Assembly (NCBI RefSeq): GCF_036971445.1 | Contig: NC_091473.1 | Span: forward strand, 72,106,001 to 72,170,000 | Direction: 5' to 3' | DNA length: 64,000 nucleotides | Source of the DNA: Narcine bancroftii | Taxonomy: Eukaryota | Shown: piece after piece, positions 1-64,000 of the stretch | Layout of the letters: each line of letters opens with the position of its first letter | Position numbering within the stretch: the first letter of the stretch is position 1 | The notes under the pieces: model-generated | Seen by the model: only the letters and a program-made list of their open reading frames with translations | Databases searched by the model: none | What the model was told of the DNA's origin: nothing | Program-made: the position numbers and the translations under genes

Positions 1-1298
1 GCAACTGACCAATGTGCAGTCGCTTTTATGTTTAACAATAAGCAGCAGGGTAAAATCAAAAACAATAAGAATAGAACTCTCCACCTATAACTATGACCTC
101 TCGTATCAGCCTGGGAAACTCAACAAGTCTTCAGATGCCCTGCCTCAGGAGACGTGCGCCAGTTCATAGTCTGACCAACTCCAAGCAATCCAAGATGTCC
201 TCTGTCACCCCAGGGTCACCAGGTTCTTTCACTTTGTCAAAGCCAGAAACTGCCAGGTCTGTGCTGAGTGCAAGCCATGCTTCTACAAGGCTGAAAGTTA
301 CACCTGATCAAGGCCACCTATTCCTTTGAACTCCTGAGCATGGATTTCAAGGGGATCCTGCCCTCCTCCAACCGAAACCGATACTTCCTCAACATCAATT
401 CACTTTTGCTATCCTCTGCCTGGATGTGACCATGGCCACAGTCATAAAGGTAACATCTTTACCCTATTCAAGTACTCGAGCTAACTTCACAGTGACAGGC
501 GGTCCTCATTCATGAGTGACGAGTTGCATCAGTACTTTTTGACATGGGGCATCGCCACTAGTAGAACCACCAGCTATAATCCCTGAGTGAACAGCCAGGT
601 GAAACTGGGGAATGCCACCGTTTGGAAGGCAGTCCTCCTAGCCTTGAAATCAAAGGCCTACCCATCTCCCATTGGCAGGAGGTTCTCCCTGAGACACTCC
701 ACGCAATTAGATCCCTCCTGTGTACACCCACTATCACCATGCTACATGAACGAATGTTTTCCTTCCCTCGGAAGTCTGTGTTGGGGACAATGCCACCATC
801 CTGGTTAATCTCCCCAGTACTAGTCCAGCTCCAGAGGCATGTGTGAGGCCATAAGACTGACCCACTGGTCGAGAAGGTCCACCTTCTCTAAGCCAACCCC
901 CAATACAGCTACAGGGCATACCTGGATGGGCACAAAAACACTGTCTCTGTGCAGGACCTGGTGTGCGCAGGAGACCCCATGACTGCCACCAACCCAGTAA
1001 GACCTACTACCACTATCAACCACTGTATATCCGGGCACCCTACCCCGACCCATGCACCAGCTCTCCGACCACCACGGCCGGCCCTCAGCACCTTGCCCCG
1101 ACCTCCACCCCACCTGCCCCTCCCCAGTCACCAGGTAAGTCAACTGCTCACATGCTCCAAATAGACGAGAAACCGGCAGCTGTGCCACAGGCTGACACCA
1201 TGGTGGTCCCTGAGACAAAGAATACCACCAGACTGGCTAAACTTGTGATGGACACTGAACCCACTCCTCCTGGCTGGACTTTCTTTTAAAAGAGGGGG
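1..1298 (+). mobile_element. Degenerate Ty3/Gypsy internal 3' part (RNase H end, integrase, polypurine tract)
   Basis: Frame-broken integrase peptides (MDFKGILPSSNRNRYFL, ATVWKAVLLALKSK, WQEVLPETLHAIRSLLCT) are clearly homologous to the integrase at 11220-12215. A purine tract AAAAGAGGGGG sits at about 1288-1298. Confidence 0.85.
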
Positions 1299-2960
1299 TG
1301 CAGTTATACCATTGGTACCGTAACTCTGTGAATCGCTAGCCCTGTAACTCCTCCACCTGTTTCTTTGGCTTGGCTTCGCGGATGAAGATCTATGGAGGGG
1401 TAAATGTCCACGTCAGCTGCAGGCTCGTTTGTGGCTGACAAGTCCAATGCGGGACAGGCAGACACGGTTGCAGCGGTTGCAGGGGAAAATTGGTTGGTTG
1501 GGGTTGGGTGTTGGGTTTTTCCTCCTTTGTCTTTTGTCAGTGAGGTGGGCTCTGCGGTCTTCTTCAAAGGAGGTTGCTGCCCGCCAAAATGTGAGGCGCC
1601 AAGATGCACGGTTTGAGGCGATATCAGCCTACTGGCGGTGGTCAATGTGGAAAGCACCAAGAGATTTCTTTAGGCAGTCCTTGTACCTCTTCTTTGGTGC
1701 ACCTCTGTCACGGTGGCCAGTGGAGCGCTCGCCATATAACACGATCTTGGGAAGGCGATGGTCCTCCATTCTGGAGATGTGACCTACCCAGCGCAGTTGG
1801 ATCTTCAACAGCGTGGATTCGATGCTGTCGGCCTCTGCCATCTCGAGTACTTCGATGTTAGGGATGAAGTCGCTCCAATGAATGTTGAGGATAGAGTGGA
1901 GACAACGCTGGTGGAAGCGTTCCAAGAGCCGTAGATGATACCAGTAGAGGACCTATGATTCGGATCCGAACAGGAGTGTGGGTATGACAACGGCTCTGTA
2001 TACGCTAATCTTTGTGAGGTTTTTCAGTTGGTTGTTTTTCCAGACTCTTTTGTGTAGTCCTCCAAAGGCACTACTTGCCTTGGCGAGTCTGTTGTCTATC
2101 TCGTTGTCGATCCTTGCATCCGATGAAATAGTGCAGCTGAGATAGGTAAACTGGTTGACCGTTTTGAGTTTTGTGTGCCCGATGGAGATGTGGGGGGGGG
2201 GGCTGGTAGTCATGGTGGGGTGCTGGCTGTTGGAGGTCCTCAGTTTTCTTCAGGCTGACTTCCAGGCCAAACATTTTGGCAGTTTCCGCAAAACAGGACG
2301 TCAAGCGCTGAAGAGCTGGCTCTGAATGGGCAACTAAAGCGGCATCATCTGCAAAGAGTAGTTCACGGACAAGTTGCTCTTGTGTTTTGGTGTGAGCTTG
2401 CAGGTGCCTCAGATTGAAGAGACTGCCATCCGTGCGGTACCGGATGTAAACAGCATCTTCATTGTTGAGGTCTTTCATGGCTTGGTTCAGCATCATGCTG
2501 AAGAAGATTGAAAAGAGGGTTGGTGCGAGAACGCAGCCTTGCTTCACGCCATTGTTAATGGAGAAGGGTTCAGAGAGCTCATTGCTGTATCTGACCCGAC
2601 CTTGTTGGTTTTCGTGCAGTTGGATAACCATGTTGAGGAACTTTGGGGGGCATCCGAGGCGCTCTAGTATTTGCCAAAGCCTTTACCTGCTCACGGTGTC
2701 GAAGGCTTTGGTGAGGTCAACAAAGGTGATGTAGAGTCGTTTGTTTTGTTCTCTGCACTTTTCTTGGAGCTGTCTGAGGGCAAAGACCATGTCAGTAGTT
2801 CCTCTGTTTGCGCGAAAGCCGCACTGTGATTCTGGGAGAACATTCTCGGCGACACTAGGTATTATAACCCCCCTCTGTAACTCCCCAATAAAGGAGATTA
2901 CACCCAAGTCCCTCTTATGAATCCTGGAATTGGGCCGGCATCATTGATGATATATCAGTT
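1299..2960 (+). mobile_element. Probable 3' LTR of the Gypsy above, split by an RTE insertion (pieces about 1299-1360 and 2866-2960)
   Basis: TG follows the purine tract directly. Non-RTE sequence with AATAAA near 2887 resumes after the RTE. The right end is uncertain. Confidence 0.45.
1361..2865 (-). mobile_element. RTE-clade LINE, 5'-truncated, RT domain to 3' end, frameshifted
   Basis: Peptides LPESQCGFRANRGTTDMVF, FVDLTKAFD, GVKQGCVLAPTLF, LLFADD, RLAKASSAFG, QLRWVGHISRMEDHRLPK. The 3' end reads GCGAAGCCAAGCCAAAGAA. Confidence 0.93.
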
Positions 2961-2964
2961 CTTC

Positions 2965-3165
2965 AGATGAGAGATTTGTCCTATCAGGAGAGATTAGACA
3001 TATTATGTTTGTATTCCTTTGAGCTTGGAAGAATGAGGTATGACCTTACTTAAACATAGAAAATCCAAAGGGAGATTGATAGTGTAGACATTGAGATGTT
3101 TCCACAAGTCGGAGTCATGAACAGGGGGACAGAACTACAAAATAATAGTTCAGTCACTTAAAACT
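2965..3165 (+). mobile_element. Old CR1-type LINE 3' fragment
   Basis: Degenerate YQERL..L.LYSLE.RRMRGDL-like coding pattern, similar to 61560-61740. Confidence 0.55.
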
Positions 3166-3200
3166 TATTTACAGCCTAATAGAAGCTCATTCCAGCTATT

Positions 3201-4200
3201 TCAAATCAAGTCAAGTTTATTATCATCTGAATGCAGAAGTACAACCAAACGAAACAGCATTCTCTAGTCCTTGGAGCAAAACATGCAGACATAACACACA
3301 TACAGACAAACAACCATATTCAGGGCAAGTATTCATCTATACACATAAATAAATAAATAGTTTTATAACTATGAACTCTCAGATGGTTGGTGTGAGCAGT
3401 TCCTTTGGTTGTTCAGCATTCTCATGGTCCACGAGAAGAAGCTCTTCCTCAGCCTGGTGGTGCTGGCTTTGCTACTCCTGTATCTCTTTCCTGATGGGAA
3501 CAGCTGAAAGATGCTGCGTGTGGGGTGGAAGGGGTCCTCGGTGATTTTGTGTGCCATCTTCAGACAACGATACTGGTAGATCACATCGATGGGGGTGGAA
3601 GGAGACCCCATTGATCCTTTCTGCCACTCTTATTCCACCGTGATGCAACCTGCCAGAATACTCTTGATACAGCTCTTATAGAAGGTTGACATGATGTTGG
3701 CCAATCTCTTCTCAGGAAGTACAGTCACTGTTGCATCTTCCTGATAAGTGAGGAGATGCTATGGGTCCACAACAGGTCACTAGTTAAGTGGACTCCAAGA
3801 AAGTTGGTGCTCTCCTCTCTCTCTCCACTACAGAGTTATTGATGTGTAATGGAGGGTGGTTGTTCCTGGTGCTCCTGAAGTTCACAATCATCTCCTTCAA
3901 TTTGTCTACATTAAGACTCAGGTTGTTCCTCTCGCACCATTTCTCGACATTTTCATTTCTTCTCTGAAGGGTCAGTTGTTGCTGATGTTGTCAGCTACTG
4001 ACATGCCATCAGCAAACTTGATGACACTGTTGGAGCTAGATCTAACAAAGCAGTCATGGGTTTGCAGCATGAACAGGAGCGGGCTGAGCACAAAGCCCTG
4101 AGGTGCACAGCGGTCAGGATCACAGTGCTTAACGTTCTGCTACTGACCCGTACAGACCCTGGTCTTTCCATTAGGAAATCCAGAATGCAGTTACAGAGAG
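3201..4200 (-). mobile_element. Rex1/Babar-type LINE 3' part
   Basis: GFVLSPLLF...HDC...IKFAD and C-terminal KITEDPFHP..SIFQLFPSGKRYRS...TTRLRKSFF. It ends in an AATAAAC(TTGAC)n-type tail shared with the copy at 20402. Confidence 0.8.
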
Positions 4201-4420
4201 GCCTGTTGAGTCACCAGTGCCACCCAATTACACCCAAATTAATCGATAGCCCCTTACATTTTGGAAGGTGGGAGGAAACTAGAATCCCTGGGTGGGGGGG
4301 GGGGGAACACTCACGCAGTCACAGGGTGAACGTACAAACACCTTACGGAAAATTTCGGATTCGAACCCTAGTTGCTGGCAGTGTAATAGCATCATGTGAA
4401 CCTTGTCACTCACTGTACTG
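4200..4420 (-). mobile_element. tRNA-derived V-SINE (HE1-like)
   Basis: On the minus strand, B-box GGTTCGAATCC is followed by the V-domain-like GTACGTTCACCCTGTGACTGCGTG...GTTTCCTCCCACC. Four related copies occur in the window. Confidence 0.75.
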
Positions 4421-5627
4421 CCCTTCTGCAAGATTGTAGTGAATCTGTGGTATTTTCTACCCACCCCCGCCCACTTCCCTGTATAGTGGATGCCAGATCA
4501 TTAATATATTTAGAAATGTTACAGATAAGGTGAAGAAGGATACATATTTAATAGATCAAAGAATTAATTATATTGGAGAATTGACACAGGAAACCATAGA
4601 TCATCAGTGATCACATTGGGGGCGGCAGGACAGGTTTGAGTAATGATTCCAAAAGTGGGTGGCCCTGTGGACAATGTAAAGATCCAAAGGGACAGTGAGG
4701 GAAAAGGGGGGCGGTCCAAACCTTCCATCTTGTTATTTTTCAGTCTGCTCCAAAGTTTAATAAAGAAGCCAGTGCAGTGATTTTCTGGCCATGCTTGGGG
4801 AGGCAGTAATGAGCAAAATGAATGGTGACAAGGCGTTCTCGCAAGAGCTGGTCTTGGTGGCCACCATGTTGTATTGGCACCACTACTGCCTGCCCAGTGC
4901 CGCCACCCCTGCCCACTCAGTACCTCCACCTGTGCCAGCTCAGCACCACCACTCACCTTTGCCCATCCCGCTCAGCACCTCCACCCCTGCCTGCTCAATG
5001 CTGCCATCCATCCCTCCCCACTCTGCTCAGCACTGCCACACACCCCTCCACCCCAGCGCTGTTGTATTCGGTGGGGGGGGGGGAATGCTCAGGAAGTGGC
5101 CTGGAGGCCAAGGGAACGAAAGCCCAGAAAAGCTTGGGAACCACTGGGTTTGAAGAAGTGGCCTCTGCTCTTACTTTCCTATTTTCTTGTGTTCTTGTTG
5201 GCGTTACTGCTGCCATGATGTACAGAATCCCATTCTTTTGGTATTTTAATTGAAGTTGCACTAGGTGGCTCCAAAGTGTTGCTCAGTGCATTTGGATATT
5301 TTTCTTTTGCCGGTAGAGAAAGGAGAATCTCTAAAGAAGACTCCAAAATGATGAATGCTCCTGGTGGGGTCAATGAAAGCCTGCCCAGTGAAGTTGGAGG
5401 AGGGGAAAGGGTTTGTTTTAAAAAAAAGATGAGAGAAACAAATCAGGAGAAGGTGTTGCTTTGTGAGAATGTCATGCAGAAATGACGATGTCTTTTTAAA
5501 TATTCAACGTTAAGGAAAACAGAAGACATCCAAAAGAGGGTTGAGGACAATGAAGGATGATCAGCAATGTGAACAAGACAAATGCATTTGGGATGATTTT
5601 TTGAAGGCCTGGAAAGAGTTGGAAGGC

Positions 5628-5700
5628 AAAGAAGAGCAGGAGGATTTCACCTGGCATCCTGGCCAATATTTATCCTTCCAGCAACATGACAAAAGCAATG
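5628..5700 (+). mobile_element. DeuSINE-like (SacSINE1/AmnSINE-type) fragment
   Basis: GAAGAGCAGG...CCTGGCCAATATTTATCC motif recalled from the Deu domain. Short and recognised from memory. Confidence 0.5.
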
Positions 5701-6399
5701 AACATGTGAAAATTCAGCTGCATAAAATAGATTTTATTCCAAGTCATTTTTTGACTCCCCCTTCTCTTCTTGGTGCTCCCATTGTTGAGACAACCTGGTC
5801 TTCCTAGAGCAAGGCCAGAATGGGAGATTGTAGGATAGGCCCTCACTCCATGCAGTGAAATGACACCCTTTTGATATTCAGATGACCCTCACAGTCCCTG
5901 AAACAGTAATTCCTCTGATCATTGTCCCAGGATGAGCATCCGTCCCTTCGCTGAAGGTGCAGACACCTCCACAATAACTTGACGTCAGCCTATCCAACCC
6001 CTTCAAATTTCAGATTTATTGTCAGAGTACATGCATGACATCACTTACAACTCTGAAAGTCCTTTTATAGAGTAAAAAAATGCGACCGTTAGGGCAGAGA
6101 TTCTCTACCTTCATAAATGTTCCACAAGCAGCTCCAAAAATGTCGACTCCGATCCCTCTTCAGGCTTGTGGCAGAGGTGGAGCTCAGTGCTCCACCTCAT
6201 TTCATCAATGTACTGCCACTGCAAGCGGCTGGCTATGGGCAGGCTGATGACGATGCAATGAGACCGTCAGCCCGCGACCCAAGACTTCATATTCACAGGC
6301 ACAATGAAGCCCTGTCAGTATATACTAGGAAGCTCCTGGGAGGGTCGTCGGGAGAGCTGTTGCTGAGCGAGTTGTGGAAGGGAGAGTCGTGGGGAGCTG

Positions 6400-6969
6400 G
6401 GGGATCGCTGTGCGATTTCTGAACAGAAAATTGCGATTGTGTCAGAGCATGGTGATCATTAGCAAGGTGCCGGCTCTGAGAGTGGAGCATGAAACGGATT
6501 TGCGAATTACTACAGAGCAAAAGATGAGCGCTGAATAGTGCCCCCTCTATGACATTGGCCGCCAGCAACTTATCACCCAGTCGCCCACACACACTGAGCA
6601 GCAGGGATTTTTTGCTCAATTTTCCACTGTGTGAGGGTCGTAGCCACACGAAATGTGGATCCTGACTATGCCCATCACATTCAGAACTGTTGCCAAAGCT
6701 AGTCATGTTCCAGTTTGATTCTACTGCATTCCCACTTCATTGTCTTTGTTCATCCTTTGCCATTAGTTTTAAAGCTAGAGGTTTGAAGATGTTGAGGAAT
6801 TAACTGGCTAAATCAAGCATCCTTGAAGAAGAAGGATCAATGGCTGTTTTCGTTACCCATAATCCCATATGCAACTGAACCACTCTGGGAAACACAGAGT
6901 GGTTCCAGCTACATGTGAGAATTATGGTTAACAAAGACAGCCATTGCTTGCTGCATATTTATGCCGTCA
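6400..6969 (-). mobile_element. Highly decayed LTR-retrotransposon gag fragment
   Basis: Minus-strand CGYDPH..EN*AKK..SVCGRLG resembles paired gag zinc knuckles across a frameshift. It lies directly inside the LTR at 6970. Confidence 0.4.
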
Positions 6970-7149
6970 TGTTTGTACTGACAACAACCACACCAGCAGT
7001 GCGAGTATAAGACAGCTTTAATAAACTAATATGTACACTAAGAGGTCTTGTCTCTGCGAGACGAACCTGGAAGGCTGGACTGTAGCTCTGTACTGCTTTA
7101 TATACAAGGTCACCGGGATGACCTAATGATGTAATTACATATCACCACA
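6970..7149 (-). mobile_element. Short LTR (180 bp)
   Basis: TG...CA termini. The minus strand has a TATA-like GTATATAAAG followed by ATTAAA. Confidence 0.55.
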
Positions 7150-7549
7150 ATGTTGACTGGTGGTGCCTACATCAGCTCCAGTGGACACACCGATGTGTCA
7201 CTCCGCGTAAAAGCAATGCTGGAACAGCCTTTTAGGGCTGCTCTATAAAAAGGTAAGGGCAGATATTTCTCCAGAGGAGAAATGGAGGCTCTCCATAAAA
7301 AAAAAACAAATTGAGATTCTTTTTCCTGTGGGCAGGTCAGAAACACCATTCATTGATAGGGCAAAAAAAAACTACTCAACACACACATATAAACAAATGT
7401 AAATGTAAAGAAATGTAAACAAACTTTTCTGAGGAACTGATGACCTCCTTTACACCATCCGACTCCACCCCACTGCCATCCTTCCAACTAATCTCCCATC
7501 TTCCAGTGCCTCTCGTCCCAAAATGATCTCCCAGCATTCAATTCCCATA

Positions 7550-7880
7550 CTTCTATAACAGTCATACAGCAAGGAACAGGCCCTTGGGCCCAACTCACCC
7601 ATGCTAACTAAGCTAGTGTTCTGGTTTAATCCCACTTGTGTACATTTGGACAATATCCTCCTATGTCCAAATGCATTTTGAACATTGGAATGTTCAACAT
7701 TTTACATTTGAACAATTCTAGATTCATCTCCCCTGGGAAAATACTGAAAATTTACTTTATGCATGCGCCTAATAATTTTATAAACCTTCATATGATCATC
7801 CCTGAGCTTCCTATATTCCAGGAAATAAAGGCCCAGCCTCTCCCTATAAATGAATACCTGTTCTGCCAGCAACATTGAAG
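7550..7880 (-). mobile_element. Decayed CR1-type 3' fragment
   Basis: The GGAACAGGCCCTTGGGCCCAAC tail stem-loop and ATAATTTTATAAACC motif are typical of the CR1 copies in this window. Confidence 0.5.
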
Positions 7881-7889
7881 TAGCCAGTC

Positions 7890-8647
7890 GGCCCTTTCAA
7901 ACTGCTGTGTAAAATAGGATTAACCAGGCAATTTGCATGGTTAGCGCCCCAGTTACATGGCAGTTTGAAAGGGTCCAATGGGTCAACCCTGTCGGAACCC
8001 AACCGGATCCCTGATCTACCTCAAAGATAGTCAGGGAACCCAGTAAGACTTACCTAGGTCTTATCCACGGCCAATTTAGGTAAATGGCCAAACTGCTTAT
8101 TCCAGTCACCACAACAGCCATCATCTGAACGTCCTACCTATTCGCCATTTGGACTTCGATTTTTAAAAATTTTATCTATAGATGCCATATAATCAATTAC
8201 ATTACGTGCATTTCATTCACAATTTGTCACACATGGCTTTTACAAGTTGAAAAAGAAAATAGAAAGAAAAAAAGCCCCCCAACCCACCCTCAAAGACCCT
8301 AAGAAAAAAAAGAAAATCCCTAAGCCCCCCCTCCCTAAAAAAAATGGAAAAAAAACTTGAAAAGAAAGAAGAAAAAATGGAATGGATTTTTTTTTTAAGT
8401 TATAAAGATTACATAAACCAACACATTATAACATATCCAAATATGTATATCTTATGTTTTAAATCCAATCTAAATGTTAAACGTACTTCTGGCAGTACAT
8501 CCACTGAGTGTGTGACATGTCCTTCACCACATCATCATGGGGCCAGGATCCCCCTGTGATTTGAAAAGTGCTTCCAGCACCTTTGGCCCAGTAATTGCAC
8601 CAAGGTCCCAGGAGGGCAACCCAGGTGCTGCATTTTGAAAGGGGCTA
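7890..8647. mobile_element. Non-autonomous DNA transposon (MITE, possibly PIF/Harbinger-type) interrupted by an A-rich L1-3'-like segment (about 8160-8480)
   Basis: Terminal inverted match GCCCTTTCAAACTGC (7891-7905) with GCATTTTGAAAGGGGC (8630-8645), followed by TAA. Confidence 0.5.
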
Positions 8648-10099
8648 ATGATTTTCAAGCGTAACCTATTCTTTCAACATCTCCACTAAATTGATCACCT
8701 TCCTACATCAGGTAGTTTGGCCATTTAATCGATCAATGTTCAAATCTTTGCCCTGTGGTAGGACACTAAAGCACTGGAAAGAAATTTACATACTCACAGT
8801 CAGAACAAACACCACACAGTCGGCACCAAAGTTCACTATTGTACTTTTCATATGGAATGTATGATAAAATATAGTTCTTGCCTGCTGTTATCTGACTCCT
8901 GCATGAACCTCATACTAATAAAATAATTATGTATTTTATTTCTATCATTTGATCTCACTCTGGACTTGTGAGCTGTGTCTGGTTTGCTAGTAGTTAAAAT
9001 TCTATATTGGTGCCATTTTACTCAGAGGACAAGCAAACTACACTGATCAAATGAATTAGCGCATATAGCTCCTATTTTATGCATTGTTGAATATGTTCCT
9101 TCTTTAAAACCCTTTCAGTTTTATTTCTTTTTTTAAATACCCTCAGAAGATTGATTTCTATCAAGACTGAAAGCAGAATTTCTCCTGCCAGTCCCTGAAA
9201 ATCCTATTCAGAGTCGCAGAGTCTGGAACTACTGAGGCCATCCTCAACTGAATCAGTTAGTTTGTTCTGGGGCTGGAGTCCAGCAATTGGTCTGGCCAGC
9301 CAGTGTCTGCTAACGGGATAAGGCCCATCTTCCTCCACAACCCACCCTCTCCTCCCTGCAATGGATCAATTCAATCACTCATTGGAGTGTGGAATCTGTT
9401 TCAACCACTTCCTGACAGAGTGAGAATGCCACTCCTGACTGACACCTTGCAAGGATGTGACATGAAGTCACATTGCAACTGTGAACTCACCAGAATGTGA
9501 TTGCACATCTGCACCTGCCAGTATTGCCACATGATCCAAATGATATTTGCAAATATATTCACACTGTGTTTTGAGAGATCACCTGCGCATACTAACCACT
9601 GAGGAAGTACATGGATGAATGCTTAATTAAATTTTCCATCCAAATGGGTTTGAGTTTACATCTGATGAGTTTTGCTTCCAACTGCAGCCTCTGTGAGATG
9701 ATGCTGATGAGAGTTTATTATCATACACATAAGTACAATGTATAGAGGAATTAAAATTCATGCTTGCTACAATTATACAGGTATATAAAATGGAATTACA
9801 AAATAAGTATAAATTAAATTAGTGCACAAGAGAAAAAGGATGATAAAATATAAAAATATAGATGTTCACATTTGCAGTAAGTGCAAAAATATGTGATGTT
9901 CCTTTAGTACAGACAGAGTGAAGATGGGTGTCAGGTTGAGAGGACAGACAGAGAACTTCATTTACACATTATTATAATCTAGAAGACACAAGATGGTGGA
10001 GGCAGTTTTAAATGTTAATCTTCAAAAGGGAAATGGACAAATATGTGAAAAGAAATGAAACAGACAGATCTTTGATGAACATTTAGATGTGTGAGCCTA

Positions 10100-10460
10100 A
10101 TTGGACCACCTTCCTCAGCACCAGGATGACTGCCTCCTGTGCTGTAAGATTCTACACAAATCGTTTAAAGAAATTCATAGCAGCCATATCATCAATGAGA
10201 GATCATGGAGAGACAGAAATTCACATCAGTATCAGTTTCCCATCCCTGCACTGCTCAGTTCTACCTCCTACCCAAGATGCACCAACTCAATTAAGCCCCT
10301 CTACAAGACCTCACTAGAGAACATCAAGCCACCGTCTCCAGTACTTTTTCTAAACTCATCATCTCTGGTCACCTCCTCTTATGTCCTCCAATCTCATTGC
10401 TTCCCATTCCTGCACTGCCCAGTTCTACCTCCTACATAAGATACACAAACCCAATTAACC
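10100..10460 (+). mobile_element. Penelope-like RT fragment with an internal duplication of about 54 bp
   Basis: Two copies of a FYLLPK.H/FYLLHKIHKP motif at 10242-10295 and 10405-10458. Confidence 0.55.
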
Positions 10461-11119
10461 TACCCTTGAGTAGCTAAGATGTTCTGGCTGACCTCGTGTA
10501 CACAAACAAATTTGCCTCAGACTTACATGGAGATGGAGATGGTAGATTAGAGACTATTTAAGGAAAGGCAGAGAAACATTAGGAGGTAACCATGAAGGTC
10601 ATGGATTAGAAAGCTGTTTGTGGAAGTGCAGCCTTTATTTTGGGGCGGGATTGAGTGAGACTGCAAGATTATGAATGCCACAGATGAATGGCAAGGATGT
10701 CAGGGCAAATCATGGCTGGACAGCCCAGCACTCAAGCTAACCAACTTCAGACCCACATTTACCTGGGCCAAAGGTAGAGAGACAATTCCACTGCCCCTCA
10801 AATCAAGTGGGGAGGAATAGGTGATGTTAGACAGACCAGTGGAGCTCTGTTTCTTGTCAAATCTATCAATGATTTTAACAATTCATAAACAACTCTGGCA
10901 TTCAAAACTAGTTAAAAACAATTAAAATAAAAGAAAATAATTGAAAAATACATTGATGAAGTTTGAAAAATAGTTACAAAATCCAAAGTAATATAATTAA
11001 AATGATACCTTTTGTTCCTTAGCCACAGACTAGTGAACCTTGGTGAAGTTAATGGGGTCATGGATTCTACACCAAGTTTGATTGTCAGAGAATACAAGGT
11101 CATTGGGATGTGAAAAAAA

Positions 11120-11225
11120 AAACCCTCCAGATACTGGAAATCTAAAATAAAAACAGAAAAGGATGGAAATGCTCAGCAGATCAGGCTGCATCTGTGGGAA
11201 GAGAAAGAGAGTTGATGCTTCAGGT
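11120..11225 (-). mobile_element. Penelope pseudo-LTR-derived short repeat
   Basis: CAGATACTGGAAATCT...ATGCTCAGCAGATCAGGCTGCATCTGTGG. Related pieces lie at about 28085-28200, 51860-51945 and 53900-53990. Confidence 0.55.
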
Positions 11226-14200
11226 CGGTATCCATACGTGCTTAAGCAGGAGCATTGGTCCTAGGGATGTGAGCCATGCTGGGAGGGACATTCCAGTCGC
11301 AGACTTCCTGGAGAATGAGAACAGACATTCATGTGGGGTAGCCGTACACAGCAGTGACCGAATGGCATGGAGCGCCTCGGGCAGGGTGTCCTGCCAGTAC
11401 TCAACAGCCCACCCTTTCAACTTAAGAGACAGGAGAACTACCTTCCAGACCACCCCATTTTCACATTCCACTTGTCCATTGCTTCTCAGATTATAACTCG
11501 TCATGCGGCTAGTCGCAATGCCCCTCGCCGTCAGGTACTGGCACAGCTCATTGCTCATGAAACTAGACCCACAGTCGCTGTGGATGAAAGCGGGGTAGCC
11601 AAACATGGTGAAGATCTGCTCCAGGGCCCTGATGATGGTGTCCGTGGAGGTGTCCGGGCAAGGGATAGCGAAAGGGAAGTGTGAGTACTCGTTCACTACC
11701 GTGAGGAAGTAGACGTTTCGGTTTGTGGAAGCCAGGGGTCCTTTGAAATCCATGCCGAGACGCTCGAAGGGCCAAGTGGCCTTTATGACATGGGCCTGGG
11801 ACGGGTGGAAGAAATGGGGTTTACATTCCACGTAGACCCGGCAGGCCTCGGTCATGTCCCTGACATCCCTGATGGTATACGGCAGGTTCCAGGACTGAAT
11901 GAAGAGGTACAACCTGGTGACACCCGGATGGCAGAGGGACTCATGCAGTGCCTGCAGCCTGTCATCATGCATAGACGCACAGGTGTGAGAGAGGGCATCA
12001 GGGGAGTCGTTAAACTTTCCGGGGCAGTACTGGATATAGTAGCTGTAGGTTGCCAGCTTGACTCTCCAGTGCAGGATCTTGTCGTTCTTGATCTTGCTCT
12101 TGTGGGTAGAGTTAAACTTGAATGCCATGACTTGCTGGTCAGTGAGGAGGGTGAATCTCCTGCCAGCCAGGTCGTGGTACCAGTGGCGGACCACTTCCAA
12201 AATCACCTGGGCCAACTTTTCAATGGCAGAATGTCCTAGCTCAGAGCTGTGGAGGGTCCTAGAGAAGAAGGCGACGGGGCGCCCCCCCCCCCTTGGTTGA
12301 GGGTAGCAGTGAGGGCTACCTCAGAGGCATTGCTCTCCACCTGGAAGTGGGAGTCCTCATCCACGGCCTGCATTGTTGTGTCCGTGATGTCCAGCCTGAT
12401 GCGGATGAAGGCTGTAGATTGGGCCAGTGGGTGGACCTTGTCCAAGAAGTGAGGGACCCACTGCGAGTAATAGAAGAATAGGCCAAGGCACCTGCGGAGG
12501 GCCTTTAGTGTGGGGGGGGGGGGGGGGGAAGAGGTAGCTTCATTAATGGCCGCATCCTTACTGGATCTGGGCTGATGACCCCATGGACCACGATTTACCC
12601 CAGGATGGCGAGGCGGGTGGTGCTAAATGTACACTTCTCCTTGTTATAACTGAGGTTCAGTTCCCCGGCTGCCTGGAGGAATTTTTCCAGCTTGGCATCG
12701 TGGTCCTGCTGGTCACAGCCACAGATAGTGATATTATCCAGATACGGGAACATCGCCTTTAGCTTGTGCCGTTCTACCATGCAATCCATCTCCCACTGGA
12801 AGACAGAGACCCCATTCATGACCCCAAAGGGAACTCAGCGGAACTGGTACAGGTGCCCATCCACCTCAAAGGTGGTGTAGGGCTTGTCCTTCAGGTGCAT
12901 GGGAATTTGGTGATATGCCAACTTCAGGTCAATTGTGGAGAAAACCCGGTAGCGGGCTATCTCGTTGACCATGTTGGCTATCATCGGCAGGGAGTAGGCG
13001 TCCAGTTGGGTGTACCGATTTATGGTCTGGCTGTAATTCACGACCATCCTCGGCTTACTTCTCCCTTTGACCACCAGGACTTGGGCTCTCCAAGGGCTGT
13101 TACTGGGCTCCATGACACCTTCCGCCAGGTGTCGCCACACCTCTGTCTTGATGAACTCTCTGCCTGCGGTGCAATAGTTGCCACCTTCTGGCATCGGTCG
13201 GCTTGCAGCCTAGTGTAAGATGTGGGAAGAGCGCCGGTGGGGTGATGTGTAGTTTGGAGAGGCCGCAGGTTGGCCGGGGCTGGTAGGTTGGTGCACTGTG
13301 TAATGTGAGTGGAGGTTGGGGTACTCTGCAGGTGGCACTGGAAATCCAGGCCCAGGAGGACTGGGGCACAGAGTATGGGCATGACCAGGAGCCTGAACCC
13401 CCTGTATATCTCCCCTCCCACAGTTATATCGGCTGAGCAGCGCCTGAGGGTACCAACAGTCTTATCCTTGGCGACGAGGGCGATCGAGAAGGTGGTAGGG
13501 TGGACTTCTAATCTCACGGAATGGGCCACGCTCGGGTGAAATAAGCTCTCTGTGCTACCACTGTCGAACCAACACTTTGTTACCTGCCTGTTGACTTGCA
13601 CGTCCATCATGGAGCGCTCAAGATCGTGAGAGATGTCCCTGGTCAGAGTGGTGGCAGCCAGAACCATCTCGGAGTCGGAGTCATTGCTCTCTGGCTGTGT
13701 GCGGCGATTTACGGTGTCCGGAGGCATGGGGAGCATCGGTAGGGTGGACTGGTCATCGCCCATGTGACCACATTGTCGTCAGTCGTGGGGTGCAGTGTGC
13801 GGCAACTGATGACATCCGGAGGTGTGGGATGCATCGGTAGGGTGGCCTGGTCATCGTCCATGTTGACCACGTCGTCCCCGTCGTTGTTGGAGGCCCTCCG
13901 TGTCGGCCACTGCCTGGCCCAAGATGGCGGTGGTACGTGGGGACCCGCTGCATGGCTGGCCTCCTTCCCCAGCCATGTTCGTAGTATGGGGCGAAGTGAC
14001 ATCATCTCAATCAGCGGAAGTGACGTCATTACGTCAGCCAGAAGTGACGTCACTTTGGTTCTCGGCGAGCGGTGCTGGCGAGGGCGTGGGCTGGTCCAGG
14101 TGCTCGGGGCACACACTGTAATCATCACTGGCAGGGCCAGATGCTGCACCTTCGGGGTCGGGTAAGGCGGAAGTCATAGCGGGGACAATGGCGCTACCCG

Positions 14201-15040
14201 ACACGCGGACATGGTGGGGTTCGTGGGGGAGGTCATAGAGGACCGCTGAGCTGCCAGCTGGTTTGGAGAGGCACACTTTAGCAAAGTGGCCTTTCTTGCC
14301 ACATCGGGAACAGTACTGATTCCTAGCCGGGCAGTTTAGGCACGATCGTCGTTCTGACCCACATCAGGATCCATAGTACTTACAGGGGCACCGGGCGCCT
14401 GCCACAGCGATGTTCTCCTCTCCAGCTCGGTCTGGGGCTGCAGCTGTAGTGAGAGGGGGCTATGAGGGAGCCTGGGGGTATCTGAAATAGAAGGCTTCAT
14501 TGTGGAGGGCTGCAGCTTCAAGGGTTCGGACCACTTCCACTGTCTTGTTCAGGGCGTAGATACTATCTTCCAGCAGCTTCTGCCAGATGGTCCTCGAGCG
14601 TAGCCTTTGGACGAAGGTGTCCCGGATCAGCCTCTCAACTTCCTCTGCGCCTACCCCAGGTTCAGCTAGACACGGTCGGGCCAACTCTCACAGGTGTCCC
14701 AGGTAAGACTCAGCCGTCTCCCGTTGCTGGAGGTACCTTCCACAGACCGCATTCATGGGGGGGCTTGTACAAGTTCTCGAGAGTGTCCATTGCGCCCTTG
14801 TATGTGGAGCAGCCTTTGGTTGTCTGAAAGGCGTGGGGACCCAGCTTTGACCGGAGTAGGACCAGCCTCTTCTGTTCAGAGTCCAGGATGCCGCCTGTGT
14901 GCGCCTCAATGATTGCTTCGACCGCTTGCCGCTAGATCTCAAAGTATGTCTGGGCTTCCGGGTGGCCTGGGTCGACTTCAAGGCTCCCTGCGCTCAGGAG
15001 TTTTTCCAAGGTAGCTGTGGGAAAAATTTGTGGATTAAAT
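11226..15040 (-). mobile_element. Ty3/Gypsy internal region (gag, protease, RT, RNase H, integrase), frameshifted and 3'-truncated
   Basis: Gag with a CSRCGKKGH knuckle (about 14290-14315), protease WFDSGS, RT PWRAQVLVV...FSTIDLKLAYHQ and PYLDNIT, RNase H LLTDQQ, integrase HHCC region, MDFKGP, IHSDCGSSF, NGQVE. Confidence 0.93.
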
Positions 15041-15378
15041 TGTGGTGCGCTGTTAGCCAGAATCAGACACACACAAGGTAAAGACTGTACATCAGGCTTT
15101 AATCCACAAAGACTTTCACAGAGCCAGGCTGGCTGTAGCTGCAGTAACTCAGAGCGAGACTTCAGGAGGCCGGCGCAGGCTTATATCTCGGAGGGTGATT
15201 GACACCTGACCGGGTGGGGCTTGATCCATTCAAGTCGACTGATTGACAGCCAGCCAGGTGTTGTCCTGTCCCCTTATAGTCCTGCATGTACAGAGGATTC
15301 CCCCTGCAGCAGGCCTGCGGAACACTCCTGCAGGTATAGAGGTTGCTCCCTGCAGTAGGCTGGTGGTGTACCACCACA
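15041..15378 (-). mobile_element. 5' LTR (338 bp) of the Gypsy at 11226-15040
   Basis: 7-bp terminal inverted repeat TGTGGTG...CACCACA. The minus strand has TATA-like GATATAAG (about 15180-15187) and ATTAAA (15098-15103). Confidence 0.85.
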
Positions 15379-15920
15379 ATGACATGCAAAACCTTGTCAA
15401 ACCTACAGATGTATTGTGGACTAGTGGAATCGAGGCCTAGTATGGGGGAACAAATACCTCTGAGTGGAAAGCCCTGTAAAAGGTAGTGAACACTGCCCAG
15501 TATATCATAGGCAAAACTCTCTCCATTATTGAGAAAATCTTCATGGAACGCTACTGTCAGAGAGCAGCAACAATCATCATCAAGGATCCACACCACCCAT
15601 GACACCCTCAATTCTCACTGCTGCCATCAGGAAATAGGTATAGGTGCCACAAGACTTGCACCACCAATTTCAGGAACAGTTGCTTGTGCACTTTATTGAT
15701 TTTCTTTTGATTTTCTTTTTGTTCTCTCAGTAATGCACAATCAGTTTGTTTACATTTGTTATCTATTTACAGTTCTTGTATTTGTTTACATATTTACACT
15801 GTGTACAGTTTATTTTTTTTGTACTACAAATTAGTGATAAATCTGCCAAGCCAGCAGGAAAAAGGAATCTCAGGATTGTATGTGATGCCATCCATGTATA
15901 CTGACAATAAATCTGAAATC
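15379..15920 (+). mobile_element. Rex1/Babar-type LINE 3' end and tail
   Basis: IIKDPHHP..QFSLLPSGNRYRCHKTCTTNFRNS coding pattern. The tail ends GACAATAAATCTGAAATCT. Confidence 0.75.
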
Positions 15921-16004
15921 TCAATTGCTCCCCCTCTATCATCATGGTAGCTGTGGGAAACAACAAACTCAAACAGAGACTCATTTAAGGTCTCTTACTT
16001 TGCA

Positions 16005-16440
16005 CATTATTTATTATTGAATATTTATTTTCTGTATTGCACAGTTTGTTGGCATTTTCTTCTTGTTTACATTTCCCTCTTTTGTATAAATCCAAATCTG
16101 AATTCAAATTAGAATCTGGTGCTGTCTGTAAGGAGTTTTTACGTTCTCCCTGTGTCTGTGTGGATTTACCCCAAGTGCTCTGTTTTCCTTCCACCCTTCA
16201 AAATGTACAAGGGGTGTAGGTTAATTTGGTGTATTTGGGTGGTATGGGCTCGAAGGACAAAAGGGCCTGTTATCATGTTGGATGTCTAAATTTACATTTA
16301 AATTTAAGTATCTTTTCTTGAGTACAGTTTTTTTTGTTGCACTATCATTAAGTACCGATTCTGCTTGATCCACAGGAAAAAAATAATCTCAGGGTTGTAT
16401 GTGATGTCATGTATTTGTTTTAACAATATATCTGAACATT
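16005..16440 (+). mobile_element. Second Rex1-type 3' tail interrupted by a partial V-SINE (about 16095-16290)
   Basis: The tail GGAAAA...ATCTCAGGGTTGTATGTGATGTCATG matches 15857-15900. The V-domain TACGTTCTCCCTGTGTCTGTGTGG lies in the middle. Confidence 0.6.
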
Positions 16441-16444
16441 GAAC

Positions 16445-17385
16445 TTTGAACTCAACAACCCACTCTGCATTTGGATCCATGACTTTCTATCCTACAGGCC
16501 CCAATCAGTCAGGATTAGTGACAAAACGTCCTATGTGGTCATCCTCAGTTTTGGGGCACCACTGTGTTCTGTACTGATCTTTCTACTCCCAGTACACCCA
16601 CGACTCTATGACCAATCACAGCTCCAAATTCATCCACAAATACAATCAATCTAAGTATGGAAGAGTGATGAAGGGATGAGTGGCTTAGTGGCAGAACAAC
16701 AATTTCTCTTTCAATGTCAGCAGGATGAAAGATGCCATAAACTTCTGAAGGATGGACAGAGCTCACTCCCTTTACAATATCAAGGAGCTGTAGTAGATAG
16801 CTCTAAGTTCTGAGCGACTTCCAAAAGACTTGTCCTGGTCCACTCTCATCAACACAACAGGTAAACAAACACACCAACATTTTTATTTTGTCAGAAGCCC
16901 AAGAAAAATTGGCACTTCACCAGCATCCCTCAGCAACTTCTGCAGGTGTACCATTGAAAGTATCCTGTCAGGGTGCATCACTCCATGATACAGAAACTGC
17001 TCTGCTCAAGACATGGCTCAGTCCATAGCTCTCNNNNNNNNNNNNNNNNNNNNNNNNNNNNNNNNNNNNNNNNNNNNNNNNNNNNNNNNNNNNNNNNNNN
17101 NNNNNNNNNNNNNNNNNNNNNNNNNNNNNNNNNNNNNNNNNNNNNNNNNNNNNNNNNNNNNNNNNNNNNNNNNNNNNNNNNNNNNNNNNNNNNNNNNNNN
17201 NNNNNNNNNNNNNNNNNNNNNNNNNNNNNNNNNNNNNNNNNNATATTAAAAGAATCATTTCACCCCGGCCACACTTTCTTCCTCTTTCTCCTGCCAGTAA
17301 GAAGAATCACAGGTATGAACTCACGCACGGCCAGATTCAAGGACAGTTTCTTTCCTGGTGTTATGCAATTGCTGAATGAAGACCA
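16445..17385 (+). mobile_element. Decayed Rex1/Babar-type LINE spanning an N run
   Basis: LCIWIHDFLSYRPQSVRI, NFCRCTIESILSGCIT and ILKESFHPGH...RTARFKDSFFP. Confidence 0.75.
17034..17242. other. Run of 209 N (gap or masked sequence)
   Basis: Seen directly. Confidence 0.99.
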
Positions 17386-18059
17386 AAATAGTAAACTTAT
17401 TTTGCTTTGAAAGCCTTTACTCTGTACCAATCTTTCCCTGCAAATCTTCACTTTGAACTTTCATTCTGTATCTTACTTGTGCTATGTATGAGATGTTTTC
17501 TGTCTGCTCGCAAGACAACCTTGATCAGTGGGCCAGAAACTGCACACTGTCCCAGACGTCACAAGTCCAACAGCACATCAGGGCAACCCCCCCCCCCCTC
17601 CCCACCAGTCGTTTCAGAAATCTGATAGCAGAGGGGAGGAAGCTGTTTTTGTCCTGTTGGGTGCCTTGTCTTCAGACTCCTCTACCTCCTTCCCGATGGT
17701 GGCAGTGAGCAAAGGGCACATTCAATACATGTGACAATAAACCTGAGCTTGAACTTGAGCTTGTCTTCCATATACCATAACATTGGACAGATTCTATTTT
17801 TGGCAATTATGCACGGGATTGGTGCCTGAATCGTCATACTGTGTGGGTGGTGGCACCAAGCAAGCAGACAACAGGAAGGTATCAGAATACCTTGATCCTG
17901 ACTGATCTATCTTTCCACTACCACCCACTGAGTGCTACTTCCCATGTCAGGTTATGTTTCATTATAGTTCTGAGAGTGTGGAAAAATTGAGTTGAATGCT
18001 GCCTGACTCAGAAGGCAGGAAGGAAAGCTAGCTGTAGGCAAATGCTGGGGACAAGTGTA

Positions 18060-18270
18060 GTGTGTAAAAGTTGTGGAGAAACTCAGCAGGACATGTAGCT
18101 TTCATAAGATGTCGATGTTTCAATCCTGAGCTCTTTGACAAGAATTTGCCTCAATTGTCTGTCTGACTTTTGACATTTCTAACAAAGACCTTAGGCCCAA
18201 AATGTCAACTGCCTTTTGCTTCATCTAGTTGCTGTGTGACCTGCTGAATTCATCCAGCACTCTGTGTAAT
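18060..18270. mobile_element. Fold-back pair of Penelope pseudo-LTR fragments (old)
   Basis: GGAGAAACTCAGCAGGACA ... TGTGACCTGCTGAATTCATCC form inverted arms. Confidence 0.55.
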
Positions 18271-19499
18271 GCGCCATCTTTAGTCAGGTTGTTCTGAATT
18301 GTACTCAATGGGCTGAATGGCCTACTGTTCCTGTATCTTATGGTCTTATAGATTTTGGTTGTTGAAGGAAAAGAAAATTGGTTGTGGAATTCCTTGCAGG
18401 TAGTCTTTGAACCAAAGTTCGTTTAATTTCTGATAAGGTAACCACTGCATTGAAAGCAAGATGCTGAACGTGATCCTCCTCTGTATTCAGACGTTGAGTG
18501 TTCAGATGGGCTGAGACCATTCCCAAACGTCAACAGCCATTGACGACATTGCCGCTTCAAACTGTTATTGTTTCACAAGTGCAGACTGCCTGCTCCAGCA
18601 ATTTCTAAACAGCGGTGACCAGAAACTGAACCACATCGATAACAAGAGAGCTAGAATTATATCATTTGTACTTTTCACACGTAAAATAACTCAACTCAAA
18701 CACTCTGTTCTTTTCTCAGAGTACATGAGAATGTATTTTCAAATGAAATGGCCCAGTTAATTTTGGCAGGGTAAACAGCAATAAAATATGCAATTAGCTC
18801 AAAGGCAACAGATTTTTTTGCCGTCCAGTCAGCTTTGCAAAAACAAATGACAGCATTCCCTTCTGGATTTGTGGTTTCATGCATTTCATTCACAGATAGC
18901 AATACCTCCTACTCGCCCTCTCACTAACAACACTCTGGTCTAATTAATCTCACCAGCAACTGGTGAGATATTGTGGTTGGCTTTCAACTGAGAGCCAGAC
19001 TGAAACTTCAGCTGCCCAAATAACAACCAAGGCCCCCCTCCTCCATGGAGTGATTTTATCTGTGTCCATTTTTCCCCGCAATAGAAATAAGCAAAGAGGT
19101 TTATCGCATAGAATGCTCTCCTCCCTTTCAATCCTTCTGCTAATTGCTTCAAATCTATGCTCTCTTGTATTTGACTCCATGGGAAAGAACTATATCCTTT
19201 AGCTGAGGCCTTGATGGTATCCACATGGATTGTTTAAAATGCACTATCTCCTTGTTACCTCTCCAAATCTCTCACATAAATTCAAAGATATTATCTTTGA
19301 TTAACTTATGTATTTCCATTCTTCATTCTTATTAAAAATCTGTGGAGATGTATCCAATACTTCTTGTTTTGCATTCCAGGTACAGCTCTCTCCAGTCTCT
19401 CCACTGTAAATGGTGGAGACCTGGTGAGTGGTGTAGAAGAGAGAGACCGAAGAGTTCAGGTGTTCAGTACCCTATAAATGGTGATTCAGGTGGACAAGA

Positions 19500-20115
19500 T
19501 GGTGAAGTACGCTTTCCTTCATTGGGCAGGGGATTGAGTACTAAAATTGGGACACCACTGGTGATACCACACTTGGTGTACTGACTACAGATCTGATCAC
19601 TCAGTTATAGGAACTATGTCACTAAGTTGGGAAGTGTGCAGAAGAGATTCACCAGGATGTTACTGGGATTTGAGAATATGAGCTATAGGGAGAGGTTAGA
19701 CGGGCAAAGTCATCGTTCCTTGGATCATAGAAGCTAAAGAGGTTTATAAAATCATTGAGGGGGTAAGGATAAAGTGAATGGTTACAGTCTTTTTCTAAGG
19801 GTAGATAATTCCTGACCTAGAGGACATATGTTTAAAGTGGAAGGAAAGAAATTTAAGAGGGACTTAAGGGGCAATTTTTTCACTCAGGTGGTTATCCCTA
19901 TGTGGACTGAACTTTCAGAGGAAATTAGAGAAGCAGGTCTGATTTCAACATGTAAAAGGCACCTGGATAGATGTACAGATAGGAACTGTTTAGAAGGAAA
20001 TGGATCAAATTTGTGCATATGGGACCAGCCCAGAAGGTCAGCTTGGTCAGCAGGGATAAGTTGGGCCAAATAAGCTGCTCTACACTCCATGGCTCTATGA
20101 CTCCATGATTCTATG
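19500..20115 (+). mobile_element. CR1-type LINE 3' fragment
   Basis: VQKRFTRMLLGFENMSYRERL and FKVEGKKFKRDLRGNFFTQ. The tail is CTCTATGACTCCATGATTCTATG. Confidence 0.8.
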
Positions 20116-20401
20116 AAGCTTCATACAATACCTCAGAATTGATCCCAATAATTAAATCTTCCACAATCTCCTTGTTCATTCCTTCCTCCAGTTTTAAACA
20201 AGAGTGTAATATTGGGAATCCTCCAATCCTCTATCATCAACTCTGTAGCTAGGAAGCATCAATAAATGATGGCCAGAGCCTCTGCAAGTTTCTCCCTTGT
20301 TTCTTTCAATAGCCTGGGAGAAATTGTAACTGGATATATTTCATAGATCTTGATTTCCTTCATCATTCCTTGTTCACTTAGCCTGTCTCATCCAATATGC
20401 C

Positions 20402-22288
20402 AAGTCAAATCAAGTCAAGTTTATTGCTATCTGATTATACAAGTACAACCTGACAAGACTGCATTCTCTGGTCCTCAGTGCAAAACATGCAGACACACAA
20501 CAAGACAATACACACATACAGACAAACACTTCATATGCAGGATAAATATTTCATCAATACAAATAAATAAATAGACATGTTTTGTACATATGAGAGTCTT
20601 GGATGGTTGGTGTAGGCAGTTCCTTTCGTTGTTCTCACTGCCTGTAGGAAGAAGCTGCTCCTCAGCCTGGTGGTGCTGGCTGTGATACTCATGAATCTCT
20701 TCCCTGACAGGAGCAGCTAAAAGATGGTGTGTGCAGGGTAGAGAGGGTGTTCAATGATTTTGCATGGCCTCTTCAGGTAACGATCCCAGTAGATCACATC
20801 AACGCGGGGTGGGGGGGGGTGGGGTTGGTGAGGGAGACTCCTGTGATTCTCTCTGCCACTCATCTGGTCCTGTGGATTGACTGCTGATCCATTTCTCTGC
20901 AGAAACCTTACCACACTGTGATGCAGCCAGCCAGGATGCTCTCAATAGTGCTCCGAAAAAGTATTTAAAAAATATTTTATTTAAAGTTTTTAAAGATACA
21001 CGCATTCAAATATATTTTAGAATACAAAAATAATATGTTAATGATCAGATACATGATGATTATACCCCAACACCCCTTCCCCTAGCCCCCTACAATTCCG
21101 AGCAAAGATGAAGAAAGTAAAGGAAGTACAAAATATTAGAATAGAAAGAAAAAAGGAAAAGAGAAAAAAAAGAGAAAAGTAAGAATAAAAAGAGAAAGAA
21201 AAAAGAAATGGACTGTTGAAAATATTAGAATCCATCTCATCTAAAATTCATATTAATTTCATCATTAATAGGGTTCCACGCAGGTCTTAGAAGTTAAGAA
21301 GAAAAATTAGAAATTGAAAAAAATTAAAAGTTAAAAATTCAATCCTCTTTTTTTGTAAATATGGGTGCCAAATTTGTAAAAAATATATCATATTTTTCCT
21401 TAAATAGTACATAATTTTCTCAAAGGGAATACAACTATACATTTCTGCATTCTATCGTTCCAAACTTAAGTATAGATCAGATTGCCAAGCAACTGCAATA
21501 CACTTTCTGGTCACTGCTAATGCAATTTTAAAAATTCTATCTGGTATTTAATTAATTTCAATTTAGGTCTTATCCCCACAATATTACCTAATAAAAACAA
21601 TTCTGGATTTAATGGAAATGGGACTCTTGCAATTTGTTCTAAAAAAAATTCCTAATTCCAGCCAAAAAGACAGGTTGAATGTAAAAAAGTTCTCACCTCT
21701 TTGCCGCATCTAAAACATTGATCTGATAAATCTGGTTTCAATTTATTTAATTTCTGTGGTGTGAGGTATAGCTGGTGAAGAAAATTGTATTGTACCAGTC
21801 TATATCTTATATTTATCGGATTAGTCATGCAGTCTCAACATAAATCAGCCCAATTCTTCTCATCTATTGTTACATTTAAAACTGTTTCCCATCTATGTCT
21901 AGATTTATGAATTCCCAGTTTAGGGGTCCCCAGTTGAAGTAAATGATAAATTGCTGAAATAAATTTCTTTGTAATTCCCTTTCTTATTAAAGGTTCTGAT
22001 CGAAGGTTGACATAAAGGTGACCAATAGCCTTGCCCACTTCAGTCTTCTCAGGAAATGCAGTCCCTGTTAGGCTTTCCTGATAAGTGAGGAGATGTTGAG
22101 TGTCCATGAGAGGTAACTAGTTATGTGAACTCCAAGAAACTTGGTGCTCTCCACTCTCTCAACTACAGAGTTATTGATATGTAGTGGAAAGTGTCGTCTT
22201 CCTGTAGTCCACGATCATCTCCTCCATCTTATCTATATTAAGACACAGGTTGTTACTCTTGCATAATATCACAAGATTTTCCACCTCT
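20402..22288 (-). mobile_element. Rex1/Babar-type LINE in two pieces (about 20402-20955 and 22001-22288) split by an L1 fragment
   Basis: Both pieces are colinear with the copy at 3201-4200. The junction GCTC...GAAGGTTGACAT is continuous at 3672-3692. Confidence 0.75.
20960..22000 (-). mobile_element. L1-clade LINE 3' fragment
   Basis: KSRHRWETVLNVTIDEKNWADLC, RYRLVQYNFLHQLYLTPQKLNK and CFRCG are homologous to the C-terminus of ORF 48810-51629. Confidence 0.85.
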
Positions 22289-24361
22289 TTTTTGGCTGGG
22301 TTGATTGACAAGTCAAACTCGCTCAGTTGGGTGTAGAAGTTGCAGAGGTGCGTTATGTGTCCTTGTCGGTTCCTGCTTGCCACAAGGATGTCATCCAGGT
22401 ACACGAAGGTGCCATCCAGGTCTCGGCCCACTGCATCCATTAGTTGCTGGAAGGTTTGTCCGGCATTCTTCAGCCTGAATGGCATTCAAAGAAATTTGAA
22501 TAGGCCAAACGGTGTGATGATGTTGGTCTTGAGGATATCATTGGGGTATACCAGGATCTGATGATATCACCACACAAGGTCCACTTTGGAAAAGATCTTT
22601 GTCCCATGCAGGTTAGATGCAAAGTCCTGGATGTGCAAGACGGGTTACAAATCTGGTGTGGTGCCTTCGTTGAGCCAGCAGTAGTCACCACATGGTCTCC
22701 AGCCCCCAGTTGCTTTGGGCATCATATGCAAGGGAGAAACCCATGGGCTGTCCGACTGCCGAACGATGCCAAGCTCCTCTAGTTTCTAGAATTCATCCTT
22801 CACCAGCTGGAGCTTCTCCGGAGGAAGGTGTCTTGCTCTTGCGTGGAGCAGAGACCCTGGGTCAGGATATGGAGCTGTTGGGGTATCACTGTGGTGAATG
22901 GGGGGAGGGTGAGCATTGCAAGGAACACGGTCAGGACCCTGGCATATTCATTGTTTGATCGCTGTATGAAGTCCAGGTGGAGTGCTGGGAGTCTGGCGTC
23001 TTTGAGGGGGATGGTTTGGAAAGTCTTGGCGTGGACCAACCTCCAACCCTTAAGGTCCATGAGCAGGCTATGGGCATGCAGGAAATTTGCCCCAAGGAGT
23101 GGCTGTTCCACTACAGCCGGCAAGAACACCCACAGAAAGAGAGTGCCTCCAAACTGCAGCTGGACCTTGCAGGTACCATAAGTCTGGATCATGCTGTTGT
23201 TGGCAACCTTCAACGTGGGGCCCAACTGTCTGTTCCTGGAATCCTGTCCCAGCCAGGCATGATGCTGACCTCTGCTCCTGTGTCCATGAGGAAACGTCAT
23301 CCAGACTGGTGGTCCCAGATGTACAGGAGACTGTATTGGTGGCCAGCATTTCCCTGGAACATGCATGGCAGTCTGCACCGGCAGGCTCCGGAGCCCCATC
23401 TCTGATGTAAGAAGCACCACTGGTCATCTGGATCACCTCCTCTGGGGCATTGCTGTTCTCTCAGTGGGGTTTAGCAACGAGCCCCATGGATGCCAAGTGC
23501 TCTCTCTTCTGTTTCCACAGAACGTCCACTCATGCTGCGATCTTCCGGGGTTCAGCATCTGTCAGGAGCAATTTAGATGTCCTCGGGCAGTTGTTCGAGG
23601 GATGACAGCTTGAACATGATGCAGGGTTCGTGTTTGCCCAGGAGGGCCACCATCTCATTCATGAAAGCTGGTGGGGGCCTGTTCCCTTGCCCATCTATGT
23701 GGAGCAGACGTCCCCCTCTCCCATGCCTCAAGAGCCCGAATGTCTCAATAAGCAAGTCTTTGACGGCAGTGTATGCGCCTTCTGATGCGGGGGGGTGGGG
23801 GGGTGCCCAGGATTAAGTTGGCCACCTTGCTCGCCTTGTCCTGGTCCAGGATGCTCACCATGTGGTAGCACCAGGTGGACTTTGCTGTGATCTTCCGGAT
23901 CTGGAACTGTGCCTCCACCTGGTCAAACCACATGCATGGTTGATTTGTCCAGAAGGTCGGCAGCTTGTGAGAGATTGCGTTGACTGCTGCCAGCTCGATT
24001 ATCATTGGGTTTAGATGCCGTCTAAACTGTCGGGGTCACCAATTGTAGCTACGCGCTACTCAAAAGAAAACAATCACGTGGTGTAGTCAGGTTAAGTTCT
24101 GCATTTTATTAGGGGCTCAGGCCCGACTTTTATACTCACCACATTCCCCCTTTTTCTTACATCATGATCCGCAGGTACCTTCTTGCATAATAATACCTTC
24201 TTCCCCACGCACTGTCCCTGACCGTTGCTGCGCAGCAAGGCCAGCGCCATTTTGGGGTTGCTGACCCCACCGGTTCGCTTGTCGGTGCCAATGTTGCTGT
24301 GCAGGCTGCTGGCCTTTAGTTGCTCGCGCCAGCTTGATCCCCGCGCCTGCGTGCCGCCACA
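22289..24361 (-). mobile_element. Ty3/Gypsy element of CsRn1-like type: 5' LTR (24044-24361), tRNA-Trp PBS, gag, protease, RT, 3'-truncated
   Basis: Gag KLPTFW...WFDQVEAQF, protease FLMDTGAE, RT MPFRLKNAGQTFQ...VYLDDILVAS. PBS TGGTGACCCCGAC (24029-24041). LTR has TG...CA ends. Confidence 0.9.
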
Positions 24362-25899
24362 CATTTTATTTTCTCATTTATCCGTTGCTCCTTAAGCACG
24401 TAGAAAAACAAATATTTTCTTTGATTTTTACCTGTCAGTAGTTCCCATACCTACTTTCCCCCTTTCTTAATTTTCATTTTAATCTCACCTTCATACTTTG
24501 TATATTCTAACAGGCACTTTAAAATTCAGGGTGTGTGACACAAGCTTCCCTTTCTGTGCCTTGTCACATGCTCAATGGAACTTGTAACTAACAGGCTCCA
24601 GATTTGTTAGCTCAGTCCCTTTGCTCTGTTGGAATATACTGCTCTGAAACTCAAATTTCCTTTTTCAATGACATTATTCTGAGATTGGTATATCTTCAAG
24701 TAGACACCACTGAGCCTTGCCTTAAAAATCCTTGAATCTATTAATACCTATTCCTATGCTTCTCATTTCTTCTCCATTTCTCAGTATCCAGTGATTTATT
24801 CATACATTGTCTCCAATGCATTATCTGTGTCAATGCATCATTCCTTTTTCTCACAATCAGCACACAACCAATTTGCAAGCTTCTTACTTATCGCTCCTGG
24901 TCGTTGATCCTGATGTGCTCTGAGATCACATTGCTGATGAGATTTAATAGCATGGTTGGATGCTTGGGGAACCTCCAGAGGTGATGGTGTGGGGGAATGG
25001 GATGAGAAACCAGTGAGAATCTAGCATCGAGTTCCTTCAACAATCCATCAGCTTCATTGATGCCAATAGCAGAAATTTACTTCTGGATTTTAAACTGATT
25101 TCATATTCTTAAATTGTCACAGTCAAATTTGATCTTGTATATTTAAGATTAATGTCCAAACACAACATCTTGGAGTTTCACACGTATTTAAATAATGACT
25201 GAGCTCATAAATCATGAGATCTGCAGTAGCATGAAAGGGGACTGATTCATTTGAATAGGTGCTGCCACTTTCGGAAATTTATTATGATTTTGCTTGTATA
25301 TTGAGATATGTAGCATTAAAGTGCAAAGATCCTGATACAGCACCATGTCCTCCAAGAAGCCCACTCATGTCGTGAAGATAACACAATGCATGTCCCATTG
25401 TTTCAAAACTGCTCTTTGCATTTTTAGTTTCCGTACTGAGGAATGAGGCAGTTGTGAATCAGCCGTGCCTTCAAGGCTCTCAACCGCAACAGGTTTATAA
25501 CTACAAATTATGATAGGATTCAAGGATTATTTTGAAACCTCCAATGTGTTTAACAACAAAACATTGGTTAACTTAGAAGCTGAAAAAGGTAATGGTGCTC
25601 CAAGTATTGAAATAAGAGAATATTTTTTAGCACAATTAATTTGCAAATTAATCCTATTTGAAGTGTCCATTCTGTCCTTGTAATGAATCCAAAATATGAT
25701 TCATCTAATATTTGCTGCCCAATAGGAAAATCTAAAATTAGGTAGTGCCAAGCCTCCTTTGTTTTTAAGATTTTTAGAAAAACTTTACTAGCTATTTTGT
25801 TTCAGTTTTCCAAATGTATTTTCTCATTATGTTCTTCCATTTGTTAAAAGCACAAGTTAGCAATTCTTATTTGCGAGAAGAAAGAAAAAAAGAAGTGAA

Positions 25900-25967
25900 C
25901 AGGTATGGATTCAAAAGGCCAATATGGCCTGTTTCCGCTCCGAAAATGGTTATATGGTTATATGGTG
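25900..25967 (+). mobile_element. Very short CR1-type 3' end with (ATATGGTT)n tail
   Basis: Stem-loop AGGCC-AATAT-GGCCT then GTTTCCGCTCC and an octamer tail. The same tail occurs at 38284-38315. Confidence 0.6.
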
Positions 25968-26119
25968 TAATGTGATTCTTCACCTGGTCTGTGAATGTAC
26001 TATCTCAGTCACTTCCCCAGTGTGAAAGGATAAAGTCCCAAACGTATTTCTATGAGTTACCTTACTCCTCTATGTCCTCTACTCAATGTGCTTGAAGATT
26101 ATTAGATCCATATATATAA

Positions 26120-27525
26120 AACCATATAACAATTACGGTATGGAAACAAGCCATCTCGGCCTCTCTATTCCATACCAATTTAAGCGATCTCCTCTAGTCC
26201 CATTTATCTGCTCCCTGCCCATAACCCTCCAATCACCTCACATCCATGCACTTATCCAATGTTTTCTTAAATGACAAAATCGAACTTGCTGCAACCACCT
26301 CTTCCAGAAGATCATTCCACTCAGCCACCATTCTCTGAGTGAAGAAACTCCTTCTCATGTTACTTCTGAACTTTTTCCCCTAACCCTTAACTTATGACCC
26401 CCTCGCTCCAATCTCACCTACCTCAAAGGGAAGAGCCTATTTACATCTACTCTATATACCCCCCTCATAATTTTAAATACCTCTTTCAAATCCCCCCTCA
26501 ATCTTCTATGCGCCAATGAATAAAGACCCAGTCTAATCAATCTTTCTTTGTATTCTAGATTCTCCAATCCAGGCAACATTTTAGTAAATCTTCTCTGCAC
26601 CCTCCCTACCTTATTGATATCCTTCCTATAATTTGGGGACCAGAACTGCACATTGTATTCCAAATTTGGCCTCACCAATTCCTTGAATAGTCTCAACATC
26701 ACCTCCCAGCACCTATATTCTATGCTTTGATTTATAAAGGCCCGCATACCAAAAGCATTCTTTACCACTCTATCCATATAAGATTCCACTTTCAAAGAAT
26801 GATGAACCATTATTCCAAGATCACTCTGTTCCTCTGCATTTCTCAATGCCCTCCCCTTCACTCCATATTTCCTGTTTTGATTATTTTTCCAAAAATGAAG
26901 CACTTCACACTTATCTACATTAAACTCCATCTGCCATCTATCAGCCTACTCCTCTAAGCAGTCTAAATCCTTCTGCAGTCCTCATAAACCATCCTCACTA
27001 TCCACAACTCCCCCTATTTTTGTATTGTCTGCATATTTACTAACCCGATTTACCAACCCATCATCCAAATCATTAATGTAAATGACAAACAACAAGGGAC
27101 CCAACACCAATCCCTGAGGCACACCGCTCATCACTGGCCTCTATCCTGACAGACAGTTATCCATCATGACTCTCTGGCATCTACCTTCTAGCCACTGTTG
27201 AACCCATCTGACTATCTTAACATTAATACCTAGTGCCTGAACCTCCCTTACCAACCTTCCATGTGGAACCTTATCGAAGGCCTTACTGAAATCCATATAG
27301 ACAATATCTACTGCTCTACCCTCAACCTAGTCACCTCCTCAAAAAATTCAACAATGTTTGTCAAATATGACCTTCCCCGCACAAACCCATGTTGGGTGTC
27401 CATGATCAGTCCTTGCCCCTCTAGATACTTATACATATTATCTCTAAGAATACTTTCCATCAGTTTACCGAACACTGACGTCAAACTTACTGGCCTATAA
27501 TTGCTGGGCCTACACCTGGAGCCCT
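26120..27525 (-). mobile_element. CR1-type LINE, RT to 3' end
   Basis: [31 protein letters not shown] and ORF 26418-26930 (MEFNVDKCEVLHF...LVRPNLEY...VQRRFTKM...RRLRGDL). Confidence 0.92.
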
Positions 27526-27880
27526 TTTTTTAAATAAAGGAACCACATTTATGATACCGAATGAATGTTGATTAGCAGAAACTGGGCTGATCACTCACTG
27601 TCCTGAGGTGGTCAGTCTGGACAAAACTGTTCCTTCTGCTCCCAGGATGTCAGCTGAGGCAAAACAGAACCTCCAGCATCGCTTCAGGCCCAGCCTCAGG
27701 TCTCAGCAGCTGTCCAAGATAACATTCACCCAATCAGTAGTCACTCAGGAATGGTGTGAAATGAACTATAATCTAAAAAGAAGTTACACAATTGTGTAAA
27801 AATGAATAGACAACTGAACAGACACTTGGAGATACATGAACATAACCGAACACACCAAGACAGACATATCACACATGCAG

Positions 27881-27882
<2 letters not shown>

Positions 27883-27941
<59 letters not shown>
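27883..27941. repeat. (CA)n microsatellite, about 29 units
   Basis: Perfect AC run seen directly. Confidence 0.98.
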
Positions 27942-27943
<2 letters not shown>

Positions 27944-28599
27944 TATGCACATAAACATACATGCAAAACTCACACAAAGACACACCTATCATATGAGTAA
28001 ACATATTTTAACTTAGTTTAAAGTTTTAGTAACCATTCTTCTGGCAGCTAATGCTTCTCTTTAATTTCATTGGCTTTGCTATCAGTTCTGACAAAGCATA
28101 TTTAACTTGAACCATTAACTCTGATTCATTTTCCATAGCTTCTGCCTGACCTGTGAGTGCTTCCAGCATCTTCTGTTTTTATTTCAGATTTCCAGCACAT
28201 CTGTTCTTTTCTTCTGATTTCCATTAATCTGCCACAAGCTTTACAAACCAGCTTCGCGGCCTGAGCGCTGTATTTGCTTGTGCTGTACAGAGAGACTCCT
28301 CAAGAAGTTCACTGGCTTAATGCAGTTGTCCAGAGGTCAACGCTCTTCTGAGTGGAAGACTTTCTTACTGCTTACATTTAGGGGTACATCTGCTGGGAAA
28401 TACTTGGTTCTCAGCATTTGATAAGTGTCTTACTCCACTGAGATTTGGTAACAGTCTGTACTGTGCGATGAACTAGGGCCCTTCTGAATCTCCAGTATTC
28501 TGGCAATATTAAAATATCTCTTATCTATCACCACTTCATATCAGATATTAAAGCTGATGCCCATATACCTGTGGTGTGATGTTTAGTTTAGAATTGTAA

Positions 28600-28835
28600 A
28601 AGTTCAACAGGCCCTTCAGCCCAACTTGTCCATTCCAACCAAATAAGTTCCGTTTGTCTGCGTTCAGCCTCATATTCCTCTAAAATTTTCATATCCATAT
28701 GCCTGACCAGTGTTTTCTTTTAGGTTACGATTGTCCCTGCTTCTACCACTTCCTTTGGCAGCTTGTTCCATATACCCACCCATCCTCCATGTGAACGAAG
28801 TACCCTCAGGTTCCTTTTAATTTTTTTCCCCTCTC
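28600..28835 (-). mobile_element. CR1-type 3' end fragment
   Basis: AACAGGCCCTTCAGCCCAAC...GGCAGCTTGTTCCATATACCCACC matches other CR1 ends. Confidence 0.6.
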
Positions 28836-28837
28836 TC

Positions 28838-29095
28838 TTCACCACAGGGCTATTAATGTGTAGTGGATGGTGGTCATCCCTCGTCCTCCTGAAATCACAA
28901 CAATCTCCTTTGTCTTATCCAAATTGAGACTTAGGTTGTAATTCTCACACCATAACATGAGATTTTCCACCTCTTCTCTATAGTGCAACTTATTGTTGTT
29001 GCTGATGAGACCAACAACTGTCGTTTCATCTGCAAACTTGATGGCTCTGTTGAAGCTGGATTTGGTGCTGCAGTTGTGGGTCAGTACTGTGAACT
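28838..29095 (-). mobile_element. Rex1/Babar-type RT fragment
   Basis: THNC...IKFADETTVVGLISNNN..YREEVENL..WC..NLSLNLDKTKEIVV. Confidence 0.8.
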
Positions 29096-29752
29096 GTCCC
29101 AAACTATCTAGTGTCTCCTTATAATTCAGCCGTGTCAGTCAGGGTAACATTGTTATGAATATCAGCAATGGTATTTCAATAATGATGTCTCAGTGCCTGA
29201 TCTTATTCTGTTGTTTACTTCATCTTTGAATCTATAATTGTATTGCAAATGGAATCGACCAAGGTAGCCCTGGCCATTAGACCAAGCAGAATGATTATTT
29301 TTGTGCAATTCCATGATTGCATGTGAGAAAAAAAAGGTGAGGACCTAACTAGGGAAATAGGATTGTACTAAAAACCAGCATAAACTCAATGGATGAAGAG
29401 CCTCCAATTATGGCAGAAGCAAATATGGGAATCAAAAACCTTTCTTGGGAGTGTTTAATCATATCTCCTGCAAACTGAAGGGATTACAAATACTCTATCA
29501 CTAAATATTTGCATTCAGTTCATTGAGTGACTGCTTATTTTCATAGAGCAAATATTCGTGTTTCCAAATGAAGCAGTAAACTTCATTATTTCGGGGCAGA
29601 CATTAACTTTGAACCTGAGTTGGAGGACTTCTTTACAGAAGTTCATTGGAACCACAGTACTGTAGGTTTGAGATCACAGTTCCAGTTCCATAACTTCACC
29701 CCACTCCTTCCATCCCAATGTACAAGCTTAGATTGCATTTACCATAAATTAT

Positions 29753-29915
29753 TGACGTCAAGGGTAGACTGGTTTTGTATAGCATGTGATAGGGTTAAAT
29801 TAGAACGTAGACACGATTAGCTAAGAGACAGATAAATCTGCCAGCTTCATCAGACTCATCCAGGTAAGGGATTGCCTTTTCCAGGCAAATCGAGAGCAAG
29901 ACAAGAAAAGAATAC
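29753..29915 (+). promoter_or_regulatory. Candidate promoter and non-coding first exon of the RGS gene
   Basis: In unique-looking DNA: CRE palindrome TGACGTCA (29753-29760), GATAAA (29831), and consensus donors CAG/GTAAG (GT 29864) and TAC/GTAAGT (GT 29916). No transcript evidence. Confidence 0.3.
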
Positions 29916-30610
29916 GTAAGTTTTGGTGGAATTCATTTTTCACTGTTTTAATTTGTTCAGCTTTTACAAACTAATCAATTTTTTTTCAGTTAAAAATTGT
30001 CAATTCTGGTTCTGAGATTGTGTAAGATTATAAAAGATTTCAGTGCTCTTTAAAGACCAGCCTCAATACTGTCACATGTGAAATCTCCCTAAATACCTTG
30101 TGCAGAATTTAGAAGTGTGCAATAATGTTCCTCATGCTCTTTGCAGAAGGTTTGAATCTAATCTAGATTTGTGGGATCCTTACATTAATGGGTTAATTTA
30201 CAGGAATTTTTTTTGATGCAAAAGTTGAGATGATTATTTCTTGAGAGACAGTTTGTCATCTTTTCTCCATGCAAGTGACCAGTTTTGCTTTTTTCTTTGT
30301 TACCTTTTTATGTACTCAATAATGTGCTCAATCTTTCAAAGGAGTACAATTTATTAAGCATTCCTGTCTTACTTTAAATAATAAAATCTCCTGATCCTGC
30401 TGCTTCATTCTTTAGATGGAGGTCCATTTGCTAGGACATTACTCATCTTGGCATTCTTTTGGATATTATCAGAGATGGTGCATTTTATCTACTCATCCCG
30501 CCAACACTGTGTCAAATTGTTTGGTCAATCTGTGATATTTTACTAGCAATTTTTATCAAAAAGTGCAGATGCCAAAATTTGAAATGAAACCTGATGAAAG
30601 GACTCAGACC

Positions 30611-30850
30611 ATGGGCATCATGGTTAGCATAATGCTATGTCAGGGCCAGTGAGCCGGGTTCGAATCTGGCACTGTCCATAAGTAGTTTGTACATCCTACC
30701 CATGACCTACATGGAGTTTTTTTTTCCCCGATGTTCTCTGGTTTCATCCCAAAAATATATGGGGTTGGTAGATTAATTGGATGTAATTTGCCAGCACGGG
30801 TTTCATGGTTCAAAAATACCTCCTACCATGTTGTAAATAAATTAAATTCC
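30611..30850 (+). mobile_element. V-SINE (HE1-like) inserted in a Penelope pseudo-LTR fragment (about 30565-30610 and 30858-30915)
   Basis: A-box-like TGGTTAGCATAATG, B-box GGTTCGAATCT and V-domain. The flanks rejoin as CTGATGAAAGG...CC/TAAAACATTGAC. Confidence 0.7.
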
Positions 30851-31194
30851 ATTTAAACTAAAACATTGACACTCTCTCTCTCCATATATGCTGCTCAATC
30901 TGCTGAGATTTTCATTAGTTGTGGAATGTTCTTAGAATCATTCAGTGGCAAGAAATTTACAGTTTGTCCTCTCTAACTCAAAGGTGCTTGAACCAAATAT
31001 TTCAATCCAAATGTCCTTTTATCTCAAAACATCTCAGTCAAACCAAAATTTGATTCAACCCAGTTTTTGTTTGTGTTATAAAATAAAATTTAACCTCTCA
31101 AGACAGCTCAAAAAGTATTACAGCCAACTAATTACTTCTGAAGTGTTGCCATGTGTAAATATAGCAACAGTGATAATGACCAAATAATCTGCTC

Positions 31195-31425
31195 TTAGGT
31201 AATGTGGAGTCAGGGATATTTAGAATAGCTCCCTTGCTCATTGATATACACCCTGGAGATCGTTAATGTCCACCTGACAAAGCAAGTGATGCTTGGGTTC
31301 AATATCCAATCTAAAATGCGGTATTACCTGTCGTGCACCAATCTCTCTATCCTGCAGAGAAGTGTCATCTTAAATATTTGTGGTCCATCTTCTGGAGTGA
31401 GATTTAAACTTGGAGAGACTGAATG
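31195..31425 (-). mobile_element. Ancient DeuSINE-like element
   Basis: Diffuse colinear similarity to the Deu-domain consensus as I recall it (ATGTCCACCTGA, GTGTCA, CTGGAGTGAGATTTAAAC). A tail-like piece also lies at about 54610-54700. Confidence 0.5.
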
Positions 31426-31849
31426 AAACTTCACCTGTGTGAAAATCAATATTAAAGGTAGAAAACTGAACAATTTCAAAAGGAAAATCAAGTGATAACA
31501 AAATTAGCTGGAGTGGACCTAAAATAATTCACAAAATTGGGTGCTTTAAGTGCAGAACCATTCTTGCCTGATTTTGGGAGTCATCTACTCTATTCCTAGG
31601 TAGAAGTTATTCAATCATGCATTGCCAAGTTAATGCCTGCCAGTGTTTTCTGGAATTCATTTCTGAAATATGGAATACTGAGTTCACATTCTGGAAGTCA
31701 CTAATACTTAAAACAGGCACATAATAATTTTGACAAAGAAGGGTGAAGATATTTTGTAAATAAGCTAAAAATTTACCAAAACCATAGCCACTTATGGATC
31801 ATGTATTGTATTATTTATTATGATAATGAAGACCCAAACTAATACAGTA

Positions 31850-32080
31850 TGTAGAGCGCGTTGAAAGAACCAAAGACTTGTTGATCCAAACCAAGGCTTT
31901 TATTAACTAAAAGACTGGAGCTTATCACAAGTAGGTCGACCAGTCCAGAATGACCTGGTCTGGCTAGGAGCAATCCTTTAAGACCTGCCAGTAGGTGTGG
32001 CTACGCTCTCAGCCAATCACAGTCATCCTACACTTCCATCTGTACAGATACACATTGGTGATAGAATCTGTACTATCACA
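31850..32080 (-). mobile_element. Solo LTR (231 bp) with 5-bp TSD
   Basis: TG...CA ends flanked by CAGTA at 31845-31849 and 32081-32085, with AATAAA on the minus strand. Confidence 0.88.
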
Positions 32081-32089
32081 CAGTATATG

Positions 32090-34090
32090 ACCCATATGAA
32101 AAGAAATAATTAGGTGAGACATGAACGAGAAGTTGGAAATGTCCAGATTAATCAACATCAGCCAGTAAAGTGAGGAGTCAGACAGGGTTTGTGTTCTATC
32201 ACCAGATCTGTTCTCCCTGTACAGTGAAAACATCATGAGAACCAAACAAGACCTACAGTACCTAAAATAAGTATAGGACACAATATCACCAACCTCCGCT
32301 ATGCAGATGATAGCAAGCAGTGAAGTAAATGTACAGAAATTAGTATCTACATCAACACCAAGAGTGAAAGACTTGCCCTAACTTTAAACAAAAAGAAAAC
32401 TGAAGTAATGGTAATATCAAAGAAACCTGATATTCCAAATTGTAGGATTGTATTGGAAAATGAAATCCTGAAACAAGTTCACAACTTCATGATCTGATGG
32501 CAAATCTGAAATAGACATAAAAGCAAGAATAGCATTTATAGAAAAGAGAAACATCCTCTTTTTCAAACTTTTTATTGGTTTTTGAGAAAATAATGATATC
32601 AAATACATAGATACATATGATATAAAGCCCAGGTTGTTGCGGCCCATGGCCTGCATCTCGGGATGACACAGGAAATGGCTGTCAAACACGGTGACCGGCA
32701 AAACATCATGTGGGCCACAACTCCTGCTCGCTGTTCCAGCAGATCTTCCTGGAGAGGCTACCCAAGGACATCAGCTGCTCATTGCGGACTTCGATGATCC
32801 CAGGAAGGTAGCTGCCCGAGCAGACCTGCTATGGGTGGCGAAGAGGGATGCCTGCGCTTCGGCCAGGAAAACCACTGACCGACCGACCAACTGTCCAACC
32901 GACCAACTACCCAAACGCCATGCCCCACTGGTGAGCAGTACTGTTTCTATCACCAACGGTGGGGTTCCAAACCCCATCGATGCCACTCCCACTGTGCATT
33001 CCAGGGAAACGCCCAGGCCGGCCATTGTTAATGGCTGCAATGACTGGGCCAACTGCATAGCCTGCTACACATTCAAGTCTCCCTGTTGGGCCAACGATTC
33101 TTGGTTCCCCCGACCAGCCTGGAGGCCCGCTGCAGCAAAGTGGGCCAGAAGCTCCGAGTGGAAAATGGCTCCAACGTCTGAACATTCAGCACCCGTACCA
33201 TTCCCCAACACTTCGGGGAGAGACAATTCACTTGGCAGTTTACGGTAGTGGCCGTGCAACAACTATTACTGGGTACAGATTTCCTGCGAGACAACTCACT
33301 CCTGGTGGATATCAAGGGGTGTCAGCTGGTGCACACCAAGACATTTCAGTCACTCTCACTCAAGGGCACTGAACTGACCTGCCCCCACCTGCACTCAGTG
33401 AGTACTTCCGACAACGAATTCGCTCAGGTACTTCACACCCCACTTCCATTCGGCAGAACCCAAACATGGGGTGAGGCACCAAATCATTACAGAGGGCCTT
33501 CCAGGGTGCAACGTCTCCTCCCTGAGAAACTCAACCTAGCCAGGGATGAGTTCAAAAAGATGGAGGAACTTGGCATTGTGCGGCACTCCGATCGTCCTTG
33601 GGCCTCCCCTCTTCACATGGTCCCCAAGGCAGCAGGTAGTTGTAGGCAATTGACATCTGCCTTAGAACTCTCAGCTGCTACATTCTTCCTATATTGATGT
33701 ATGGTTGCGAGTCATGGACCATCACAAATGCAATGGGGAATAAAGAATCAGTGCAGCAGAAATGTGGTTTTTTAGAAGAGTGCTATGCATATCATATATA
33801 ACAAATGAAGAAGTTCTACAAAGAACGAAAACAAAATGAACATTACTTAAAAGAATCAGAAAACAGCAATCAAAATTCTTTGGCAACATCATGCAAAGAG
33901 ATACATTAGAACATTTAGTTATAAATGGAAAGCTGGAAGAAAAAAGAAGAGGCAGACAGAGAATGAAACTGATAGATGGATTAACATCATGGTTAGAAAC
34001 AGGGGAGGCAGCAACTACAATTCAGAGGGTCAGAGACCATGTTGGATGGAGAGACATGATCACCTATGTCGAATGGCAAGGCACCTGAAC
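32090..34090 (+). mobile_element. Older RTE-clade LINE (second family) in two pieces (about 32090-32555 and 33655-34090)
   Basis: GVRQG.VLSPDLFSLYSENIMR, NITNLRYADD, YGCESWTI, AAEMWF and LEHLVINGKLEEKRRGRQRMKLIDGL. Confidence 0.8.
32615..33650 (+). mobile_element. CsRn1-like Gypsy internal fragment (gag to RT start)
   Basis: DFDDPRKVAARADLLW, CFYHQRWG, LLGTDFL..NSLLVDIKG, FKKMEELGIVRHSDRPWASPLHMVPK. Confidence 0.85.
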
Positions 34091-34417
34091 CAAATAAACA
34101 GCATCTGGAAAGAGAGGGATATATTCATATATCATAAATGATTTTGAAAATGTGTTCTAATGAATTGATAGAAAGCCATGTAGATGCATAATAAGCTTTT
34201 CATGTCCTAATCTTAATAGAAATTCCCTCTATCAAGCTAAATTGAAATTTGGTTTTATAACTTTATTCTATTCTGCTCGCCACAATCAATCTGACTTTTA
34301 TTCAATGGACAGATAAATATCACAATATAATCACAATACTGGAGATGACCTGAGGTTCCGAAATACCTTTGATTGTATTTTTCCTTGAATCAATTATTTA
34401 CCATTCTGCTTGTTAGG

Positions 34418-34799
34418 TTCTTTCTTTTCTTTGGCTTGGCTTCGCGGATGAAGATTTATGGAGGGGTAATGTCCACGTCAGCTGCAGGCTCGTTTGTGGC
34501 TGACAAGTCCGATGTGGGACAGGCAGACACGATTGCAGTGGTTGCAAAGGAAAATTGGTTGGTTGGGGGTTGGGTGTTGGGTTTTTCCTCCTCTGTCTTT
34601 TGTCGGTGAGGTGGGCTCTGCGGTCTTCTTCAAAGGAGGTTGCTGCCCGCCGAACTGTGAGGCGCCAAGATGCACCGCAATCAGCCCACTGGCGGTGGTC
34701 AATGTGGCAGGCACCAAGAGTTTTCTTTAGGCAGTCCTTGTACCTCTTCTTTGGTGCACCTCTGTCACGGTGGTCAGTGGAGAGCTCGCCATACAACAC
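34418..34799 (-). mobile_element. RTE 3' fragment (same family as 1361-2865)
   Basis: Near-identical to 1361-1741. Confidence 0.92.
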
Positions 34800-35961
34800 T
34801 AGAGACTAGAGATTATACTGAGACATGTTAGACTGAGCCACGCTGTCAACTGTAGTGAAACAAATGTTGCTCCCTATTATTTATTGGGAGCTACGACTGC
34901 AGTTACCAGTAATGGCAGATGCAAAGTTGAAGTGAATAAGCAAAAGTTGATGTCCATTTTTTGCTGCTTTGTTGTTCATGTCACAGAAACAGCTTTCGTC
35001 ATCTGCTTTGCTTGAAATTCATTAATTAGCTTAAAGTTGCTACAATGGTGCAGTGGATACAAAGTAAATCCTCTACAGATTTATTGGGCTAGCAATGACC
35101 TTTCATAGTGATCAGGAGCCCATTAACAACTGCAACTTAAGAAAAAAATCATATTTCATAATGTTCATGAAAAATTCTGTCAGATTGAGAAATGCTTCAT
35201 AGATTAATTTCTGCCTCTTTATTCTCTCCTACATTCCTTCCTTTTGTCTCTTTTCCTGCATTACTCCTCCCACTGCTTCTCCATCCCTGTTACTTTTTCC
35301 CAACACATGAATCTCCCTGGTAGAGTCTTTGCAGTTGGATGTCTTGTTCACTGAGATCCAAGGCGCTCTTTTTCTCTCAGTGTACTTTCTGAGTGAATAC
35401 TTCCAGTAACTCTCCTTTGATCGTAAAGATGCAGGTTTATGTCCAGCCAACAGCAGAGTCTGCAGCTCAATCTGGCTTCTTATTATACTAGCAATTAACT
35501 TGTTCATATCAGTTCCCTTTGTTATTTTAATAGATCAAGGTGATCAATGCCAAATAGGTTTACAATTCATTAAAATAGTAAAGTGTTTCATATTTTTAAT
35601 TGTTCATATGATAATGAAGAATCACGTCTGCCTCAGGTTTTTTGCTCCCAGCATATCCCTTTATTACTGAACATTTCTTATTTGCCACTAAAACGCTTGA
35701 GGCTTCATTTTACAATTCTAATTAGTTTAATAGCACCTTCCTCTTATTGCACATGACTCTGAGAAACAGGATAAAAACATATTTTAGTTATGGTTTAATC
35801 CATGGTTTCAGATACAAAGGAAAGATATGGCAATGCTAAATGGTGTGTTTAGTACAAGTGTGTCAGAAACCAGTTGGATTGGCTGGAAACTCATTCACTG
35901 ACCACTTGTTTAATGGACCCAGGGTCTCCTATGATTTATCTCCATCTTCCCTTTCCCTTTC

Positions 35962-36139
35962 NNNNNNNNNNNNNNNNNNNNNNNNNNNNNNNNNNNNNNN
36001 NNNNNNNNNNNNNNNNNNNNNNNNNNNNNNNNNNNNNNNNNNNNNNNNNNNNNNNNNNNNNNNNNNNNNNNNNNNNNNNNNNNNNNNNNNNNNNNNNNNN
36101 NNNNNNNNNNNNNNNNNNNNNNNNNNNNNNNNNNNNNNN
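35962..36139. other. Run of 178 N (gap or masked sequence)
   Basis: Seen directly. Confidence 0.99.
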
Positions 36140-36169
36140 GATGGATATGCCTTAATGTAAGAGTTAAAA

Positions 36170-39100
36170 AAGATTTGAACACCAAGGAGTTGGGAGGAGA
36201 GAGGTGAAGGGGAGGTATAGTATCCAATTGCTTTTAACAGATACCAATGGATAAAGTATTGAATACTTTAAGATTCAATATTAACTGGCTTAATATCCCA
36301 TTGAAACGGAAGAGGATTTTGGCATATATTAAGAAATGAAGAAATACAGCCTTTTTGCAAAAAACATTTAATTGAAAAAGAATATCAGAAGTCAAAGAGA
36401 GACTGAGATAGGTATGTTGTGGCTTCTTCATTTAATTCAAAAGCAAGAGGAGTAGTGATTTGAATACATAAGAATCTTCCAGTTAAAATACAAAATGTAG
36501 TTACTGATCCTGTAGAGAGATGTTATGTCATTTTTTTCAGAATATTGGACATTCATGCAGCGAATGTAGTTGATGAAAAATTTATACAAGAAACATGAAA
36601 ATATATTAATGGGGGAGATTTTAATTTATGTTTAGATCCAGCTCTAGATAGATCTACAAGAGCAATATTAAGAACAGAAACAGCTAAAGCTACACTTTTT
36701 TCAATGAATGATTTAAATTTAATAGATGCATGGAGAAGAACTCATCTAAGAGAAAGAGATTACTCCTTTTATTCAAACAAGCATGATTCTTATTCTAGGA
36801 TTGATCTTTTCTTAATATTTGTGCAACTTCAAGGTAGAATATAACAAGTGGAGTATAAGGCAAGAATTTTATTAGATCATTGTCCTCTGTTGTTGACAAT
36901 ACCAATGTTGGATAGAGAAGAATCAGTTTATAGATGGAGGTTTAATTGTATGTTATTAAATAGGTAAGATTTTTGTGAATTTATTAGAAGGCAAATAAGG
37001 AACTTTTTTGAGACCAACCCTAATTTGGTTACTAATAAATTTATTTTGTGGGACACAATGAAAGCATACTTAAGATGTCAAAAATAAAATTAAGAAAGAT
37101 TAACTGAAAGAGGTAGAACAATTAGAAATGGAGATAATGAGTTTGGAAAATGATTTACAGCGACAAGTAAATGAGAATAAATGAAGATTTCAAGGACTTA
37201 TTAATTCTTCCATTTATGGAAGTATTAGAACAAGCTGACGTGGACTTTTTACCCCCTCCATAAATCTTCGTCCGCGAAGCCAAGCCAAAGAAGAGAACAA
37301 GTGACCAAAACACATACTTAATTGGAATCTTTTAATATGGCAATGATAACAGTAATACTCAAAAAAAGATCCAGATCGTTTAAAACCAGCATTTTATCGA
37401 CTAATTTCATTGATGAATGCAGACTATAAAATAGTAGCAAAATTATTACCAAATAGGTTGGGAAAATATTTGCCAAAATTGATAAATATGGACAAGATTG
37501 GTTTTGTAAAAAAGACAAAATTAGCAGATAATGTGACTAGATTATTGAGTATGATATATTTGGCACAAAAGAGTGAAGACTTAAGTGTAGCAGTAGCCTT
37601 AGATGCTGAAAAAGTATTTGATAGGTTAGAATGTGATTTTTTATTTAAAGTACTTGATAAATTTGGATTGGGACCAATATTTCCTAACTGGATTAAAGCT
37701 TTATATAAGGGACCAGAAGCAAAGGTTCTAACAAATGGACAAATATCCTCATCTTTTTAATTAACTAGGCCTAGTAGATAAGGATGTCCATTATCTCCAG
37801 CTTTACTTATTTTAGCAATGTAACCATTTGAATAATTGATTTGGTCTGACCCTGAATTTAAAGGTTTTAGAGTTGGCAGAGAAGAATATAAGATTAATTT
37901 GTTTGCATTTGATGTAATAATTTATTTGTCAGAACCATAAAATTCATTGCATACATTTTATTTAAGGTTCAAAGAATATGGAATAGTATCAGGATATAAG
38001 GTAAATTGGGATAAAAGTGAGATCATGTCTCTTACTGGAGGTGATTATACTCAGATTCTCAATTTAAATGGCCATTGAATGGAATAAAATATTTAGGGAT
38101 ATGAGTAGATAATTTAAATAATATATATTGTTAAATTATACCCCTTTACTTAAGAAAGTTGATGAAGATTTACAAAAGTGGATCAAATTACCAATAACAT
38201 TATTGGGAAGAGTTAATTGAATAAAAATGAATATATTTCCAAGAGTGCAATATCTCTTCACAAAAAAAATCAGGAACTTGTTTCCTGTTTCCGCTCCATA
38301 TATGGTTATATGGTTCACTAAATAAATATGTAAGGAAATTTATTCAGAAGGGCAAGATGTCAAGCAAATTGTTAGAAAAATTAACATGGAAGTATGAATT
38401 GGAAGGCCTGCAACTTCCAAATTTTAAAAATTATTATAGAGCCACACAAATAAGATTTCTGTTTTCTTTTTATGAAGGAGAGAAACCAGCATGGATTAAA
38501 ATAGAGATGGATAAGATAGGAGAGAAGACATCAGAAGATTTTGTATATAAAATGAGAAATGAGGTTAATATCTGAGGATAGGGATATAACACTGTTGAAG
38601 CACCTGATTAATATATGGAATAGAGTAAATAATGAAATGGGAATAAGCAATTAAGGTTAATTAAAATGCCTTTGATTCAAAATAGACATATCATTTACTA
38701 TGAATAATAGACTTTTTAATATTTGATTCCATAAAGGAATTAGAAATATAGAAGACTGGTATGAAGGATAAAATTCAATGTCATTTGATCAATTAAAAAG
38801 TAAATACAGGATACAGAATCATACAATATTTTGTTATTATCAATTAAAGGAAATTTATGAGATAAATTGGGTGCAACAACATTATTGCCTGAAAGAAGTG
38901 AAATAGAAACTTTGATTTGTAATAGATTTACAAACTTACATTTGCTATGTACATTCTATTGCAAAAAGGAAGTTTGAAGTAGGGAATACATAGCTCTAGA
39001 CAGAGATGGGAAATGGATTTGAATATAAATATTACGGAGAAAAATTGGCAGGAATTATGTTATAATAGTATGACAAATACAATAAATGTTAGATGTAGTT

Positions 39101-39897
39101 TGGATCAATTTAATTTTTTGCATCAATCATACCTTACTACACAAAAATTAAATAGATCGAAAGCAGAACTACCAGATAAATGTCTTAGGTGTAGTCAAGA
39201 GATGGGCACTTTTCTGCATTCTACATGGTCATGTTCAAAATTGAGACCATTTTGGATAGAATTAGGAAAAGTTCCAGAACAAGTTACGGGAGTTAAACTT
39301 ACGCAAGATCAAATGCTTTTTTTAATTGGGCAATTTTTTGGTGTTAAGTCCAAAATTAAAATTGAATTTTTTTCCCAGAAAGTATTTATGAAAATTGTGT
39401 TTTAAGTTGCAAGAAAGTGTAGAGCAGTGGCATGGATATCACATTCCCATTTCGGAATGGAATGGCATGCCGAAATATATAATTATACACCTCTTGAGAA
39501 AATTACATATAATTTAAGGAATAAATATGATTTTTTCTGAAAGATTGGTGCCCATACTTACATAAGGTAAGTATGAATTTATAAAGAATTTTCCCTGAAC
39601 CTCACAAAATCTTGCTAACTCCTTGGGATAAATAAATGATGATCTTGAAGGCAAAGTTGTATAAATTATGATGATATTTTGGTAACCAGATTTGTTTGTT
39701 TTTTCCTTTTCGGAAACTTTTCTTTACCTTTGTTTCAATCTTATTGCTTTTATTTTGAGGATTAATATTGGGGGGAGGGGTTGGTGGGGTTATTGGGGTT
39801 TGTAGCGTGTATAATTAATTTAAATATATGATGTCATTTTTCTGTATCTGGATACTAATACATGTTTGAAATTGTAATTAAAATATTTTAAAAAAAC
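36170..39897 (+). mobile_element. Degenerate L1-clade LINE ORF2 (endonuclease, RT, Cys domain) with 3' UTR and A tail
   Basis: GGDFNLCLDP, DAWR, YSRIDLF, NADYKIVAK, ALDAEKVFDR, GLQLPNFKNYYRA and CLRC...H.TWSC, with many stops. Confidence 0.9.
37235..37293 (+). mobile_element. 59-bp RTE 3' tip inserted in the L1, with TSD
   Basis: Matches the RTE 3' end. AGAACAAG is duplicated at 37227-37234 and 37294-37301. Confidence 0.88.
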
Positions 39898-40824
39898 TTA
39901 CAGGTTGTGATTTCCAAAATCAGCTCCTGCAAAAGGGTTCAATTTGTTATATGGCAAGGAAACAAGAATTGAATCTTGTTTTTTTTTTAATTTTCAATGT
40001 ATTTATTTATTTTAATTTATTTTTATAGTAAGGTCATAAGATGGTTATGATATGAAAGTTTACACTATGATTCTGCCACAAAACACCAAATTCCTTGACT
40101 TGTTCATGACAGTGAATTCTGATTCTGATTCTGGCTTGATACCAAAATTTGTTGCCTATAATCTAATAATGTTTGTAGGATTTGATTGATGTTATTAGTT
40201 GGCTCACCCCTTATCAAAGCATTTTATTTTCTGCCACCCAATTGCACTTTTTGAGTAGATTTGTTCTCTGAGAACATTGGAGGACACAATATGTGACAAT
40301 ATTTGAAGTCAGATTTGTTGGATTGATCCCAAAATTTGTACCATTTAACTGAACAGTGACAGTATTTATGTGACAATTTCTCATTTAATCACATTCTGTT
40401 ATGAAGAATGCCAAAGCAATAGGTCAGCAAACACATGGTGGGCCAAAAGACCCATTTCTCTGCAATAAATTCCATAACAAAGAAAGCTGTTCATTATATA
40501 TTATCTTTGCTACGCAATTATATTTCATTTGAAGCAGACCCTCTCATGCATTATGGGGCCTTATCAGCCTTATTAAATACTCTTCGATACCATTGGGTTC
40601 TGGTAAACTAGACTTTAAAAAATTAAAAGTTACTGAAATATAAAACACATTTTCAAGTTACTCAAACTGAACTTTACAAGCAGAGTATAATAAGTGGGTG
40701 AAATTACATTGGCTCTTTATTTTACCTCAAAACGAATGCAAAAAAAAACCTAAATATTTCAAGAACCTAAAGAATCAATCTGAACTTGCTTTCTCATTTT
40801 TACAGTTTTGATTTAAAATTAAAT

Positions 40825-41070
40825 TTTAAATGTAGACATACAGCATTGTTACAGGCCTTTCCGGCCCACAAGTCCATGCTGCCCAATTACACCCAATTAA
40901 CCTACATCCCCAGGTATGTTTTGAACGGTGGGAAGAAATTGGAGCACCCAAATTAAACTGATGCAGATGCAAGGATAATGCACAAACACCTTACAAGACA
41001 ATGCCGGATTCGAACCCATATTGCTGGTGCTGTAACAGTGTTATGCTAACTGCATTAACCATGGCACCCT
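40825..41070 (-). mobile_element. V-SINE (HE1-like)
   Basis: GGATTCGAACCC on the plus strand and CCCAATTACACCCAATTAACCTAC, as in the other copies. Confidence 0.75.
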
Positions 41071-41859
41071 ATACTAATCTTGAAAGATTCTTGACTCAAG
41101 ATGTCCACTCCAGTTTTCTCCTTGATGATCCTGGAATTCCATGATTTGCAATTTATTTGTGCTTTGCAGTTTCTTTATTTTATCACTGCCTTCTCCAGTT
41201 TATCTTTTCCTCAGTGAAATTTACTTCTCACTCTTTCCAGTGAGATTCAAGCTGCAGTATTCTCTGAATCAGATTCCTCACAGAATTATTTGAACTTAGT
41301 TCATAAAATGTTGTTTTTTCCTATGAGTACTCAATGTTTCAGCATTTGCAAGTTCCAACTTCTAGAAACAGGTCAAGTATGGACACGATGCAAAGCAAAA
41401 GCATTTTTCAAAGAGCAGTAGGGAGTAGTGCGGGTACCCTGCTGTGTTGCACATCGCTTTGGGCTTTTATATCATGCCAAAAGCAAAGGCAGAGAAACAG
41501 ATGTTTACTTGTCTTGTCAGCAAGGACATCGTGACGGAACATTGAAAGAGCTGGACAAAACAAAGTCCAAGTTCTTCTTTTATCAAACCAGTATTATGCA
41601 ATGATAATGAAGTTGTTCAGAAAGTGGAACAATCAGTTTCTCCTTCCATAGCAAAACCAGACATGAACCAAAAAAAATCCCAGTTGTCATGGGTCAAATG
41701 ATATCAACTTCTTATAGCATGTTACTCATGTTTCACATTTCTCTATAGTCTATCACCAAATGTTGCTCATACAAAGAAATCTATCTAATTTCTATTTGTA
41801 TGAATTGTTTGCATTATTTCTCAATGTCTGGTAACAGAAGAACTCTTGACCCATAACAC

Positions 41860-42230
41860 CCTTGCTCAGGTTGGCTGCGCCAAACCTCATTGCATCCCTC
41901 AACTCAAACTCTTGCAGCCTGGAATGTGCCAGTTGGTAGCATTCCTCACCAATACCTCACTGTGCTGGAAGTCCAACATGTTTCGGACAAACCAAAGAGC
42001 ATCTTTCTCCGAGTTGATGATCGTCCAGCAGCTCTGGTTGTCCATTTCTGTGAGGATCCCTAGGAATAGCCTGTAAATCAGAGTATCCTCTGTTACACTA
42101 CTGCTGGGGATTAACTGTGAAAAGAACCCTTGCATCCTTCTCCATATACTCTTTGCAAATCCACAGTCTTCTAGGAGGCAGGCATCTATCTCATCCCCCT
42201 CACAGTTGTCTTGATGGCAACGTGAGTCTT
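41860..42230 (-). mobile_element. Tx1-type (L1 clade) ORF2 C-terminal fragment
   Basis: CLLEDCGFAKSIWRRM...CWTIINSEKDALWFVRN zinc-binding C-terminal pattern. Confidence 0.7.
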
Positions 42231-43038
42231 TGGGTGATATTCCAGTTGTACAGGAAAGATCCATCCAGGAAGGATGGATCAGCCAAGCCAGAGTCAGATG
42301 CGTGTTGCAATGAGCCATCTTGAACATACAGAACATATCAACTGGCAGAGTTGAGTGTAGCATTCTTCCAGACATGGACAACATTAATATTTTCATAGTA
42401 TTGTTTCCAAACTTAACTAACGCTAGTTTTTGACCATGCCTAAATGAAATTAGAAGTTTAAAACATCAACCTAAGTGAAAGAAAATGGAGAGTGATTAAA
42501 ATATTGAATGGGCAAAGTATGCAAGAAATTGCTGAGGTTAAATGTATCAAATACAAAATGACCAAGAATTCAAGGGAAATGTTGAGGTTAGATGATGTGA
42601 GGAGAGGAGGAGCCATAAAAGTAGTATGTTTAGGTTATGGCTCAATTTGGTTGCCTGTCATGTTTCTGGACTGTCAATTCAACATTGGCGAACACAATAT
42701 GCAACAATTGTATTAATTGGTTTTAATTATCCACAATGCATTATAAATAAAACTTGCAATTTCCTGTGGAAACAAGCATTGATGGTTTATTTTCTTTTTA
42801 AAATATTTTTTATTGAGTTTAATAGAAAACCCCCTTTATACTTGGTCTTCTAATTAATAACAGAAATTAAATCATATCATACACATATCACACAAAAATT
42901 GTAAATCAGGAATATAACCGTAATCATCCACTAACTTATCCAATTCAAAACATCGAATTTTATGATTATATTGAGTTAACAGTTAATCCATTCCTCATTA
43001 TGTTGCCAAAATTAATGTTGAATCAAAAATAGATAAGA

Positions 43039-46000
43039 TGTAATGGCAGCTACTAACTCTGAAGTACACCAAAGGATGCTGAAGGGTTTCAGTTGAAGAG
43101 ATTTACTCAAACTTTGCGTGCACCTTTAAGGGCGGCACTCTGGTGGTGACGTCATCATGTTTGCCCAAGGGATGCACTTTGGTCTAAGCCATGAGGCATT
43201 GAGGTCTCCTGACGGTGCCATCTTCCCGCAGCTGCCCCGCCGGCGTGGCGATACAAGCTGGGCCAGTTTGCCACGAGTTTGCCACACAACCTCCCCAGAA
43301 CCGGCTTATGCGTCTCGCTGCTTGGGCAGCTGACTCCGTCGTCTATGTCAGGCTGTCAGTATTGGCTGGCTAAGGTCCAAGTGTGCTGCCATGAGCCTAT
43401 TGTCTGTGAATATCTCCTCCCTGCCCCCAATGTCCAAAGCGAATGTCTTGCCTGAGCGTTTCAGAATTTTGTAGGGGCCCTCGTATCGGTGCTGCAGGTG
43501 TGCGGGGTGTGAGCCACACTGGATGAAAATGAAGACTGTTGTAGCCAGCTCCTTGGGGGTGCAAGACGGTCAACTGCCGTGGTGTGTCGGTGGTGGGGGT
43601 GCAAGTGAGGCAAGTTTGTCCTGCAAGTCTGCCAGTAAGGTCTGATTCTCGGTTGCGGAACCAGTGCTTGAGCTGAAGTACTCCCCGGGTAGCAACAATG
43701 GTGCGCCGTAGATCAGCTCTGCAGACGAAACCTGTAGGTCTTCCTTTGGGGCCGTTCTGATACTGAGCAGCACCCAGGGAAATCCATCTATCCAGTTGGG
43801 GCCGGTGAAGTGTGCCATGAGAGCTGACTTGAGGTGCCGGTGGAAGCACTCTATGAGACCGTTGGCCTGAGGATGGTATGTGGTGGTATGGTAGAGCTTG
43901 ATCCCCAGGAGGTTCACCAGCTGCAACCAGAGGGCGGATGTGAACTGGACGCCCCTGTCGCTCATCATGAGTGCCGGAACGCCAAACCTGGCGATCCATT
44001 GGGCAAGCAGAGTTCTGGCGCAGGACTTGGCAGAAGTATCCTTTAGCTGGATGGCTTCAGGCCACCTCATCATCCGGTTGACCGTAGTCAACAAATAGTG
44101 GATGTCCTTGGCCCACGATGTCGATGTGGATGTGCTCAAATCTCTTGGCTGGGGGTCGAATTGTTGCTTTAACATGGTGGTGGACTTTAGAGGCCTGACA
44201 CTATATCCAGTTTCTCACCATCTAGGCCATTTGTTTCTTGAGGCCATGCCACACGTAACGTTCTGCTACCATGCACACCAAGGCCTTGACCGAGGGGTGA
44301 GCCAAGTTGTGGACCATGCTGAAAGCCTGCGGCCTCCATTGCAGTGGGACTACTGGGCATGGTGAGCTGGTGGAAACATCACAGAGTAACGTGTCGGGGC
44401 TGGAACATAGGAACATAGGAAGTAGGAACAGGAGTAGGCCAAAAATGGCCCATCGAGCCTGCTCCGCCATTCAATACGATCATGCCTGATCTAATTTATG
44501 ACCTAACTCCACCTACCTGCCTTCTCCCCATATCCCCTAATTCCTCTATCATGTAAAAATTTATCTAACCATATCTTAAATATGTTTAATGAGGCAGCCT
44601 CAACCACTTCCCTGGTTAGAGAATTCCAAACATTCACTACTCTCTGGGAAAAACTATTTTTCCTCATCTCTGTCCTAAATCTACTCCCCCGAATCTTGAG
44701 ACTGTGTCCTCTCGTTTTAGTTTCCCCGGCCAACTCAAAAAACATTTCTACATCTATCCTATCCATACCCTTCATAATCCTATATGTTTCTATGAGATCT
44801 CCTCTCATTCTTCTGAACTCGAGCGAATACAATCCTAGACGATTTAATCTTTCATCATAAGTCAACCCCTTCATCCCAGGGATCAACCTAGTAAACCTCC
44901 TCTGGACCGTCTCCAAAGCCAGTATATCCTTCCTCAAATATGGAGACCAGAACTGGACACAGTACTCCAGGTGCGGTCTCACCAGTACCTTATACAGTTG
45001 CAACATTACCTCCCTACTCCTGAATTCAATTCCTCTAGCGATGAAGTCGGTGAGTCCGGCAGCTTAAGGTCCTTGAGGTGGAAGCCCATGATGGCGGTGT
45101 GGAAAGCCTGAGATTCCTCATCCCCTTTCTGTACCTGCACTAGCTGAGCATAGTCCAGGCCGGAGGACAGGTTGTGGATGGTGGGCCATGGGAGTGCATC
45201 TGCAATGATATTGTCCTTACCTGCTCGGTGTCGGATGTCGGTGGTGAATTCCGATACGTAGGACAAAGGTCACTGTTGGCATGCCGACCAGGGGTCTTTG
45301 GACATGGCGAGGGCTTGGGTGAGTGGTTTGTGGTCCGTGAACACCGTGAACAGCCTGCCCTCCAGGAAATACCAGAAGTGTCTGATGGAAAGGTACAGGG
45401 CCAGGAGCATCCTGTCGAAGGCGCTGTACTTAGGTTCAGGGGCCGGAGGTGCTTGCTGAAGAATACAAGTGGGCACCACTGGCTGTTCACCGATTGCTCT
45501 AGGTCTCCCCCGATGGCCATGGCTGAAGCGTCCTCTGAGAGTGCGGTGTGGACATTGGGGTGCGGGTGGGCCAGTAGGATGGTGCTCACCAGGGCATTTT
45601 TTGTCACAGTGAAGGCTGTTTCGGCCTCTTCCGTCCACTCCAGGGCCTTACTTTTGGTAGCGATCAGTGTGAACAATGGATGCGTGATGCGAGCTTCCCC
45701 CGGGATGAAATGGTGGTAGAAATTGACCACCCTGATGAATTATTGTAGACCCTTGAGGGTATCAGGTTTCGGGAACTGGTGTACGGCTGCCACTTTCTCG
45801 GGATGGGGTGGCCCTGTCCACAGAGATGGTATGGCCCAGGAACTGCAGGGACTTCTTGCCGAACTGGCATTTGGCCACGTTGACGGTGAGGCTGAACTCT
45901 GTCAGGCGAGCAAATAGTGCACAGAGGTGGACTTTGTGTTCGTCGTTGTCCCAACTAGTGATTAGAATGTCATCGAGATAGATAAACACGAAATCCAGGT

Positions 46001-47876
46001 CTCTGTCCACTGCATCTATTAGCCGTTGAAATGTCTGGGCCATGTTTTTAAGGCCAAAGAGCATCCACAGAAACTTGAATAGACCGAAGAGGGTGATGAT
46101 GGCGGTTTTGCCGATATCGTCGGGGTGGACTGGAACTTTATGGTACTCCCGTACCAGGTCAACCTTAGAGAAAATTTGGGCGCCATGCAAGTTGGCAGTA
46201 AAGTCTTGTATATGTGGGATGTGGTATTGGTCTGGCGTGGTCGTGTCATTCAAACGGTGGTAGTCTCCACATGGGTGCCACCCCCCGGAAGCCCAAGGGC
46301 TATCTGACCTACGGACGATCTCCAGCTACTGTAGTCGGGAGAATTCTTCTTTTGCAAGTTGTAGCTTCTCGGAGGGCAACCGTCTGGCTTTGGCATGGAG
46401 GGGGGACCCTGGGTCGAGATGTGGTGGCGGAAACCGTGCTGGGGCATGGCAGAAGTCAATTGAGGCAGCAGGATGGTGGGGAATTCATTGAGTATATGAG
46501 TATACTCATCCTTGGGGGCGCTAATGGAAGCTAGTCCCATGTCGCATGTGTTTGTATAATTGAGGCAGACTGTTTGAAACGTGTGGGTGTGCACCAACCG
46601 TTTGCCTTTAAAGTCTACCACCAGGCTGTGCACCTGGGGGAAGTTGGCTCCCAACAGCGCTATGCCCACCGTGGCTAGTACGAACTTCCAGCTAAACCTG
46701 TCCTTGCTGCTCTGGATCTGGGTGTTGCGTGTGCCAAAAGTCTTGATCGTGTATCCATTGGCTACCCAGGTGCAGGTTTCGAAGGCAGTCAGGGGAAGCA
46801 CACTCAGCTCTGCTCTGGTGTCCACCAGGAAACGTCGGCCATTGGTCTTAACTGTTACGTGCAGGAGACTGTTAGTGTGGCCAGCCGTTGCAGCCATCAA
46901 CGGCGGTTGGCAGGGTCGTTTCCCTGAAATGAACAGGGCTGCCTACACTTGTGGGCTTGGGCCCCCCAGCGTTGATGGTAGAAGCACCAGGTGGAGTGGG
47001 GCTCTTCTGGTTTGTGCATGGGGAGGGGTGCTTGAGGTCGGCTGTATCCAGGGCGGTTTCGTTTTCTCACTTTGTTCACCAGAGCACGTCCACGCTGGCT
47101 GCGACTCTCTGTGGATCTGAGAAATCCTCATCTGCCAGCAGGAGCTGGATGTCTTCAGGAATCTGCTTGAGGAAGGCCTGCTCAAACATCAGCCAGGGTC
47201 TGTGGCCCTCTGCCAGTTTGAGCATCTCATCCATAAGGGTAGATGGATTTCTGTTCCAGACCATCCAGGTGTAGGAGCATGATATTGCGCTGGCAATGAG
47301 TGAGGTCGAAGGTGCCGAGGAGAAGGCTTTTGAGGGTGAGGTATTTACCTTCCTCTGGTGGGTTGTGGATCAGGTTATCCACCATGGCCGCGGTTTCTTG
47401 ATTGAGCACACTCACGATGTGGTAAAACATCGTGGCATCTGGAGTGATCTGAGGTGAAACTGTGCCTCCGCCTGCCCAAACTAAGTGTGTGGACAATGCA
47501 TCCAGAAGTGGGGGGTGGTGGTGGGGAGATTCACCGTGACCGCATTGACTGCTGCTGAATCCATATTAGGCCAGAAAAACGTGTAGACTCGCTGGGGGTC
47601 ACCAATGTAGTGGCAGCTACTCATTCTGAAACACACCACAGGTCACTGAGGGGTTTCAGTTGAACTGATTTATTCAAACCACACACACGCCCTTCAAGGG
47701 CAGTGTGAGATCTGCCCCGCGGTGGTGGTGACATTATCACATTCGTCCAAGGCGCGCACTTTGGTTTAAGCCACAAGGCACTGAGATCCCCTGATGGCGC
47801 CATCTTCCCACGGCTGCCCCGCCACCACAGCGATACAAGCAGGGCTGGTTCGCCGCGAGTGATGTGTGCTGCCACA
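43039..47876 (-). mobile_element. Full-length but decayed CsRn1-like Gypsy: 5' LTR 47606-47876, Trp-type PBS, gag-PR-RT-RH-IN, PPT, 3' LTR 43039-43286
   Basis: Two homologous TG...CA LTRs. PBS TGGTGACCCC at 47595-47604. Peptides FLVDTRAE, FSKVDLVREYH, IYLDDILI, FTDHKPL, SDRGVQFTS, YHPQANGLIE and PYEGPY. Confidence 0.93.
44404..45045 (-). mobile_element. Young CR1-type 3' fragment nested in the Gypsy
   Basis: Uninterrupted ORF 44503-45006 (LVRPHLEYCVQFWSP...RRMRGDLIETYRIM) with an octamer (TTCCTATG)n tail. Confidence 0.93.
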
Positions 47877-48174
47877 AATATATAATTAAGATTCCCTAAT
47901 TTAAAAAAGGGGATTTTATACTTCTCAGGTATTTTTGTCTTATTCTGCGATATGGTGGCTTCTTAAATATGCTTCAAATCTTCCCACTTACAAGGTTTAC
48001 TCCTTCAATCACATTTTTTAAACACATTTTATTTCCGCGAATGAATTTAATATTTAATTTAACTACTCACAAAACGTAAGAGTTTGAAGGCTAAGTGCAT
48101 TGAACATTTGCATCCATAGAACTGCACCAAGTGCATTGCCTGTTCAGCCTGAGGACCAGGAGAATACAAGAAAG

Positions 48175-48185
48175 ATGCCAATAAA
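48175..48185 (+). CDS. RGS21: RGS21-like gene, putative first coding exon (M-P-I-K)
   Basis: ATG in AAG-ATG context and donor AA/GTGAGT at 48186. Phase 2 joins in frame with the next exon. Resembles the MPVK start of mammalian RGS21. Confidence 0.65.
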
Positions 48186-48394
48186 GTGAGTTAACATTTA
48201 TCTTCATGTACTTTCTCTTCATTAGATGCTGTTTGAAAGATAGTTATATATTTTTGCATGAATTTATCAGCAGTGGTTCTGTCAACGTTCTGATACCATT
48301 CCAAGGTGCATTGGATGAAAACACATTTTATATGATAGTTTCTAAGAGGAAAATGCTTCAAAGCTGCCAGTTTTATTCCATTCTCTTCTCACAG

Positions 48395-48456
48395 GACAAC
48401 CCCTGAAGAGGCAAAACTATGGTCTGAGTCTGTGGATAAGTTGCTGTACCACAAAG
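48395..48456 (+). CDS. RGS21: RGS21-like gene, 62-bp exon (TTPEEAKLWSESVDKLLYHK)
   Basis: Acceptor TTCTCTTCTCACAG and donor AAG/GTGAG. Encodes the W-x-x-S-x-x-x-LL start of the RGS box. Confidence 0.9.
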
Positions 48457-48549
48457 GTGAGCAGAGGTCAATCACTCAGAACAGTTGCAGCCAATATATA
48501 TTTCTTCTTAGAAGCATTATTTTTTTAAAATTTAGAAATACTTGATCTT

Positions 48550-51500
48550 TTTTTTTTAAATTTTTTATTTTTCACACCATAAATACATTAGCCATGATAT
48601 ACACTTTTTCTTTTTCACACATATACAGTGACTTTTTCTCCCCGCCCCCGTCCCTCCTCCCAAGCCACCCCCCCACCACCCCCCCTCTCATCCATTTTAG
48701 GTATACAATCTAGGTTGCATTAAACCAGTCAGACCATGTTGTCATTCAACAAAAATACACCAGAAATTCTACTGAGTCCATTCTTTTCTTTCCTTCTCCT
48801 TCCATCAACTTAGGTAATGTTTGTCCCTGGTAGGTTTTCGCTATTGTATTTAATGTAGGGCTCCCATACTTGTTCGAATATTTCAATATTATTTCTTAAA
48901 CTATATGTTATTTTTTCTAATGAAATACATTTATTCATTTCTATATACCATTGTTGTATTTTCAAATTATCTTCCAATTTCCAGGTTGACATAATACATT
49001 TTTTTGCTACGGCTAGGGCTATCTTAACAAATCTTTTTTGTGCATCCTCCAAATCAATTCCAAATTCTTTGTTTTTTATGTTACTTAGGAGAAAGATCTC
49101 TGGATTCTTTGGTATATTGTTTTCTGTTATTTTATTTAATATCTGATTGAGATCATCCCAAAATTTTTCTACTCTCTCACATGTCCAGATTGCATGAATT
49201 GTTGTTCCCATTTCTTTTTTACATCGAAAACATCTATCAGATACTGTTGGGTCCCATTTATTTAACTTTTGCGGTGTAATGTATAGTCTGTGTAACCAAT
49301 TATATTGTATCATACGTAGCCTCGTATTTATTGTATTTCTCATCGTTCCAGAACATAATTTCTCCCATGTTTCCTTTTTTATCTTTATATTTAAATCTTG
49401 TTCCCATTTTTGTTTAGCTTTACCATTTGTTTCCTCATTCTCCTTTTCTTGCAGTTTAATATACATATTTGTTATAAATCTTTTGAATAACATTGTATCT
49501 GTAATCACATATTCAAGGATACTTCCCTCTGGTAAACTCAAATTGCTTCCTAATTTATCTTTCAAGTAGGATCTCAGTTGGTAATATGCCAGCGCTGTAT
49601 CTCCAGTTATATTGTACTTATCTCTCATTTGTTCAAAGGATAAGAATCTACTTCCTGAAAAACAATTTTCTATTCTTTTAATCCCTTTTTTTTCCCATTC
49701 TCTAAAGGAAAGGTTATCTATTGTAAAAGGGAGTAGCTTATTTTGCGTCAATATTAGTTTTGGTAATTGATAATTTGTTTTATTTCTTTCTACATGAATC
49801 TTCTTCCAAATATTGAGGAGATGATGTAATACTGGAGAAGTTCTATGTTGTACCAATTTTTCGTCCCATTTATATAATATGTGTTCAGGTATCTTTTCCC
49901 CTATTTTATCTAATTCTAATCTCGTCCAGTCTGGTTTTTCCCTTGTTTGATAAAAATCTGATAGGTATCTTAATTGTGCGGCTCTATAATAATTTTTGAA
50001 GTTTGGCAATTGTAAGCCTCCTTGTTTATACCATTCTGTTAATTTATCTAGTGCTACCCTCGGTTTCCCCCCTCTCCATAAAAATTTCCTTATTATTTTC
50101 TTTAACTCTTTGAAGAATTTTTCTGTCAGTTGTATTGGCAATGCCTGAAATAAGTATAATATCCTTGGAAAAATGTTCATTTTAATACAGTTTATCCTTC
50201 CTATCAGTGTTAGTGGTAGATCTTTCCAATGCTCTAAATCGTCCTGTAATTTTTTCATTAGTGGATTGTAATTGAGTTTATATAATTGGCCTAGATTTTT
50301 GTTTATTTGTACACCTAGGTATCTTATTGCCTGCATTTGCCATCTGAATGGAGATTCCTTCTTAAATTTTGAGAAATCCACATTATTCATAGGCATTGCT
50401 TCACTTTTATTTACGTTTATCTTGTAACCCGACACTTCTCCATATTCCTTCAATTTCTTATATAATTCTTTTATTGATAGTTCTGGTTCTGTTAAGTACA
50501 CTATAACATCATCCGCAAATAGACTGATTTTATATTCCCTGTCTTTTATTTTTATTCCTTTTATATTATTATCTATTCTTATCAATTCTGCTAGTGGTTC
50601 TATAGCTAGCGCAAACAATAAAGGTGATAGTGGGCATCCCTGCCGCGTTGACCTGCTTAAGTTAAATTGCTTTGATACATGTCCATTTACTGTCACTTTC
50701 GCTAACGGTCCCTTATATAATGCTTTAATCCAATTAATATACTTCTCCGGTAAACTGAATTTTTGCAATACTTTGAACAAATAATTCCATTCTACTCTGT
50801 CGAAGGCCTTCTCTGCGTCTAAAGCAACTGCTACTGTAGGTGCTTTATTTCCTTCTACTGCATGAATTAAGTTAATAAATTTACAAATATTGTCTGTTGT
50901 GCGTCTTTTTTTGATAAATCCAGTTTGGTCTAAATTTACCATTTTCGGTACCTGTTCTGCTAATCTGTTTGCTAATAGTTTAGCTATTATCTTATAATCT
51001 GTGTTTAGCAAAGATATTGGTCTATATGACGCTGGTGAGAGTGGATCTTTCCCTTGTTTTAGTATTACTGTAATTATTGCTGTTTTACATGAATCTGGTA
51101 AGTTTTGTGTCTCATCAATCTGGTTGATTACATCCAGGAGGGGCGGTATTAATAAGTCTTTAAATGTTTTGTAGAATTCTATTGGAAATCCATCCTCTCC
51201 TGGTGTCTTATTATTTGGTAATTTTTTTATAATCTCTTGTATTTCTACTGTTCCAAATGGTTCTGTTAATTTATTTTGTTCCTCTATTTGTAGTTTTGGT
51301 AGTTCAATTTTAGTCAAAAATTCATCTATTTTCCCTTCTTTCCCTTCGTTTTCAGTTCGGTATAATTGTTCATAGAATTCTCTAAAGTTTTCCTTAATTT
51401 CTTTTGGATTATATGTAATTTGTTTGTCTTTTTTCCTTGATGCCAATACCATTTTCTTAGCTTGCTCTGTCTTAAGCTGCCATGCTAGGATTTTGTGCGT

Positions 51501-51661
51501 TTTTTCACCTAGTTCATAATATTTCTGTTTTGTCTTCATTATATTCTTCTCTACCTTATATGTTTGTAATGTTTCATATTTTATTTTTTTATCCGCCAAT
51601 TCTCTTCTTTTAGTTGTATCTTCCTTCATTGCTAATTTTTTTTCTATGTTTACTATTTCCC
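48550..51661 (-). mobile_element. Young 5'-truncated L1-clade LINE with 19-bp TSD
   Basis: TTTAGAAATACTTGATCTT at 48531-48549 and 51662-51680, with AATAAA and an A tail on the minus strand. Confidence 0.96.
48810..51629 (-). CDS. L1 ORF2 fragment (RT and C-terminal Cys domain, endonuclease missing), 939 aa without stops
   Basis: KTPGEDG, YRPISLLNTDYK, LDAEKAFD, TRQGCPLSPLLF, LFADD, YLGV and CFRC..H..WTC. Confidence 0.95.
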   Translation of the reverse strand: MKEDTTKRRELADKKIKYETLQTYKVEKNIMKTKQKYYELGEKTHKILAWQLKTEQAKKMVLASRKKDKQITYNPKEIKENFREFYEQLYRTENEGKEGKIDEFLTKIELPKLQIEEQNKLTEPFGTVEIQEIIKKLPNNKTPGEDGFPIEFYKTFKDLLIPPLLDVINQIDETQNLPDSCKTAIITVILKQGKDPLSPASYRPISLLNTDYKIIAKLLANRLAEQVPKMVNLDQTGFIKKRRTTDNICKFINLIHAVEGNKAPTVAVALDAEKAFDRVEWNYLFKVLQKFSLPEKYINWIKALYKGPLAKVTVNGHVSKQFNLSRSTRQGCPLSPLLFALAIEPLAELIRIDNNIKGIKIKDREYKISLFADDVIVYLTEPELSIKELYKKLKEYGEVSGYKINVNKSEAMPMNNVDFSKFKKESPFRWQMQAIRYLGVQINKNLGQLYKLNYNPLMKKLQDDLEHWKDLPLTLIGRINCIKMNIFPRILYLFQALPIQLTEKFFKELKKIIRKFLWRGGKPRVALDKLTEWYKQGGLQLPNFKNYYRAAQLRYLSDFYQTREKPDWTRLELDKIGEKIPEHILYKWDEKLVQHRTSPVLHHLLNIWKKIHVERNKTNYQLPKLILTQNKLLPFTIDNLSFREWEKKGIKRIENCFSGSRFLSFEQMRDKYNITGDTALAYYQLRSYLKDKLGSNLSLPEGSILEYVITDTMLFKRFITNMYIKLQEKENEETNGKAKQKWEQDLNIKIKKETWEKLCSGTMRNTINTRLRMIQYNWLHRLYITPQKLNKWDPTVSDRCFRCKKEMGTTIHAIWTCERVEKFWDDLNQILNKITENNIPKNPEIFLLSNIKNKEFGIDLEDAQKRFVKIALAVAKKCIMSTWKLEDNLKIQQWYIEMNKCISLEKITYSLRNNIEIFEQVWEPYIKYNSENLPGTNIT

Positions 51662-52099
51662 TTTAGAAATACTTGATCTTGAAGAGCGCTCGCCTTCTGT
51701 AAATTGCAAAGGACTTATTTTACTCCTTCCTCCCTCGCAACCACATCCCATTGCCCTCCACAAGTTGCACGCACTTCTCCACCCTGACAATATTGTTCAC
51801 TGCAGCAAGGCTCAAATTACAAATAGAGCAAAAAAAAAGATGTAACCCTGTGGTTGACGAAAATACAAAACGGAGCTTTCAGTGATGGAAATCTCCAACA
51901 GGTCAAGCAGTGACAGTGGAGGGAGGAAAGAGGAGTCAATCGTTAGAACTTAACCAGCTGCATTTCATTAAGATGAGAGGGACAGTGAGAGTAGAGAGTC
52001 AGAGTGAGATCAGAAGCTCCATCTGGCATGACTCATCCAGATATGTTGCATAGTAGTAGCAGGACTGACCTGCCATCTCCCAACATTCCAACCCATTGT

Positions 52100-52766
52100 A
52101 ATGGAGAGATGGTGGCCGCCACAGGGTGGCACTGCAGAGTTCCTATTCAGAGGACATGCCAATCAAGGTTGGTCTCACCCCAAGCCATCAAAGTGATCCT
52201 CGTGATTGGCCCTTTCAAATTACCAGGTACTGGGTTCCAGGCAGCCTGGCTAGATTTAGCCCTGACCTTCACCTAATTGGCCATGTGAACCACCTGGGCT
52301 GACCCCTGGCTGAGCCCCTGCACTTGGCTTCAAGCCATTGGTCACAACAGCCGATGGGGCCCAGCCTGCCTCCAAGTGATTGGCCTCCCAATACCTGCTG
52401 CAGGACCATACTTTCCTTTGCTCTCTCTCGAATCTTCATGGCTCATGAGTATCATCTTCTGTATTACAGTGGGGTGAGACCTGAGGCCAGTTAGTTAGAG
52501 CCGTGTCTGTACAGGTCAAGGGGTGGGGGCACATAGTGTTACCTTGATCTGATTGTTTACTGTATGTGTGTTTGCACCATTCCTAAGTTTTGTCAGTTTC
52601 CCTCATAACCTGCAGTGCATATTCATCCCCTTGCAAACTGGTTAAGTTAATTTAGCATTTAGATTCCATTGTTTCCTCTGCATCTCTTGAGGAATAAGCT
52701 TGTGCTTTGTACCTGGATCTCAGTCTGGTTCTTAACCTGTGGGACCCACAGAAACTACTTATAACA
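52100..52766 (+). mobile_element. Possible solo LTR (ERV- or Gypsy-like)
   Basis: Several (G)ATTGG boxes, a CT-rich R-like stretch, a degenerate poly(A) signal and an end in ATAACA. The left boundary is not resolved. Confidence 0.35.
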
Positions 52767-52914
52767 CCCACGCACCTATCTCCGACCAACCAGCCATGTA
52801 ACCCACTGAGAGGCAGAACAATTTAAAGATAAAAAAAGAACCCAGGCCAATTTTGAGGCAGGAAAAATTATTTCAAAAGTGCTCCAAGGTCAAAGAAGCA
52901 AATTCCAACAGAAA

Positions 52915-53495
52915 ACAACTGTCATCAGGAAATTCTTTCTGATATCAGCCAAATTTAGTTATTTCGCTGCTCTGTGTGGCCTCCTCCACATTGGTGAAAC
53001 CAAACACAGTTTAGGTGACCACTTCACCAAACACCTGCATCTTATCTGTGGTAAAACAAAAAAGACTGTAGACACCCGTGGTTAAAGCGGTTGAAGTAAG
53101 AACACACAATGCTGAAGAAACTCAGTAGGTCAAACAGTGTCCTTTATAGAGCAAAGGTAAAAATAAATAACCAATGTTTTGGACTTGTGCCCTTCAATGT
53201 ATACTTTGATGAAGGGTTCAACCCCGAAACGTCAGTTCTGTATCTTTCCCTTTGCTCTATACAGGACGCTGTGTGACCTGCTGAGTTTCTCCAGCATCGT
53301 GTGTTCTTACCTGTGGGTTTAAGCTTGAGCTTTTTGTAGCCAACCGTTTCAACTCTCCCAGCCTTCCCTGCACAGATATGTCTGTCCACAGCTTCAGCCT
53401 CAAGGGAGAGGCTAAATGTAAACCTGTGAAACAACACATCATATTCCTCATGGACAGGTTTAAGCCTAAAAGCATGAACATTGATTTTAGGTAAC
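52915..53495 (+). mobile_element. Penelope-like GIY-YIG endonuclease fragment, interrupted at 53052-53310
   Basis: LCGLLHIGETKHSLGDHFTKHL, then EAKCKPVKQHIIFLMDRFKPKSMNIDF. Confidence 0.75.
53052..53310. mobile_element. Fold-back Penelope pseudo-LTR cassette with minimal hammerhead motif
   Basis: Imperfect inverted arms of about 105 bp (53096-53198 and 53206-53310). Contains TGATGAAGGG-TTCAA-CCCCGAAACGTC. Flanked by CTGTGG on both sides. Confidence 0.75.
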
Positions 53496-54038
53496 CCCAC
53501 CTTTATATGGTGCCACAGTTTCCATTTCTTCTTTACCAACTCGATGTACCATCAATAATCACGAAAGGCTGATATTAACTAAAGATAGGAACTACCCACA
53601 ACCTCATCAAATGATCGAAGCAAAGAGAAAGGAAACATCCAAGGGGCTATGGGTTGGATCACTTGAGTCCAGCTGGCAGTAGCCAGTCATGGCACAACAG
53701 TGGTTTGCTACATTACTGCTGTTCTTACTTTATCTCCAATTCTTTCATCATTCACCCAACCACCCCCCCCCCAACCACACCCATACTCTCCCCCTATCAC
53801 TTCAATCCTCTCACCTTTTGCCCAATACTCATATCAACTTTTGACCCCTCACCAGAACCTTTATATATGTAATATCAACTCATTTTTGAACTTGGTCTTA
53901 ATTAAGGGCCCCGACCTGAAACATTGACGGACCATTTTTACCCCTGGACACTGAATTCTTCCAGCAGCTCTTTGTTTCCTCTGGATATCTCAACTGTTTG
54001 GTATTCATCTTTCAGCTGTCATTAGATCATGGAGTTAG

Positions 54039-54539
54039 AGTTCAGCTGTTTCTTTCCTGTGTCAGCAGTCGTGTTTTGCTTCTCCCCTTCTATTTAATAC
54101 TGAAGTACATTATAGTTCAGCTGTTTCTTTCCTTTGTTGGCAGTCGTGTTTTGCTTCTCCCCTTCTATTTAACACTGAAGTACATTATAGTTCAGCTGTT
54201 TCTTTCCTGTGTTGGCAGTCGTGTTTTGCTTCTCCCCTTCTATTTAACACTGAAGTACATTATAGTTCAGCTGTTTCTTTCCTGTCTCGGCAGTCGTGTT
54301 TTGCTTCTCCCCTTCTATTTAACACTGAAGTACATTATAGTTCAGCTGTTTCTTTCCTGTGTCGGCAGTCGTGTTTTGCTTCTCCCCTTCTATTTAACAC
54401 TGAAGTACGTTATAGTTCAGCTGTTTCTTTCCTGTGTCGGCAGTCATGTTTTGCTTCTCCCCTTCTATTTAACACTGAAGTACATTATAGTTCATCTGTT
54501 TCTTTCCTGTGTCGGCAGTCGTGTTTTGCTTCTCCCCTT
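54039..54539. repeat. 75-bp minisatellite, about 6.7 near-identical copies
   Basis: Units start at 54039, 54114, 54189, 54264, 54339, 54414 and 54489. Confidence 0.97.
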
Positions 54540-54754
54540 TTGACTTCCACTGGTGCAGTTATCAGTAGTACCCTTACCTCAGATGAAGGGTCAAAAGCAA
54601 GGCATGAAATTATATAGTGCTTTTTATGTCCAATGATCATCCCAAAGCACTTTATAGCCAACAAAGCACTTTTAAAGCAGCAGCTCCCAATTAATACCTG
54701 AATAACAAATGGGCACATTAACTACTTTGGTGAAATATAAGTGTCAGTCAGATT

Positions 54755-54995
54755 GGGGTGGCATGGTTGGCATAGCAGTTAGTGCCACGATTGGGACCAG
54801 GGTTCAAATCCCGTGCTGCCAGTAAGGTGTTTGTACGTTCTCTGCATGGGTTTTCCCTGGGGGGCTCCGGTTTCCTCTCACTGTTCAAAAACATAGGGTG
54901 GGGGCTGTAGGTCATTCAGGTGTAATTGGGGGGGCACAGGCTCAAGGGCTGAAATGGTTTGTTGTTGTGCTGTATGTCTACAATTTAAATAAATA
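54755..54995 (+). mobile_element. V-SINE (HE1-like)
   Basis: TGGCATAGCAGTTAG A-box-like, GGTTCAAATCC B-box and GTACGTTCTC...CTCCGGTTTCCTC. Confidence 0.78.
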
Positions 54996-55064
54996 AATAT
55001 TTCATTTGAATTTAACACACTGAGGTACTCCTTTGCAATTGTGCCATTTTTTGAGCTCAAAACA

Positions 55065-55280
55065 AAAATTAGCTCAACAAGGTGAGCAACATCAATGGGA
55101 GAGAAAAAAATTGGTTAGCATTGTGGTCCAGAATCCCTCATCAAGAATGATGAAGGGACTTGATGAAGGGTTCCAGCCCACAACATTGACAATTCTTTAT
55201 CTCCCTTTGATACTGCTTGATCTGCTGAGTTCTTCCAACAAAGTATGGCTCCAGATTCCAACATCTGCAATCTCCTGTTT
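55065..55280. mobile_element. Fold-back Penelope pseudo-LTR pair
   Basis: CCCTCATCAAG and CTTGATGAAGGG form the inverted centre. Degenerate hammerhead TGATGAAGGG-TTCCAG-CCCACAAC. Confidence 0.6.
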
Positions 55281-55585
55281 GCCTATAGGCTTTTGCCATT
55301 ACCAATCAACTGTGAATATGAATTACTTATTTTATTTTCTCTTACTTTTATATTATTAATCATAATTATATTGTTAGTTTCTGTTATGAATCTGGAAAGC
55401 TGAAACAAGTAAGACATTCGTTCATCTGCACATTGAATTCATGTATAGCATAAACTCTCATTCTCATTAAAAAAACTGCTTCTCCAGTAGTATGGCAGTC
55501 TGTCAGTGTTGCAGTAACATCGACCTCAAATTTTGAACTCTGCTCTCTAGAGAGAGATGGAAATCCACAAGCTCATCAATTAGAG

Positions 55586-56775
55586 CACACATGTCAAACT
55601 CTGGCCCGCGGGCCAAATTTGGCCCGCGATATAATTATATTTGGCCCGCAAGATCATTTCAAAAATGTATTAGAGGTGGCCCGCTCTGCAGCGAGAGCCG
55701 ATGCTGTTTTTTGGTAATGTCACCTCCACCATCCTCCCCCTTCATTGCACATCCTTCCCCATTGTAACACGAAAAATTGTAACACGAGAAGTCTGTCGAT
55801 GTCATCAGCCGGCAAGCCAGTTGGAAGGCTCCCCGCACAACCAGTCACTTCCCCCACCTGTCGAGCGGTGCGGCGGATGGGCGAGCGCCTGTGATTTCCT
55901 GTCGGCGTGACGGGCATGGCAGGCTGCGCATGGCCCCCGGGCAGCACGAGCCCCGCGCGACTGGCACCGGACGGCCCTTCCACAGCGCGAGCACACTTCT
56001 CCCGGTCGCCACGGCCTTCAGCGCTTGCACCCACGCAGACCCCATGGACAGCTGGTTCAGCCCTGCACGTGAAGAGAGAGATGGTGGCTGTCCGCAAAGG
56101 CTGATCGGCAGCGCGCTGGGCCTGAGTGGGTGGGTAAGCAGGGGTGGGCAGAGGGTGTAGGTGAGGAGTAATGGGCAGGGGAAGTTATGGTGGTGCGAGG
56201 GGCAGTCAGAGGGAGGGATGAGTAGAAGGAGGGGTGGATAGGGAAGAGGTAAAAGGGGAGGGGCAGGGCGAGTAGGGGAGGGGTGATTAGAGGGTGAGAG
56301 ACGGGTAGAGGGAGGAACAGGTTGAGGGGAGAAGCAGTAGAGGGGCGTATATAGGATGGGGTGGGTAGAGGCAGAGCGAGTGGAGTGAGGGGTGAGTAGA
56401 GGTTGGGTAAAGGACTGGTCAGGTAGAGGGATGATGGGTCGAGGGTGAATAGAGGCCTAGAGCCTGAGGAGTGAGCAGGAAATGCTGAGTCCTGATGCAG
56501 GCCAAAATGGACACAGCCTGTGAATGCTGACTACATCTCCATAGGGACCAAATAGGTTTCCCTCAGGTCAAGCAAAGGGTGAACTTGAGCTACCTATTCC
56601 TGACCTGTAACATTATCCTCCTAAAGTTATATCCTAAAGTTTAACATTACATATGTTGAAAGAAGAGAAAACATGCAGATGTTGTTGAAAATTTTCAATA
56701 AATATTTAGTTCGGCCCTCGACTTAGTCCAAGTTTTTAATTTTGGCCCTCTGTGAATTTGAGTTTGACACCCCTG
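55586..56775. mobile_element. Non-autonomous hAT (Charlie-like) DNA transposon, 1190 bp, with 8-bp TSD
   Basis: AATTAGAG at 55578-55585 and 56776-56783. Termini CACACATGTCAAACTC and GAGTTTGACACCCCTG. Subterminal GGCCCG repeats. Confidence 0.92.
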
Positions 56776-56935
56776 AATTAGAGGATACAGTGCTGGCAAA
56801 TGAACCACCATTGGTATTTTCACTGCATGGGGCAGATTAAAATAATTTGCTGAAAATGTCCACTCCCTATTTTTGTTCTCATCAGGGCCAGCCATGGCTT
56901 GAATGGTCTGCTTAGTCTCTGTTCCTTTTTCTCAG

Positions 56936-57102
56936 CTGGTCAGGCTGCCTTCAGGAGTTTCCTCCGGAAAGAATTCAGTGAGGAGAACATTGACTTCTGG
57001 CTTTCCTGCGAGGCCTACAAGAAGATCAAGTCTCCTACGAAGCTGGCTTCTCAGGCCAAGAGGATGTACTCACAATTCATAAAAAGTGAGGCTCCTAAAG
57101 AG
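56936..57102 (+). CDS. RGS21: RGS21-like gene, 167-bp exon ([26 protein letters not shown]...FIKSEAPKE)
   Basis: Acceptor TTCCTTTTTCTCAG and donor GAG/GTATT. Contains the RGS signature EFSEENIxFW. Confidence 0.96.
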
Positions 57103-58299
57103 GTATTGGATTTGGTTATTTCAATAATGACTTCAATTAAAGTAAAATTTTGGAAGTTTTTTTACCGCCTTGTTTTAAATTCTGAATTTTAATATTTAAA
57201 CCTGTGTCCAATTCCTTCCAACATGATTCGATGTCTCTACAACTGCCTCTCACAAAACAAGCCTTTGATGAACCTTCCATGTTCCTAGAATTTTAGCCTT
57301 TGTCTTCCTCTGCTTCATCCATCTCATTTTTGTAGTCTTGCCTTCAACCCACATTTTGGAATTCTCTCTCCAATTATATCTGTCAAATGTTCTCTCCTCT
57401 TTAAGATGTTTCTTAATCTTTTGGTCAGCTATCCTAATGTATTTTTCCTTGACTCACTCTATGCCTATGTCTCAAAGCATTCCCAAAGAAAATTGGGATA
57501 TTTTATAACCTTAAAAGCTCTATCTAAATGAAAGTTATATTGTTATATTAACCTGCTTCAAATCTTTTTTTTAGCAATTAGTTTTTTTTAAATTTTATTT
57601 AAAATCATAATAATTCATACAATAAAAATACAAACAATGACATAGCATTTTAACCCTTTACAACCCCCACCTCCTACCCTAACCCACCCCACAATTTTAG
57701 GCTGACATAATCAGAAACCCATGAAAATACTTGGCAGGTTATTGCACTAGCCATTGAAGTGTGTGTAGCTAGCAGTGTTCTCCAACACACATAGAATACT
57801 CTCTTATTCACACCCAAAACAGCATTCCATTTTCAGACATGAATTGGGAGACAGGGGAAAAAGATTTTTTATCATCTCAGAGGACGGAGAGGTATTCATG
57901 CAAAAATGATGCCAAATCACCAACTTAGGCTGTGAAGTAATCATATTCAGTTGAGGTACATTGGTGGCTCAGTGTGACAGTCACTCGTAAGAACAAACTT
58001 ATTTGTTGTTTTGTGCTTTAGTTGAGTGCATGTCAGTCTATGGAGCAGGTGAGACCACAAAATAGTTGTTGCAGCTTACCTGTAGTCTGCTCTTTCATGT
58101 TTGGAAATGATAGCCTGGCTCACATGTGCATGGTTAACAAGCCAACACCAACAACCCAGCCATTAGCAGCTTGCCTTTGGCATTCAAACTTCACTAATTT
58201 ATAATGGCATATTTGGAACTCATGGGAGAATTAACCAAATATTTCCTGCCTGTCTTCACAGGAGACAAAAGTAAATCTACCAAAAATATAAAATCTGGA

Positions 58300-58740
58300 A
58301 GATTTAGCTGGAATGAGGGAAATTAGTATTAGATAAAATCATGTCCTGGAGATGTTGCTGAGTCCAAATTTCATTACATCCTCATGACTATCTCATAGAT
58401 TTTAAAGAGTTGGTGCTGCATTGGTTATCATCCATCAAAGTTTCTATAAGTTCTGAAATGGCTCCTGAGGATTGGAGGTGAGCAGCTGTAACGTGGTTAT
58501 TCAAGAACCTTTTAGCCTGACATCAGCTGTAGACAAAATGCTGCAGTCTGTTGTGAAGGATGAGATAACAGAACACTTTGCAAGAAAATAATAGGTTTGA
58601 ACAGAGTCAACATAGACTTATAAAATGGAAATCATGTTTGATGTGTCTGTTGGGATTCTATATGTGACCATATAGATAAATAGGAACTAATGCATATGGT
58701 GTATGAGGCTTTTGATAAGGTCTCACTCACATGCCTCACA
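58300..58740 (+). mobile_element. Old CR1-type RT fragment
   Basis: PEDWR.AAVT.LFK, KSCLMCLLGF and AFDKVS remnants. Confidence 0.6.
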
Positions 58741-59639
58741 TTGAGCTGTGCCACTCCAGGACAACAAGCCCCAATGGTTCGTGTGCATAAAAACAGATTT
58801 TGGAAGCCTGAAATAGATGGAGGAAGTGAAAGGTCTTCAATCCAAAATGTTAGATCTATTTCTTCTTTCACAGGCATTGCCAGACATGTTTTCAGCACAG
58901 TTTGTTTTTATTACTGTTGATGGTGTACTTTGCATTTGATTAAAAAACATGTTTGATCATTCCTTGACGTCATCTCCCTGTCTGGGCTTCCTTGCATGCA
59001 AGATCAAATGTGAGATTTTGCATGTTTATTAACTTGGATTGAATTTGCACATTTTTTAACACACCAAGAAAAAGATACTCATTCAGCACTAGGTGCCAAT
59101 TGTTCAGTTCTAAGACTGGAACATCGAAATGACTAAACGTACACTGATCGTCTTGCCAGATTCCTGATTCAAAATTCCATTTATTGTCATCTGCACAAAA
59201 TACACAAAAAATGTTTTCCTTTATTTGCCCTGTAAATATAGATTTGTAACTCTCATAATATTTGACAGATTAAGATTGAAGCAACCGTATAGCTTTACTA
59301 AACATCTTTTTCCTTCCATGCCACAATTTGAGTTTGATGAATGTCTCTTATTTTGCTCCTCTATGGCATAATTTTCACCATTACCATTGATTTTCATGAT
59401 GTCATTTGCTGTAAAAAGTAATTTCTATATGTTCTAAATATAATCAGAAAATATCATGCATCTATTGTTTGCACCAAAGCTTCCAATGGAACCAGCTTGA
59501 GTTAAGGTAACAATTTCATCCTTACCTGCTCCAGTAGTAATACAGGGTCTATTAGAGCCCATTTACACAAGATGGTGCTATTCCTGCCATGTTTCATTTT
59601 TGTACCTTTATTTTTGCACAGTAGTCTTTCAGGGAGCTT

Positions 59640-59885
59640 TCTTCATAACTTGAAGGTCTTCATTCAGGCATGGAAGAGGTTGGTAGATCCATAAGTTAAC
59701 CCATACTCCATGCCATCATCAGCTCCCACTGCCTTGGGAAAGTCTACTGAAGAAAACATCCCTCCTCAGTCACACTGTCTTCTTCTTCTCCTCTCTCTTC
59801 GGGCAGAAGAGACACAAGTTTGAAAACATGCACCTCCAGATTCAAGTATGTTTCCTTGCTTTCTGTTATCAAACTCTTGAATGGA
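59640..59885 (+). mobile_element. Old Rex1/Babar-type 3' fragment
   Basis: LSSGRRDTSLKTCTSRFK pattern. Confidence 0.55.
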
Positions 59886-60009
59886 ACTCTCACTGGAATA
59901 AAACGATGCACCTGCACTGTTTAATTTATTTTCTTTTTAACACTTGTGTCCTGCACTTTTGTCTTACATGGCACTTTTGCTTTATTATAACACCATGTCT
60001 TCCTGAAGA

Positions 60010-60320
60010 ACGCAACAAAAAAGGAACAAGAGACGCCATCATTCCCCTCAATTCGGTGTTATCATGAGTGATCTAAGCTGGCCTCAACTCCTCATCTGTG
60101 CTGGCTCCTATATGCTTAATTCCTCAATCTTTTAAATATTTTTTTCTATCTTCACCTTACAAATATCTAATGATCTGACCTCCATCAATCTTGGGAGCAG
60201 AGACTTCCAAAGATCCACTGCCCTCTGAGAGAAACCTCTACACACCTCAGTTTTAAATATACAGCGCTTTATTTCACAGCGATGTCGCTTTGTTCGTGCC
60301 TCTCCCACTAGTTCATATGC
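60010..60320 (-). mobile_element. CR1-type 3' fragment
   Basis: FKTEVCRGFSQRAVDLWKSL. The 3' UTR resembles 44420-44530. Confidence 0.7.
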
Positions 60321-60408
60321 ACAACTCACATGATACCTTCAGGAAAAAAAAAGATATAGCAAGGAAAAATAGCTCAGGCTCTAAAGATTTTAATTTTCTT
60401 TCTCATAG

Positions 60409-60594
60409 ATTAACATTGACTTTACAACACGAGAGAATATTACCAAAAGCATCCATGAGCCCACACAGTCCAGCTTTGATGTGGCGCAAAAATTAATCTA
60501 CAGCCTGATGGCAAAAGATTGCTACCCTAGGTTCCTGAAATCAGAAAGCTACCTGGAACTGATAAACAAGAAGGACAACAATCAACAGAACTGA
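60409..60594 (+). CDS. RGS21: RGS21-like gene, last coding exon (INIDFTTRENITKSIHEPTQSSFDVAQKLIYSLMAKDCYPRFLKSESYLELINKKDNNQQN*)
   Basis: Acceptor TTTTCTTTCTCATAG, phase 0, stop TGA at 60592-60594. INIDF, AQKLIY and LMAKD resemble RGS21. Not listed in the ORF track. Confidence 0.95.
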   Translation: MNIDFTTRENITKSIHEPTQSSFDVAQKLIYSLMAKDCYPRFLKSESYLELINKKDNNQQN

Positions 60595-60819
60595 AACCAC
60601 ACACTTCTCGATGTCATACTTGATGATTTATGGGGAAACAGTTCACCTCTATAGATTATCTCTAATCTTTCCCATTGCCTGATGAAAGAGTCCCAACCTG
60701 AATTGCTAATTCTGCCTCCACTGTCACAGATGATGACCAGCTGATCATTTTGATTTATTTCTTGATTTACCACACTGAAAATACTATCGGCATTGTAAGA
60801 CTGCTACCCACACATCCAT

Positions 60820-61885
60820 TCTACGGAAACAGGCTCTTTGACCCAACTATTCCAAGCCAAGCAAAATGTCTGTCGGAGTTAGTCCCATTTTTCTGCATCT
60901 CACTAAGACTTGTCTGTACTTGTTCCTATCCAAGTATTTTTAAAAAAAGTTGTAATTGTACCCACTCTACCACTTTCTCTGGCACCTCATTCCAAAAACC
61001 CATCAACCTCTATGTGAATTAGTTGCCCCTCAGGCCTCTTTTAAATTTTCCACTCTTACCTTAAGCCCATGCCCTCTATTTCTGGGCTATTTTGCATGGA
61101 TCTGAAAACTCAACCGGGCATTTGAAATGGTCCAGGGTGAGCAAGAAATTCGAGGGACATTTATGTTCTTCAAACTGGATGAATGAGTGAGAAAATATTG
61201 AGTGATTAGGCAAAAATCTGGCAAATGGAGTGTAATGTGATGGAAGTATGAGGCTGTGCAATTCATTCAAGGAACTTGTAAGGCAAATTATTATCTAAAT
61301 GGAGAGACTGGAAGCAGATGAAATTTAGAGGGATCTCAGTCTAGGGCATAATCACAAAAAGTTAGCAGGCAGGCTTAACAACTAATTGTAAAGGCAAATA
61401 CATTTTGGGTTTGTTGCAATAGAGTTGACATTTAAACATAGGGAGGTTTTGTTGCAATTATGCAGTATGTAGATGAAACCTAGAATACCCTCACCAAAAA
61501 AATACAGTAAATTGGGGCCAATATGAAAGAGATTCACAGGCTAGTTCCTGGTGAGACTTAAAGGTTTCCCTTAGAGTTTAGAAGAATGAGGGGTGGCCTT
61601 ATTCAAACATATAGAATCCTAAGGGTTTTGACACTGAAGATATCAGGATGTTTTCACTCATGGGAAAGTCATGAATGAGGAGTCACAAGTACAATATAAG
61701 AAGCTAGTCTTTTAAAACAGATAAGTAGAAATTTCTTCTGTGCCTAGGAGATGTATCTCCAGAAATCTCTGTCCCAAGGGTTGGTTAAAGCTGGCTCATT
61801 AGAAGAGCTGAGGCAGCATTATTCAGCCATGACTAGTTGAAAGGCCCATGACTTACTTCAGCTCCTGTTTTCCTACATTCTTATA
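60820..61885. mobile_element. Two old CR1-type fragments in opposite orientation (about 60820-61080 minus, 61100-61885 plus)
   Basis: CR1 tail motif GGAAACAGGC... on the left. LEFRRMRGGLIQTYRILRG on the right. Confidence 0.6.
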
Positions 61886-62743
61886 AAATAATCAATAGCA
61901 AAAGTGGAAAAGGCAAGTTGCAATAAATTTAAGATGTTCAATTCCTGAAGAGTATATTTTGGGAGTAGAAACTGATATAGTGGAGACACAGAATTTCAAT
62001 GTTGTCATCCATTGAATTATGACTAATATTCAAATACATTTGTTAATTATTGAAAACAAGACAAGATGTCAGAAAAAAAGTGCAGCAGATGCGTTTGCAA
62101 TTATTTTCAGAAGTTTTTATTGTGAGAATGTAATGTCCAAGATGGATCTGAATGCTGAATGATAAATGGGAAACGTTTGAGTTTACTCATGTTATGGGGG
62201 GAATCCTGAAGTAGATCTCCTCATTTGGAATCAAATATTTGAGCTCTGCATTTAAAAATAATCTTAAACTTTAGCCAGAAGCAATAAAGAAAATATTCTG
62301 CACAGAAGAGTATAATTGTGTTTGTTAGAACAATAAGGTTTGACTATATCCAGGCACAGTTCTTGGCTCACTCATTCATTATGTTCATTTATATTCATAA
62401 GATAATCACTCTAATTTCAAAATATGAATTCAGGCTTGCAGAGCAATATTCTCACAATGCATTGTCAAACAGAGTTTGGCACAATTCAAAAGAACAATAT
62501 TAATTCTTAGGATTGTAAACTGAGCCATCCATCTTAACAGACAACACCTTCTCTATTCTTAGGTGTTTGCTTTCTGCATTTGTTTATTCAAATGGAAGTT
62601 GTTCAACAAAGTAACAGGGAAAATTTGTACACCAGGATAAAGGTGTTCACTCCAGACTTGATGATAATGTAACCTAAGAGATGTGGGAGAGTTTAAAAGG
62701 AAAGACGAATAAAAGACCATTGTATTCATATGAGTTTACTTCC

Positions 62744-63051
62744 TTTTTTTCTTTGGCTTGGCTTCGCGGACGAAGATTTATGGAGGGGGTAAGAAGTCCA
62801 CGTCAGCTGCAGACTCGTTTGTGGCTGACAAGTCCGATGCGGGACAGGCAGACACGATTGCAGCGGTTGCAGGGGAAAATTGGTTGGTTGGGGATGGGTG
62901 TTGGGTTTTTCCTCCTTTGCCTTTTGTCAGTGAGGTAGGCTCTGCGGTCTTCTTCAAAGGAGGTTGCTGCCCGCCAAACTGTGAGGTGCCAAGATGCACG
63001 GTTTGAGGCGATATCAGCCCACTGGCGGTGGTCAATGTGGCAGGCACCACA
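62744..63051 (-). mobile_element. RTE 3' fragment with 9-bp TSD
   Basis: Near-identical to 1361-1660. TTTACTTCC at 62735-62743 and 63052-63060. C-terminal CNRCNRVCLSRIGLVSH zinc-finger-like motif. Confidence 0.93.
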
Positions 63052-64000
63052 TTTACTTCCATTGGATTTGTAAATCACAAACCAGGGTCATCAGCTATTG
63101 ATTTACTATTATTAACATCTATCATCAAAACTTGTGAAAGATACTTTAAATGTTGTTTGGTTTTAACAGCAGAATAAAATTACATTTCAAACTCACATTG
63201 TCATGAGACATATTAGCATTGATTTAAACAACGATTGATTTCTTTTTCTCACAGTCTGCCAGTGGGGGAATCACATTTAATGGCTTAACATTTCCACAAA
63301 GCATCTCATAGATCATGTTGACTAATCACCCACCCAAGAGACCTGGAGAGACTGAGAACTTCCTCAGAACTGGAAACTGTAATCTGCCTGATAAGGCAGA
63401 CAATGCAGGCCATCTCTAATCAAGATACCACAGACATACCTTCACAGAGTTAAACCACAACCCATCCAGATCCAGCTGGTAAAGCAATCAAAGAGCATAA
63501 ATATTCGTGAATGATCCCAATTCTCACAAGAAGTTTTTAAATAATTAATTAAATAGAATTTTAACAATCTTCCATCATTTAAAATCTAAAAATGAAAATA
63601 ATTGAAGGTGTAACATCTATTCCATTAAGTTTGAAAGAATATGAATTTTGTGTAACTGTCCTTCTCTGTCTGCATCATTCTCTGCCATTGAATGAAGTCA
63701 GGCAGACCTCCCAACTTAAATCTATGTCTATTTAGGAGCCCCAGAGTCCACACAGAGCTGTTGATTTTTCATTGGAAATTCTGAGTTTTTTTTTATTCTG
63801 TGGAATGAAGATTGAGAGAACCTGGAGACAAAGTTTCAGAATAAGGGATCTCCCACTTAAAATGAAGATGAGAAAGAATTTCTTCAATAAAGAGGCTATA
63901 CCGAACACAGCAAAATCACTGAAGACTGTGACAGGCAGTTTGGTCACTAGAAAAAAATCATAACTGATGGAAAATAGGCAACAAAATGTAAGTATGGAGG

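Follow-up and report, generated by a model that had tools for sequence, protein, structure and literature searches.

The window, a 64,000-nucleotide stretch of Narcine bancroftii contig NC_091473.1, contains on its minus strand a decayed, 3'-truncated copy of a Ty3/Gypsy LTR retrotransposon. The copy opens with a 5' LTR of 338 bp (15041..15378, TGTGGTG...CACCACA) and continues with a gag region that has a CCHC zinc knuckle near 14312 and is interrupted by stops and frameshifts (14238..15009), an aspartyl protease (13341..13604; PF13975, PF13650), a reverse transcriptase with in-frame stops in which YLDN replaces YXDD (12540..13130; motif at 12744-12733), an RNase H (12045..12293; PF17917) and an integrase core (11228..11771), all on the minus strand. 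The order gag-PR-RT-RH-IN is that of Ty3/Gypsy LTR retrotransposons, and all of the ORFs are broken. The copy ends within the integrase at approximately 11230 and possesses neither a polypurine tract nor a 3' LTR. The U3 region includes a 46-bp unit (15378-15287 in the window, and in L025, L027, L283 and L287) that occurs in one to more than ten copies among LTRs. Other repeats in the window are an RNase H/integrase remnant from another member of the same clade (4-972, plus strand; 49% to P0004), two CsRn1-like elements and a third CsRn1-like fragment near 33182-33697 (plus strand), an open, apparently young non-LTR retrotransposon frame of 950 aa that is presumably L1/Tx1-like (48810-51662, minus strand), and a tandem array with a 75-bp period and two open frames (53960-54634).

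The unusual feature of this copy lies at the junction of the LTR and the internal region. The LTR end is followed by a one-base spacer, A (15040), and the primer-binding position then reads TTTAATCCACAAA (15027..15039, minus strand) with no TGG. This 13-mer has a perfect complement within the LTR, the arm TTTGTGGATTAAA (15110-15098, minus strand), the final six bases of which are ATTAAA and the end of which is the putative 3' end of a self-primer. Since the window copy has no 3' LTR, the boundary of the LTR was examined in other copies of the family. The 5' LTR end is present in 37 of 40 fetched genomic stretches, the primer-binding site comes next in all 37, in a few cases with point changes, and TGG directly follows the LTR end in none of these 37 junctions. 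An exact-pattern search of the genome returned 803 LTR-PBS junctions of the normal form. Other copies carry the Ty3/Gypsy hallmarks of TG...CA LTRs, a purine tract ahead of the 3' LTR and a short target duplication; among 20 copies with both ends located, counted by eye, the duplication is an exact 5 bp in 11, has one mismatch in five and is missing in four. The 3' LTRs and 5-bp duplications of these copies fix the boundary at 15041, and loose ends in public contigs (four runs from one study) coincide with 15041 and 15378. Consequently, the two sequence features on which the earlier note was built, a 13-mer one base past the LTR in place of TGG and its perfect LTR complement overlapping ATTAAA, are both borne out, and full-length copies have the same LTR boundary.

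The arm is situated within the predicted transcript. A TATA-like box, TATAAG (15180..15185, minus strand), is the predicted promoter, and 30 nt past it is an initiator-like site (15153..15158, minus strand) that reads CTCACT in most family copies; by the usual spacing between a TATA box and the start, transcription would begin near 15155. The arm would then occupy +46 to +58, in agreement with the earlier estimate of roughly 50 nt past the predicted start. A similar TATA-like box is found 84-87 nt before the 3' end of the arm in five of seven own-genome rows. Just beyond the duplex is GCCT (15094..15097, minus strand), a candidate cleavage-site signal, and RCCT follows the arm in 20 of 27 hand-picked loci. 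The arm ends in AATAAA or ATTAAA in 17 of these 27 loci, the rows of which are not all independent, and the hexamer is absent in ten, three of which have a canonical hexamer outside the duplex. In the predicted 5' RNA, the duplex has a pair probability of at least 0.77 at 11 of 13 positions, and the predicted unpaired probability of the hexamer region is 0.00-0.12 with the PBS versus 0.13-0.55 without it. Masking of a 5' poly(A) signal by a hairpin has precedents among retroviruses. The proposal that the duplex also masks the 5' LTR poly(A) signal is plausible for the window family and is not general, given that only 17 of the 27 loci have the hexamer at the arm end. Separately, in each of the elements L085, L091 and L095 the 5' and 3' LTRs carry different subfamily markers close to the predicted start, which may reflect recombination between co-packaged RNAs.

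Taken alone, the pairing is not significant, as a lone 13-nt inverted match has an E of 1.3 against the window and the whole region folds no better than its shuffles (z -1.24). It is the fixed position of the pairing and the conservation of complementarity across families that rule out chance. A scan of metagenome and genome contigs yielded 87 loci, with the gag start located by profile search in 39, and the 33 loci with a strong gag match and at least 150 nt upstream were kept. These 33 loci, 32 own-genome loci of other families and the window gave 66 upstream regions that fall into 24 LTR clusters. In a blind test that took the first member of each cluster and the longest perfect pairing between its pre-gag region and an LTR, pairing of at least 11 nt with the own LTR was found in 16 of 24 clusters (median 13), whereas cross-cluster pairs reached this length in 5 of 552 cases and shuffles in 2 of 240. 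Some of the eight members that score below 11 nt are visibly decayed, and the gag match of L140 is that of a second element. Covariation was assessed in 18 loci picked for showing pairing and aligned without structure, with L181 shifted by the aligner. Of 234 cells, 94% pair, a fraction that is inflated by the selection of rows for pairing, and both sides change at 11 of 13 pairs; none of 500 shuffles equals the pairing and covariation of these loci, and slid registers reach 21-52%. Covariation between the post-LTR 13-mer and the LTR site, the check that the earlier note placed first, is thus present across related families.

The register of the pairing is also fixed, with the LTR end, one spacer base and then the paired stretch. 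This holds by search construction in all 27 hand-picked rows, and the same one-base register occurs in loci whose LTR end is set by a 3' LTR. The PBS sequences vary among families, each matching its own LTR and not one another. The arm is 13 nt long in the window copy and 10-18 nt in relatives, and the loop spans 20-67 nt in the 27 hand-picked loci, not all of which are independent. Within the window family, both sides are perfect in 29 of 45 copies and uncompensated changes are found in 15, as expected of decay after insertion; the only compensated pair is in L080. Arm-PBS pairing is a feature of the whole clade.

The identity of the primer was also approached through the tRNA genes of the host. 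The sample comprised 52 genes from 50 loci with 20 anticodons, without His, Trp, Gly, Leu, Val, Pro, Gln, Tyr or mitochondrial tRNAs. The required primer has no match longer than 6 nt, or longer than 8 nt with G:U pairs, among these 52 genes, and the best match of internal tRNA segments to the PBS in this incomplete set is 6 nt. The 13-mer is consequently unmatched in the tRNAs at hand, as the earlier note anticipated, within a sample that covers part of the host repertoire. The two CsRn1-like elements of the window have TGGTGACCCC just past their LTR ends (47604 and 24041, minus strand). These are sites of the TGG type, as had been stated; their designation as tRNA-Trp sites is presumptive, the sample including no host tRNA-Trp gene.

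A search with the PR-RT-RH frame of one copy as query produced 935 relatives. The named ones belong to elasmobranchs, corals, Mytilus, Trichinella, a psyllid and a sea slug, with rays and catsharks supplying the closest proteins. A scan of IMG/VR found no relatives, and a PDB search gave only distant matches, to Ty3 and a caulimovirus-type RT. For comparison, RTs were taken from sushi-like chromoviruses of the same genome (found via integrase and chromodomain, then extended), from own-genome Gmr1-like elements and from the two CsRn1-like elements of the window, group labels that are assumed from domain order and characteristic motifs. An own-genome search for SH3_Tf2-1 returned mostly Gmr1-like elements, which were taken as the outgroup. 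The chromovirus references in the trees are fish sushi-like proteins and one fungal protein, identified by chromodomain, with Tf1 absent; Mag, MolGy1-16, Saci2, Tor, Cigr-1 and Barthez reference elements were not knowingly included. A quick RT tree of 75 rows has SH-aLRT values of 99 for the clade (49 rows) and 98 for chromoviruses (17 rows), and a careful tree of 28 rows, built under LG+G4 with no mixture model and subject to a long-branch warning, gives supports of 100/99 and 99/98, respectively. In the latter tree, a topology that nests the clade with the sushi-like RTs is rejected (p-AU 0.041), one that makes it sister to all chromoviruses is not (p 0.32), and the clade RT is apart from both the CsRn1-like and the Gmr1-like groups.

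Domain content agrees with this placement. Neither a chromodomain nor SH3_Tf2-1 was detected in six clade proteins (P0010 ends before the C terminus), the controls being positive in two of two chromoviruses, and neither domain is listed for any of 120 relatives. Furthermore, the RT motif is YXDN and not YXDD in 83 of the 107 relatives in which it was found, including elements with identical LTRs. This motif could be linked to unusual priming; the literature searched holds nothing relevant on YLDN. The element is therefore assigned by its RT and domain content to a widespread chromodomain-less animal Gypsy clade. Membership of the Tf1/sushi group, against which the earlier note had suggested placing the RT, is rejected, since the RT falls outside the chromoviruses in both trees and the chromodomain and SH3_Tf2-1 are absent. 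An independent origin of self-priming in the clade consequently appears likely, though a sister position to chromoviruses fits as well.

The same genome harbors an old, small family of sushi-like chromoviruses (L188, L192 and L224-L235, approximately 14 loci), the copies of which are too decayed to serve as a positive control for self-priming. The Gmr1-like family (L189-L207) is abundant and has its integrase ahead of the RT. L181-L187 are animal retrotransposons of the clade whose contigs are assigned to bacterial MAGs, probably through contamination by host DNA.

Additional information comes from junctions that are aberrant at the duplex. In L080, the PBS continues as the complement of the LTR sequence upstream of the arm. 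The exact-pattern search, which detects unmutated junctions only, found 41 junctions in which the complement runs on in this way and 17 with a single A>G after the PBS, in addition to the 803 normal junctions. Among the 41 run-on junctions, 35 continue as inverted LTR into U3 and six stop after 18-37 nt (five at approximately 18 nt, two of which re-enter the normal internal region, and one at 37). Seven of the 35 are palindromes composed of a whole LTR, the spacer and inverted R-U3; approximately 17, when read on the opposite strand, are an LTR with a minus-sense U5 stretch inserted after the arm, past which normal sequence continues; and the others switch to internal or other sequence. The inverted parts mostly end at the first base of U3. 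Target duplications of 5 bp are present at both ends of 13 of the 41 run-on junctions in exact form and of seven in near-exact form, and because such duplications are the signature of integrase, the products were formed before integration. They are inferred to have arisen during reverse transcription and not by slippage in host replication. On a low-resolution tree of LTR copies the run-on loci are scattered, 10 loci requiring 9 changes against a mean of 9.6 in shuffles, which suggests repeated events.

Breakpoints in these products also bear on the site of cleavage. Among the 28 long-extension loci that lack a full sense LTR, seven have a sense segment beginning at LTR position 276-287, the arm end being at 280, with the other starts at 175-261 (five), 290-297 (two), 320-326 (eleven) and 331-333 (three). 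The cluster at 276-287 has a P of 4e-5 if starts are uniform over the LTR and 0.02 over its predicted transcribed part, values for a cluster that was noticed post hoc and of which one member, L305, is also a microhomology deletion. By eye, the minus-sense U5 copy ends at approximately 281 in about 12 further loci. The simplest reading of breakpoints at the arm 3' end is that templates often ended there, as a Tf1-like cut predicts. The run-on PBS copies were also considered as a map of the transcription start, a use that was rejected as they stop at 18-37 nt or enter U3. The halves of palindrome L266 differ in subfamily markers, indicating that pairing took place between two molecules at least once; the markers match in four of the seven palindromes. 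In L286, the inverted part takes in the polypurine tract and reaches the internal 3' end. The palindromic LTR insertions (L266, L268, L269, L272, L276, L284 and L286) have U3 ends on both sides and, in five cases, 5-bp target duplications; with two inward-facing promoters, they would yield long hairpin RNA.

The run-on products are proof that extension took place on the partner site from strands whose ends lay in the arm or the PBS. Initiation is not proven by them, since identical junctions result when plus-strand DNA switches templates at a 13-nt inverted repeat. The proposal of tRNA-independent self-priming in the earlier note is nonetheless well supported, as an interpretation, by the covariation, by the lack of a tRNA match in the incomplete set and by the aberrant junctions at the duplex. 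It is very probable that elements of this clade prime reverse transcription with their own RNA and not a tRNA. With good confidence, the best overall explanation of the locus is a decayed Gypsy element of a chromodomain-less animal clade, the PBS of which pairs with its own LTR and which was likely self-primed.

The predicted promoter and the predicted duplex in the 5' RNA favor a primer that is a 5' fragment of approximately 58 nt cut at AAA/GCCT. In this mechanism, transcription would start near 15155, placing the arm at +46 to +58, and the arm would pair with the PBS to close a 58-nt loop. The RNA would then be cut at the AAA/GCCT boundary, probably by the RNase H of the element by analogy with Tf1, to yield a capped primer of approximately 58 nt with its last 13 nt paired. 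Next, RT would copy the spacer and U5 back to the cut, generating a strong-stop DNA of approximately 58 nt that could transfer to the short stretch of R bounded by the hexamer and the poly(A) site. Finally, plus-strand synthesis would copy the paired end of the primer. In this way the arm would be the source from which the PBS is rewritten in each cycle, and the joint change of arm and PBS would be accounted for. Given self-priming, this 5'-fragment geometry is moderately favored, and the model with all of its steps has roughly even chances of being correct.

The main rival to the 58-nt 5' fragment is priming by the arm in the 3' copy of R, on the same or a co-packaged RNA, which would pair with the PBS and have the tail past AAA removed; the approximately 45 nt of R upstream of the arm would then be the homology for strand transfer. 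Such priming would account for the conserved spacing of approximately 45 nt from the predicted start to the arm (five own-genome rows), and both the reach of the L286 inverted part, across the polypurine tract to the internal 3' end, and the differing markers of the L266 halves are in its favor. However, breakpoints gather at the arm 3' end and not at the predicted start, as expected of a 5' RNA cleaved past the arm, the inverted parts mostly end at the first U3 base as plus-strand DNA would, and markers match in four of the seven palindromes. Priming from the 3' end or in trans is accordingly regarded as unlikely, with a modest share of the probability.

A second alternative is that the duplex is purely regulatory, serving to hide the poly(A) signal or as a packaging or translation switch, while the primer is a host RNA or priming takes another route. 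The arm-end hexamer in 17 of 27 loci, the predicted pairing of the hexamer in the 5' context and the retroviral precedent for masking are all expected of such a duplex. A masking partner need not begin exactly one base past the LTR end, yet it does in the 27 loci, where the search imposed this register, and in loci with the LTR end set by a 3' LTR; ten of the 27 loci have no canonical hexamer in the arm; and PBS sequences that differ freely among families would demand a new host primer each time. A solely regulatory role is therefore improbable. Priming by a tRNA fragment or half-molecule that shares the sequence by chance has a precedent in Copia lineages primed by half-tRNAs, according to the available text of PMC6317226, and the tRNA sample was incomplete; a best match of 6 nt in 52 genes and a PBS that varies across families while matching its own LTR make it very improbable. 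The weakest alternative, a chance inverted repeat or a misplaced LTR boundary, draws on the insignificant single match (E 1.3) and folding score (z -1.24) and is refuted by 3' LTRs, target duplications and conservation with covariation, leaving it a negligible probability.

Self-priming is best understood in Tf1, where, according to the available text of PMC7175516, the transcript's initial 11 bases pair with the PBS and cleavage by RNase H falls between bases 11 and 12. Similar to Tf1, Tf2 of Schizosaccharomyces pombe and Tj1 of S. japonicus, as described in the available parts of PMC7175516, PMC4600332 and PMC5341516, the window element has no tRNA site and instead a short duplex between the post-LTR sequence and its own LTR. 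In contrast to Tf1, which uses the initial 11 nt of its transcript as primer, the 13-nt arm of the window element is predicted to be internal (+46 to +58); the clade arm also usually has a poly(A)-type hexamer at its end and RCCT next to it, and the RT belongs to a different clade, with YLDN and animal hosts. The self-priming of the clade is predicted from sequence, as it is, in the accessible text of the sources, for the sushi/Amn-like vertebrate chromoviruses (V-clade, PMC2774666), sushi-like copies of which occur in the same genome, and for Tcn1 (PMC6317226, PMC2864245). Unlike the sushi/Amn-like chromoviruses, the window clade has neither a chromodomain nor SH3_Tf2-1, and its RT lies outside the chromoviruses. 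The plant Ty1/Copia TAR lineage, for which the available text of PMC6317226 predicts self-priming through at least 10 bp starting 0-5 bp after the LTR, provides a precedent for a repeated origin outside Tf1/sushi, although the window element belongs to another superfamily and kingdom.

The clade resembles MolGy1-16 (PMC6238403) and Saci2/lennie (PMC12471100), as these are described in the accessible text, in being a large non-chromovirus animal clade, and it has mollusc members. Compared by description only, it may be one of the clades of the MolGy1-16 type; the main text of the MolGy paper (PMC6238403) makes no mention of primer sites. Saci2/lennie was set aside as a name for the clade, again in a comparison by description only; Saci2 families are described as tRNA-primed in the available text of PMC12471100. 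Overall, the text available from these sources describes self-priming for Tf1, Tf2, Tj1, sushi, Tcn1 and plant TAR Copia, and leaves the primer site of Skipper unexplained. No description of self-priming in a non-chromovirus animal Gypsy clade was found in the accessible text of PMC3601003, PMC6317226, PMC5006619, PMC12801592, PMC11117352, PMC7175516, PMC5341516, PMC6238403, PMC4600332, PMC2774666, PMC2864245 and PMC12471100, a search to which Repbase Reports, subscription journals and supplements were external, and primer terms had no match in the available text of PMC8556966. The present case would thus be a known mechanism in a lineage outside Tf1/sushi and, as far as the literature searched shows and Repbase aside, new in that lineage.

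Repbase annotators have reportedly noted self-priming in some animal Gypsy families. So far, self-primed reverse transcription has been demonstrated for Tf1 of fission yeast, with predictions extending to the chromovirus relatives of Tf1 and to one plant Copia lineage. The broadest form of the present proposal, put forward tentatively and with somewhat less than even confidence, is that an animal-wide Gypsy clade (rays, sharks, corals, mussels, nematodes and insects) evolved self-priming apart from Tf1/sushi, with an internal primer end that lies at AAA/RCCT approximately 58 nt from the transcript start, is usually joined to the poly(A) signal and can pair between two molecules; approximately 5% of the clade's junctions in this genome would be integrated by-products in which the priming duplex and the position of the cut are preserved. 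Such by-products offer a way to map priming intermediates from sequence alone, and the mechanism is open to direct testing in relatives that are naturally intact and have identical LTRs. If the proposal is true, annotation tools that demand a tRNA site would miss or mislabel elements of the clade. The elements themselves would be expected to evade silencing by tRNA fragments that target the PBS. This would be a second, abundant clade of self-primed Gypsy elements, in animals, and would imply that tRNA priming has been dropped repeatedly.
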